Position numbers and translations under genes: made by a program
Notes under the pieces: model-generated
What the model was told of the DNA's origin: nothing
What the model saw: the letters and a program-made list of their open reading frames with translations, nothing else
The model's database searches: none
Assembly: GCA_001244265.2 (NCBI GenBank)
Contig: CDLV01000007.1
Location: forward strand, 1,178,001-1,242,000
Origin: Microbotryum violaceum
Lineage: Eukaryota
Length of the DNA: 64,000 nt
Direction of reading: 5' to 3'
Part shown: piece after piece, positions 1 to 64,000 of the stretch
Numbering within the stretch: position 1 is the stretch's first letter
Layout: every line of letters begins with the position of its first letter

Positions 1-334
1 CTAGCACTAAAACCAAGAAGATGAGAAGGTCCCAAACGGTGGCAGACCTGAGCGACCCGAGCGACGAGCCCGCCCGGCCGATACCAAACGAGTCGTGATC
101 AGGGGCAAAGGCCGAGCGGCACAGGAGGTCGCAACGGAGGGGAGGAGAGTGACGAGATCGATGTCGGCGGCGGCGGCGGTGCAGGTCGGTGTGACGAAGG
201 CGGACCGAGGGAAAGGAAAGGGGTAGTCGAGGAGAAAAGATGGACCACGAGCCCGAGGGCGACGTCTTGCCCGACCTTCCCCTCTCCGAGGACGTCACCA
301 CCACCCAATGCGCCGCTCCCTCGACTACTCAACA

Positions 335-797
335 ATGATCAAGCACACCATCATCACCTGGAACGTGAGAAGGGGCATGGGGGTCCCGGAAGAACGACGT
401 GACATTTACGCATACCTATCCACATTCAAAGCATCCGCCATTCTCCTACAAGAACACTTCATCAGACCGCAACTTTGGCAGCTCATCCAGGACGAATACG
501 AGGGCAAGGTCTTCATCAACCAACACTGCCTGACTCTGATCTCGGCCGTCGAGTGCCGAGTGGGTGCGTAGAAGCGCGGCGTCGACCTGGGGCGAGTCAG
601 CCGGGATCAGGGTCAGGCAGTGTTGGTTGATAAAAGCCTTGCCCTCGTATTCGTCCTGGATGAGCTGCCAAAGTTGCGGTCTGATGAAGTGTTCTTGTAG
701 GAGAATGGCGGATGCTTTGAATGTGGATAGGTATGCGTAAATGTCACGTCGTTCTTCCGGGACCCCCATGCCCCTTCTCACGTTCCAGGTGATGATG
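335..797. mobile_element. Two opposite-orientation 5' fragments of a LINE ORF2 APE-type endonuclease domain
   Basis: The + strand from ATG 335 reads [16 protein letters not shown]...AILLQEH, matching the TWNVxG and LQE motifs of non-LTR endonucleases. The same sequence recurs on the - strand from 797 downward. ATG 335 overlaps an upstream-frame TGA (ATGA), as seen at some LINE ORF1/ORF2 junctions. Confidence 0.85.
349..797. repeat. Inverted repeat with 198-bp arms (349-546 and 600-797) and a 53-bp spacer
   Basis: Direct comparison shows the arms are reverse complements with 5 mismatches. Confidence 0.95.
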
Positions 798-1865
798 TTT
801 AGCGGTAGTCAGGGTTCTCGGGTTGACCTGCGCGTTGCAAGCCCTCGGGACCCGGAGCGCGGCTCGCCAACGGAAATGTAGATCGTCGGGGACGGGGGTG
901 CTCGAGTCTGGCCAGAGATCTGTGGCTAAGTCGAAGTCGTGGCGTGCACGTTGGACGGATGTGCGCACTAGTCCCTGCCAGATCGGATCCACCGAGAAGA
1001 ACGTCCCAGATCCGGGCCGCGATCGAGTCCACAACGTCCCCCAACCTCATCACCCCAACACTCCCCTTGTACTTTGGTGAGAAGACGACTTCTTCCCCGT
1101 AGTCGTGCCGGTGCTTGCCTCCGCGGGCGAAGTCGGCGAGCATGCGGTCGAGCTTCTTGACCACTTCGGGCGGCGGGATGACGGCTGCAAGGAAATGTAA
1201 GATCCGGGGAATGGCGTACCGATTGAAGTAAAAGGCACGGTGTGGTGTGTGAGCCAGCGGTGCTGGACCGCTTCTAGCGTCGCCTCGAGCCGTTCGATGA
1301 GATTCGCGTAAGCGAGTTCGGTGTCGCCGCTGGGCGGCGTCAGGAACCTGTTGATGATGCTGCGAGCTGAGGTCGAGTCATCCGAGTAGAGCATCCTCAG
1401 CGTGCGAAGAAGGGCAGCAGGAGCGCCCAGAGCGTCGAAGATGGCGAAAACCCAGTCATGCACAAACGAGGTCGTAGGCCGACGATTGGTCAAAAGACAG
1501 GAGCGCGGCGTCAGGGAATTCAATACCGCGCGCGCCGAGCTCGTCGATCAAGAGCCGAAGGTGGAACGCCGCGTACGCCGATCGGCGGCCCTTGACGAAG
1601 CCGTGCTGTTGTGGTGGGAGCAGTACGGGTTGGATGTGACTGAGTCGCGCGACTTAGACCTTGGTGAAGAGCTTGTAGTCGCACTCGCGCAGGGTGATGG
1701 GCCGGTACGAGCAAAATTCGGCGCGATCGGCGTTCTCCTTGTGGCGCATGAAGATCAGGCGCACAAGTCCCTGGCCCTGCTTGGGATATTGGATCTGGCA
1801 GTTGTGCTATCCTCATTGAAGACCTCCAAGACTGAAGGGGTATGATCAGCTTGGGCATGACAACG
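798..1865 (-). mobile_element. Degenerate L1/Tx1-like non-LTR retrotransposon reverse transcriptase fragment
   Basis: The - strand reads GLVRLIF...[22 protein letters not shown]...QQHGFVKGRRS...LLSFDQSSAYD and then, after a frameshift, VHDWVF. These are RT motifs 0-3. There is an in-frame stop, there are frameshifts, and the QGxPLSP/YADD core appears deleted. Confidence 0.85.
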
Positions 1866-1879
1866 TCTTTTGATGGGAA

Positions 1880-2593
1880 GCGGGTGCGGAATCCTTACCA
1901 TCCAAAAGCGGTGCCGAGCTTGTCATCGCGTTCTGGCTGTGCTCATTCTCCTCCAGATAATCAAAGCTGCGGCAGTCGTCGGTTTCGAGTTTCTCAGTGA
2001 AGAACCGATCATCGCGTTGCCAAATCTGACGTCATCGTGCGGGTCGTCGCCTTCGAAGACGGAGGCAAGAAGTCATCGCACGTACATACCCAGCTGGCTC
2101 GTTCACGTCCACGGCTTGATTGACGTCGAACAACTGATCGAAATTACACTGGTTCAAAGATGTGCAGTGCACAACAACCAACTCCGCAAACTACGAGTGG
2201 GAGCGACTTCGTAGGAAGCTCACCCATCTGATCCGCTCGGCTGGCAGCCCCAGCCTCATACCCCGAGTCCGGGAACATCTCAAGCATTCCATGCAAATCG
2301 TCAATTATCTGGGAGCCGGGTGTATCGGCCAGAAGGTAGCTGGAATGGACCGTGTGTGGGTCATCCAGCCCAGCACTTAGTCGCGTTTGGGCTTGCCTCC
2401 GATGTCGGTCGGCCTGGGAGTGCCGATGCGCAAGTGCGGGTGAGCACACATGCGCTTCGATGCGTTCCTGCTCGGTAGGAACCACTCTCGGCTCTGGAGT
2501 TGGAACGTAGGGATCCCCAAGTGATGCAGTCAGGAACTCGCTCATCATCGACTACCGAGTAAACTGACGCCGATGAGCGAGGTAATCATCCAT
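1880..2593 (-). pseudogene. Possible broken multi-exon host gene fragment abutting the LINE
   Basis: Reads MDDYLAHRRQFTR*SMMSEFL... with an in-frame TAG and has GT donor-like sites (gtgtgc, gtgagc, gtaagg). It ends at the LINE junction and shows no recognisable domain. Confidence 0.3.
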
Positions 2594-3232
2594 CTCGACC
2601 GACACAAGCTTGCATTCACGCCACAAGTGGACAGGTGTCAGTGAGGCTACATGTGATTACTCTGCAGAGCTAAAAGCAATTATGCCGTCTGTTCGGCGGT
2701 GAACTGTTGGAGCCGTGCGATCTCTCCTTGTCCGCGTCACGTGTCGTGTCGCGTCGTCGCGGCGAAGTCGAAGGCTGTCGAAGGCTTTCGGAGACAGAAC
2801 GAGAGCCAGAGTTCCCGCTCCTGATCAATTTAGGGATCCGTATTAGGATTCTGTCCGACATCTCCCCAAATCCCATGTCCCGGATGCATCAGAAACACAA
2901 CAGGCGGCTGATACTTTGTTCTGCGGTCTTGTATCATTCATGACAAGTTGTTTGCAACCCACAAGGAATTTAGCAGGGAAATACCGAGATATATATGCAA
3001 ATGGTTGCTCGTACTATATATACTGCTAGGTTTTCAAGAAGGAGCGAGCGGCCTGGGCTATGTGCGCACGCGGCTTGTCTGACCACAGCTGGCCTCAGCA
3101 GGCCTCAGCGGGCCACAGCTTGCCTAGAGCTCTGCAGCTGAGCCCGACTGAGCCTAGCCGAGCTCAAGCCTGGGGAATCTCATGTGCTCTCCTTGCGCGC
3201 TCGTTTCTTAAGCTCTCGCCAATATCGACATC

Positions 3233-4323
3233 ATGCCTTCCGTTCGCGACGTCTCGGCCGAGGCCTTCATCAGCGCCTACTCGAGTCATCTCAAGAGGTC
3301 GGGTAAGTTTCATGGCGTTGGTAGCATGGTTCGCCTGCGGTGCCAGACTGCTGGCCGCTGCGTCGCATACGCCCACGCCCGCCCGCGCCTGGATGCTGAC
3401 TGCCTGTGGCGCCCTGCACAACTACAGGCAAGATCGAGGTGCCGACTTGGGTTGACATCGTCAAGACCGCCACGTCCAAGGAGCTCGCACCTTACGACCC
3501 TGACTGGTTCTACATCCGAGCAGGTGAGTGACTGCGTGCGTGCTGCCGAGGTACGGATCGTACCTCGTCCAGCTGCCCGCCGCGCGCCTGGCGACCCGCA
3601 TCGTGCGAGGCCGTTTTTTTTCGCTGCCGCTGCGCGCCTACTCCACCGCATCCCTCACGTGTGGGCGGGCCTGGTGTCATTGTTCCGCGAGCACATGTCA
3701 CGGTCGCTGACCCGTTGCACATTCCCTCCGCACAGCCGCCGTCGCTCGCCATATCTACCTTCGCAAGCACGTCGGTGTTGGGGCCCTGCAGAAGCTCCAC
3801 GGTGGCGCTGCTAACCGTGGCAACCGTCCCTCCCACCACGCCAACGCCTCCGGTGAGTTGGCCATGGCTAGCTCTCCGTGCCCACCCATCCGGCTTCACG
3901 CCACACCAGCAACAAAGCGGCGTACTCATTCCCTCCTTATTTCATTCTGTCTCTTCGATGAATAGGATCCGTGGAACGAAAAATTCTCCAAGCCTTGGAG
4001 AAGATCAGTGTGCTCGAGAAGGACCCCCGAGGTGGCCGCCGTATCTCGCAGGATGGTCAGCGTGATCTGGACCGAATCGCATCAGCTGTCATCGAGGCTG
4101 CGCGTGAGGAAGCTGACGAGGAGGATGACGAGGTCAGTTGACTTTCTCTGCTTGCTGCATTTCCGTGCGGAAACGGTTGGCGGGCTCCTGCGTCAGGGGA
4201 GTGGTCGGGTCGCTTCCCTCAGCCCCTTCCTTGGCCTACAGCCTTGGGCTCTCTTACGGGTGGGCCAGACGACCAAGCAGCTGACACCGGACTTTGTTTT
4301 GCGCCCTTTCTGCTTCTCAGTGA
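3233..4323 (+). CDS. RPS19: 40S ribosomal protein S19 (eS19)
   Basis: Exons 3233-3302, 3428-3523, 3736-3852, 3966-4132 and a TGA at 4321-4323 give [37 protein letters not shown]...[22 protein letters not shown]...[16 protein letters not shown]. Confidence 0.97.
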
Positions 4324-4460
4324 ATGTGGACAGCTTCGTAGGGCCGCACTGTAATCTCGTTCAATCTTTCCACGTCCAGCTTGAGGCTTTCCTGGATGCA
4401 GCGAATGGGCCCGGACAGTCTGGAGGATGTCGTTTTGTGAATGTCTAAAGAGAAAGAGAC

Positions 4461-4527
4461 CGCGCCGTTGGACAGTGTGGGGGAAGAGAGAAAGATCGCG
4501 CCGTTGGACACCGTTGGACAGTGTGGG
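4461..4527 (+). repeat. Short direct repeats of ccgttggaca(gtgtggg)
   Basis: ccgttggaca occurs three times, and two copies are followed by gtgtggg. Confidence 0.8.
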
Positions 4528-4882
4528 AGTCTTTGTGAAGACACCACGCTACTGGGCCGTGTGGGTTTCAGCCACGGGGCTTGCTCATCACAGCAGCTCT
4601 TGGCAGACGCAAGTGGCAGCACACTACAATGAGCGGCGGCGACGTTGGCTCCAAGTTGGATCGCGACGCAACTGGAAAGCCCTCTGAGAGCATAAGCGTC
4701 TCTTGCCCACTTTTGCACCTCGAATCGACGTGTAGTCGCAGCTCTACAGGGTGCTTACGACAGTCCAGTCTGCTGGACTGTCAGTTTTATTTACAGCATG
4801 TTCCCCACTCCTCACGCAATTTTGCGACATCGCAAGTCGTACAGCTGCAACGGTCGCTCGTATACTGCTTCACACCCGCTGA

Positions 4883-5397
4883 TCATCCATCTCTCCCAAA
4901 CTGCCACCAGCGTCCGGTCCGCTGTGGATGTAGTGGGCTCACATTCGTATCAAGTGCTCCTGTTGAGCTCATCTCAACGTGGCTAGAAAGCACTTGCTCG
5001 ATGTCGATCTTGAGCTCGTCGACACGAGCTTGAAGCTCCTTCGCGAGATATTGCCCATGGAGGTGTGAGTGCAGCAGTTCGAGACCATAGCACACGATAG
5101 AGCCGAGGGCGAGGCAATGCAGCCTAGTGAGGATCAAGTGACAGGTCAGCGGCGGAAGGGACTTTCACTCGCTCTCCAAACTCCGCCTCACATGGAAGGG
5201 CCGAGCTTTCGATAGAACACTGAAGTTGCCGAGACTCCTGCTGGTCGCGACGAGCTGGAGCGAGTAGCAAGATGCTGGAGCCGGAACGTATGCCGCGAGA
5301 CGAGGCGATAATCCGCTGCTGTGGTCGAGAGCCATGGAAGCCATCGTCGTGGGCGATGGGTTGCAGGGGGCATCTCAGCCTTTCTGCAGCCTTTCAT
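4883..5397 (-). CDS. Hypothetical spliced protein with a basic N-terminus, one TM segment and a coiled coil (possibly mitochondrial inner membrane)
   Basis: An intron gtgagg...ctgac...cactag joins ...FYRKLGPSM to LHCLALGSIVCYGLELLHSHLHGQYLAKELQARVDELK. The start and end are uncertain. Confidence 0.45.
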
Positions 5398-6045
5398 GGT
5401 CTTTCTGCCAGAGTTCGGACGCTCGCGGTCCGCTTGCCGAGAGGCTTGGACTAGCTAGAGAAAGAAGAAGATATCAGTAAGGCGCGCCTTGAGGAATCTG
5501 CGCATTGCTATCCGCACCCACACTAGTCCACAATTCAACCATTTCCAAAATTCCAGAACCAATATCCACGTCCACCCCTCTCCACCTCCTGAACCAAACC
5601 TAAGGCAACGGCATTTGCAACGACGGATCGATGCTGCATTGTGATCTGACCCGTGACTCGGAGTGTGACAGAAGTAGTCGCGCTGGCACCCGCGCCGTAG
5701 CGCTGCAGTGCGCGCCGGGTGCCTGTCACATCAACTCCTAAAGTTACGGAAAGCGTGTCACAGTTTGCGTAGACATTTTTCTCGGGGTACTCTACATATC
5801 CCTAGGGTCCGGTCGACTCTGACGCCCCGTAAACTTCACATGGCGCTGACTCTTGATGCCCGCAGCTGCTCGACTCGGAGTCGCAGAACTTCGAGCTTCG
5901 AGAAGCCCACCGCCGCTGCCGCCGCTTTTCTCCAGCTTTCTCCCTGCCCCAGACCCAAGCCATCCATCGCCTTTTGCCGCATTGCGTTGAGAAAGGCCTG
6001 CATGTCATTCTTGCGTTCGACGACGTGCCGCTGTCTCCGAGTACC

Positions 6046-7057
6046 ATGAGTCTTAGCTTGCAGAGTCTCCCGGCAGAGGTGAGCGTTCTGTCGACGAAGT
6101 TCTCACATTGGCGGTCTGCTAGACCGGAGGGTATACTGATCAATGTGGTTTTTGCGTGCGGCTGAATGCGCTCGAGCACAGCTTCTCTACGCAATACATC
6201 TTCACTCCACCTCCTCAGCTCTCCCTTACGTCTCGAGACATCTCCATCGCGTCTTTAGCCACTCTTCGCCGCTTCATCGTACGACATATCTGGCGCTTCG
6301 GCATGATCGACATACACTCTCGCATGCGGTCAGATACCCAATCTGCACCCTTGCCGTCGTACATTCGCTTGAAAGGTTGGCTTGCGCGGTTGGGATGCGG
6401 CCCCTGCGCTGTTCGGAGCTACCCCGTCGACTGGTCAAACATCTCAACCCACAGCAGACCGACAGCTCAGCTACTCTTGACGATGACAAGTTCGGTCTGA
6501 TCGCATATCTGCTCGAACATTATGGCGCTTCTCCCAACTCCAAGAATGGCTACTTCCTGGCACGTGCCGTTCTTGCACGACATCTTCCCCTCACCAAACT
6601 TCTACTCCACTACGGCGCGGACCCAGCTCTGAAAGATGGGTGGGCTGTGATGGTAGCAATCGGTATGGGCGATCTAGACACGGTCAAATTGCTATTGGAT
6701 GGACCGACTCCAACAGTGGGCCGCGTAGAGGCGTCTGGCCGCGACAAGTCATCGTCATCTCATACCAGGTCTGATACGTTGCCACCTCAGGCCGCTTTCC
6801 TCGCTCGGCACTCGATCGGAACTACGCCTTTGCCACGCCCAAGTAAAAAGCGCTGCAAGGTATCCCCTCGCTGTTGTGCAACAAGTGAGATGCTAGAAGC
6901 CGCCGTCAAAGCTCAGCATTGGCACATTGTTGATTATCTACGCACTCAAGGTGGGTCATCATGTTCTTGGTCTCAAGAGATGAGGAGCGGCACACTGACG
7001 TCTGCAAGAAGTGTTCCAGGCGCGCTGCCCAGTTTGGAGGTTCTCAAGCTATTATGA
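6046..7057 (+). CDS. Ankyrin-repeat protein with an F-box-like N-terminus
   Basis: Exon 1 MSLSLQSLPAE|gtgagc is spliced to LLYAIHLH.... Ankyrin-like segments include LARAVLARHLPLTKLLLHYGADP and AIGMGDLDTVKLLL. Confidence 0.75.
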
Positions 7058-8006
7058 GAGCTTTGCAGTCCTTATAGACCCCTCAGAAAATCGAGTGAGC
7101 TGTGATGAATTTGCGTATTGCGTAATGACACTACAATCTATCAGCAATCAACCGAGCAAAACGCTGTGCAAAGAGCTGATCATGGAAATACTTTCAATCG
7201 GCTCGAGAGTCGCGAGCTCAAGTTGACGTTTAAGAAGCAGACATCGACACATCATTGTCAGGACAGGTGATGCCTTGAGCTGTGGTGATTGGCAAGTTTT
7301 CTTGTGCAACCGAGTTCGAGACCGATCGACTAAACCACACCCGGCTTCCTCAAGAAAACCTGCGCATCTCACCCAGCCCAAAGCACCGGGTTGACTCACC
7401 TCGACCCCTTTTTCTTGAACTAAGTCCTGTACTAGATGTTCAAGCATTCTATTTCAGTCTGGGGGTTGCCGTACGCAACATATACGCGAGCTTGGTCAAA
7501 GTGGATCTTTTTATGCGATTGTCCTGCGAAGTGTCTGCTCGCCTTGACGCAGCAGGTGGATGTGCACGTGGTGGCGGAGGTTAGGATGAGAATGATAATT
7601 TGAACTCCAGCTAGTCTACAACTTTTCGGACGCTGGACCACATCAACTAAGCTATCGCCTCTGACCTGACTTGCGACTTCCAACCGCCCCCCTGATCCTG
7701 GTCAAAACTGCAGCCTAACTTCCTCGGACTAGCTGGGGCTATTAGCTCCTGTTACTAGCTACTAGCTCGCTGCCGGCCTTCGAATGCCTAGCCAATTTGC
7801 CTCAAAAAACTTCTTCTCTGAGTTTTCCAGCTATTTTATGCATTGAAATCGTTACGCTGAAACAAGATATCAAATGAATAAGCAACACCTGCCAGCTTCT
7901 GCAGTGCCTGCTTCTGCCAGAGTCTGCCAGTCGGCTGCCGCGCGCCTTTGACGCTTCCGCCTTGCCTGCCACGACCCATCAGCTTCCACCCTGCGACGAC
8001 GCCACG

Positions 8007-10584
8007 ATGAAGTTTGGCCTCGAGGCATCGTCCTCTTCATGCGCGTCTGGATCTGAATCCGAGCATGACGATGCACGCGTGACGATCAGCTCCGTAAGAA
8101 GACCTCAGCCCCTCATCACACGCGGCGACGACGATGACGATTCGGACGCGCCCGTGCCTCTGGAACGACTTGCTTCGAGGTCAGCCGAGCCGTTTTGTTT
8201 TTGGTTGGTGTATGTTGTATGAGCTAAGATGGATTTCTCGATTGTTAGCAGACCCATCCGTAAAGCCCCCTTTCGACGACGACCACCAACCGCAGGTCTC
8301 TCCAACCCCACATCCTCCACCTCGACCTTGACTTTCGCACAGACCGCGTCCAGTACCACCACTTTAGCCGCGTCCCCTTCGAACTTTATTCCCCGACCTA
8401 TTCGAACGGTCGCACCTCCATCGGTTAAATCGCGCAAGGGCAGACTGGTGCAGTTTGATTCGAACTCGTCCGACGAGGACCTCGATCAATCGAGTTGGAG
8501 ACGACGGGATACCCGGCCCCGGCCTGATTACCTTGTGGACGAAGATGAGGATAACGATCAGGACCAGGATGACGATCGGGACGATGACGAGTACAGTGAC
8601 AGTGAAGAGGACCAATGGCCCGTGGGTCCTATCGGGTCCGTCGGGATCGGTGGGTGGAGGAGGGCGAATGGTGACACATCGAGTGCACGAGGCGCCAAGG
8701 CAAGATCCAGCCGCATGTACGTGCAGCGCACGACGATTGCATTCGCATAGCAAAGGCCTAGACTGATGGTAATACCTATCGTTGGTGCCTGTACAGAGCC
8801 ATGTCCCCGGATCACCACCTCAAGGCTTATGGAGGCACCGACGCCTTCCAGATCTGGGACGATCGCTCAAAGGCCATCAGTTGGGTGCGTCATTTCATCG
8901 CAGTCGGATTAGTCAATGTCTACTCCAAAACTTGATATCGTACGAGCTAATTCTTTCCCGAACCGCCGATCCCACAGGCCAGCGCAAACCGATCCTTCCA
9001 CCTCAGTCTCGCTCGATCGTTCTCGACCTCACCAACAGCGAGCCGCACCCACTCCCCCTCCACCTCCATCACGAATGACATCTCCTCGATCGAATCGCGG
9101 CTATCCTCTTTGGCTCTACAAGCATCGGCGGAGAAAGCAGCATTGGTGAAATCGTTCCAGACGCGCAATGCGGCTTTGTGGGATTCGATCGAGGCTTCCA
9201 TCCGCGAGGCCGAGAAGGAGGAAGGGGATAAGCAAAGGGTGTTGGAAGAGAATCGGAGGAAACGACAGGAGGCTGAACGGAAGGCCAAGGAGATGAGGGA
9301 GGCGGAGGAACGGAAGAAGAAGGAAGAAAAGGAGAGGAAGATCAAGGAGGGGGAGGAGAGGGAGAGGAAGGAAGCGGAGGAGAGGAAGAGGAGGAAAGAA
9401 GAGGAAGAAAAGAGGGTCAAGGAACAGGAGGACCGAGATAAGAAGTTGGCCATTATTGCTCCGCCTAGTGGGAAGGGGATCGAAGGATCACCGCAGGCCG
9501 AATGGGAGAGATGGACAGCAGTCATGACGGTGAGTAGAGTGGGGTAGTAAGACGATCTGTCAGGAGAGGTCTCGCAAAGCCCTGAACAAAGCTTCTTCCC
9601 TCCTTCACAGCAAATCAAAACGGGCGTTCTGCCCGTCGTTTCTCAAAACCCGACATATCGCAAAGAATGCTTCACGGCGAAACGAGCCATCACGCCCAAG
9701 ATTGGTCAACTGACCGCCTCGGCCGAGATGACTCTACGCGTGATCAATCAACTCGACCAAGTTCTTTCCTCAATGCGACCACCGCCGGGTGGACCTCGAG
9801 AACCTTACCGTTGGACGTTGAACCATCTTGCCAAGGCGTTGGTCAAACAAGCGGAGACGGAGGTGACGGCGAGGATTTCGACGGCTTATCCACTTGCGAG
9901 GGTCGTGATTGGGTTGATTGTGCGAGGACATCAGGAATTGGGCGAGGTGTTGATGGCTCGTTTGGTGAAGAAGTGCTTTTGGATCACGGGGTGGTGGCCT
10001 CCTAAACAACCCGTGAGTCCGTTCTTCACCAACTCACCATTGAAGGGACACAAACTCATCACTGTTCACTCCCTTCCACTGGAAAACTCCAGGGTCAAAC
10101 CGAAGAAGCGCACCAAAAATACCTTGGCCATGCACCACCCTCAGCAGGCGAATCACTCATCCAATACGCCTCCCGTATGTCAGGCCTCATCGCTCTCTAC
10201 GCCGCCATCACGCAAACCTCCCCCCTCGAAGCACCTCAAGGACCCTGTCCGCACGAACAGGTGGCCCATGTGCCGCCTCATTTCAGACTTGCGGCGGGGT
10301 GGAGATGGATCGTTTTGATTTTGAGAGTCCCGTTGGTCGGGTTGCAGCCTACACCCCAAGTGTTAGGATCGTTCTTAGAGATCGCGGGGGAAAGGTTGCT
10401 GGAAGTTTATGGGAAGCAATTTGCGAAAATTTTGGAGGTCTTGTTGAGGGAGGGGATTAGGGAGGGCAAGGCAGGCTTTAGTGATAAGAGTGTTAGCTCG
10501 ACGGTCAGGTTGACGCTTTGGTTGGAGGAGTGGGAGAAGAAGGGGAAAGTGGAGATAACGCAGGGGAGGAAGCCGGATCTTTAA
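8007..10584 (+). CDS. GLE1: mRNA export factor/nucleoporin Gle1
   Basis: A disordered N-terminus and an E/K/R coiled coil (9110-9547) are followed by the GLE1 domain (LNHLAKALVKQAETEV...AYPLARV...LMARLVKKCFW...GWRWIV...RLTLWLEEW). Multiple introns. Confidence 0.88.
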
Positions 10585-10681
10585 GGTGGTCTCGAGGAGT
10601 GAATTGCTAATTGGAATATAGTATTGCATTTTGCATTTTGCATTGAACTTGATTCCGTATCGACAGCCTTGTCGGGACGTT

Positions 10682-13014
10682 CTAGCTCGGGCCATGCTCT
10701 ACGTTCGAAAAAGCCTTGTGCATCCCCACCGCCTGTTGCGTTGTCGCCTCCATACTCCTCATTTCATCCCCCAACCGGCTCCCCTTCCCGAAACTTTTCT
10801 CCACCTCCCTCACAGCCCTTTTAGCATAATCCCACGTGGTATAGAGGCCCCGCGTATCGAGCCAGTACTTGTCGACGTCGCCTTCATCCCTCGAGGCGAC
10901 GCGCAACTTGACGATCGCCGCTAGGACGACGGATTTGGTTGGATGAGGATGGTCGAAACCATGAATCTCGTCCAGGCTGACTAGGAGTTGATTAGCGACG
11001 CCCAAAGCTTCGATGAACATCGTTCGATCGAGGAGCGAAGTAAGTAAAGCTTGGAGGAGAGACGGGAGAGGGTAAGAAGTGGGCTTGAGGTGTTTGGTGA
11101 GGTGGGTTAGGAGCTCGAGGAGGGGGATCGAGTCGGTCGCTTGGCCGAAGGAGGGGGAGAGGAGGTAGGTCTCGACGCGGGTCAGGAGGGGCTCGATTTG
11201 GCTTGCGAGGGTGGAGGAGGGGTGGGGGTGGCACGTCGCGCAGTAGTAAGTGGGGTCGAGTTCCGTTTGGGTCGAGTCTGGTCGAAAGGAGAGTGGAGAG
11301 TCAGTTTGCTTGTCGATGGGAAGCGGTGTGACGACTACAACCTGACTGACCTAGAAGCTTGATCTCCCCTTCGCATCCTTTCGCACCATTCTTGCAAAAC
11401 ACCCTCTCCCTCTTATCCACTCCCACCTTCTCACAAACCGCGCAACAACATTCAAACCCATACCTCTCCCTCAACTCCTTCCTCCTCCTCCCCCGCGTCA
11501 ACAAAGGATCGACATAACTCGTCACGACTTCTTCGCCCTCTTTGATAGGGCGGATGGCGACGACGCGCATGTATGCGGGGTTTTTGGACGGGGAAGGTAC
11601 AGAGGGGAAGACTATGACGGCGTTGGCTTGGCAGGAGTGGTTGAAGAGGGCGACGAGAGGGGATATCGAGACGCCGACGGTGTCGAGGTAGGGCGTTGTG
11701 AGGGCGAAGGAGTTGAGATCGTACTGCGGTTGAAAGAGGCTTTGAAAAGGGCAATCAGCACCATTTCTCACAGTGCCCGATGACACAGTGATCTCACCTG
11801 AGCGCATATCTTTTTCCACGCTTCGACGGAAGGGATGTGCTCCCTCAACTTGGCCGGGGTCACGAATCCGTTCAAACTCATAAGCCACGAGCCATTTTCT
11901 TCCGTTATCTCGTCTTTGAGGTAGTCGCCTGGTAGAGAGGAGTGAGGATCAGCTTCGGGACCCTGATCGCAAAAAAAAAAAAAGCAAGAACATACCAGCG
12001 TAAAGGGAAGCGAATTCATCTTGCTGTGAATGTACGCACAATCGTCTCAATCAACACTACCCGCCACCACCGCCACCACTCATCGACCCAAACATCCACT
12101 CACAGCCACTTTGCCCTCCTTATCGAATTTCCACAATACCCTCGCAAGCGCTCGTATCCTCGTATCGGGAAATTCGGACGATTTGCTTGCGGTCGATCGT
12201 TCAGTGCCTTGCACTTTCCAGCGGTTCATGGCGTCGCATTCGGGTTTATGGTCTTTCCAATCTGATTTCTGGCATGCCTATGGGGGGTTAAAGTCGAAAT
12301 AAATTGAGCGCGACGTTCCCTTGAAGGATTTGAAGCCAGCTCGGAAGGAAGAGACACACCTTTGAACAATACCTCACGACGCGACATCCCGAGCATTGCA
12401 GCAACGCTTGTTTGACGTTCATTTCCATCTCGTTGACGTGGCAAGTCGAACATCGCAGACGGAGGTTCGCGTTGTCCAAGAGGGAGAGGAAGGGTTTCGT
12501 ATTCAGGAGGGTCGTACCTAATGGGAGAAGAAAGAGGGAAGTAAGCTTTCTTGATGAGGGAGGGAAGGTGGAGGAAAAGGCGTACCGACTGTGATGTTGG
12601 TTGTCGAGACCATACCTCGACCTCGGTTAGGGAGGACTTGGATCGAAAGCGTTGAGGGAAGGTCGGTGTAGCTCATCGTTGAGCGTTTGTTCGTCGAGGG
12701 CTCTTCCGGGTTCGTCGGTGTTGTCCTCACTGGCTTCAGCGAGGGTGAATGCGTTATGGGGGCTTGTAAGGGTGTTGACGGCCTAACAACTGGAGATTTT
12801 CAAGGCACATATTCCACAAGGTGAGCATCTGCAGAAGATCGATGGATCGCGAGCGACCGTTCATGGGCAACTCACGTGACTCGGCCTCTGCGGAGCTCGT
12901 CATAGCCGGAGCTGACGGTGCGAAGGGGGAAACAGCCGGAGTACTCGAGGCAGCTTTGACACCGGCGTGGGCTTTGTCCCGTCGCTCTTTGAGTTGGGCC
13001 CAGTCGCGGCTCAT
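10682..13014 (-). CDS. SET and MYND domain lysine methyltransferase (SMYD type)
   Basis: Split SET domain (NRGRGMV; FNHSCQANA; EEVVTSY; post-SET FECCCAVC) and MYND finger (CSTC...CSGCRVVRYCSK...CQKSDWKDHKPEC). A spliced start MSRDWAQ at 13014 is in frame. Confidence 0.9.
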
Positions 13015-13132
13015 ATTCTTCGGTTCGTGGTGATGGGCACGGCAGGTCAGAGTGCGATGAGGCTGAACAAGGTGGTGGGAGAAGAGACATGAAATGACGC
13101 GCGCCGCGACGCGAGCCAAAACGAACAAACGA

Positions 13133-13170
13133 GAACAGACAGGAACAGACCGGAACAGACAGGAACAGAC
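13133..13170 (+). repeat. 10-bp tandem repeat (ggaacagacN) x4 in the SMYD/RRG7 divergent promoter
   Basis: gagaacagac aggaacagac cggaacagac aggaacagac. Confidence 0.85.
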
Positions 13171-13279
13171 GGCTCAGACAAACCAAGCACGAGCGCCCCC
13201 GGAACAGTCTCTGCATCTCATCCTCCTTCCACCTCCACCTTCCACACCTCAGCGAGCCCTCTCCCCTTCCTGGGACCCC

Positions 13280-13957
13280 ATGTCCCGTCTCCGTCCCTCC
13301 TCTCTCCCCTCCCGGATCCCCTCATCCACCCTTCCTCGTATCTCCACCGTCGCCCTAGGAACCGCCTACGAACTCGCGACCCTTCAATTCCTATCCCAAC
13401 CACCGCTCTCCCTCCAATCCCTTCTCCGCATCGGAGGCGCGAACGATAAAGGGATCGATCTACGAGGTTTTCACATACCCCAAAGATCCGTCGACGACGA
13501 CGACGATGACGACCTTGTTCACGAAGGCTCCGTCCAGCCTCGTCGACTACGTCCCAAGAGGTACCCCATCCTCGTCCAATGTAAAGCCGTTTCGAAACCC
13601 CTCCAACCTTCCGTCGTGAGGGAATTCGAAGGTGTGCTTTCAACCGAACCCGGAGGCCTTGGTATCCTCGTAGGTATGAATGGGTTCACTGAATCGGCGA
13701 TCAAGAGGGCTTTGGCGTCGGAATTGCCGATGGCCTTGTTGAGATTGGGGAAAGGGGTGTTGGGCAGGGATTTTTGGGCACCTGTCGAGGGAGAGGTTGT
13801 TGGGAAAGAGGAGAAAACTTGGGATTTCGGGGTGAATAAGGCAATGAGGGGGCTTGTGGGGGAGGATGCGGGGGGGTGGCTGATAGGGGGGGTGAGGAGG
13901 AAGTGGGGCAAGGAAGATGAGGAAACGGACGAAGTTGAGGTCGAAAAGGGGAGATGA
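13280..13957 (+). CDS. RRG7: Mitochondrial PD-(D/E)XK restriction-endonuclease-fold protein (DUF2034, RRG7-like)
   Basis: Motifs STVALGTAYE, GGANDKGIDLRG, ILVQCKA and PSVVREFEG; Arg/Ser-rich N-terminus; intronless. Confidence 0.8.
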   Translation: MSRLRPSSLPSRIPSSTLPRISTVALGTAYELATLQFLSQPPLSLQSLLRIGGANDKGIDLRGFHIPQRSVDDDDDDDLVHEGSVQPRRLRPKRYPILVQCKAVSKPLQPSVVREFEGVLSTEPGGLGILVGMNGFTESAIKRALASELPMALLRLGKGVLGRDFWAPVEGEVVGKEEKTWDFGVNKAMRGLVGEDAGGWLIGGVRRKWGKEDEETDEVEVEKGR

Positions 13958-14801
13958 GGACGTGATAGGAGGTATCAGTTGTGTGAAGGGAGGCGACACC
14001 TTGGGGGCAATTTTGACTCTCGTCGCCAACAGGGTCACCGGGCAACGTCAAGCTCGGAACGTCGTAACGAGCTACGCTACATTCCTTCCCTCGCATCTGC
14101 AAGATCGAATCGTCAAGATTCGAACGTCTGCTCCGGCTTTTCTCCGACTCCTTCGAACAAGAGAGGAAGCCGATAGATTTGCTGCAAGATACGACCGCTC
14201 GGTCGCTCGGCGAATTTCGTCGGTCAGCCTACACTGCAAATGGCCGGGGTAGGGAGCTGGGGAGATTGGGAGATTGGGAACGGGCAGGAATGAAGCGTAG
14301 CGTATCAGGGATTGGGGATCAGATGTATGTTAACAATGGACATGTAGGATGGTCAGAAGGGGGGATGCACTGCGCTGTGGTAGTCGTTCGAATCGTGTTG
14401 GCGATAAGGAGCGCCGGGTGCGGCCTCTGGAGCTCGTACTCCAGGCCGTTTTACGCTCTACACCTCTGCGCCGCTATACACCAATCGAGTGACCCTGCCA
14501 CCTACTGGCTTATGTTATGAAACTCAGCGGCCCGCCACGATTCCACCACAAAGCCGATTGCTCGGGTTTTCCTCGACTACTCCTCGTCGCGCCTCGCCAT
14601 CTTCTGAACCTTTTCGAGAACGGTCATGCCTGAGAAAAAGTTGCAGCGAACTCGGTGTATTCTACGATCGGCGGTTGCCAAAACTGGCCAAATTTAAGTG
14701 TTGAGGCGCGACGCGTCGATCGGCTCGCACCTCACTCACCCAACGTCGCTCGCCGATCCATCCTCTACGCAAGCTTCACTACAGCATCTCCTCCTAACCC
14801 A

Positions 14802-15520
14802 ATGTCGTGAGCACCTCCTGCCATACCTTTCCACCCCAAACCAATACACTGACCCCGCCTTTCCCCCACTCCCGTCGCCCGTCGCCCGTCGCCCGTCGCC
14901 AGCTGGACCTCAACATCACGTGGCGGTGCAGCAGCAGCAGGAGGTGGTGCATACAGTCCTTTAGGTGGATCAAAAAAAACAGCCGCATCGGATGCTCAAG
15001 AGACGGATCTCGAGGCGCAGAACGATAGTCATTTGCATGAGTTGCATAGCAAGATCTCGGCGATCAGGGGTGTGAGTGCTGGGAATGAGGAGCGATGGGA
15101 CGTGGTGATCAGTGCAAAGGGCTTGTGAAGCTGATACCTTTCTTCGTGTGGAACGTTTAGGTGACGAATGATATTTATCGCGATTCACAACAACAAAACA
15201 CATTACTGGACAGCACCGTGAGTCACTCTTGACACTCCCTCGCTTCTCTTCCTTTCCCCCCCTTCCTCCCCCAAACCGACCACGACCCCCCGTCATCATT
15301 CCCCCTGCAGAACAACTCCTTTGACCAATTCAAAGTCTCCCTCTCCAACACGACGGGCCGATTCGCCCGGTCGGTTCAATCGGGGAAAGGGAACGGGAGG
15401 ATCCAACTGGGTATCATTTGTGGTTTCGTCATGTTGTTCATGGTGTGGAAGTTTTCGGGTTCGAGAGCGGATAAAGCGACGATACCACCACCTACGACGG
15501 GTACGTTGATGCGATTTTGA
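14802..15520 (+). CDS. SFT1: Golgi Qc-SNARE of the Sft1/Bet1 family
   Basis: Exons 14802-14806, 14903-15071, 15161-15217 and 15311-15520 give MSWTS...DLEAQNDSHLHELHSKISAIRG VTNDIYRDSQQQNTLLDST NNSFDQFKVSLSNTTGRFARSV followed by a C-terminal TM segment (IQLGIICGFVMLFMVWKF). Confidence 0.85.
14872..14900 (+). repeat. 7-bp tandem repeat (ccgtcgc) x4 next to the SFT1 intron 1 acceptor
   Basis: ccgtcgcccgtcgcccgtcgcccgtcgcc. Confidence 0.85.
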
Positions 15521-15809
15521 GGAGGGGAAAGGAATGGCAAGGTGGGGGTTTTCATTTGTCGGGTATGCCTTGGGTCGGCTTTGCCGGATGGTGGGGTTGT
15601 TGTTCTTTTTCGCGTTCCGCTGCATGTTTGTAGAAACACTTTCGTTCTTGCCCAAGCGATTCTGACTACTCTGTACGAGATCACCACATATCGTCGATTT
15701 CCCGATCTGAGCTCCGCTCCGCCATCTTGCGAAACCTCCATCTCCCTTCCCCCTTCCCCCTTCCCCCATCCTTCTCAACCCCCACACTGACCCCTTCCGG
15801 AACCCCACT

Positions 15810-17090
15810 ATGCCCCCACCTTCCCCTCCACACTCTCCCACCTTCCTCCCTCTCGAGCTGCTCGAATCCCAGCTCGAAGCTTTGGACCTCCTCGAATCTC
15901 TCTATCCTTTACAAGATGAATTCGAACTGATTACCCCACCTACGAGGGAAGGAGTGGAAGAATTGAGGAGATCGTTATCTTTAATCACGAACACGACTCG
16001 TTCTTCTTCAACAAGGATGGGGACATGGGATCGTTTAACCTTTCGAATTCGATTCGACTTCTCTAATGGGGAAGGAGCTGGACAAGCGGAGCTATCAATG
16101 GCCTTGCCATTACACTTGGACCCTTCGTCCTCTCTCAGGGCGACTCAACGTCTCGTCCAAGCGACCCTACATCAACCTTCTTGGTTACCAAGGGGGGAAC
16201 ATACAGCTCTTGTCGAGAGACTGCCGATATCCCCTGTGTTGCAGGAGGCTCAAGTAGGGGACGCGGCGCAGTTCTTGATCGATTGGCTTCAAGACGTTAG
16301 GGAGGGATTGGCCGGACGGTGGAAGGAGCGCGCTGGGCTCGAGTCCGTGGGGTTGAATACGGAGATTGGAGAGATAGGGAAGGACGAAGGGGTTGAGGAA
16401 ATGGTCAGGGCGTGGTTCCTTTTTCAGTCCTTGTCGACGAGGGAAAAGAGGGATGATATTGTGAGTCTTTTTCCCGAAGCGGGCCGAGGAGGCGAGCGAT
16501 GTCGGGAATCGGGACTGGGGTTGGAGCTGACAACTCTTTCATCCTGACTTGTGGCTTAGGTCAACTGGGCTAAGGAATACCACCTCACCGGATTCGTATT
16601 AGCCGGTATGTAGCCCGACTGTGCCCCTCCTCGCCCATCTGATCGACAGGTAGACTGACCCCCACCCATCTTTCGGCACCCCCTCCCCCTACTTCGATAG
16701 GCAAACCGGCAATCCTCTGCCTCGAAGGCGAATCCAACAAGATTGATCAATACATGAGTGAGATTAAAAGCGTATCATGGAGTGATATACCCAGTTTCCA
16801 GAAGAAGGTGCGTGCATTCGAAACGGTGTTCACCTCGGACGCGCAAAGAGTTTTGAAAAATCAAAATCCTTACCGTTACCTTCGGCCTTCTTCCCTCCCA
16901 GGTCTCCGAACGCCATCGCACTCCCATCACATCCCGCATATTCTCAAATATGTCCGAGATCACGTCTTTAATTGAGAAAGGGGGCTTCAGGAATAATAGG
17001 ATCGAGATGGGCCAGGTGAAGGAGTATTTGGTCGGCAAGGGGTTGGGGGCGGTGTTTGGCCTGGTGGTGGCGGGGGGGAGCTTTACTTAG
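15810..17090 (+). CDS. RWD domain + DUF1115 protein (RWDD2-like)
   Basis: N-terminal QLEALDLLESLYP. The spliced C-terminus reads RAWFLFQSLSTREKRDDI|VNWAKEYHLTGFVLA|GKPAILCLEG...|VSERHR...FSNMSEI. Confidence 0.85.
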
Positions 17091-17473
17091 GGGTGACTAG
17101 ATGGGTCCTGGAATTGAATGTTGGATGGGTTTGAGAGAGGTGTTACGTATCGAGAAAGAAAGTTAGTATGCTATAAACTCGAAGTCGACCCCAAGGAGAA
17201 TAAGCAGAAGGGTCAGATGAAAATGTTGAGCCTGGACATTCCAGAGACGAGACACAAACCTGGACGCAAATAAATGAACAGAAAATCCCAAACAAAAGCT
17301 AGATACAGAGGAGAGAACACAAATGACGTGACATATGACAGACAAAGAGACGGATTGATTTGTTTGTTGGGGGGCTCGATTTCTGTCTAGGACAAAAACG
17401 GTAAGACTATTCGAATATTGGAAGGAGGAAAGAAGACCCGCCGATGTGTGGCGAAGAAGCCCGAGCGAGTTGA

Positions 17474-20400
17474 TCACTGGCCGTAAGGAGTCTTCACCGT
17501 GCAGTCTTCAGGGGGAAGGAAAAGAGAGGAAAGACTCGCGTTAGCTTTTATACACGCCTTCGATCGGAAGGGGGCGGGGTACTCACAATCGTAATGGGTG
17601 TCGGCCGGGTTCAACGCCCAGTTGGGGAACGAGTATTGCTTGCCCGCACCTCCGTTGACGGCGAAGGTCGAAATGAAGACCATCAGATCGGTTCCTCCCT
17701 ACGGATTGAGGTAGAGAAAGAACGCCGGTCGGACTAGGTGAGCTCTTGTAACTCCGAGGGCAGAGAGAGAGAGACAAGGGTTGGGAATGAAGAACTCACG
17801 TCCAATGCGGCGGCCATCAAGTAATTGTACTTGCGGAAGAAGGTCGGACGGTGACGACGGAGGTAAAACTGGCACACGATCGCGATGATGAAGAAGGACA
17901 TCACACTCGAGTTGATACCGACCTGGAGGGTTGGAGGCAGACAACCGTCGGGGGCTGCTGGGTTCAGAGTCTTTCAAAGTGATGGCCAAGCGGGGGAGTT
18001 GGCGAACTCACGGAGAGGAATCCAAGCGACCAGCACAGCATGGGAGTGACGACTCGGTCTAAGCGCATCTTGGGGAAGAAGCGGTGCGCGATCCAGAAGG
18101 GGACGGGGACAAAGAAGCCGAGCACTGTGTGCGCGCGGAAGGAGGAGACAAACTGGAATTAGGCTCGCGCAACTCGCGAGAAGGGAGGGGGAGCACAGCC
18201 ACTTGCGAACGGCGAGAGGGATCAGAAAGTACTTGTTGTCTGAGCAAGAGAGCATAATGTGAAATAAAAAGAAAAAATTAGATCGTCGGCGACGTTCCTC
18301 TGCCCGTGGTGCCGTGGACGCTGCCAACTCACGAGGACCGTACTATTGTGAGAATTCAAGAGTGCTGAACAGTCAGCTCGGTTGCTCAAGACTACCGGGA
18401 GCTCACGGAAAGAAGGGACTGACCATCTGTTTGCCCAAAGCTCCCCAACTACGATGCAAAAAGTGAACAGAGGTTGCGCGGTCAGTAATGGGGTGTGGAT
18501 GGAATCGCGGTGAGCCTGGCCTTGGACAAAACATACGAGATGGCCTGTTCAAGACAATAGTCACGGAATCAGCCATGTTACCACCCTTCCACTTCCATCC
18601 CCTTTGTGACTCGGATGGGCTTACCTGGGCGTTGTATGACTGAACAACGTTACCGGACCACAGATTGGAACCTTCGACGCTGAGCAAAATGGCGCGTTGC
18701 GCGTTGACGATCGAGTTCATCTGGATCGATGATACGAACGAGCAAGGAATGATCAGACTCGTCGAGCAAGTGTATGGCATCGGAGTTCGTCGCGAGACTT
18801 CTGTGATGCTAGGTTCCACTCACAATGATGAGGTTGAGTATGGCGCCAAGAAGAGTACCGGCTGCTTGGACCATCTGCCAGACAAGGGCGAGCGGGGTCG
18901 CTATGTCAGTCGTCGCGCTCGTCGATGCCCATCCTCGTGGAACTAAGACTCACAAACATGGCGCGAGGGGGGACCTTCGTATACTACGGTTCCGTAGGCG
19001 GAAAGAGCGAGAATATTCAGCCTCGTGTTACTCGGACCGCTCGGTTCTGCGGCGTCCACATTGCGAGGACCGGTGCTTACTTGACCGAACTGCTCGTAGG
19101 AAGGACGTTTGCTTGGTGAGTAAATCAAACCTGTGGGAAAATCTAGGTCCGAGCACTTACTTTCAGATCTGAGACCATCGTCGAACCTTGGGCGACACTG
19201 TTGCTGCTGTAAAGCTGTCACGACGAAGGAATCGAACCGCAGCCCGGGGTCAGTACCGGCGTTCCGCAGCATACACTCTTCGAGCTGCGCTCGACTCACT
19301 TGGAAGTACAGACTCGCACGAGCATTTCCTGGGACAATCGCCGAGCCAAGCCTGCGTCGAGCAAGATCGAGTGCCAAGTCAGGCGCCGCTCCGTGAAAGT
19401 GCGCAGCCAGGGCCCGAACCTAGAGCATACTGACATTTGACAGAGGTTGGAACCGCTGACGCCGAATCCGGTAATCGCCGACATGAGACAAGAAACTGTG
19501 GGTTTGAGAAAGAAAAATAAAGGCCACCAAAATCAGTCTTTGCTCGAAATCAACACAAGCGTAAACATCCTGCGACTCACTCGGCAATTCGATGAAGGCA
19601 AAGACGCAGCCGACGACTAGAGCGTACCACGGCTCGTTGGAGTGACCAGTGTAGAGCGTGGCGCAGGCCATCGCGAAAGCGGAAGCAACGGTGACACCGT
19701 ATACCCACATGGGGCATTCGGGGTCTAATAGTCGCCGATGTAAGAGCGTGAGGTCAGTGCACTGAATTACTGCCGCGGGCCTAGCTGAGTCGGAGGAGCA
19801 GGGAGGAGCACTCACACTTTTGCATCTGCGCGTAGTGCGGGTTGTCGCGAACATTGGTACGCCATTTCTTCCAGGCTGAGACGATGTCTTTGCGGTACCA
19901 TCTAAAAGGACGGGGATAGTGAGTGATCTGAGCCAACTGGTCTTTGTTTGCACAACCGCCGGTGGTCGTGTCTGAAGCTGCTTACAAGAAAACGTGGGTG
20001 AAAGAGGCACCGACACTCAGGTTGAGCCCGAAGTAGTAGACTGCAGGAGTCAAGGCAGGGTAAGCCAAATTAACAAAACGTGAGAAAAGTCTGTAGCTTA
20101 CTAGCATTCGTCCAAGCATATGACGGGAGGCCTGTAATGCCGAGAACAAAAAAACGTGATTAATAGCACAGCTCATCCGCCGAGAGCAGCATCGTCCCGC
20201 GACCCACCTTGCTGAGCGAGAGCAGTTTTGTTGAGGTTGTAGTTGGAATCAAGAATGGTGGTTTGGTCGTACACAGTTCCGTTCTAGAAGTACCAGAAGA
20301 GAGGTCATCATTCAGCTTTAGACTGAGAACATGCGGCCGCCGCTGATGATACCAGCCCACCTCATAGAACAGATCCTGACCCATGAACGGGTAGGCCTTG

Positions 20401-22596
20401 GCGTTCCAAACGTTGCCGTAGCTTTTTCAGAGAGTAGCGAAGCATCGAGGCAGGGTTAATTTCAGCACACTTCTCGAGATGCTAATTCTATTTCAAACAG
20501 CACTCACTAGCCTGCGAGCGCGATCGTGATGCACAAGAGCGTACCTACGCCTTGCGACACAGTGGTAGCCCAAGGCTGGTATAGGCATGCTGTGAAGCCG
20601 TTCGGTCCACACGATAAGTGACCTGGTCCTCGAAATGTACTGCGTTGCCTTGACCAACGTACTTGAAGTGATCTGAAGCCAATCTGTGCCGATCGAGAAG
20701 AGGCCGAGCCCTTCGTTTCCGTTGGTTCCGCCGAAGATCAGGGTAAAGTTCGGGTTTTTGCGGTTGGCGAGGCTGGTAGGAAGAACCATGAAAAGGATAA
20801 TTAGCTCTCTGTCAATACATAACATTTCCCTCGTAATTCGAGCGGATGATGGCGTCATACCAGAACACGCTGATGCCTGTCAAGGTCGGAGCGATGATCT
20901 CGGGGAACCATTCCCACACGAAGATGGCAAGGAAGACCTGCGATCGATGGGAGCAATTGAAAGATCAGCACGCGCCGTCGGAACGAGGAAGGGGGCTGAT
21001 TCAAACCTACAGCCCAAAAGAACCTGTACCGTCGCTTTTGCGAAGCAAGGTTTTGGTCACGGCTGCGCAACACCAAGGAAATAATGTTAGCTTTTGCTCA
21101 AGGCGTACCTGATCACCCGATGTCGGCGTTACCGAAAGCAAAGACACCACTCACTGAAGGGTCTCCAGCAAACTGACACCGGGAATTAGACTGGGCCAAA
21201 CCGCGAAGGTTGGGTACACGAGGATGGAGCGGTAGAGTCCACCTAAGCCGTAGCCAAAGAATTGCGATGCTGCAGCGTCTCGGGGCAAATCAGCCGCTGC
21301 AGGGCGCAGGGGACGGACGGCTGGCGACACCTCGAGCACAGAAAGACTTACCTATGAGGGTGAAGATCGCGTTTCCGTAGTTGACATCGAGGTTGTCTGT
21401 GAACACAGTATGAGTGTCATCAGTGATGAGCAAGAGCGGGCCAGCCAGGCGCTGGGAGGTGACAACTCACAAAACAATTTCTCAGAGGCGAAGGTTGAGA
21501 TGGCGAGCGCTCCACCACTGGCAGTTGATGCCATGACAGTCACGCAAACGTGTTCCTTGATGTTGAAAGGTCCCGGGTTTAAAATCGCCCAGAATCGACC
21601 TTTGTCGGCTTTGGGTAGGATCTTGTGCCAGCCGGTTCCCAAAACTGCGAAAACGGTCCGGTATGCAAAATTGATAATCAGGTGGATGCACCAAGTAACG
21701 GTTGACGGTCAGAGGAAGACGAACTGAAAGCAATGATTTGTACTGCGTATGATGATTACGAACATCAGGTCAGTGTCTGTGCTGAGGGTGCGGACACAGA
21801 CTATCGGCGAGCCGACATACAAAAGAGACCAGACACGGAATATTCTTGAGGACGGAAAGTAAAAATTTGCCCCAAAACAGCTCCGACTATGCGTGTGGTT
21901 TGATCAGAAAGTGTCACGGTCTCAGTCAGTGCCATGCGAAGTTAACGAGGCTCCTGACTCACAGCACGTCAACCCAAGGCCCAAGACCCACATCCGAACC
22001 GTGTGGATTGGGAGAGTAGGATCATCTTCAAGGGAAATGAGACTACGTCGTGCCAAAAGAGAGTATTTTCATAAGACACTGACTCGAGCCAAAACAAAAG
22101 TTCGAAAGGAGACCTACCGCGTGGAGTAGTCGTGCGCTGTCTCAATCACGCGCTAAGAGGCACGTACGCTAACGTTAGTTCGAGATCAACCACGCATGAC
22201 AGCCCAGGCGACTTTTCATTCTTCCGGTTGAGGAACAGAGCTCCACCAAAGAAAGAGCTCAGCCCCCCTCTTCGAAGGGACGACATTTTTCGCGCCCGTA
22301 CACAGTGAGGCGGAGCGTCCGACTCCACTCACCTCTACGCCGTTCTCGTCGAGGAACTCGGGATCCAGGTCGGCGACATCCAGAAAGGCGGCGTTGATCT
22401 GAACGTGTTTGTCGGTGCCCTCCATGTCGTAGTGTTCGCGGTCGTACTGAGCGCCGAGTTTTTCACTTTTCTCGTCTTGGCTCTCGGCGCCGATGTCATC
22501 ACTCGAAGAAGACTCAACAATGACGGAAGTCGGAAGCTCCGAGGCGGGTGAGGCGGTGGACTCGTGCCCGAGGTGAGGCAAAATATTACCGTCCAT
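17474..22596 (-). CDS. OPT-family oligopeptide transporter, copy 1 (over 25 exons)
   Basis: Motifs EDDPTLPIHTVRMW, NPGPFNIKEH, GGTNGNEGLGLFSIGTDW, DLKFGQYTKVPPRAMF, FRKYNYLMAAALD and FPNWALNP. Confidence 0.93.
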
Positions 22597-24347
22597 CTTT
22601 AGCTAGATAGTATAGGTATGGAGGGGACGAGATGAGGATGGCAGGAGGAGAAGAAGTCGTGAAGGCGTCAAGCGGTGAAGTGTGGCGAAACCTTGATCAG
22701 TGGGTAAAGCACGCCACTTCTGGGTGTGGAATTTAGCCAAAGCGAGGGTCACCGACAGGGCCGACAGGGCCGACACGCACGCGGTGGGGTGCGATAAGGC
22801 GAAAGACCCCACCGCCGGGGCAGAGACGCCGGAGAGAAGCGCTCAGTGGGTAGAACTCATGTGGTTTTTAACTTTTGTGACCCTTTGGAAAAACACAGCC
22901 CGCCTATCCCCACATCCCTGTTTTGCCTTTCTCTGGTATCGCACCTATCGAGGTATCTGCGATACCCCGCCGGGCGATGGCTATAACAAGGCCCACTGCA
23001 TGAGCCGAACAAGGTCAGCGGCCATCGCGCGGTGAAAATGAGCTTATAGCAGGCGCGAGCGCGCCAGTCGTCGTCGCCCCGCGTTGTCGCCCGCTCGCGC
23101 GCGACCAAGCTTGCGCAAGTGGACCGCGGTCCACATGACGGCGGCGCATGATCATATCCGAGAAGCTAGCATCAACCGAATATGGACCAAGAAGCTTTCT
23201 CAATGCTCGCACGCCGATCGATAGGCAGCGAGGGACGGTCTTTAAATTTTAGAATTTAACTTTTGCTTGTGGCACGAAGGACAACCTCGGTAAACCGCCG
23301 CCGCTGTTGCGCCATTGCATGAGATCGACTAGCGGCGGCGCGGCAGCGTGCACGGGCAGTTGTGCCTAATTTGGGCGCATCTGGCGTCGAATGGTTAGGA
23401 CATTGAATTCTGAAGCGGGACCGGCTGCACCGATTAGCCCCTTCGGGTGAGGATGGGTACACGTAATACCTGACTTACACTCAGGAAAAACTGAGATTCT
23501 GTGTCCTGTATTTTGCGGTGCTCGGGGAAATGCACCTTGCCTCGTCAAAGAGGTCTTGTGGAGATTCAAATCCAAAATCAAGTGCTGGTCGTAGCGCGTT
23601 CTATGCTACTGCCGATCACCGAGCTCACGTCGTTTGCTGCATGAAGGGATAGTTCTTGGGGACACGTTCTGTGGCTTCCATACGCTCTGTGGTCAAGTTC
23701 CCAAACACATCCAACCTGTCTAATCAGAATTCTCGCAACTGTAAAGACCAGTGTGACCGCGAGCGCTAGCAATTACATGCAAGACAGCGGAAAACGCACT
23801 ACACATGATGCGACAGCTCGGTACATGCGATAAGATTCTGCTGTGGTGGGGTTGCAAACCGTGGGGGCTGCAGTGGGTTATATGCTGCCTTATCGGTGTT
23901 TCACCGAGGAACTTCACCGAGATCAGGCGCTCAACTTTTGGTGTATCGAGTCTTGAGTGAAACTGCGACTGGTACCGGCCGGCCCGGGGGCGGTACGGTC
24001 TCGGGCGACTTTTCTCCCCCGCGAGAGGGCTCGGGGCTCAGCTCAGCGCCGGATGCTGCATGTGATGGATCGATCGATCACGTGGTGCCGCCATAAATCC
24101 GGGATGTTGATAATCACGCTGCAGAGAAATATATTAGGCATAGAGATGGAACATACACATCTGAGCCATGTTGAAATTGTCACGTGCACGATGTGCAAAA
24201 CTAACGATTGGAAAGCATAATGTGACCCGGACAGTTACCACAGAAGTGGATCGAAGCCGAGTCCGATCAGGATCAACCCGATGAAGCAGCAAGAAGTACG
24301 CCAAGATGTGGAGAGGGCCACGTGAGAGAGCACCATTGTTCCGAAGA

Positions 24348-27300
24348 TCAAGTATGTTTGGGAAGCGGAGCGCAGTCTGCGATTGGGACGTCACAAGTCA
24401 GCATAGGGTGACCGGAGGCCCCTATCGCATTCGCACCCGGACGTACAATCGTAATGGCCCTTTGGGTTGAGCGCCCACGTCGGGAAGGTGTATTGTTTCC
24501 CAGCTCCGCCGTTCACTGTTTGAACAGGCAGTCGTCAAATCAGCACCTGGAAAAGAAATGTACCAAGAGCGAACTTGCCAGCAAACGTGGAGATGAAGAC
24601 CATGAAATCGGTTCCGCCCTAGAAGAAAGAATAGATATCTCGAAGTCAGCGGATCGATGGGGTCTTCGAATGCAAAACTCAACAACATGGAATCGCTCAC
24701 ATCAAGTGCAGCCGCCAACAAGTAGTTGTACTTGCGGAAGAAGGTAGGGTGGCGTTTCCGCATATAGAACTGCGACCAAATCGCGAGCAAGAAAAGAGAC
24801 ATGATGCCCGAATTGATGCCGACCTGGTTGTGGTACAGGCGTTTAAGGTCGTTCAGTAGCCCCGAATGAAGAGTGCTATCTTCGGGAAGTCAGGGAGACA
24901 GTTCGCTCACCGAGAGGAATCCAAGAGAGAAGACCAGCTGGGGAGTGATGAGGCGATCGAGGCGAAGCTTGGGAAATAATCGATGTCCAAGGTAGAAGGG
25001 CACCGGAACAAACAGGCCTATAAGAAGGCCGAGCGGGATGAGGAAGTATTTGTTGTCTGGGGGTGAACGGCGGTCAGGTGGACGGACTCTCAAGAAAAGA
25101 CTGCATCCTTCAGAGGGTATTAGCTACTTACGAGGGCCATACTATTGAAACACGATATGCAGCAAGCTCCTGAATCAGTAAGATGTGCACTTGACAGTAA
25201 AAGCACATGCCATCTGAGTGATGACGCGACGACCAACCATCTCTTTGCCCAATGCGCCCCATCTTCATGGCAGGGAAGTGACACGAGCGACACGAGCCGC
25301 AATTAGTTCATGGCGATTCGTCTAGAATTAAGGACGGGCCCACGAGCAGTAACTCACGAGACGGCCTAATCGGTGGAAGATCGAGGTCGACATTCCTCAA
25401 GTCAGCTGGGGCAGTCTCCGAGACAGGTTCTGGGACTGAAGTATTACAGGCGAAGCTCACCTGAGTGTTGTACGACTGCACCACATTGCCAGACCATAAA
25501 TTCGATCCTTCAACGCTCAGCAGAATTTCACGTTGCGAGTTGACGATCGAGTTCATCTGGCCGAACAGGTGTCACGAGTCTCAGTATGATTGAGGAAGGC
25601 CTCGTATGAAGCACCCTGGACGTACCACGATGAGGTTCAAGATTGAGCCCAGAAGAGTTCCAACCGCCTGAACCATCTACGATCGTTGGATCCGAATGGT
25701 GACGCAGTCAGGTTTGAACAGCATTGCAGACCGGTTCTGCTGGTGTGATCACGTACAAACATCGCACGAGGGGGAACCTGAGTGCACAGAGATCATCAAG
25801 TCCGTTAGCAAAGTATTGAGGGGGCTGCGGAAGGTAGAGCGAGTAGCGACATGTACCTTCGTGTACTAATGTAGCTCAAATCGATCGGCAGCAGCGAGTT
25901 CCAATCCCCAGGATCAGTACCGTGATGCTGGCTGCCAAAGACCAGTTTCCCGCTCTTTGATGGGTGATAGCGACTCACTTGGCCGAGCTGCGAGAAATCA
26001 AGGCGGCGACCAAATTGGAGTCCTTGTCAGCTCAGGCCGCAGTCGAAGAACGAGTGGCACTCACCTTCAAATCTTTGACCATCAGCGATCCTTGTTGTAT
26101 GCTATTTGTGCTGTAGAGCTAGTTCAAAACGGTAGATCACATTCTTGAGTGAAGTCATAGCCGGGCATTGACCGCAGTTGACTCACTCCGAAGTACAAAT
26201 TCGCTCGAGCGTTGCCGGGCACAAGAGCCGATCCCAACCTGCGAAGGCGATGAAGATCAGCTAACCTATCGAGCAATGAGCAATAGGCACTGACACTTAC
26301 ATTTGGAACATGCTCGATCCGGGGGTGCGGAAGCCAGTGATGGCCGTCATCACGCATAAGACTGCGATGGCGCAGAAATATCGTGTGGTCGGGGTCAGAA
26401 ACTATCGATCGAGGCAGCAGGTGCTTGATGAGGAGACTCACTTGGCAGTTCGATCAGGGACACCAACGCAGCGACGATCAGCGCGTACCACGGCATGCCT
26501 GTATGACCTCCGTATAACGTCGCAAGAGCGATCACAAAGGCGCCCATAGCTGTGCCAAAGTACACCCACATCGAGCATTCGGGATCTAGATTGACGCAGT
26601 TGGAGTCAATCAGCCGAAACGTCGCCGCAGTGCTTGGGCTTCTTCTCCTCATCTTTCATGCGCTCACATGCTTGCATCTTCAGGTAGTGGGGATCGTCTT
26701 GCACGTTGGTGCGCCATTTATTCCATGCTGCGATGAGATCCTTACGATACCACCTGCTCCATGACAGTATCAGCTGTGCGATACGTAAGCGCAGTGCATA
26801 GGTACTGCTGCTGACAACGTACAAAATGACATGCGTGATCGAGGCGCCGACACTAAGATTGACACCCAAGTAGCGCACTGCAGAGGAACATCAACATTGT
26901 CAGCTCTGACGCTCTTCTCGTAGCGGTGGGTCAATAACATGACGCACTTGCGTTCGTCCAGGCATATGAAGGGAGGCCTGCAGATCATTGTCGATGAGAC
27001 GACGGTTTAGCTTCGCAGTCGAGGTCGTTGACGACTGAAGAAGACTCGCCTTGCTCGGCCAGCGCGGTCTTGTTGAGGTTAAAGTGTGCGTCAAGAATAA
27101 GGCTCTGGTGATACCGCGTGCCGTTCTAATAAGCAGGCACGGGGTAGTTAGGAGTCAGTTAGACGATCACAGCAATACCGTCCCTCGGTCGGTCTGAAAG
27201 GATCTTTTGGCACCTCGTAGAAGAGATTTTGACCCAGGAAAGGATAGTTTTTCGCATTCCAAACGTTGCCAAAACTGTCGGTACGAGGATCGAGGAGTCA

Positions 27301-29473
27301 GGTACCCTGCTCAAGGAAGGGACGGGGGACCTTACTCACTAGCCAGCGATGGAGACAACGATGCATAAAACCACTCCCAATCCCTTGGAAACGGTGGTCG
27401 CCCAGGGCATGTAGAGCGGCACTGTTAGACGGTGATGGTCGTGATCGTCGATGAGTGATTTCTCAAGAGCTAAAATTAGGTGCGGAGATCTTACATGACG
27501 TGATCTGAAGCCAATCGAGCCCGATTGAGAATAGGCCGAGCCCCTCGTTCCCGTTCGAGCCGCCGAACACCCGGGTGAAGTTGGGGTTGGTGCGATTTGC
27601 AAGGCTATTGGAGCGTCGTGGGAAAAGTTCAGTTCTCGTAGCCTTCGTACAAATCGTGAATCGGGCGTCGCAGACTCTCACTCACCAAAATACGCTAATC
27701 CCCGTCAGTGTCGGGGCGATGATCTCCGGGAACCACTCCCAAACAAAAATGGCGATAAAACCCTGTTGTTGATGCAAGTGGCCTTAGCATCAGCGAGGAG
27801 TGCGTGCGGTGACAAAGCGGCATTATGTATGACTGCTCACAATCCAAAAGAACCTGTACCGCTTCTTCTGTGACGCGAGATCTGGCTCCCGGCTGTCCAG
27901 AGCAGTCACCATAGAGTTAGTTGTCCCGAGTCGGGCTGCCATCGGCGGGAGCAGTATACTCACTGCAGCGTTTCGATCAAGCTGACCGAGGGGATCAAAG
28001 ACGGCCAGACGGCGAAGGTGGGATAGACGAGGATCAATCGGAACAAACCTCCGAGTCCATACCCGAAAAATTGTGAGGCTGCACAGTACCCGATGGGTGA
28101 GTATTGTGCTGATGATGGGCCGATAGCCGCTGATAGCACTCACCAATGAGAGTGAAGATCGCAACACCGTAGTTGAGATCAATATTGTCTAGCCAAACAT
28201 GGGTGGAAGCTCTACGCCTTAGCACCTTATCCTCGAATTCCCGGGTGGGCGGCTCAACTTACAAAATAGTTTCTCGGCCGCAAACGTCGAAATGGCGAGC
28301 GCGCCGTGGCTGCCGGTCGAGGCCATGACGGTGATGCATACGTGCTCTTTGATGTTGAACGGTCCAGGGTTGAAAATCTCCCAGAATCGACCCTTACCGG
28401 GCTTAGGGAAGACTTTGTACCATCCGGTGCCAAGGACTGGAGAGCGACCAGCGACTACGGGTCAGTTTCTCCGCTTCTCTGCAATGGCGAGACCCCTGGG
28501 GGTGGACCTACCATATGCGAAGATCTGCACTGAATGCGGGGAGGGTACGAGGGAGTGTGAGTAAGGAGGTATGCGAGGGCAGAAACCAGTATTAAATGAT
28601 AGGACTTACAGAATAATCCTGAAACGTCGTACTCTTGAGGCCGGAATGTGAAAATTTGACCTAGGACGGCTCCGACTGCGAAAGAGGGTGGATCGAGACG
28701 TCAGAATCGGTCAGTCCACGTCTCGTGCGGAATTAGACTGCCTCAGACAAAGTCTCAGAACTCACAGCACGTTAACCCGAGACCGATGGTCCACATTCGA
28801 ATGGTGTGAACAGGAAGGCTCGGGTCATCTTCGAGCGAGATCAAACTGTGATAAGACGAGAGGCGAGTATTCGAATCAGCAGGGACGCCGCAACCCTCGA
28901 GTGCTCGCGATCAAAATCGCACCGGGTGCAGAAATCATGAGCCGTTTCGATCACGCGCTGTTGAAATAGAAATAAAAAGTTAGCGCACCATCAATTTCAA
29001 ACCGGAAGAGTGTTGCTGAATGTGCGGGTGAACTGCGGGCCATGACTAAGCAAGCACACGGCTACCAGACCGGCAGAACCGCAGAATCGCGGCACGCGGC
29101 TCACGGCCCCTGTCTCAGTTCGGCTCTGACGCCAGCTCGGCCGAGCCCTCACGTTATCCGTGTCAAGGCCCAAGCCGACTCGTCAACAACGTCAACTCGA
29201 CGAAATGCTCAAATATAGGGCAAAATGACTCGCTTCTCTTCCGTTTTTGTCTAGAAACTCGGGATCCAAATCCGCGCGGTCGACGAAGGCTGCATTGACC
29301 TGGACATGTGGATGAATGGCTGGGCCATCATCCGCGGGTTCGTCGAGTGACGCGTCCTTGGATTCGTCGGCGTCTTCGGCTTTTTCTGACACGTCGCATT
29401 CGGTGGGCTTGATGGTGGCGATAGGAGCATCTGAAGATCGCCTGCGGCCAAAACGTGAGAAGAGCTTCGCCAT
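24348..29473 (-). CDS. OPT-family oligopeptide transporter, copy 2 (tandem paralogue)
   Basis: Same motifs (EDDPSLPVHTIRMW, NPGPFNIKEH, GGSNGNEGLG, DLKLGQYTKVPPRAMF, FRKYNYLLAAALD) with mostly shared intron positions. Confidence 0.93.
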
Positions 29474-30211
29474 AGAGAATGGCAGATCCAGTCAACAAGG
29501 GCAACGGATTGGTATGGGAGGAGGCAGTGGACGGGATTGGGTAAAAAGTGCAACTCGCTTGCCGCTGACCAGAGTGCGAAAGACATTGAGCCTATCGATG
29601 GTATCATCCGAGACTCCATGTGGAGGAGAGCGTTCCGGAAATCGAGCGGGAGGGACGCAATAACGCGATGCCCGGAGGCTATTAAAAGCCTCTCAGACGG
29701 CTTCCCGCGACTTCCAATGCTCAAACTGCCGGACAGCTGGGAACTGGGAACCGACAGCCATGTGGGACGCGGCCCGGGGTCAAAGCGCGAAAAAAGCCTC
29801 AACTTGAAGCGACGCTGAGGCGCACGGACCCAGGCGTGAAAGTCGTTCGAGACAAATGACCGTGTAATGACCTCGCCTCGAACGACTATATTTCCAAAAT
29901 GAGTAGTGATAATACATGGCCTTGAGTGGAGAAGAACACGCTAATAGCCCACTTGCTGTAGATGAGGTTCGGGCTAAGAAACTTAAGGCTGGTGGCCAAA
30001 AGAACAGGACCGATGTTTAAAACGGCATAGAGGGTGCGAGCAGCTGCTCGTCTCGAAAATTCAGGACTATAGACTGAGCATAGCAACAGTGCAGCGGAGG
30101 ATACACGTTTATGAGCGAAGGGGAGTAAAAACAGCATGAAAGGATCTATAGAGAGTCGTGAAGCGGCGGATCGTAGAGACTGAGTCAAAAACAGTCGAAG
30201 GCGAGTCCTCG

Positions 30212-31786
30212 TCAGACCTGAGCTTCGACGTCCTCCAGCCAGGACAAGTTGACGGGACTCGAAGTGGCTTGTATGTTCGCGTCGGCAAAGATCGCATTCA
30301 AGGTTGCCGCCAGCCTCAGCCCGCCTTGGGCGAGGAGCTTCTCGATGATGTTTGACTCTGCGAGAATTCGGATATCGGGGTCAAATTGGAGCGTAGAAGC
30401 TCAGCAGACCCCACGGAGAACACACCTCGAATAGGACCGTAGTACTCCTTGGTGTTGAGCTCCCTCGGGATCGGGTGCTGGGAATCGTAATCGGGGGGGA
30501 ATGTCCTCGCGCACGTCGTTTGATGCGTTTCCTTGGCCCAAGTCCGAGGACAAACTCCGAGGGCAAAGATTCCGGGAGGCGAGGAGGAGGAAGGGGTTTC
30601 CAAGTGGATCTGATTGCGTCGCTGCTGCGTTTCAATAGGGGACGCGGATTTTGGGCAGAGGAACCAAGAGGGAAGGGCGTCACGCCACCAGATGCGAACG
30701 CCTTCCCAGAGGATCAGACGGATGTAGGGGTCTGTGGAGTAGATAGAAATTCACGAAATTAGATAATTCAGAGTATACTCCAAGCGTTCTGAGCTTTGCG
30801 CATGACGTATGACAACACGCACCATAAATTGTGTGCCTCAAGGACTGCTCAATTTGGGCGCTGCGAAATTTTCGACGCAGGCAGTCAAAACCGTGATGCA
30901 AAAAAGTCGATACTTCAATCTAGATAAACAACCTACGCCGGGAGTGGCTGTGTATAGTTATGTTGTTCTCGGACAGCCTTGGTGATGAGTGCGCCGTCCC
31001 AAAGGGAGTGCAAATTCATTCGTCGGCCTTCGAAGATGACATTGTCGGAATTTCCACCGCGATCCCGATCCGTCAGATGCAAAGGTTGGTGGACATCACC
31101 GACGAAGTGAACCAGGAATTTCAATGCCTCGACACTGCGTTATACAGAATCGGAGGACAAGGCATGTAAGTGAGCATCGGTGGTGCGCTTGAAGTGGAGA
31201 AGAGGAGCTACCGGCGGTAAAACTCACTCGAGATGATCATCCGCGAGCCGTTGGGTGTAGTTGGCGATCGCATGTAGGACATCGTGTTCGGTCTTCCAGC
31301 CCTCGTCTCCAAAGTGGCAGGTACTGGGAGGATAGTCGCCCAGAGGTGAGGTGTAATGCAACTCGCCGCTCCATCTATATTGTGGCAATCCTCTGTCGAT
31401 GCAGGTGCGGAAGCCGTCAGTCATTGGGCTCGAACCGAAGCTTGTCACGTGTGCGGGCCGAGCCACGTGTGGAGCACCGCGGCGCGGGGTCACCCCAAGC
31501 CGCAGTTCAGGCTTCTAGAGGGCGCCCCGCCCGCCAGCTGTCCAGGCCCATAATCCAGGTAGCTGCCTAAGTGGACCAACTCTACTAACCTGATTCGGTC
31601 GGGCCAAGAAGCAATGGGGCCGAGGTGGCCGAGTCCAGGCAACAACGCCTTGACCGCCTCGCGCGCCCCGTCGTGGAGGTGGATCTGCGCTATCGTTGCG
31701 ATCGTTTCGTGCCCTACAGCGCCCCAAGCCAAAACAAGAGGTGTAAGAGGCGACAGAGACGCCAAGAATAACAAGAATGATCGCAT
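30212..31786 (-). CDS. Secreted S1/P1 nuclease
   Basis: Signal peptide followed by WGAVGHETIA; LKFLVHFVGDVHQPLH; NLHSLWD; C-terminal LLAQGGLRLAATLNAIF. Confidence 0.93.
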
Positions 31787-33916
31787 GATGACTCCAAGAT
31801 GACTCCCAGAGTGATGAGAGTTCGGAGAGAGGGTGTGAGCCAGAGTCCTCGAGGGAGTCTGGTGGCAACAGTGGGGTCCGGCGCGGCCGGCGGAGCGGGA
31901 CCATCATGTTCGCGCTAGGCCAGTGCTAGGCCATCGGCGCCTCGACTCCGCCGACTGCCAAGTCCGACTCGCTCGGAGTCGTGGCTTACGAGTCTTTCAA
32001 GAGCCGGTGTTATGACGTCGGTGCATTAGAACCAAAATCTCGTTGAATGCCTTTTACTGATTAAGACTTGCAAGAGCTGAAGCTCGGCTTCAGAAAAGGC
32101 GCTCCGCACGCCCACAAGTTGGCCCTGCTACACCCCTGTCGAACAGACGACGGACTTTGAGAGATCAACGGGTAGGGGATGGCCCCATCAGAAAATCAAT
32201 GATCACATCCGGCTAATACTCAAAACCGAAGATGTCTCAATTTGCGTAGCTTCTCAATCATTGAGCGTGTTACATCATCGTCCCCGTAGTCGCGCAGGTG
32301 ACCCGGTGACTTGCGAGCGTCGAGCGATGTGCGTGCGAACTCGGTACCGCTAAGAGCCTCACCTCCTTGACTTCGCCGGCGGCAAGTTTCGAGCTCGAGC
32401 TACCACTACCAATACAACGGCCGCAGTCAACGATGAGGACGACGAATCAATAGACGAACCAATAATGGCACATCCCTACCACACTTTGACAAGCCCTCCG
32501 CCGAGTCTTTACAGGAACATCATCTTCAGGTGGCGCAATAAGCGAGGAGCTGAGGTTCGATGAGCCGAATCTCCCGAGGCACGCGAAAGTGAGCAAACTC
32601 ACTGACGCCTCACCACCCGGCTCTACTACTTACTCTGTGATACTGCACACCCGTGGAACCGAAACGAACCTCGTTTCCCTCCAACAAGGTTCTGAAGATT
32701 CTGGTGAGCTGGGTCCGGGAACAACGAACGACGGCAAATGCTTGAGGAGGGGTGGGCTCGGGAAGCGAGAGAAGGAGCTTACCCAGAGCGAGACCTTACT
32801 GGTGTGAGTCGAAGGGGCTTGTTCTCGCTCTCGAAAGAGACAATATTCTCCAGTCTCAAATATTTCTGGCTCACGGTGCAGTCGTTCACTGCTGACCTGT
32901 ACACCTCCCTCTGGCCGCACGTAATCACGAACCTAGAGGGGTCGGACCGGACGCCTTGAATTTCGTATCGTACAACCCGGAGATCATAATTCGGCATACC
33001 GCGAAGCTTAATGAGCTACTCATTTCAAAACGATAGCTCAGTCAACATCGCCACAACTTCCGCCGGTTTCGACTTGCACAACATTCGCTGGCAGCTGCAA
33101 GCTAACCCAGTCCTCGCTCTGCACGCTGCGAGTAGGCGCGGCTCTGTCATCCCCGGCCAACATGTCCCCTTCGAAAGTCTCTTCCCCGACGCAGAGCTGC
33201 CACCAGGCGTCTCTGACCTTCGATCTCGCAGATGCTTTGATCTTCACCGAGTTTGACGGATCCCCTCGCAGAAGTAAGTTTGCCTCTCCCCCCGTGTTGG
33301 ATCGAGGGAAGTCAATCTGGTGGTTCCGTCGGAATGGGTACACCCTGTTCTCATTTCGGGTGTATATGCTATTCTTGGGCAACCTCTATATCCCAAGTAT
33401 GAAGACGCATCGAGTGACCCAGAAATCGCCGTCGACCTAACAAGACTTCGAATTCGCACCAGAACCAAGACATAGACGTTGATTGAGAGTCGATGCAGGA
33501 GCGGCCGAGGGTGGGTAGGTCGTCCGAGTGTTCTAATGCGACCATGAACATCTTTCCCTAAATATCATTATATCTCAAGTTTCGGTTCAATATGGGAGCG
33601 AGCTGTTTGTGAAATCAGCAGAACGTTAACGCGCAGCACAAACCAGACTCGGATGCGCTGCCAGCAATGTACGAATGCATGCTATAGGTTTTACGCAGCT
33701 CTGGTATCGAAAACAACTGCGCTTGAACCTAAAACCTTTTTGCGCGGTCTCCATAGGCCTGATCACAAGTATCACTTGGATCTAGGACACCTGAGCTCGG
33801 ACCACCTCTTCGGACTTAGCTCGGAGTTTCTTTGCGAACGGTGATTGTGGCTTGGGCTCCGACCCAACTCAGTCCAGATCCACTCCGCCCCACCGCAGCT
33901 CTCATCTTCACTCAGC

Positions 33917-35841
<1,925 letters not shown>

Positions 35842-36165
35842 GTCGAAGGCTCGGTTGGGCAGCCGTTCGCAAAGCTTTGAGGCTGTTTGTTCACTCAAGA
35901 TATCTTGGTTCCCATTTTTCCAAAAAGCCCCTCGGATCAACTCATTGTGTTTTAACTAGTCATTGGGGATCTCCAATTAATGGATGCGAATAAAACGTTT
36001 TCAACCACTGAGAAAGCTCTCGACCGGGAAACTTCCCGACCCATTCGTCGGTCGGATGGACACTATTGGGTTTGCTTTATCGCATCTTCATTTCAAAAGA
36101 TCTTAGATGTACTTCGAGACAAGACCAACTCAGAATCCACAGCGATCACTACCACCCCGGCGAGT

Positions 36166-39879
<3,714 letters not shown>

Positions 39880-40306
39880 GTTGTGCGAGTGACAAGGTCC
39901 CGTGTCAAGCGGGAGCTGAGCGTGAAGACGAGGCGGTCAAGAGTAAACTTAAGCGGAGTCGACTTCCAAGCTCAAGGTGGGGGCGAGTCAACCCTAGTAG
40001 CGTCGACTGCTTGGATTTTATTTCTTCTCGAAGTTGTATGCGCTCGTTCATTACTTATTGAACTCCTCAGACATTACTTGACGTGTTATTGAAACGCGGG
40101 CCGTTTTTCGTCTTTGTGAGGCATTCACGTAGATACCAGGTACGCCGAGAAGGCTGCAGAAATGGCGCTTTAGCAAGATGGCTTGGCTCGGCTTGCAGTC
40201 CGGCTGGCTACATACTTATTGCTGAACCGGTTCACCTTCGCTCCGCTCATCGAAGGACCCCGGTCCCCCTCTTTTCTTTCTCCTCCCTCCTCCTCAGGGC
40301 TCTTTT

Positions 40307-42147
40307 ATGCTCGCAGCCACTCGCTCCACGATCCCTCGACATCTTTTCCCCCGGACCTTGTTGATCGCTTACAAGCCGCAGCGTCCCATGTCGACCTCGT
40401 CCTCGTCCTCGTCGGCCGTTGGTCGTCCCGACGGTATCAAGTCGGCTACTTTTTCTGCCTTATCAAGTGGGGCTTCCCGAACCGGGGCAACGTCTTCGTT
40501 GAACGGTTCGCCTCGACCTCCTCGACCTCCTCAAGATGCGATCGAAGACGGCGATCCCATCACCGTACCGTCCCTAAGTGCGAGGTCAGTCTGGCCCCCC
40601 TCCTCCCCCCTCCTCTCCCCTCATCCCCGCACTGGGCTGGATCACGTGCACCCACCCAGGGGGTTATCGATTCTGTCGAGACAGCAACACCCGCGCATTG
40701 ACGTGAGAAGCGACAAATAATCTGAGGAGAGTTACTGACTGATTTATTCCTCTCGGATCACAGTCTTGTTCTGATTGCGCCACTGCAAGAGCGCACGGCG
40801 GATGGGTACGATTACCGAGTACTCCTGCTCAAACGAAACGCTCGGAGCACGACCTTCTTCTCCGCGCACGTATTCCCAGGTGCGCTGCTTCGACCGACTT
40901 GGTTTTCGCGGGGACAACTCGATTAGCTAATCGCTTTTTTGACGAGCGACTCAGGGGGCAATCTTGACCCCATTGACCGGGATCAATCGGCATGGACCGG
41001 GCTGCTGGACAAGATCGAAAACCCCGAGGAAGCCAAAGCGCGAGCTGTCAAGCTATGTGCGCTGCGTGAGGCCTTTGAAGAATGCGGAGTCCTCCTCCTC
41101 GATGGAGAAGGAAATGCGAAGCAGAGGTGGATTGCCATCTCGGATACGGAGAAGAAGGCTTGGAGGAACAAGGTTTGTCTCTCCCCACAGGAGAAGAGCA
41201 GAGAGTTCCCAAGGGAAAAACTTGAAGCCGACTGACAATGGGGCTCATTCCCTGCCCCCAGGTCTACAAGGATGGCAAATCTTTCGTGGAGCTATTCAAG
41301 TTTTTGTCGGCCGATGATGGTCAACCAGCACTGCCAGCACTTTCGTCGCTGCAATACCGAGCCAACTGGATGTGAGTTGCGCCGGACCTCAGCGGGATTC
41401 CCCTATCTGATCCTGATTTTTGCAACGCTGCAACAACTCCTCAGCACACCCGCCAACATGAAGCGTCGCTTTGATACGCACTTCTTTATCTCCATCCTAC
41501 CACCTTCCTCTCCGACCTCGCGCACTTCAACCACCAAGGACCTAATCCATTCCGAACACATCGCCTCCGCCGACGGAGGCGAAACCGTCTCAGCAGACTG
41601 GTTAACCCCCAAAGAAGCGATCGATCGAACGCTCCTTCACGCTCAACTACAACAAGGTCCACCAAAAGAGGGAGAGGAATCGGACGCGGCCTCGAGATCG
41701 TTGATCTTGTTCCCACCTCAGTTTTACCTCGTCGCTGAGCTGGTGAGGACGAAATCGTGGAAAGAGCTCGTTCATAAACCTTCGTCGGACGTGGAGAAAG
41801 GCGTTCGTAATTTTGCCCCTCGTCATATCCAACCTTTCGAACCTGAAGTCAAAGGTGTAGAGGACAGTCAAGGCAAGTTTCGAGCAGCGACGGTCTTGAT
41901 CGGTGATCCCGAACATTCAAAGACGGATCAGTCGACGTGCTTGAAGACGGATCGACATCGTACTTATGTGCTCTTACCGGCCAAGAGGAGGGATCCTGAA
42001 TGGAAGGTCAAACCACCTTTGGGGCTGACAGTGATGGGGTGTCACAGGGAAGGGATGGGGAGGTTGTTTGGTGAGGGGTGGGATGTGACGATGAGGGAAG
42101 GCGATACGGGCGAGACCTCGTCGGCCAAGCGCAAGTTCAAGTTGTAG
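40307..42147 (+). CDS. Nudix hydrolase, NUDT19-like (acyl-)CoA diphosphatase
   Basis: VLLLKRNARS..F.SAHVFPGG; CALREAFEECGVLL; NW.TP..MKRRFDTHFF; LFPPQFY. Confidence 0.85.
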
Positions 42148-42335
42148 AGATCGGCGCAGAGAATTGTCCGCTCTTATTCATATCACTTTGCACTACTATC
42201 CCAACGGTCTACGAGCTACCTTCGTCTCTAATCGCACTACCGTGAGATGATTCCTGTCTACCGTCCTTGCAGACTCCCTTCTATTGACCTTCCTGAGCCC
42301 CGCACGGTCAATTGCTCATTCTCATCATCATTTGC

Positions 42336-43117
42336 CTACGTCGCTCTCTGTCCTGTATAACCGAATACAAACCGTGTGAGCACGATCTTTTTGATTTGTT
42401 CCCTAACCCTGACCGGGACAAATGATCCGACCTTGTTGTTCTCGCATCCCTCGTCGATGACGTCTCGAAAGAACTCGCACCACCTCCTCCTACTCCTCCT
42501 CCGCTGCAATTGTTTTCGAAGGGCGATGGACTCGCATTCACCTGTCGAACCCAAAAAATAAATGTCTTTTTCTTTGTAAAGAAGTCGCCCATCAATCCAT
42601 CAGGACCTCACTCCAATCGCGCTCGACGAACCCATGAACACAATTCGTTCTCGACCCTCTCCAACCTCTCCCTCAACTCGGACCCATCCAAAATTTCGTC
42701 AACCTCCCCCTCCTTCCCTTCCCGTTCTCCACCTCGACGCTTATTCCCCCGTCCGATTAATAAAGCTTTTAGTACCTTGATCCGACTCGTTAATCTGGAT
42801 CTTGGAACGGGGGGAAGAACGTCGAGAGAACTTTGCGGGCAACTGTCAGAACCTGCGGCCGCCAGTGAGAGCGATCGATCACCGCCACTGCCGGTCGTGG
42901 TCGTGGGGGAGTCGCAAGAAGGCCAATCAAGCGATACGCTGGCGTCGCGGTCTCTTGAGTAAGTGGAGGGATGCGGTGGACTGGAGAGGGAGAGTGGAAT
43001 GAGGGAGAGCGTTAAGGCCGAGGTTGACGGGGACGGCGAACGTTCGACGTTCACCGTTGAGGTCGCTGAGGTCGGGTCCATGGAAGTTGTTGCTGGATCC
43101 GATCCGGTCGAGGACAT
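42336..43117 (-). CDS. Hypothetical Ser/Thr-rich protein with a coiled coil
   Basis: A 169-aa ORF with a likely intron near 42610-42545. No recognisable domain. Confidence 0.3.
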
Positions 43118-43713
43118 GGTCGAATGTCAAATACAAAGGCTACTCAGCCTGGGACGCGGGGTCGGACTTGAGTAGATTGGGTGCCCCGAATCCTTCCTCG
43201 ACGTTGACGAGAGCGAAGAGCGCACGGGTCTCGACAACGTGACAAAGAGGCCGAATCGAAGGGCGGGCGGGTCCGTACTTCTACGATCGGCAGTTGAGCA
43301 GCCACCGATCCCTTGCAAGTGCACAAGATACTCGAAGGACCTCTGGCCGAGCAAGAAACCAAATCAAAAGGCGTCTGTAACGTCAGCCTCGCCCCCTCAT
43401 TTCGTTGCCAAACCCAGACCTTCCTCCGAAAGGGGACCCTGTTTCACTCCCCCCTCCCCACAGGATAGGAGGCAGAAGTTCAGGAGGCCACTCGAGAAGT
43501 TCCGCCTTGGAAGCTCACCAAATGCTAGCTAGACTTATATGAGAGCGAAATCTTTACCGCTGAGGTTTGAGATATTTATATGTACAAACATTGCACGGAC
43601 CCTTAAGACGATTCAATTATGCAGAATAAGGAAGGGCAAACGGATCGAGTTGAGGACCGACTTCCATGCGTGGCGAGGGACGTGATCTTGTAGACGGCCA
43701 TAGTCACGCTAGT

Positions 43714-44435
43714 CTAGTGTTGGTGAACGGTACCGTAGCCGGCGTGCCCGCTCATAGGCTGGCCGATGGGTGCCTGAGATGAAGGAGAGTGCAGTCGTCA
43801 GCACCTGGCCCGAACGATTCAAGTCCGACGGTTTCGAATGCGACTCGATCTACTCACGTATTCGCCATTGCCGGTGTAAACGTATCCGCCTCGACCGTAT
43901 CGCTCCTCGGCTTGAGTCTTCTTGTAGATCAAGTACTGGTTGGCGCGACCGAGTAGTGGCGAAGTCAGCTCAGTAGGTTCGATGTCCGATCTCTGCACTA
44001 GAAAAAGCTTACAAATGCATGGATGTGGCCCGGGCTGGAGGAAGCAACAGAAACAAAGACAAAGTGGTTAGTTCAGGTCCTCGAGAACCAACATCACTCA
44101 TGACAAGTCCAGTGATCGGCCTCTACGGGACTCGGTCCCGATAACCCACTCGAGTACTCACATGTAGCCCAATACGGTCAACAAGATATTGATGAGCAAG
44201 TCGCAACTGCAACCGGTGATGAAAGCAGCGGCGGCAGGAGGGAAGAGGATGGCAACTGTTGGTGACGAGCAAGCGTTCCAAGTCAGGAAAGCACCAAGTC
44301 CGAGATCCACAGGATCGTCCAAGGAGTAAGGAGTGGCAACGGCATAGCACGGCATGGTATAGCATCTCTAGGCAGGCAGTCAGTCGGCTGTGTTGACGTA
44401 CCAAGGCACAGGACGATATCACTTGCTCGGACCAT
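43714..44435 (-). CDS. PMP3/UPF0057 plasma-membrane proteolipid family protein
   Basis: Spliced reading MVRASDIVLCL|VAILFPPAAAAFITGCSCDLLINILLTVLGY|..PGHIHAF|...AEERYGRGGYVYTGNGEY|APIGQ...YGTVHQH. Confidence 0.85.
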
Positions 44436-44556
44436 GGCGGTAGGTGGCGTGGATTGGGGTGGTGGCGGGTCTGTGATAAGACATGCGCGGTGGGAGCGGG
44501 TTGTGAGTAAATGAGTCGACTGTGGGTTAGGTGGTCGAACGGGGAAACCGACGGCA

Positions 44557-44594
44557 GACGCAGCGACGACGCAGCGACGACGCAGCGACGACGA
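44557..44594 (+). repeat. 11-bp tandem repeat (gacgcagcgac) x3
   Basis: gacgcagcgacgacgcagcgacgacgcagcgacgacga upstream of the PMP3-like gene. Confidence 0.85.
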
Positions 44595-44941
44595 ATGACC
44601 CGCAACTGTGCAGGGATAGTGGGTGGAGTGTTCTCGCTCACGAAATAGGTTTTGTGTAGGTAGTTTGGGCTCGAGAGCAAGTCGAAAGAGGGTGTGGTCG
44701 GCTGAAGGAAAGGAAGTGACTCGGAGGCCAACCCGCCCGGAAGCGAACGCACGCACCCGTCGTCCAGGCACATTTCAGCCACTCCCGAGCTCACTCGAGC
44801 CGCCCATGATGTCACTCACACTCCTCGCGCATAATAAGAGTTTGCGCCACATAGTTCAGAGAGTTTTCGCTCACAAATCGAGTAAATGTCAAGCATTCGA
44901 TCGTAATACATTAGAAAACCCCCAACAACACCCATACCAGT

Positions 44942-47900
44942 CTACGCATTCTCAGTAGCAGCAGCTTCAACAAGGGGCACATCATCGGCCTTCTCACTGG
45001 CCAAAGCAGCCGCATCAGCGGCCCCGGCGACCGGCGCAGTGGCTGCTTCACCTTGGACCTTGGCCTTCCCTTCCGCTTTAGCAAGATCACGAGCCTTGGG
45101 CCCGATTTTGTGAGGGGTCAGATCTTCGCCGAAGAGGCGGAGGGAGAGCGCACTGCGGAAAGTGAAGAGATGGCGGCTCAGTGTTTTGATCTTGGGGAGC
45201 AAACGTGCTTTCGAGGCTCACCTCTTTTCCACTTTCTCAACCATGAGGTTGACGGTATTCTTGGACCTCCAGAAGGGCAATGTCAGCTTCTGCTCGAAAC
45301 TGAGGAAAGAACCAGACTCAAATCCGTCAGTGAGAAATGCCTCGGATTCAGAGATAGAGGATTCACTCACAGCAAACCTTCCCCCTTCGCATCGACTTGG
45401 AGCACACAACTCCCCGGTTCCATCTCCGCAATCCTCTCCTTGAAAGCGACCTCGTCCAATTCCTCAAACCCGACCGTCAAAGAGCTCATCAACCTCCTCA
45501 ACGTTTCAACCGAAGCAGTCACGATCCTTTTCGTTCCCATATGAGGACGCAGCACTTCTAAGCCTTCGGAATTGACGCGCCATTTACAGGCGTAGGTCCC
45601 GTCCCGGGTCGAGTCTTGTCGAGTGAAGATTTTGACGCCGCAAGAGATGAGCCGCATGCGCGTGAAGGAGTTGGAGAGGAGGAGCGCACGCGTCGAGGAG
45701 GAGGTGAAGTAGATCGAACGGAGGGGGGCGCCGGCGGCGTTGCGCACGAGGAGGTTCTCGCGAGGGAACAAGGGGGACAGGTCGAAGAAGTCGCTGAGAG
45801 GGGGTGTACCAACGTCGGACATGAGCTTGGTGTTGTCGTGCATTGATCAGATCCCTGAATCACTCACGAAAAGATCCTGACCTGCTCATCGTCAGGATTG
45901 AGGTAGATGAACGGTTCCTCCTTGAAATCGCGCGTCTTGGTCGAAAACACATTCGCGCCGACAATCTCAGCAGGCAAACTCGAGACATCGACCTGTTCTT
46001 CGACCGCAGTGTCTTCCACCACTGCTTCAGTCTCCGTTTCTTTTTCAACCTCAGGTTCTGATTTAGCCTTCTTTGCCTCCGGGACCGTCGCCTCGACATC
46101 ATCCGAAGTCCTCTTCGCCGTCGTCTCCTCACCCCCCCTCGCAGCCACCTCGTTCGCCCCCTTCTTGAACAACACGCAAACGAAAAACGCGCCCGTATCC
46201 TGCAAATGCCCATAAATCCTCAACGCCTTCTCCAAGCCCAATTCCTTTTCCTTACCCGAAGGCCACAACGTCTTGGACCATACTTTCTCCTTCTTCTTAT
46301 TCCCTTGACGAGCAGTAGCGGCAGTTTCACCTTCCGTCGCCGAGGTAACTTCGGAAACAGGCGTAGGTGAAGGAACGGGATGGTCGGGATGAAGAGGTGG
46401 GTTCCCCGCGTTGTCTAGCACGACCCAGTCGGTCATTCCTGGACGACGTTTGAGTTCAGGGAGAGAAGAGGAAACGTCGAGGATCGACATTTCGGGACAG
46501 AGCGACAGCGCGGCGGAAAGCACGGCTTCGTTCTCGATGGGGTTCATGGAGCAGGTCGAGTAGACGAGCCGACCACCGGGTTTGAGGAGCGCAATGCCTC
46601 GGAGGAGGATACGGAGTTGAAGACTGGTCAGGAAGGGTTGGTAGAGGGTTACGCATCAGAGTCACCGACGGTGTACGGTAGTAACGCTGGGATACTCACG
46701 AATGCAACCCCGTGCCATTACCAGGGGTGAACTCCTTCCAGATCGCCAAGTTCTTCCTCAACGTCCCATCACCCGAACAAGGCACATCCGCCAAGATGCG
46801 ATCGTACAACAACGGCTCGTACTTCTTCTGCCTCTTCGTTCCCTCCGCGACGACCTCCTCCTCTTCCTCCTTATCATCCCCAATGAACTTTCCCGCGTTC
46901 GCATTCGTCGCCAAAGTCGGTAGCCTCAAGCCGGGTAATTGAGTAGCGTCATGGTTGGTGACCATCATCCCCGTGCCCGGTACGCGATGCAGAGATTGAT
47001 GAACGAGGAGATGACACCTCTTGGCGTCCGAGTCATTCGCGATCAACAGTCCTCCCGAAGCTTGACCGCCGAGCTTCTCGGACCCAATCAACGCTTCCAA
47101 CAATTGAACAGTTTTCGAACCAGGTGCGGCGCACATGTCCAAGACATGATGATGAGGTTGGACGTCAAGGAGTAAAGGAGGGATCATGGAGACGGCTTCT
47201 TGGCGAGAAAGGTTGCCGCAATCGGCTTCGTGGACGAGGAAGTGTTGGAATTTTTTGAAGGCGTCTTGTTTGCGGATCGCTTGACGGGGGATGTTGAGTT
47301 GCCATGCGAATCCACCGGGGTACCTAAAGGCTCGGGGAAAAGAAAAAAAAGCCGAGGTGTTTTAGGAGGGGTTTGCTTGTGAGGGTCTGACTGGCGACTA
47401 ACCAGGATAACTTCTTGGGAGCTTCCAAAGGGACACCTTCATGCTCGATGCCGGTGAGGAAAGGAACAAATGTCTCCTCAATCTGTTGGTTCAATCGAGG
47501 GGCGACACTGAGAGATCAACTACCGAGGGTTCAGCTCAACGGATCAACGGAGCCCCAGATCGGAAGTGGAACTGACGCTCGGCAACTGGTCAATCTGAAC
47601 GTCGTCGGTAGAGGTTGTTGCAACGCATGAAGGAACTCGTCCCACTCTTCTTCAGGAACCAAGTTTTGTGCCTAGAACAAAAGACGAGTACAAGGGGTGA
47701 GTCAACTTGGCTGCTACTATAGCTGTGCGTTGCTCTCGTTGCCCGCGACGCCGGACTGACCTTGTAGTACTTGAGGAAGATCTCTGAAGCGATGGGTTCA
47801 GTCGAGGTCCAAGCGGTCGTGCGTTGGTTACTACCTCGGTTCGTCGAAGACGGCGCGTTGCTGCCGGTGCGGTTCCCACCATTTCCTCCACCACCGGATC

Positions 47901-47995
47901 GTCCACCTCGGCGCTGCGAAGGGGAGGGGGGCAGGGTCAGATGGGCCGGGATGAACGGGGGTGTGAACAGGTGAAAGAGGGCTTACTTTTCCCAT
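44942..47995 (-). CDS. NCL1: tRNA (cytosine-5)-methyltransferase, NSUN2/Trm4
   Basis: RQEAVSMIPPLLL; VLDMCAAPGSKT; DRILADVPCSGDGTLRKN; VYSTCSMNPIENEAV; HLQDTGAFFV. Confidence 0.95.
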
Positions 47996-48080
47996 GTTGA
48001 TCAAAAAGGAACGGAAAAGGATCGTAAGGAGTGTCGAGGGACACCCGAATGGAATGTGCCAGAAGAGGAAGCGCTGCTTC

Positions 48081-48144
48081 GCAAGCTCAGGTCGAGCCAA
48101 GCTCCGCTCCGCAAGCTCGGGTCAAGCCAAGCTCCGCTCCGCAA
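48081..48144 (+). repeat. 30-bp tandem duplication in the NCL1/OXLD1-like divergent promoter
   Basis: gcaagctcaggtcgagccaagctccgctcc and gcaagctcgggtcaagccaagctccgctcc differ at 2 positions. Confidence 0.9.
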
Positions 48145-48291
48145 CTTTGATCGAAAGTTCGATCTCCGTTAATAAAGCCAACTCGCACCCGCTTGTCTTG
48201 TCTCCTCGTCGCCCCCACCTCTTCCGAGTGATTCTCCCAGTCGATCGACGATCCCTCTCCCCCCCAAGCTCGCTCGAGTGATGTCTTGATT

Positions 48292-49105
48292 ATGTCTAAA
48301 CTGCGCCTCTCTTCGACCCTCTCGAAATGGGTCCCTCGCACACGACCCCTTTCCCTCCATCGTCACGCCTTCAAGCTATCGCGTGGAGACGAACTCGAAG
48401 CTGGGAACGGGCCGAGTCGGTTGTTGGATGGAAAGGAGCGGACCAAGCCGGATCAACTCGTACTGCCCGTTCTACAAGAGGGCTTTAAAAGTGGTAACAA
48501 GGGCAGCAACCAAAAATACCAAACCTTCTTGGGCATCCGCATCCCTGCCAAACCTGAACCGCCAGGACCGGAAGGTAAGCGTGATTTCACGATTTCACGA
48601 TTTCAAGACCGCGTCCACTCTCCGAGTATTAGATGCCCAAGCTCACTCACTCCACAACTGATGACTCTTTGCAAACCGTTGATGCTACTCGTTGGATCGG
48701 GTCACAGATTGCTGTCAATCGGGATGTGCGATTTGCGTCTGGGATAGCTACCTCTCCTCGATTGAGGAGTATCACGATGCCTTAACCTCGACGCTCGAGG
48801 AGCTAAGGAACAAGATTCAGCAGCAATCCCTCCAAGTTGAGGCAAAGGACTGGCCAGCAGAACTAGGGGCCTTTGACGCGTTCGTCAAGAGTGGAACATC
48901 ACAAACGGTCCAGGGGGGCAAGGAAAGAGCCGAGGAGGAGTTGAAGAGGGTCAAGAGCTCGTTGGACCCTTCGTTGAGGTTCGTCCTTGGAGAAAGCAAG
49001 CTTGGAGATGGGAATGCGGGTAGGCTGACCCATTCTTTCGTGATGAGCAGGGCTTTTCTGGAGATGGAAGCTCGACTCAAGGCCAAGCCGAACGCCAAAG
49101 CATGA
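48292..49105 (+). CDS. Oxidoreductase-like domain protein (OXLD1-like), probably mitochondrial
   Basis: GIRIPAKPEPPGPE|DCCQSGCAICVWDSY...; C-terminal LRAFLEMEARLK; basic N-terminus. Confidence 0.85.
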
Positions 49106-49270
49106 ACTTCATTCCTCGAGACTTATAGACTCGACGTACACCCTTTCATGTTATTATTTCGCCCGACCATTCCAAGAGTAGCCTGTTGTAAGAAACGCAT
49201 ACATCCTGTCTGAGTACGAACCAAGGCCCCCCATCCCTTGAGCCTTTCATAGTGTCCTCCTTGTCCCCCC

Positions 49271-50243
49271 TCACTCCCATCTACCTTGCAACCCGTTGAG
49301 CTTCTCCCTCCATTGCTCTGGCAACGGGGTCGACCTTCTCGTCTTTTCATCAACGAAAACATGCGTCATACTACCCCAAGCCGCGGCCGTAGGTAACTGA
49401 CCGTCCTTACCCGGAATGACCTGGATCGACGAATCGAACCTCGTGGGAAAAGTCGCGTCCGAATGATCTTCGAGCGCTAGCTGAGTACCGTTCGATATCG
49501 ATGATCGGTCCGGGTTGGCTCGAGCGGCGAATAATCCGACTTGCCAGGTAATACTACTCTTTGATACGGACGAGACGGATAAAGCTCCGAGGATTGGGGA
49601 AGGGAAAGATAGAGGCGCCGCGAAGGAGAGGGATGAATTGACCATCAGACCGACCGGGGTGGGCCGACGGTTCGCATCCGTGGAGGGGAGTTGAAGGCCG
49701 AGGTGATTGACTGGAGAGAGGAGGAGAGCGGGTTCGAACGCGTTCGGAGTAAGACGGTAAGCTCAGCAAGCGGCAACAAGCGTATGTGGGGGGGGGGGGG
49801 GTTCGGAGACGGGGTCTTACTTAGGTATTCGTTGACGATCGAGTCGCCGTAAGCGTTGTCTGCCAGTTCAAAGAGTATATACCAAATGCGGCAGCTCAGA
49901 GCTCGGCTCGTCCCGCCCCAACAAGCTGCACTCCCAGTCGGTTCCCTCATCGTTCGCTTTCGGTCCGGCTATCCCTGTCCCGAATGGAAAACCAGGAGGT
50001 TGCCTTGCCAGTATCTCACACGCGAGAGGTAAACTCCCTCTGAGCCACAACTATTATTCACGAGCGATCGATAACAGACTCACAAATGATATTATTCAAA
50101 TGCACGTAAGCATCATTGTCCCTCCACTGCGTCTGGAAGGGAAGGAAGTATCGGTACGCTTTCAGGGAGGGAGGTGCCGCGCGAGCTGGTTTGGGTTTCG
50201 GAGCGGCTGAAGCGAGAGTAGAGCGGAGCGTGGTGGGTTTCAT
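49271..50243 (-). CDS. Hotdog-fold acyl-CoA thioesterase (4HBT family)
   Basis: FQTQWRDNDAYVHLNN; DSIVNEYL; GLMVNSS..FAAPLSFP; GSMTHVFVD..TRRS. Confidence 0.88.
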
Positions 50244-50563
50244 GGTCCGTCGAGGGAAGGAAGAGTCAGGCGAAGGTGGGTCGTACGAGGCGAGGGCTGG
50301 AGTGCAGGGTGTGAGCGTTCGAAGAGGGGCAGAAGCGAAACGAGTTGAGCGAGGCCAGCAAGTCGAGCTGGATGACGTTCTTTCGGCGGGTTTTTGATCA
50401 CCTTTTGGTCACTTCAGGTCCAAACATTCGAGTGTGCAACGCATGTACAATGACAAGGGTAGGATTGACACAGAAAGCGACGGGAAAGTAGCGACCTCAT
50501 CACAAAACCCTTCTCACGCCTCCATCAACACCACCTCCACCTCCACCTCCGGCCGGGGCGACT

Positions 50564-50818
50564 CTACTCGTTCAAGCTCTTGGCCAAAGCCTGCAATTCC
50601 TCCCTACTCTTGGGCTGCTCCAACTTCATCGCGATCTCATCCTTGGGCACATGAGGACCTCTGGCCTGGGTCGGGTCCTGGGCCTTGTGCAGATGGGCGA
50701 GGTTGGGCGCTCCACCGAGACCGGCTGTCCCTTCGGCGTCGGAACCGGGGAACGAAGGCGCGATGTTGTCCTTGGTGGGGTGGGGTTGGATCTTGAATTC
50801 TTGTTCTTGGTTGGACAT
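50564..50818 (-). CDS. Small 84-aa uncharacterised protein
   Basis: Good start context (ccaccATG) and coding-like codon usage. FKIQPHP...GPHVP...SREEL resembles small basidiomycete proteins as I recall them. Confidence 0.7.
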   Translation of the reverse strand: MSNQEQEFKIQPHPTKDNIAPSFPGSDAEGTAGLGGAPNLAHLHKAQDPTQARGPHVPKDEIAMKLEQPKSREELQALAKSLNE

Positions 50819-51304
50819 GGTGGAGCTAGTTCGGAGATGAGGAGAGCGTAAGTGAAGAAACCGAGAGGAAAAGGCCCAAGAGTGGCGAGCGAACGAGGCC
50901 AGGCTACTACTGACGATGATCGAGTCAGATTCCAAGTTCCAAGTTCAAGTGGCGGGGGGGGGGGGGGGTTGTTGAAAGATAAGCCGAGGCGGAGTCTGGT
51001 GTACGGCAAGTAGCTCATATCAGCTCGGTTACACTAGAGATGACTTGCTGAATTGGAAGGGGATTCACCTAATCCGATGATGTGGTTGAAGTGTGATGAG
51101 GTGAAAGTAGAAGAGAGAACAGAGCGACGGCAAAGCTGCATGTCGTCAGCGCTCGGATGTGTGCATGTATGCACGTGCAGCCGCCGATTTCGTCCCTGCC
51201 GAAAATCCACAGAAAATCGACCCAAAAGCCATGGCCAAAATCGGCTCCGCTCGAGTTGGTGCGCGCCTGCGAGAGAGTCGGGGCTTGCTCTGGTCCGCAT
51301 CTCG

Positions 51305-51340
51305 CTTTATCCACTTGATCCACTTTATCCACTTTATCCA
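51305..51340 (+). repeat. 9-bp tandem repeat (ctttatcca) x4 just upstream of the RPL38 ATG
   Basis: ctttatcca cttgatcca ctttatcca ctttatcca. Confidence 0.85.
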
Positions 51341-51354
51341 AACTCAGATCAACC

Positions 51355-52396
51355 ATGGTCAGTATACCACCCCATACATGACGAACGACCTTCATTAGCT
51401 CGGCCAGTCGCCTCCAGTCATGTCACTCGACCTACTTCCGTAAGCGTTGGAGAGAGGCCGTCGAAGGGAGGCGCGCTCACCAACGCCAGGGGGAGAAAAA
51501 TCGCCCGCACGCTGCACGCTACGATCAACCGCTCGAGACGCAACTTCACACACTTGTCGGTTCGCACTACTTCTTTTCCGCCAGCCGGATGAGACGGGTA
51601 GATACATGGGTTCGGGGAACGGGATCGGGACTGGTCTGCGCGTTACAGGATAGGATGATGGGTCACGCGTTGCTGCTTCCCAGTTGAGCCGCTCTTCGCT
51701 TTCCTCGCTCGTGTGTGCCTTTGGCCCGCTTGCGCTCCGCTTTTCCTCGCGCGTGCTCGTGCTGTCGCCAGCGCCGCGGCTGCGAGGGAGAAGTTGGGTC
51801 GCAGCGCATCCAACGACCACGATCAGACAATGTGCGGCGTGCTGGCGAATTCCAACCCGTGTTCTTTCATCTCTTCCTTTTCCCCCGCTTTCTGGTCACT
51901 TTCCCTCTTCCTCGTTCTCCCTCTCCCGCGGTGGTAGAACACTCTACGAGTCTTCTCGCGACAATCCATTGGCTGTGCAAAGCGACGTGTGATTCTCGCG
52001 TGGACCTCCCGTGTGGGCTGACCTTTTTCTCCCTGGTCTCTCCTACAGCCCAAGGAAATCAAGGAAATCAAGCAGTTCCTCGAGATCGCTCGTCGACCGG
52101 ACGCCAAGTCGGCTCAGATCAAGAAGTCCGTCTCGCGCAAGACGGGCGCCTCGGGCACGACCAGTGCGACCAAGTACAAGTTCAAGATCCGCTGCTCACG
52201 CTACTTGTACACCTTCTGCCTCTCGGACGCCGACAAGGCCGAGAAGCTGCGTCAATCCCTTCCCCCTAGTAAGTCCCACATGACGCGCTCAGAGTCAGAC
52301 AGCACAGCACGATGCTGATCATTCCATCTCGTGCCATGGACGTTTTCAGCCCTCAAGGTGTCGGACGTCGACGCCGAGAAAAAGTCCAAGAAGTAA
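51355..52396 (+). CDS. RPL38: 60S ribosomal protein L38 (eL38)
   Basis: ATG|gtcagt at 51355, a 691-nt intron, then [22 protein letters not shown]...[12 protein letters not shown]...[12 protein letters not shown] and a last exon ending KKSKK. Confidence 0.95.
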
Positions 52397-53179
52397 ACTC
52401 ACTCTTCATCATGGAGTGAAACTAGGCTTTCTTGGGGGTCCACGATCGATCAGAAAAAAGTGTCGAAAGCAAGAAGGAAAGGATCCGAGGGTTCTAGCTC
52501 GTTGGGATTGGGGGGTCATTTCTTTCACTGGAGTGGGAACTTTCGGCATGGTGGAGTTTATGCATGTCATGTTTGAGCGTTCTCTCTTTTGCAACCACCC
52601 GCTCCCACCCAACTGCAGTAATTGTATTTGTTCCCACACATTGAGGTGGTTCCGGGAGTGACTAGAGAGAAAGCGCATGGGCACGAACGACGGCTAGTCC
52701 CTCCGGCGCGCAGTGAGTGGTCGAGAGGAGGTTTTCAAGAAGCGAAGGGGCAAGATCGGGCATTTGGATGTACACCCGATCAAAAAAAGTGTGTGCAATC
52801 GAACCGTGATATCACCCTACCGTATCACTCGCTATCGCAATCGATTGTGATTGCAATCGGTGTCTGGAAAGTCTACCGAGGCCGGAGAGTGGCCCGAGCT
52901 CCAGCAACGCTCAGCAACGGTCGACCTCGAACGTGGGTCCCTTCACCTTTCGCGCTTATATCACTCGAAAGCCCACTTGCACCCATCCAACATTAAGAAT
53001 TGCCCCTTTCTCGAGGACTCGATCTACAATGTCGTCTTATGCACATCATCACTAAGTTGACCCGTGTCTACACGTATCCCTAGAACGCGGTGCGGTCGGT
53101 GCACATCGCCGAGACCGTCCCCCGACCGGCATCGGCATCCCCACGAACGCCCTCTGCCCGCCCGTGCGTGCGATCGAAG

Positions 53180-56100
53180 ATGGGTCGTCTCTTGGGACGC
53201 TCGATTCCCTCTTTGCCCACGGTGCGGAGGGTCGATGCACGTCCACGGGATGAGAAGTTAGAGGAGAAGCGATCGGGAACGCAGATGGGGAGTACACTTT
53301 CGTCTTTGGAAGGTAAGGAGGCTTCTCCTTCTTCGTTGAACGGCTCGGGCTCGGGCTCGGGCTCGAGCGTGGAGGACGTGCGCACGGCGCATCGAGTCCT
53401 ACCGACGGTGACGATCTCGAGTCAAGGCACGAGACCGTCATCAGCACCACCCGGACGCCCAACGAGTACAGGGTCCGAGTTTGTCAGCTCGGACGAGGAC
53501 GAAGATGCTTTGGATCATACTCTTTCCATCGCCGCGACGATGGACCTCCCCAAACCTGGACGCACGCGCGATCGCCGAGGCGCTGCCCGAAGTCGAAACG
53601 GAAGCGGAAGCGACGACGATGATGACGAAGGAGATGATCCCGACCCGGATCCAAGGCGAAGGCGTCGAACACGCTGGCGACGCAAGTTCCATGCCATGAC
53701 GCACAAATTGCATAGCAAGTTCGTCAAGGACGAGAGGATAGGTGCCATCACCACCATCGATGCCGAGGGCAACGTCGTCAAGAAGATTCAGCATCGCTAT
53801 TTGCCCATTCTCTCCGGCTTGCTGTGTCCGTTTTCAGTCTTGCTCGATGTTAGTAGCTCTCAATCTCGTTTCGATATCGTCTGAACGAGCGCTGATCTCA
53901 TTCGACTACCCTCCCACAGATCCCTGGTCTGACCGAACGATGGTACGTTCGCACGGCGGGCTACAACGTCGTCGAGACCCAACCCAACCCCGCCATCCTC
54001 GACGTCGGTCTTGCCATCTCCATGGCCCTCGGCGTTGCCGCCAACCTCGGGTTGATCAGCCGCTTCCTTGAAAGGAAACCGTATCTCTGCACCTGGATCT
54101 CCATCGTGGCCCTGACCGCGCACGACGTGATCAACATGACCATCGTCATCGCTTTTGGAATCGTTCACCGCTTCTCCGATGGGTTTGTAAGTTTTCTTCC
54201 CGCCCCCCATTTCGAATTTCGTCTCGACGTGATCTTTCAGTGGGCTGATCTTTCCCCCGATCATCACACGCCTAGACCTATGGTGTGGCTTATTGGATGA
54301 CCGTTGCCTCCACCGCCGCTTCCCTCACGTGCAACATCACTCTCGTGCTTGACCTCGTGCGCACGCGTGACTTCAAAGCCAGTGGATCAGGTTTGACCGA
54401 GAAGCAACGCGCGCTCGTCATCGCCGTCATGAGTCTACTCTGCTACCTCGGCCTCGGTTCTCTCGTCTTCTCCTTCATGGAAGATTTCTCCTACATCGAT
54501 TCACTCTATTTTACCATCGTCACCATCACCTCGGTCGGATTTGGCGATCTCATTCCGACGACCGTAGGCGCCAAGATCTTCAGCTTCTTTTATGATCTCT
54601 GTGGCTTGGTACTCTTGGCGTTCACGATCGCGATCGCTCGAGAGACGGTGTTGGAGACGTTCGAGGCAAACTATCGAGCGAGAAGGGACGTGTTGGCTAA
54701 AAAGGCGAGGGAGAGGAAAGAGGACAAGCGACGGCGGACGAGAGAAAGGAGGATGAGGTTGGAACGGCAGTTGAGAGAGAGGTTGGAGGAGAGCCCTTTG
54801 AATGTCCCCGATGGAGGAGTCGGCCTGTCGCCTGTCGTGCTTACGGCTGTTGCAATGGGGGGAGGACGAGGTGGTCGAGCCCAGCCTAGGTTCGGAACGA
54901 AGGAACCTACCGCCCCGACGATCCAGGCCGTGCCGAGTAAAGAGGACCGAGCGACCCAACGAGCGTTGGATTTCGCCCTCGAGAGGGAGTCGGGTCTCTC
55001 ACTTTGGAAGGCGTCTTCGAGATGGGTCAAGCGACGACTCGGGATCATGGAGGCGTACACACCGCATTGCGAGGATCCCAATTATCGCGGGGATACCGAT
55101 GCCCAAACAGTCGTCGGGTCTTCCGAGCCCAAGCTCGGTCATGAGCTGACTCGAACGCTCACGTCCGAATCGACCGTCAATTACGTTCATGACGAACGCC
55201 TCAAATCCCTCAAGGAACAACTGCAACATGAGGAAAAAGTCGAATTGAGGATCAAGTTGACTTTGGCGTTGTCGCTCTTCCTCGTCTTTTGGCTCGTCGG
55301 TGCCGCCGTCTTTCATTTGACCGAAGATTGGACTTACTTCAATAGCATGTGGTTTTGCTTCATCTTTTTCACGACGATCGGGTACGGCGATTATTCGCCG
55401 CAGAGTAATGCGGGGAGGGCGTTCTTTATAGCTTGGGCTTTGTTCGGTATCGCCAACATGGTTAGTCATATTCGAGAGAAGAGGGAAAGAAAACCCCTGT
55501 CGCTGACCTGAGTGGTTTTTGCAGACCCTGACCTTATCGGTCGTCACCGAGTCATGGTCCTCACGGTACAAATCGACCATCATCGATGGCAAACGACGTC
55601 GCGTACTCGGTCGTCTCAGGAACAAGAACACCTCCGCCGACACGAGCGCCTTGCGCCTGCTCGCTCTCGACGGTTTCCACCACGAAGACGAGATCGAAGC
55701 CAAGGACCTGCCGACCAAATTGATGGAAGCCCTTCGTGGCTTTCAAGATCACGCGAGGTACTTCATGTTAGGTCGAATGGGCGACGTTCCCGAGAACCTA
55801 CGCCAACTCTTCGATGCCGCCGGTCATTTCAGTCATGAACTTGAAGCGATGATTCAGGATGGTGAGATCGAAGGAGCGCAGTCGGGAGATACGAAGCATT
55901 TCTTGTTCATGGTCTCGTATGAGAGACAATTCGACGTCCTGATGGATGCGGCGGAGCGTTTGAGTCAGGTCTTCAAGAGTCATGAGGATGAATTGGAGAC
56001 GATGAGGCATTTGAACAATAGGTTAAGGGTCGCGCTGGCTAAGGCTGAGACAGGGGAGGGTACTGATCTAGGGGAACAGACATTGGATGAGCTAGGGGCT

Positions 56101-56691
56101 GTGGCTCCGGTCGAGTCTGGCAAGGAAGATGGACCAAGCGAGGAGGGGTTGTTCCACAAACGCCCTGCTGGTGGATATGGTGACGAACAGACCGAATTAG
56201 AAGTCGAACAAACCCTCGATGCGGACGACGACGACGATGACGACAGCCTCGCCATCGGCTACAAGAGGAAAGGTCTCGTACCCGGTCCAGTTGCAACGCC
56301 CACTCCGACCATCGCCCTGACCGACGCTGAAGAGGCAGTCCGTAGTTCCTCAGCGATGCTGGAGCATGTGTCGACTGTATCCGAGGAAAGGCCCAAGTTA
56401 CGCCTCATGACCCCTTCTCCAAACGGGGCGTGGCCGGCCAACGTTGGATCCTCCGTCGCTTCACCCTCCAATCTAGGAGCACCGTCCGCGCTTGGCGGTG
56501 GCCCTCGTTCTTCCATTTGGTCGTCGGACGTACAACCCGCAGCTTGGTCTAATACCAGCCTTGGACGTACGCCAACTCTGACCTTTTACGAACCTGAACG
56601 ACCCTCCACGCCCTCTCGAGCACCTGCATCGAGCCATCCCAGCTCATCGACCACCTTTCGAAGGTTCTCGACGGCGCCTCCGGGGAAGTGA
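53180..56691 (+). CDS. TOK1: Two-pore outward-rectifier potassium channel
   Basis: Two pore loops (TITSVGFGD and TTIGYGD), N-terminal TM segments, and a SGSGLTEKQRALV linker. Confidence 0.92.
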
Positions 56692-57032
56692 AGGATTGTT
56701 TGTGGGATTAATTCGTGTTGTGAAATCCGTGTGTTGTGAGATTCGTGCGTTGTGATCTTTCATAATTATTATCATATCTGTCTTCGCGGCGACTCTTGTT
56801 GTATCGTTCATTGTAGCTTGTTAAACTGCAGGTCCAGTGCAGTGAATCAAATTCGTCTTGTCAGAAGTAGGATCGGGCAGGGCTCGTATCGTTTGACGTG
56901 AAGGAATCACAGGGTTCGAATCAATGCAAAAAAGGGACACATAAAAAAGACGGAACCTCCAAAGAATGGCAAGGGATGGGTATAGAAGCAACGAAAATGG
57001 GCATCATGGGAAAGGAACCCATGTCCAGATAA

Positions 57033-59347
57033 TCATGCTCTGGGTCCGGGTCTGAATCCACCCGTCGGCTGAGCCCGCAAGGGCGGCATAGAGTACTGCG
57101 TCTGCGGTGCCATGCCGTACTGCGCTGTCGATTGGTATCCATACTGTTCCGGTGCTGCAACAGCCGCAGGTGCTCCCCACCCACTAGGCAACTTCATCCC
57201 CGTCATCTGAGGCACCAACTTGGTCGGACCCCCCAAGACCATCGGGTGCGCCGCTGCTTGCTGATAATGCTGCGGAGCATGGTCCACGACAGCAACTGCT
57301 CTTGGTACTCCACCGGTCGTCATCGGCGTTTGTCGCTTCGCTGTGGGTCCCCCTGTTGTTGAAGTTCCTGTCGCGCTACGTCCCGTCATTTGGCGTTTCA
57401 AGGGACCGACGGAGGAGGCGCCCGTCATTTGCGATTGTAGAGGCCGAGTCGTTGTTATCGGTTTGGTTCCCATTTTCTCGCGCTGCAAAGTATGGGATGT
57501 CCTCAAAAGGGTTAGGCCGAGATCTCAATCCGTTAGCAGATGAAGACTACCCCACCTTCTTGTTCTCCTTCTCCGCCATCTCGGCGCCCATCTTTTTCTC
57601 CAGATCATCCAAGAAGCGCACCCCGTTGACGAGGAACGGTCTTTGGTTTTGTTGTTCCCAAGCGGGGATGAAGTGCCTTAGTTCGGCCTCGAGCCGCGGC
57701 TTTTCCTTGACGACGCGTTTGCGCGCCTTCTCTTCTCGAAGCAGTCGACCGGGGTCGCCACGGGTCGACTTGCCAAGCAATCGGGACGGGTCCGAGGCGG
57801 AGGCCTGTAGAGATTCCGTGTGCTCAGTTGTTGTTATGCAGGCAAGGAGCGCCCAGGAGACCAGGAACCATGTCTTATCTTACCTCGAGCTGAGCCATCT
57901 CCTCCACGACGCTAAAGTACTTGCCCAACCGTTCAAGAACGGGTTGACACCTCTCGACCTCGGCCTCGACTCTTTCCCTCTCCCTCTCGTGTGCGACGAG
58001 TAACTCCTCGCTGACGTTATTGTTGATGATCTCTTCCTCGGCGCCCGTCACCTCGTTCCACACGCGCGTCGAGTCGATGCAGACTTGAAGGGGAGGGAAG
58101 GATGCGATACGTTGAGGCATCGAGAGGTAGAGCGCGTCCCAGAGGTTCGAGAGCGCCACTCGTTCCCGTTGAATGAAGGTGGAGAGGTTCGATCGCTTGA
58201 GGGTGAGCATGCGCGCGAGCTCATCTTGGTACTATTACCGTGGACAATCGGTGGTATCGTTATCAGCTCTCCATCTCTGAGATCCCGAGATGAGCGCATC
58301 GAGAACACTCACGGCCATAACTACGTCCTGTGTCGATCCCATGTGGGTGTTTACGAACTGCTCCATCTCGTATTCTGATACGCCAAGCATGGTCCATAGC
58401 GGGTACAATTTATCGTAGGTGGTCTGAATCGTCATGTTGCGTTGATTCTTCTCGTCCTCGAGCTGGAAGCAAAGAATTGAAAGCAGACCGTCCGTCAGTG
58501 AACGCTGTGTTGGTGTGTTTCCGCGGAGAGTTGAACACTGCAACCAACCCATTTCCTCTTTGCCTCGGCCCGGGCGATGTTCTCTGACGTCGGCTCCAAC
58601 TGTTTACGTTCCCGACCGTCCCCAATTCCAAGATGGGCCAAGATGGCTTCGTCAAAGTCGTCGGTGGTAGTGCCATCGCCCTGGTGAATGCCGAGCTCGG
58701 ACCGGAGCGCGAAAATCTCGTTGACATTGGCGTTGATGGCGTCGCGTCGGCGCGCCTGCATCGGAAGCGATTGGATCAGATTTGCCACTTCGAACTAGGA
58801 TAGGAAAGCACAGTGCACAACGAGAGGAACTCACCATCTCGGTTTCGCACCTCATGACCTCCCTCTCGAGCGCGCTCATCCTCTCGAGGCGTAGATCCAA
58901 CGCCTCCCACCCTTGTTCGACGTCATCCAAGCTAACCTGCAACCACTCCTTGCCCAAGCTCGGTACGAATGTTGCGATCCTCGAATTCAAACCGAGTATT
59001 TGTTTTCCCCTCTCTTCCATCCTCCCCCTCATGCTCTGCAACACCTCTTCGACCTCTTGCACCAACGTTTTCAACGGACCCGTTCCTCTCCTTTTACCGA
59101 TCGACGCATCCTCACCAAGCGCCGTCCTCCACAAGCCAACCTTTTCCCAACTCTTATTCAACGAAGCTTGAATCTGATCTCGTTCATTCTCGGCGCAGAG
59201 CCGTTGTTGATCGATCGTCGCGCCGAGCAGGGCTTGTAGGGCGTCAAGTTGCGCGCTAACGAGTTCGGTGGGTTGAGGTGAGATGAGCGTGTATAATTCG
59301 GTCAACTTTTGCCGATGTTGCGCGACGAGAACTTCGAGCGATGACAT
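57033..59347 (-). CDS. ASE1: MAP65/Ase1/PRC1 microtubule-bundling protein
   Basis: Coiled coils, LSNLWDALY, ASASDPSRLLGKSTRGDPGRLLREEKARKRV and WEQQNQRPFLVNG. Confidence 0.92.
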
Positions 59348-59992
59348 CGTTCGCTAGGACGGATTGGGCACACTCCCCAATAGCGCAAAGCGGTGGTGTG
59401 GTTCGTAATATTCCGAGTCGAAACGGATGTTGAATGAGAACGACGGTCCTGACTCGTGCGCGACCCGTGCCGTAGCTGCCAAAGGGTGATGCTGGTCCAC
59501 GGGCGGTATATGCGTGGATAAAAAATCAAGAGGTAAGAGTGCTCGTAGAAAAGGTAGCACCCTTGTGTGCGATCGAGGTCGGGCCAAGCGGTGAGAGCTA
59601 TCGCAGGTGGTGTGAGCCCGAGCGCAAACAACGCTGACGCCACGCCACGCCAAGTCGCCGGGGCGCGCGCTTATTTTGAGCTAGGACCTCCTCTACTCGT
59701 CGCCCCGCATGCTTCGATTCGAGCCATCAGTCTCCTCGTCTGGCAAGACATGGCGTGATATCATTGAACTTCCAAGCCAAGGTCACCATTGCATAGCCAA
59801 CCTCGACACAGGTGATGTTCTACAACTCGAAACACAGTAGCACTCCCTTTTCACCTCTACATCTCGATATCCCCCAAACCCGAGCGGTCAACCTTCTTTT
59901 CCAACCTTCAGTAATCTTCCATCCTCAGGATGAGAGCGCCATTCGATTGGATTGTGAGTAGTCGTTCGAGCTCTGGTTGCCGAGGTAGACGT

Positions 59993-60745
59993 TTAACGGA
60001 GACCACCGGTTCGGGGGGCGGACTTGGCGCGTGCCTGCTTGGCGGCGACAGGCTTGGCTCCAGGGGTGGACTGCAACACCGAACGTTGGATTCGAGATTA
60101 GCCAGGCAGATTCTGACCCGTTCGGCATGCCTTTGTCGGCTCACCTTGAGAGCCTTCTTATCCTTCTTCTTGTCCTTGCCAGCTTGGAGAGCAGCCTCCC
60201 TAATCATTCACATTCGCACGAACGCACGGAGAAATCAGTGACTCTGCCATCCCAAATAGAGCGCATTCGAGAAAGTATCTTTGCAACGCACCTCTGAGCG
60301 GTCCTGACCTCGGGCTTTTGGTTCCTCTTGGCGAGGATCGACGAAAGGTCGGCGCCGACGATGCCTCGCTGGTGCTTGACGTTCTTGCGCGAGCGCTTCT
60401 TGGCGACTTCCTCGGTGACACCCTTCTTGTTGACGCGACGGTAGACGACGGTCCAGGCGATCTTGCGCGGGTTCTTGCGTTGCAGGAACAGAGACTCCTC
60501 CTTGGACGTGACGAATCTGAACGAGTGGGGAAGCGGATCGTCTGAGTACGAGTCCATCTCCACAAGATGCACCCAACAACTCACCGGTAGACCTTGGAGT
60601 CGGACCGGATGTAGAGCTTACCCTGTGGGATTGAACGCAAAGTGGGTGGGTCAGCGGACGCTACAAAGCGAGTCATGAGACAATCGCGACGGACCTTGCC
60701 CGGGTAGATCTTGTACCCAGAGAAACTGCAAGTTTCGACCTTCAT
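59993..60745 (-). CDS. RPL24: 60S ribosomal protein L24 (eL24)
   Basis: [57 protein letters not shown]... Confidence 0.96.
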
Positions 60746-62012
60746 TTTGACGAGTCTACGATGCTCAATACGACGAAAGAGAGGTCAGCTCAATGGTTCG
60801 GAGAAAAGGGCGCAGTACGAGTGTGGAGTCGAAGATCGAGTCGAGGTCGAGAGCTGGGAGAAGCCGAGACTAGCAGCGGCGGAAGGGGGTGCGTCCTGGG
60901 CCCCAGCCGGCCGTGCGAACGCCTGCGGACCCGCAGAGCCCCTACAACCCGCATCCGCAGCCTCAAGACAGTGCTCATTCCCTTCAGCGTGGCCACCAAG
61001 TCGGATGAGGACGATACTGGGATGACCAAAGAGAGGCGATGTCATGCTCTGGGCGGCGGACGCATTTTTCCCGCTGACGGTCGGCTGGCATTCCTTCGAG
61101 TGGTGTGGATCAGGACTGCTGATGAGTCTATGGTTTTGGTCGAATGGTGTGAGCGCAGCGGATGAAACCCCCGATACCGTGCACAGAATGCAACGACGTC
61201 GAAGGAGCATCCTCGCTGTGAGCTGGGTAGCATGTTCGATCCGTCATCGTCTCCAACACCACCGTCGAGTTTCCCAGCAGCGCTTCCTCCCTCTCGTGAC
61301 CCGCTCGCTGCCAGGCGCGCGCTGGGCGCTGGGCGCTGGGCGCTGCGAGGGGCAGCCAGCCAGCGCGGGCGGGCTCGAAAAACGAAGGGGTCGTCGTCGT
61401 CGTCGTCGTCGTAGTCGCAGGCCGGGTCGTCGTCACCGCAGCGCGGCGTAGGCAATGCGTCGGGGTCGGGTCGAATCGTCAAAGCATCGATTCATCCCGA
61501 GAATAACAAACCATGGCAGGGTGAAATGTACCTTGAGGACGATGGGGGATGGCGAACGGGACGAGAACAAGCACGCTCGGCACGGCGCACTGGGCCAAAA
61601 TCGTCTGCGAGCCGCTTCCGAGCAATTCTGAAGCGGGAGCGAGCGGGCGTCGTTGGCGTGGGCGGCTGCTATACGTGCGGGCCAGCTGTGCAGCTGTGGG
61701 CCTGCGGCCTCGGGCCAACTCTTGCTCCAACTCGCCGGGGGCAACAGCTCATTTCGTCCGCACATCTTCGAGTTTTTTTCCACTTTGCAATGCCTGGTGG
61801 TGCTGCGACTTCAAGTTAGTCATCATGCTCGGCAAATCCGCGATTCTCGAAAAAGAAAGACAGGGGCGCCGCTCGGACGAGCATTACCTTCGCACAATTT
61901 GGATCTACCTCTATGCCGTCCTAGGTAGCACGGTCATGTTCTAGTTTTTCACCGCCTCACCGGAGTCTACCACCTCACCGAAAGTAGGCCACAAATTTCC
62001 AAGTCTGGCCTC

Positions 62013-62081
62013 GGCCCATGCGGGCCCATGCGGGCCCACGCTGACCCACGAGGGCCCACGCGCACGGGCCCGGCCCCGGCC
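62013..62081 (+). repeat. Cluster of GGCCC(A) motifs upstream of the desaturase gene
   Basis: ggcccatgcgggcccatgcgggcccacg...gggcccacg...gggcccggccccggccc. Confidence 0.7.
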
Positions 62082-62475
62082 CTCCGTCTTTACGGGTCGT
62101 CTCTTCTCGCCAGTCGCCGCTTTCGTCGTGATTCTCTGTGGTCGACTCGAGTTCGCTTGGATCGGATTCGGCCTCATCTGCCCTGTCGAAGGTGGACGAG
62201 AAAATGTCTGCAAAGGTGGGTGCTCGTCTCGATATCTCTCTGGGACGGGCTGCGATTCGGGGACGCCACTACCGGCGTTCAATCTCTTGTTGTTGTGAGC
62301 GGGGCCAGACATCTTCGCTGGCGTGATAAGCTCGAACGACAGCATTTCAGTCCTCAGAGAGACACGTCGATCACATCGAGGAACGTGACCTCGCCGGATG
62401 CCATAGAGCCTGCATCTCCTCGGCGCGTCCTCGCTGTGAGCGACGAATCGCGACACGTTCAACTCCCAGCCGCGG

Positions 62476-64000
62476 TTGGGCATCGCTGAGCTGAGCTCGA
62501 TCACTGATGCTGCGCCACACTTTTACCCGAAGCAGACCGAGCACGTCTTCGATGGCGTAGACGTATCCAAGGCCCGCTACTCAAAAGTGCTGCCCTGCCC
62601 CGGCACACCCTTGCCACCCCAATTCGACACGTTGCCCGTGCTCACTCGTGAGACGATAAGCGCCCGCATCGCGACCGGCCAGTTGCTTGTACTGCACCCA
62701 CCACTCGTTTACAAGATCCCAATACCATGGCTTAACGCCCATCCGGGAGGCGACACCGCGATCCTCCACTTCATAGGGCGCGACGCGACAAATGAGATCG
62801 AGGGCTATCACACTGGCGTGACGGTGGCCGAGCGAATGTCGAAATGGGTCATCGGCAAGGTCGAGTTGGATGACACGGAAGGGTGGAGGGATATGGTGCC
62901 TCCGATCCAGCTGGGCAAGTGGCCGCTACCGGTGCCGAGCATCATGGTGTCGAGGCCGACCGAGGCGAACGAGAAACCTTTATCGAGTTCCGAAGTACTC
63001 GAAGCTGCTGTCGCTTTACGGACCCATGTCGACACACTACGCGTCTCCGAGATCGATCCTGAGGTCGAAGACTATGGCGCACTTCCCCTCACACCCTCCT
63101 ACCAACACCACCTGCGCCAGTCGTTGCGCAAACTCCACGCTCGCATTCATTCGCTCGACCTTGACAGTCCACCTCCCTTCCTCTCCGGCTACGGACCTTC
63201 CCTCGTCATCTACTTGTCCCTCGCCCTGATGTTTGGCTTTCTCTGCCACCGAGCAACATCGACGCCGGGCTACTGTGTCGCTTCCGTTGCGCTCGGGCTC
63301 TTCTGGCATCAGGTCACATTCGTTGCTCACGATGCGGGGCACACAGGTTTAACGGGTGACTGGTACGGTGATCGGGTGCGAGGCATTTTCATCGCCAACT
63401 TCTTGGGCGGTATGAGCCTTGGCTGGTGGTGTGACAACCACAACGTCCATCATCGTGCGTTTTCGCGGCCCTTTCGCTCTTGATGGGTCGATCGATGCTG
63501 AAGAATTCGCTTCTTGCCCTCATTGCACAGTGGTGACCAACTCGCCCGAACATGATCCGGACATTCAGCACCTCCCCTTCTTTGCCATTTCGACCAAATT
63601 CTTTGGTTCTTTACGAAGTTCGTACTACAAGCGAGCAATGGCATTTGACGCCTTTGCGCAAACTGTCCTCCCTCACCAGTACGTGCCGAACAGACCTTTG
63701 AAAGGAAAGGGAAAGAAGCAGCTCATTCTTTCTCCCTGTGTGCCATACAGACACAAACTTTACTATATCATCATGTGCTTTGCGCGCGCGAACCTTTTTG
63801 TGCTTTCATATACGTTCATGCTCACCAAATGGCCTTCCCGGACATCACCCTTGTTCAAACTACGCCTGCTCGAAATCGTCGGCATCGCCTTCTTCTGGAC
63901 CTGGTTCGGCGCTTTACTTTGCCACCTCCCCAGCAACTCCGCGAGAATCCTCTTTGTACTCGTTTCGTTCGCCGTGACTTCCCCCTTGCACGTCCAGATC
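62476..64000 (+). CDS. SLD1: Cytochrome b5-fused delta-8 sphingolipid desaturase (5' start uncertain, possibly ATG 62204; 3' end beyond the window)
   Basis: HPGG b5 motif, GRDAT, His boxes HDAGH and HNVHH, and VTNSPEHDPDIQHLPFFA. Confidence 0.88.

Follow-up and report, generated by a model that had tools for sequence, protein, structure and literature searches.

The stretch of DNA analysed here (64,000 nucleotides, hereafter the window) belongs to the basidiomycete Microbotryum lychnidis-dioicae p1A1 Lamole, an anther-smut fungus, and carries on its plus strand an ERG10 (acetyl-CoA C-acetyltransferase) gene at 33917..35841. In the gene model that we rebuilt from the raw sequence, nine coding exons (33917-19, 33986-34066, 34147-34350, 34494-34591, 34720-34797, 34879-34917, 35000-35076, 35154-35426 and 35498-35841) are spliced into a 398-residue product, and all 8 introns are of the GT..AG class, 66-143 nt long, with donors of GTnnGT type. 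The first coding exon consists of the ATG alone, and a 66-nt GT..AG intron (GTCAGT...CGCAG) begins right behind it, the two together occupying 33917-33985. The spliced model equals, end to end, the annotated acetyl-CoA acetyltransferase of M. lychnidis-dioicae p1A1 Lamole (P0002), a full-length protein with thiolase N- and C-terminal domains (PF00108, PF00109 and PF02803). Its last exon is 100% identical to that protein and matches Thiolase_C with an E value of 2.4e-39, and the junction of the last intron (35426/35498) is present in RNA contigs of two sequencing runs, X16 and X18.

A convergent gene of ARG5,6 type neighbours ERG10 on the minus strand (36064-38555), encoding a NAT domain (acetylglutamate synthase/kinase-type) together with a semialdehyde dehydrogenase domain. 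An 84-nt GT..AG intron near its 3' end (36196-36279) is seen in RNA contigs from X16, X18 and X20. Between two large minus-strand frames of the same locus lies a purine-rich run of GAA/GAG type (37180-37230); translated, it would give poly-Glu/Lys in one frame and, from the opposite strand, poly-Leu/Ser. It is probably low-complexity sequence within an intron.

The ERG10 coding sequence closes with a TGA at 35839..35841 (plus strand; context CTA TGA GTC), which ribosomes would need to misread for translation to continue, and no difference from the window is found at this codon in any of the runs that cover it (X16, X18 and X20). Because all 120 homologues among the matches listed stop at the aligned position, ending in -QRL, -QKL, -ERL, -QRV or similar, we regard this TGA as the normal end of the family. 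A native canonical PTS1 is present in none of the thiolase homologues listed. Comparison of lengths and N-termini sets the 398-residue, presumably cytosolic ERG10 protein apart from paralogues of 415-442 residues, which start with ML...-type leaders. This second type-II thiolase (P0025 and its paralogues), which ends in -QRL or -QRV, occurs in Microbotryum and in most Microbotryomycetes, and its N-terminal leader is presumably mitochondrial.

Behind the normal stop the frame stays open. The ERG10 protein ends ...IQRL-TGA, and 12 sense codons follow (35842..35877, plus strand), encoding VEGSVGQPFAKL, before a second in-frame TGA at 35878..35880. The complete string, CAG AGG CTA TGA GTC GAA GGC TCG GTT GGG CAG CCG TTC GCA AAG CTT TGA, thus reads QRL-stop-VEGSVGQPFAKL-stop. 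The last three sense codons, GCA AAG CTT (35869..35877), encode AKL, a canonical PTS1 tripeptide and one of the strongest, which the second TGA places at the C-terminus of any readthrough product. The residues ahead of the tripeptide are rich in Gly, Ser and Pro, and form a flexible tail with 0 acidic residues within 7 positions of AKL, a point against a fortuitous origin of the signal. In the first-pass annotation, this string had been described as a cryptic peroxisomal signal hidden in frame behind the ERG10 stop, and on the level of the DNA that description is accurate: letters and coordinates match exactly, and the extension continues the genuine ERG10 reading frame, as the identity of the nine-exon model with P0002 demonstrates. 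Its classification of AKL as a canonical PTS1 likewise agrees with import experiments in Saccharomyces cerevisiae, where either SKL or AKL was sufficient to send CAT to peroxisomes and oligomers containing untagged subunits were co-imported (PMC2120261).

To follow the extension into the transcript, we aligned assembled Logan contigs of four runs (X15, X16, X18 and X20) to positions 35300-36200. None of the runs is recorded as RNA, and X16, X18 and X20 are treated as RNA on the strength of their spliced contigs; X16, for example, is considered to hold RNA because its contig 5 is spliced at 35426/35498. Contig 7 of the same run covers 35703-36011 with 0 differences from the window, and the spliced X18 contigs extend to 35919, which is likewise past the extension. 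Since the X16 contig runs uninterrupted from 35703 to 36011, polyadenylation before 35880, an outcome that the first-pass annotation had envisaged, is contradicted, and the mRNA reaches past the second stop. The RNA contigs give the ERG10 3' UTR an extent of 35842..36011 (plus strand), with an AATAAA at 35989-35994; the X16 contig ends 17 nt after that hexamer, although contig ends can do no more than hint at the RNA end or poly(A) site. With the same reservation about contig ends, the ERG10 and ARG5,6-type transcripts may be only about 50 nt apart, as contigs reach 36011 and 36064, respectively. The remaining run, X15, contributes an unspliced contig over the intron 35427-35497 and leaves 35816-35870 without contig cover; because that contig is unspliced, X15 holds either DNA or pre-mRNA, and it was left out of the RNA evidence. 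A 169-nt skip in X15 was considered as a splice joint and rejected, as it has CT..TT ends and 175 other letters between its flanks, in a 1570-nt contig of which only 20 + 29 letters match. The 12-codon frame ending in AKL is therefore a real and transcribed sequence feature; with regard to function, it is a candidate only.

How often such a feature would arise by accident can be gauged from the window itself. Across its six frames, 13 of the 3420 stop-to-stop intervals of at least 3 codons (0.38%) end in the PTS1-like pattern [SAC][KRH][LM], 8 end in [SA][KR]L, and a single one, the ERG10 extension, ends in AKL. From a composition model, the expected shares of these three classes are 0.31%, 0.18% and 0.02%, respectively. 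When we restrict the count to stops that close open frames of at least 100 codons, a PTS1-like interval follows in 2 out of 242 cases, with about 0.9 expected. The other of these two, at 6166-6258 on the plus strand, ends in ...SPSRL behind a frame (5857-6165) that is not coding-like, and exemplifies the chance background. For one gene chosen in advance, the chance rate amounts to a few per thousand, which corresponds to about 0.1 cases among the roughly 25 real gene ends of the window and to a couple of dozen in a genome of several thousand genes. The caveat of the first-pass annotation that the signal could have occurred by chance is thus well taken: the sequence alone does not make the extension more than chance, and the ERG10 case stands above background because of the kind of gene involved rather than because of the statistics.

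One relative, approximately 95% identical to the window, is represented by contig 9 of X18 and contig 13 of X20, the X18 contig being spliced at the last ERG10 intron. Within the 39 nt of 35842-35880 we could place 3 differences, which are identical in X18 and X20. The first, 35843 T>A, changes Val to Asp and turns the stop context into TGA GA; the second, 35864 C>A, changes Pro to Gln; and the third, 35877 T>C, converts CTT to CTC and is synonymous in the Leu of AKL. No indels are listed for either contig (0 in both), and 0 placed differences fall in either TGA. A further 8 differences per diverged contig were counted without a position and may include the second TGA; they most likely fall in 35881-35919, because the end at 35919 is the only one that the X18 and X20 contigs share. 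Both contigs stop matching at 35919, where X18 continues with 10 unlike letters and then Illumina adapter, so that what lies beyond is either a sharp divergence of the 3' UTR or an indel about 40 nt past the second TGA, or else the end of the mRNA.

The pattern of these differences is equivocal with regard to selection. Replacements make up 2 of the 3 placed differences in the extension, both at codon position 2, whereas 10 of the 11 placed differences in the neighbouring part of the ERG10 coding sequence are synonymous; the single replacement there, T342M, is also the replacement seen in this exon in the annotated M. saponariae protein (P0004). By these counts, the extension evolves at about the silent-site rate of the adjacent exon. 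Because only some 28% of single changes in GCA AAG CTT TGA are harmless, we estimate that, at this divergence, the signal would survive in around half of neutral histories. A free linker joined to a fixed AKL is what a functional tag would predict, and it is also close to the neutral expectation. A loss of the frame or the PTS1 in relatives, which the first-pass annotation had named as refuting, is not seen in the one relative compared: at about 5% divergence, no placed change affects the frame, the AKL or either TGA, an outcome also expected in about half of neutral histories.

At greater distance, a metagenome scan returned 80 thiolase loci with 49-69% identity, a mostly bacterial-like set that is not informative on close relatives. 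Both stops are visible in 73 of them, and none of the 73 carries a PTS1 extension, which is in keeping with a fortuitous origin, and the only two fungal-looking loci (L001 and L002) have no such extension either. A protein collection search with a spurious ORF overlapping the stop (35838-35990), as a way to reach the relatives' DNA behind it, yielded no candidate.

We next consider how leaky the ERG10 stop is likely to be. In Ustilago maydis, according to PMC4207609, the first two nucleotides after UGA are the main determinants of readthrough efficiency, and UGA-CU is sufficient. This UGA-CU motif is absent at the ERG10 stop, where the window has GU at these positions and the relative has GA; the first-pass annotation had rightly pointed out that TGA-GTC is not the usual readthrough context, and the mismatch speaks for a fortuitous signal. 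UGA is described as the leakiest of the three stops, and work in human cells treated with G418 is cited for a ranking of permissiveness at position +4 of C > U > A > G. Nor is a stimulating RNA structure apparent: the fold of 35836-35925 has an MFE of -19.3 compared with a shuffle mean of -20.7 (z +0.44), and 129 of 200 shuffles do as well. A stem spotted by hand (35845-51/35861-68) was discarded, as its pairing would be broken by the 35864 C>A change of the relative. With UGA followed by GU or GA, with G the least permissive nucleotide at +4, and with no structure at hand, only basal readthrough is to be expected.

Taking these lines together, we give a probability of roughly one half to the reading that the AKL tag is fortuitous and supports at most a trace of unselected import. 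According to this reading, ribosomes would terminate efficiently at the UGA-G of ERG10, and only through basal error would near-cognate tRNAs decode the UGA to give ERG10 with the tail VEGSVGQPFAKL. The rare tailed protein would probably be bound by Pex5 and imported, and tailed subunits might bring along untagged subunits of the oligomeric enzyme, yet the imported amount would be tiny and we see no sign of selection that keeps the tag. Our inference is thus that readthrough does not exceed the basal level and that selection has not acted on the tag. The verdict weighs the base rate, with a couple of dozen chance cases per genome and only a few true ones, together with the missing motif, which counts strongly against a used signal, the enzyme class, which counts strongly for it, and conservation, which counts slightly for it. 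Also consistent with a fortuitous tag, the U. maydis survey of PMC4207609 lists 66 TGA-CT genes of which 3 are predicted to be targeted, all of them metabolic enzymes and none a thiolase. Among the points that pull in the opposite direction are that the enzyme is of a type with peroxisomal isoforms elsewhere, that its extension is the sole AKL among the 3420 intervals, and that the stop is a UGA. For the central claim of the first-pass annotation, a minor peroxisomal isoform of this thiolase, the outcome is accordingly divided: the frame, the AKL, the presence in mRNA and the plausible enzyme class all stand, but there is no UGA-CU, no splice route was found, and the conservation is near neutral.

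The strongest competitor, to which we assign somewhat less than an even chance, is that low-level readthrough of this stop has been selected, such that a near-cognate tRNA decodes the UGA at 35839-41, VEGSVGQPFAKL is added, and Pex5 imports the product, perhaps together with untagged partners. The arrangement of the locus is what such a system would need, with an in-frame, stop-free extension that ends in AKL and a TGA, that lies inside a mature mRNA (35703-36011, without a single difference from the window), and that follows the leakiest of the stops; in addition, the placed changes of the relative spare the frame, the AKL and both stops, the one in the Leu codon being synonymous. Set against this, both of the decisive CU nucleotides are missing and the G at +4 ranks lowest, no stimulating structure is seen, about half of neutral histories would also retain the AKL and its stop, the two replacements give no sign of constraint on the tail, and one of the 8 position-less differences per diverged contig may touch the second TGA. 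The narrower proposal that a peroxisomal acetoacetyl-CoA thiolase arises from leaky ERG10 termination at UGA-G, its yield multiplied by the co-import of untagged subunits of the oligomer, is one that we put forward only tentatively, at odds distinctly short of even.

The selected-readthrough reading has precedents. Cryptic PTS1 motifs reached by readthrough were reportedly described in U. maydis by Freitag in 2012, so that the class of mechanism has a basidiomycete example. Four U. maydis proteins, Pgk1, Tpi1, Rpe1 and Art1, for which the mechanism is proven, resemble ERG10 in that each is a cytosolic metabolic enzyme whose UGA is followed by an extension of about 10-20 residues, a PTS1 and a second stop (PMC4207609); the Rpe1 tail even ends in the same AKL (Table S1 of that paper). 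These cases all occur at UGA CU, however, whereas ERG10 has UGA GU (GA in the relative) and is known here from sequence and RNA contigs. The mammalian enzymes LDHB and MDH1 offer a similar comparison, as a minor peroxisomal form of a cytosolic oligomeric enzyme is made from one mRNA in each case, like the candidate ERG10 isoform (PMC4207609 and PMC4359377), but their context is UGA CUA(G) and is described as conserved across vertebrates, while ERG10 has been compared in one relative and has UGA GU. Contexts other than CU have been entertained in print, if only as predictions, given that, for vertebrate pyrophosphatases, Table S2 of PMC4207609 predicts extensions with a PTS1 after stops in the contexts TGA AGA and TGA GGG. 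Authors in the field have also remarked on the patchy distribution of readthrough-PTS1 sites and have likened the sequence downstream of the stop to a playground for evolution, and from that patchiness it follows that a young, lineage-specific case would not be odd.

Peroxisomal relatives of the enzyme itself are likewise on record, in other fungi and in plants. The thiolase of Candida tropicalis ends in AKL. This thiolase I is described as the dedicated peroxisomal acetoacetyl-CoA thiolase of an alkane yeast, and Pat1 of Yarrowia lipolytica, a type-II enzyme like ERG10, is a peroxisomal acetoacetyl-CoA thiolase as well (PMC11226914). Because alkane yeasts maintain dedicated type-II enzymes of this kind, peroxisomal thiolase activity can be considered useful in fungi; these proteins are, however, full gene products, while the ERG10 tag is hidden behind a stop. 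In Arabidopsis, alternative splicing of a cytosolic thiolase II, the enzyme family of ERG10, yields a peroxisomal isoform, ACAT1.3, an example of one gene serving two locations (bioRxiv 10.1101/2021.12.02.471048), whereas for ERG10 the RNA contigs contain no alternative junction and none is plausible. In the papers searched, no thiolase or acetyl-CoA acetyltransferase turned up among published readthrough-PTS1 cargoes, and the mentions of thiolase that were examined there concern other matters.

A different possibility is that the native C-terminus, -QRL, is itself a weak peroxisomal signal, which would make the downstream AKL irrelevant. QRL> is described as a validated, though weak and context-dependent, PTS1 in Arabidopsis, the rat mitochondrial acetoacetyl-CoA thiolase has been reported with a C-terminal PTS1, and most of the 120 homologues listed end in Q/E-K/R-L/V. 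Similar endings nevertheless recur in the 73 metagenome loci (ERV in 10, ERL in 7, EKV in 7, EKL in 6, and others), mostly bacterial-looking sequences with 49-62% identity, and since an ending of the form x-[KR]-[LVM] is so common in mostly bacterial thiolases, it is better understood as an old structural feature of the fold than as a targeting adaptation. A search of the literature found no fungal test of -QRL. The one localisation study in Aspergillus oryzae fused DsRed to the C-terminus of the thiolase (bioRxiv 10.1101/2021.12.02.471048), an arrangement that would mask any PTS1 and renders the result uninformative either way. We consider this explanation highly improbable.

Finally, the first-pass annotation had offered an alternative acceptor as a second route to the tag. 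In such a minor transcript, the acceptor-like sequence ttgggcag|cc, cut at 35862 (or an AG at 35842 or 35848), would be spliced to a donor within the last exon, and the frame would then run into ...PFAKL. Splicing is said to generate PTS1 isoforms of GAPDH in U. maydis and PGK in A. nidulans as it does for ACAT1.3 in Arabidopsis, and 54 donor/acceptor pairs (GT or GC donors in the last exon, AG up to 35868) would end in AKL. The pairs that keep the C-terminal ...CNGGGG..., however, would have introns of 27-51 nt with weak donors (GTGGTG, GTGGGG, GTGCCA, GTCATT or GC), the shortest real ERG10 intron being 66 nt, and longer introns would remove large parts of Thiolase_C. With no workable donor for the proposed acceptor, and with X16 contig 7, X18 contig 9 and X20 contig 13 all colinear and showing 35426/35498 as their sole genuine joint (allowing that contigs drop rare variants), this route falls away as very unlikely, the least probable of the readings.

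What the extension means depends on which of the two leading readings is correct. If the tag is fortuitous, ERG10 becomes a calibration case, an illustration that by chance a fungal genome should contain a couple of dozen cryptic PTS1 motifs that look perfect and follow a plausible enzyme, and for that reason a readthrough motif and wide conservation are needed before such a signal is believed. If instead the tag has been selected, the class of readthrough-PTS1 proteins would gain an enzyme of the sterol pathway and of beta-oxidation, a new cargo in an unusual context rather than a new type of system, and the principle would extend past glycolytic, pentose-phosphate and redox-shuttle enzymes and past UGA-CU. 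It would also imply that selection can exploit near-basal readthrough, and would bear on how much basal readthrough suffices to supply an organellar isoform of an oligomeric cargo. For the organism, use of the tag would mean that the enzyme that opens the mevalonate pathway and also catalyses the last thiolytic step for C4 units has a hidden peroxisomal pool in a plant pathogen of the Pucciniomycotina.
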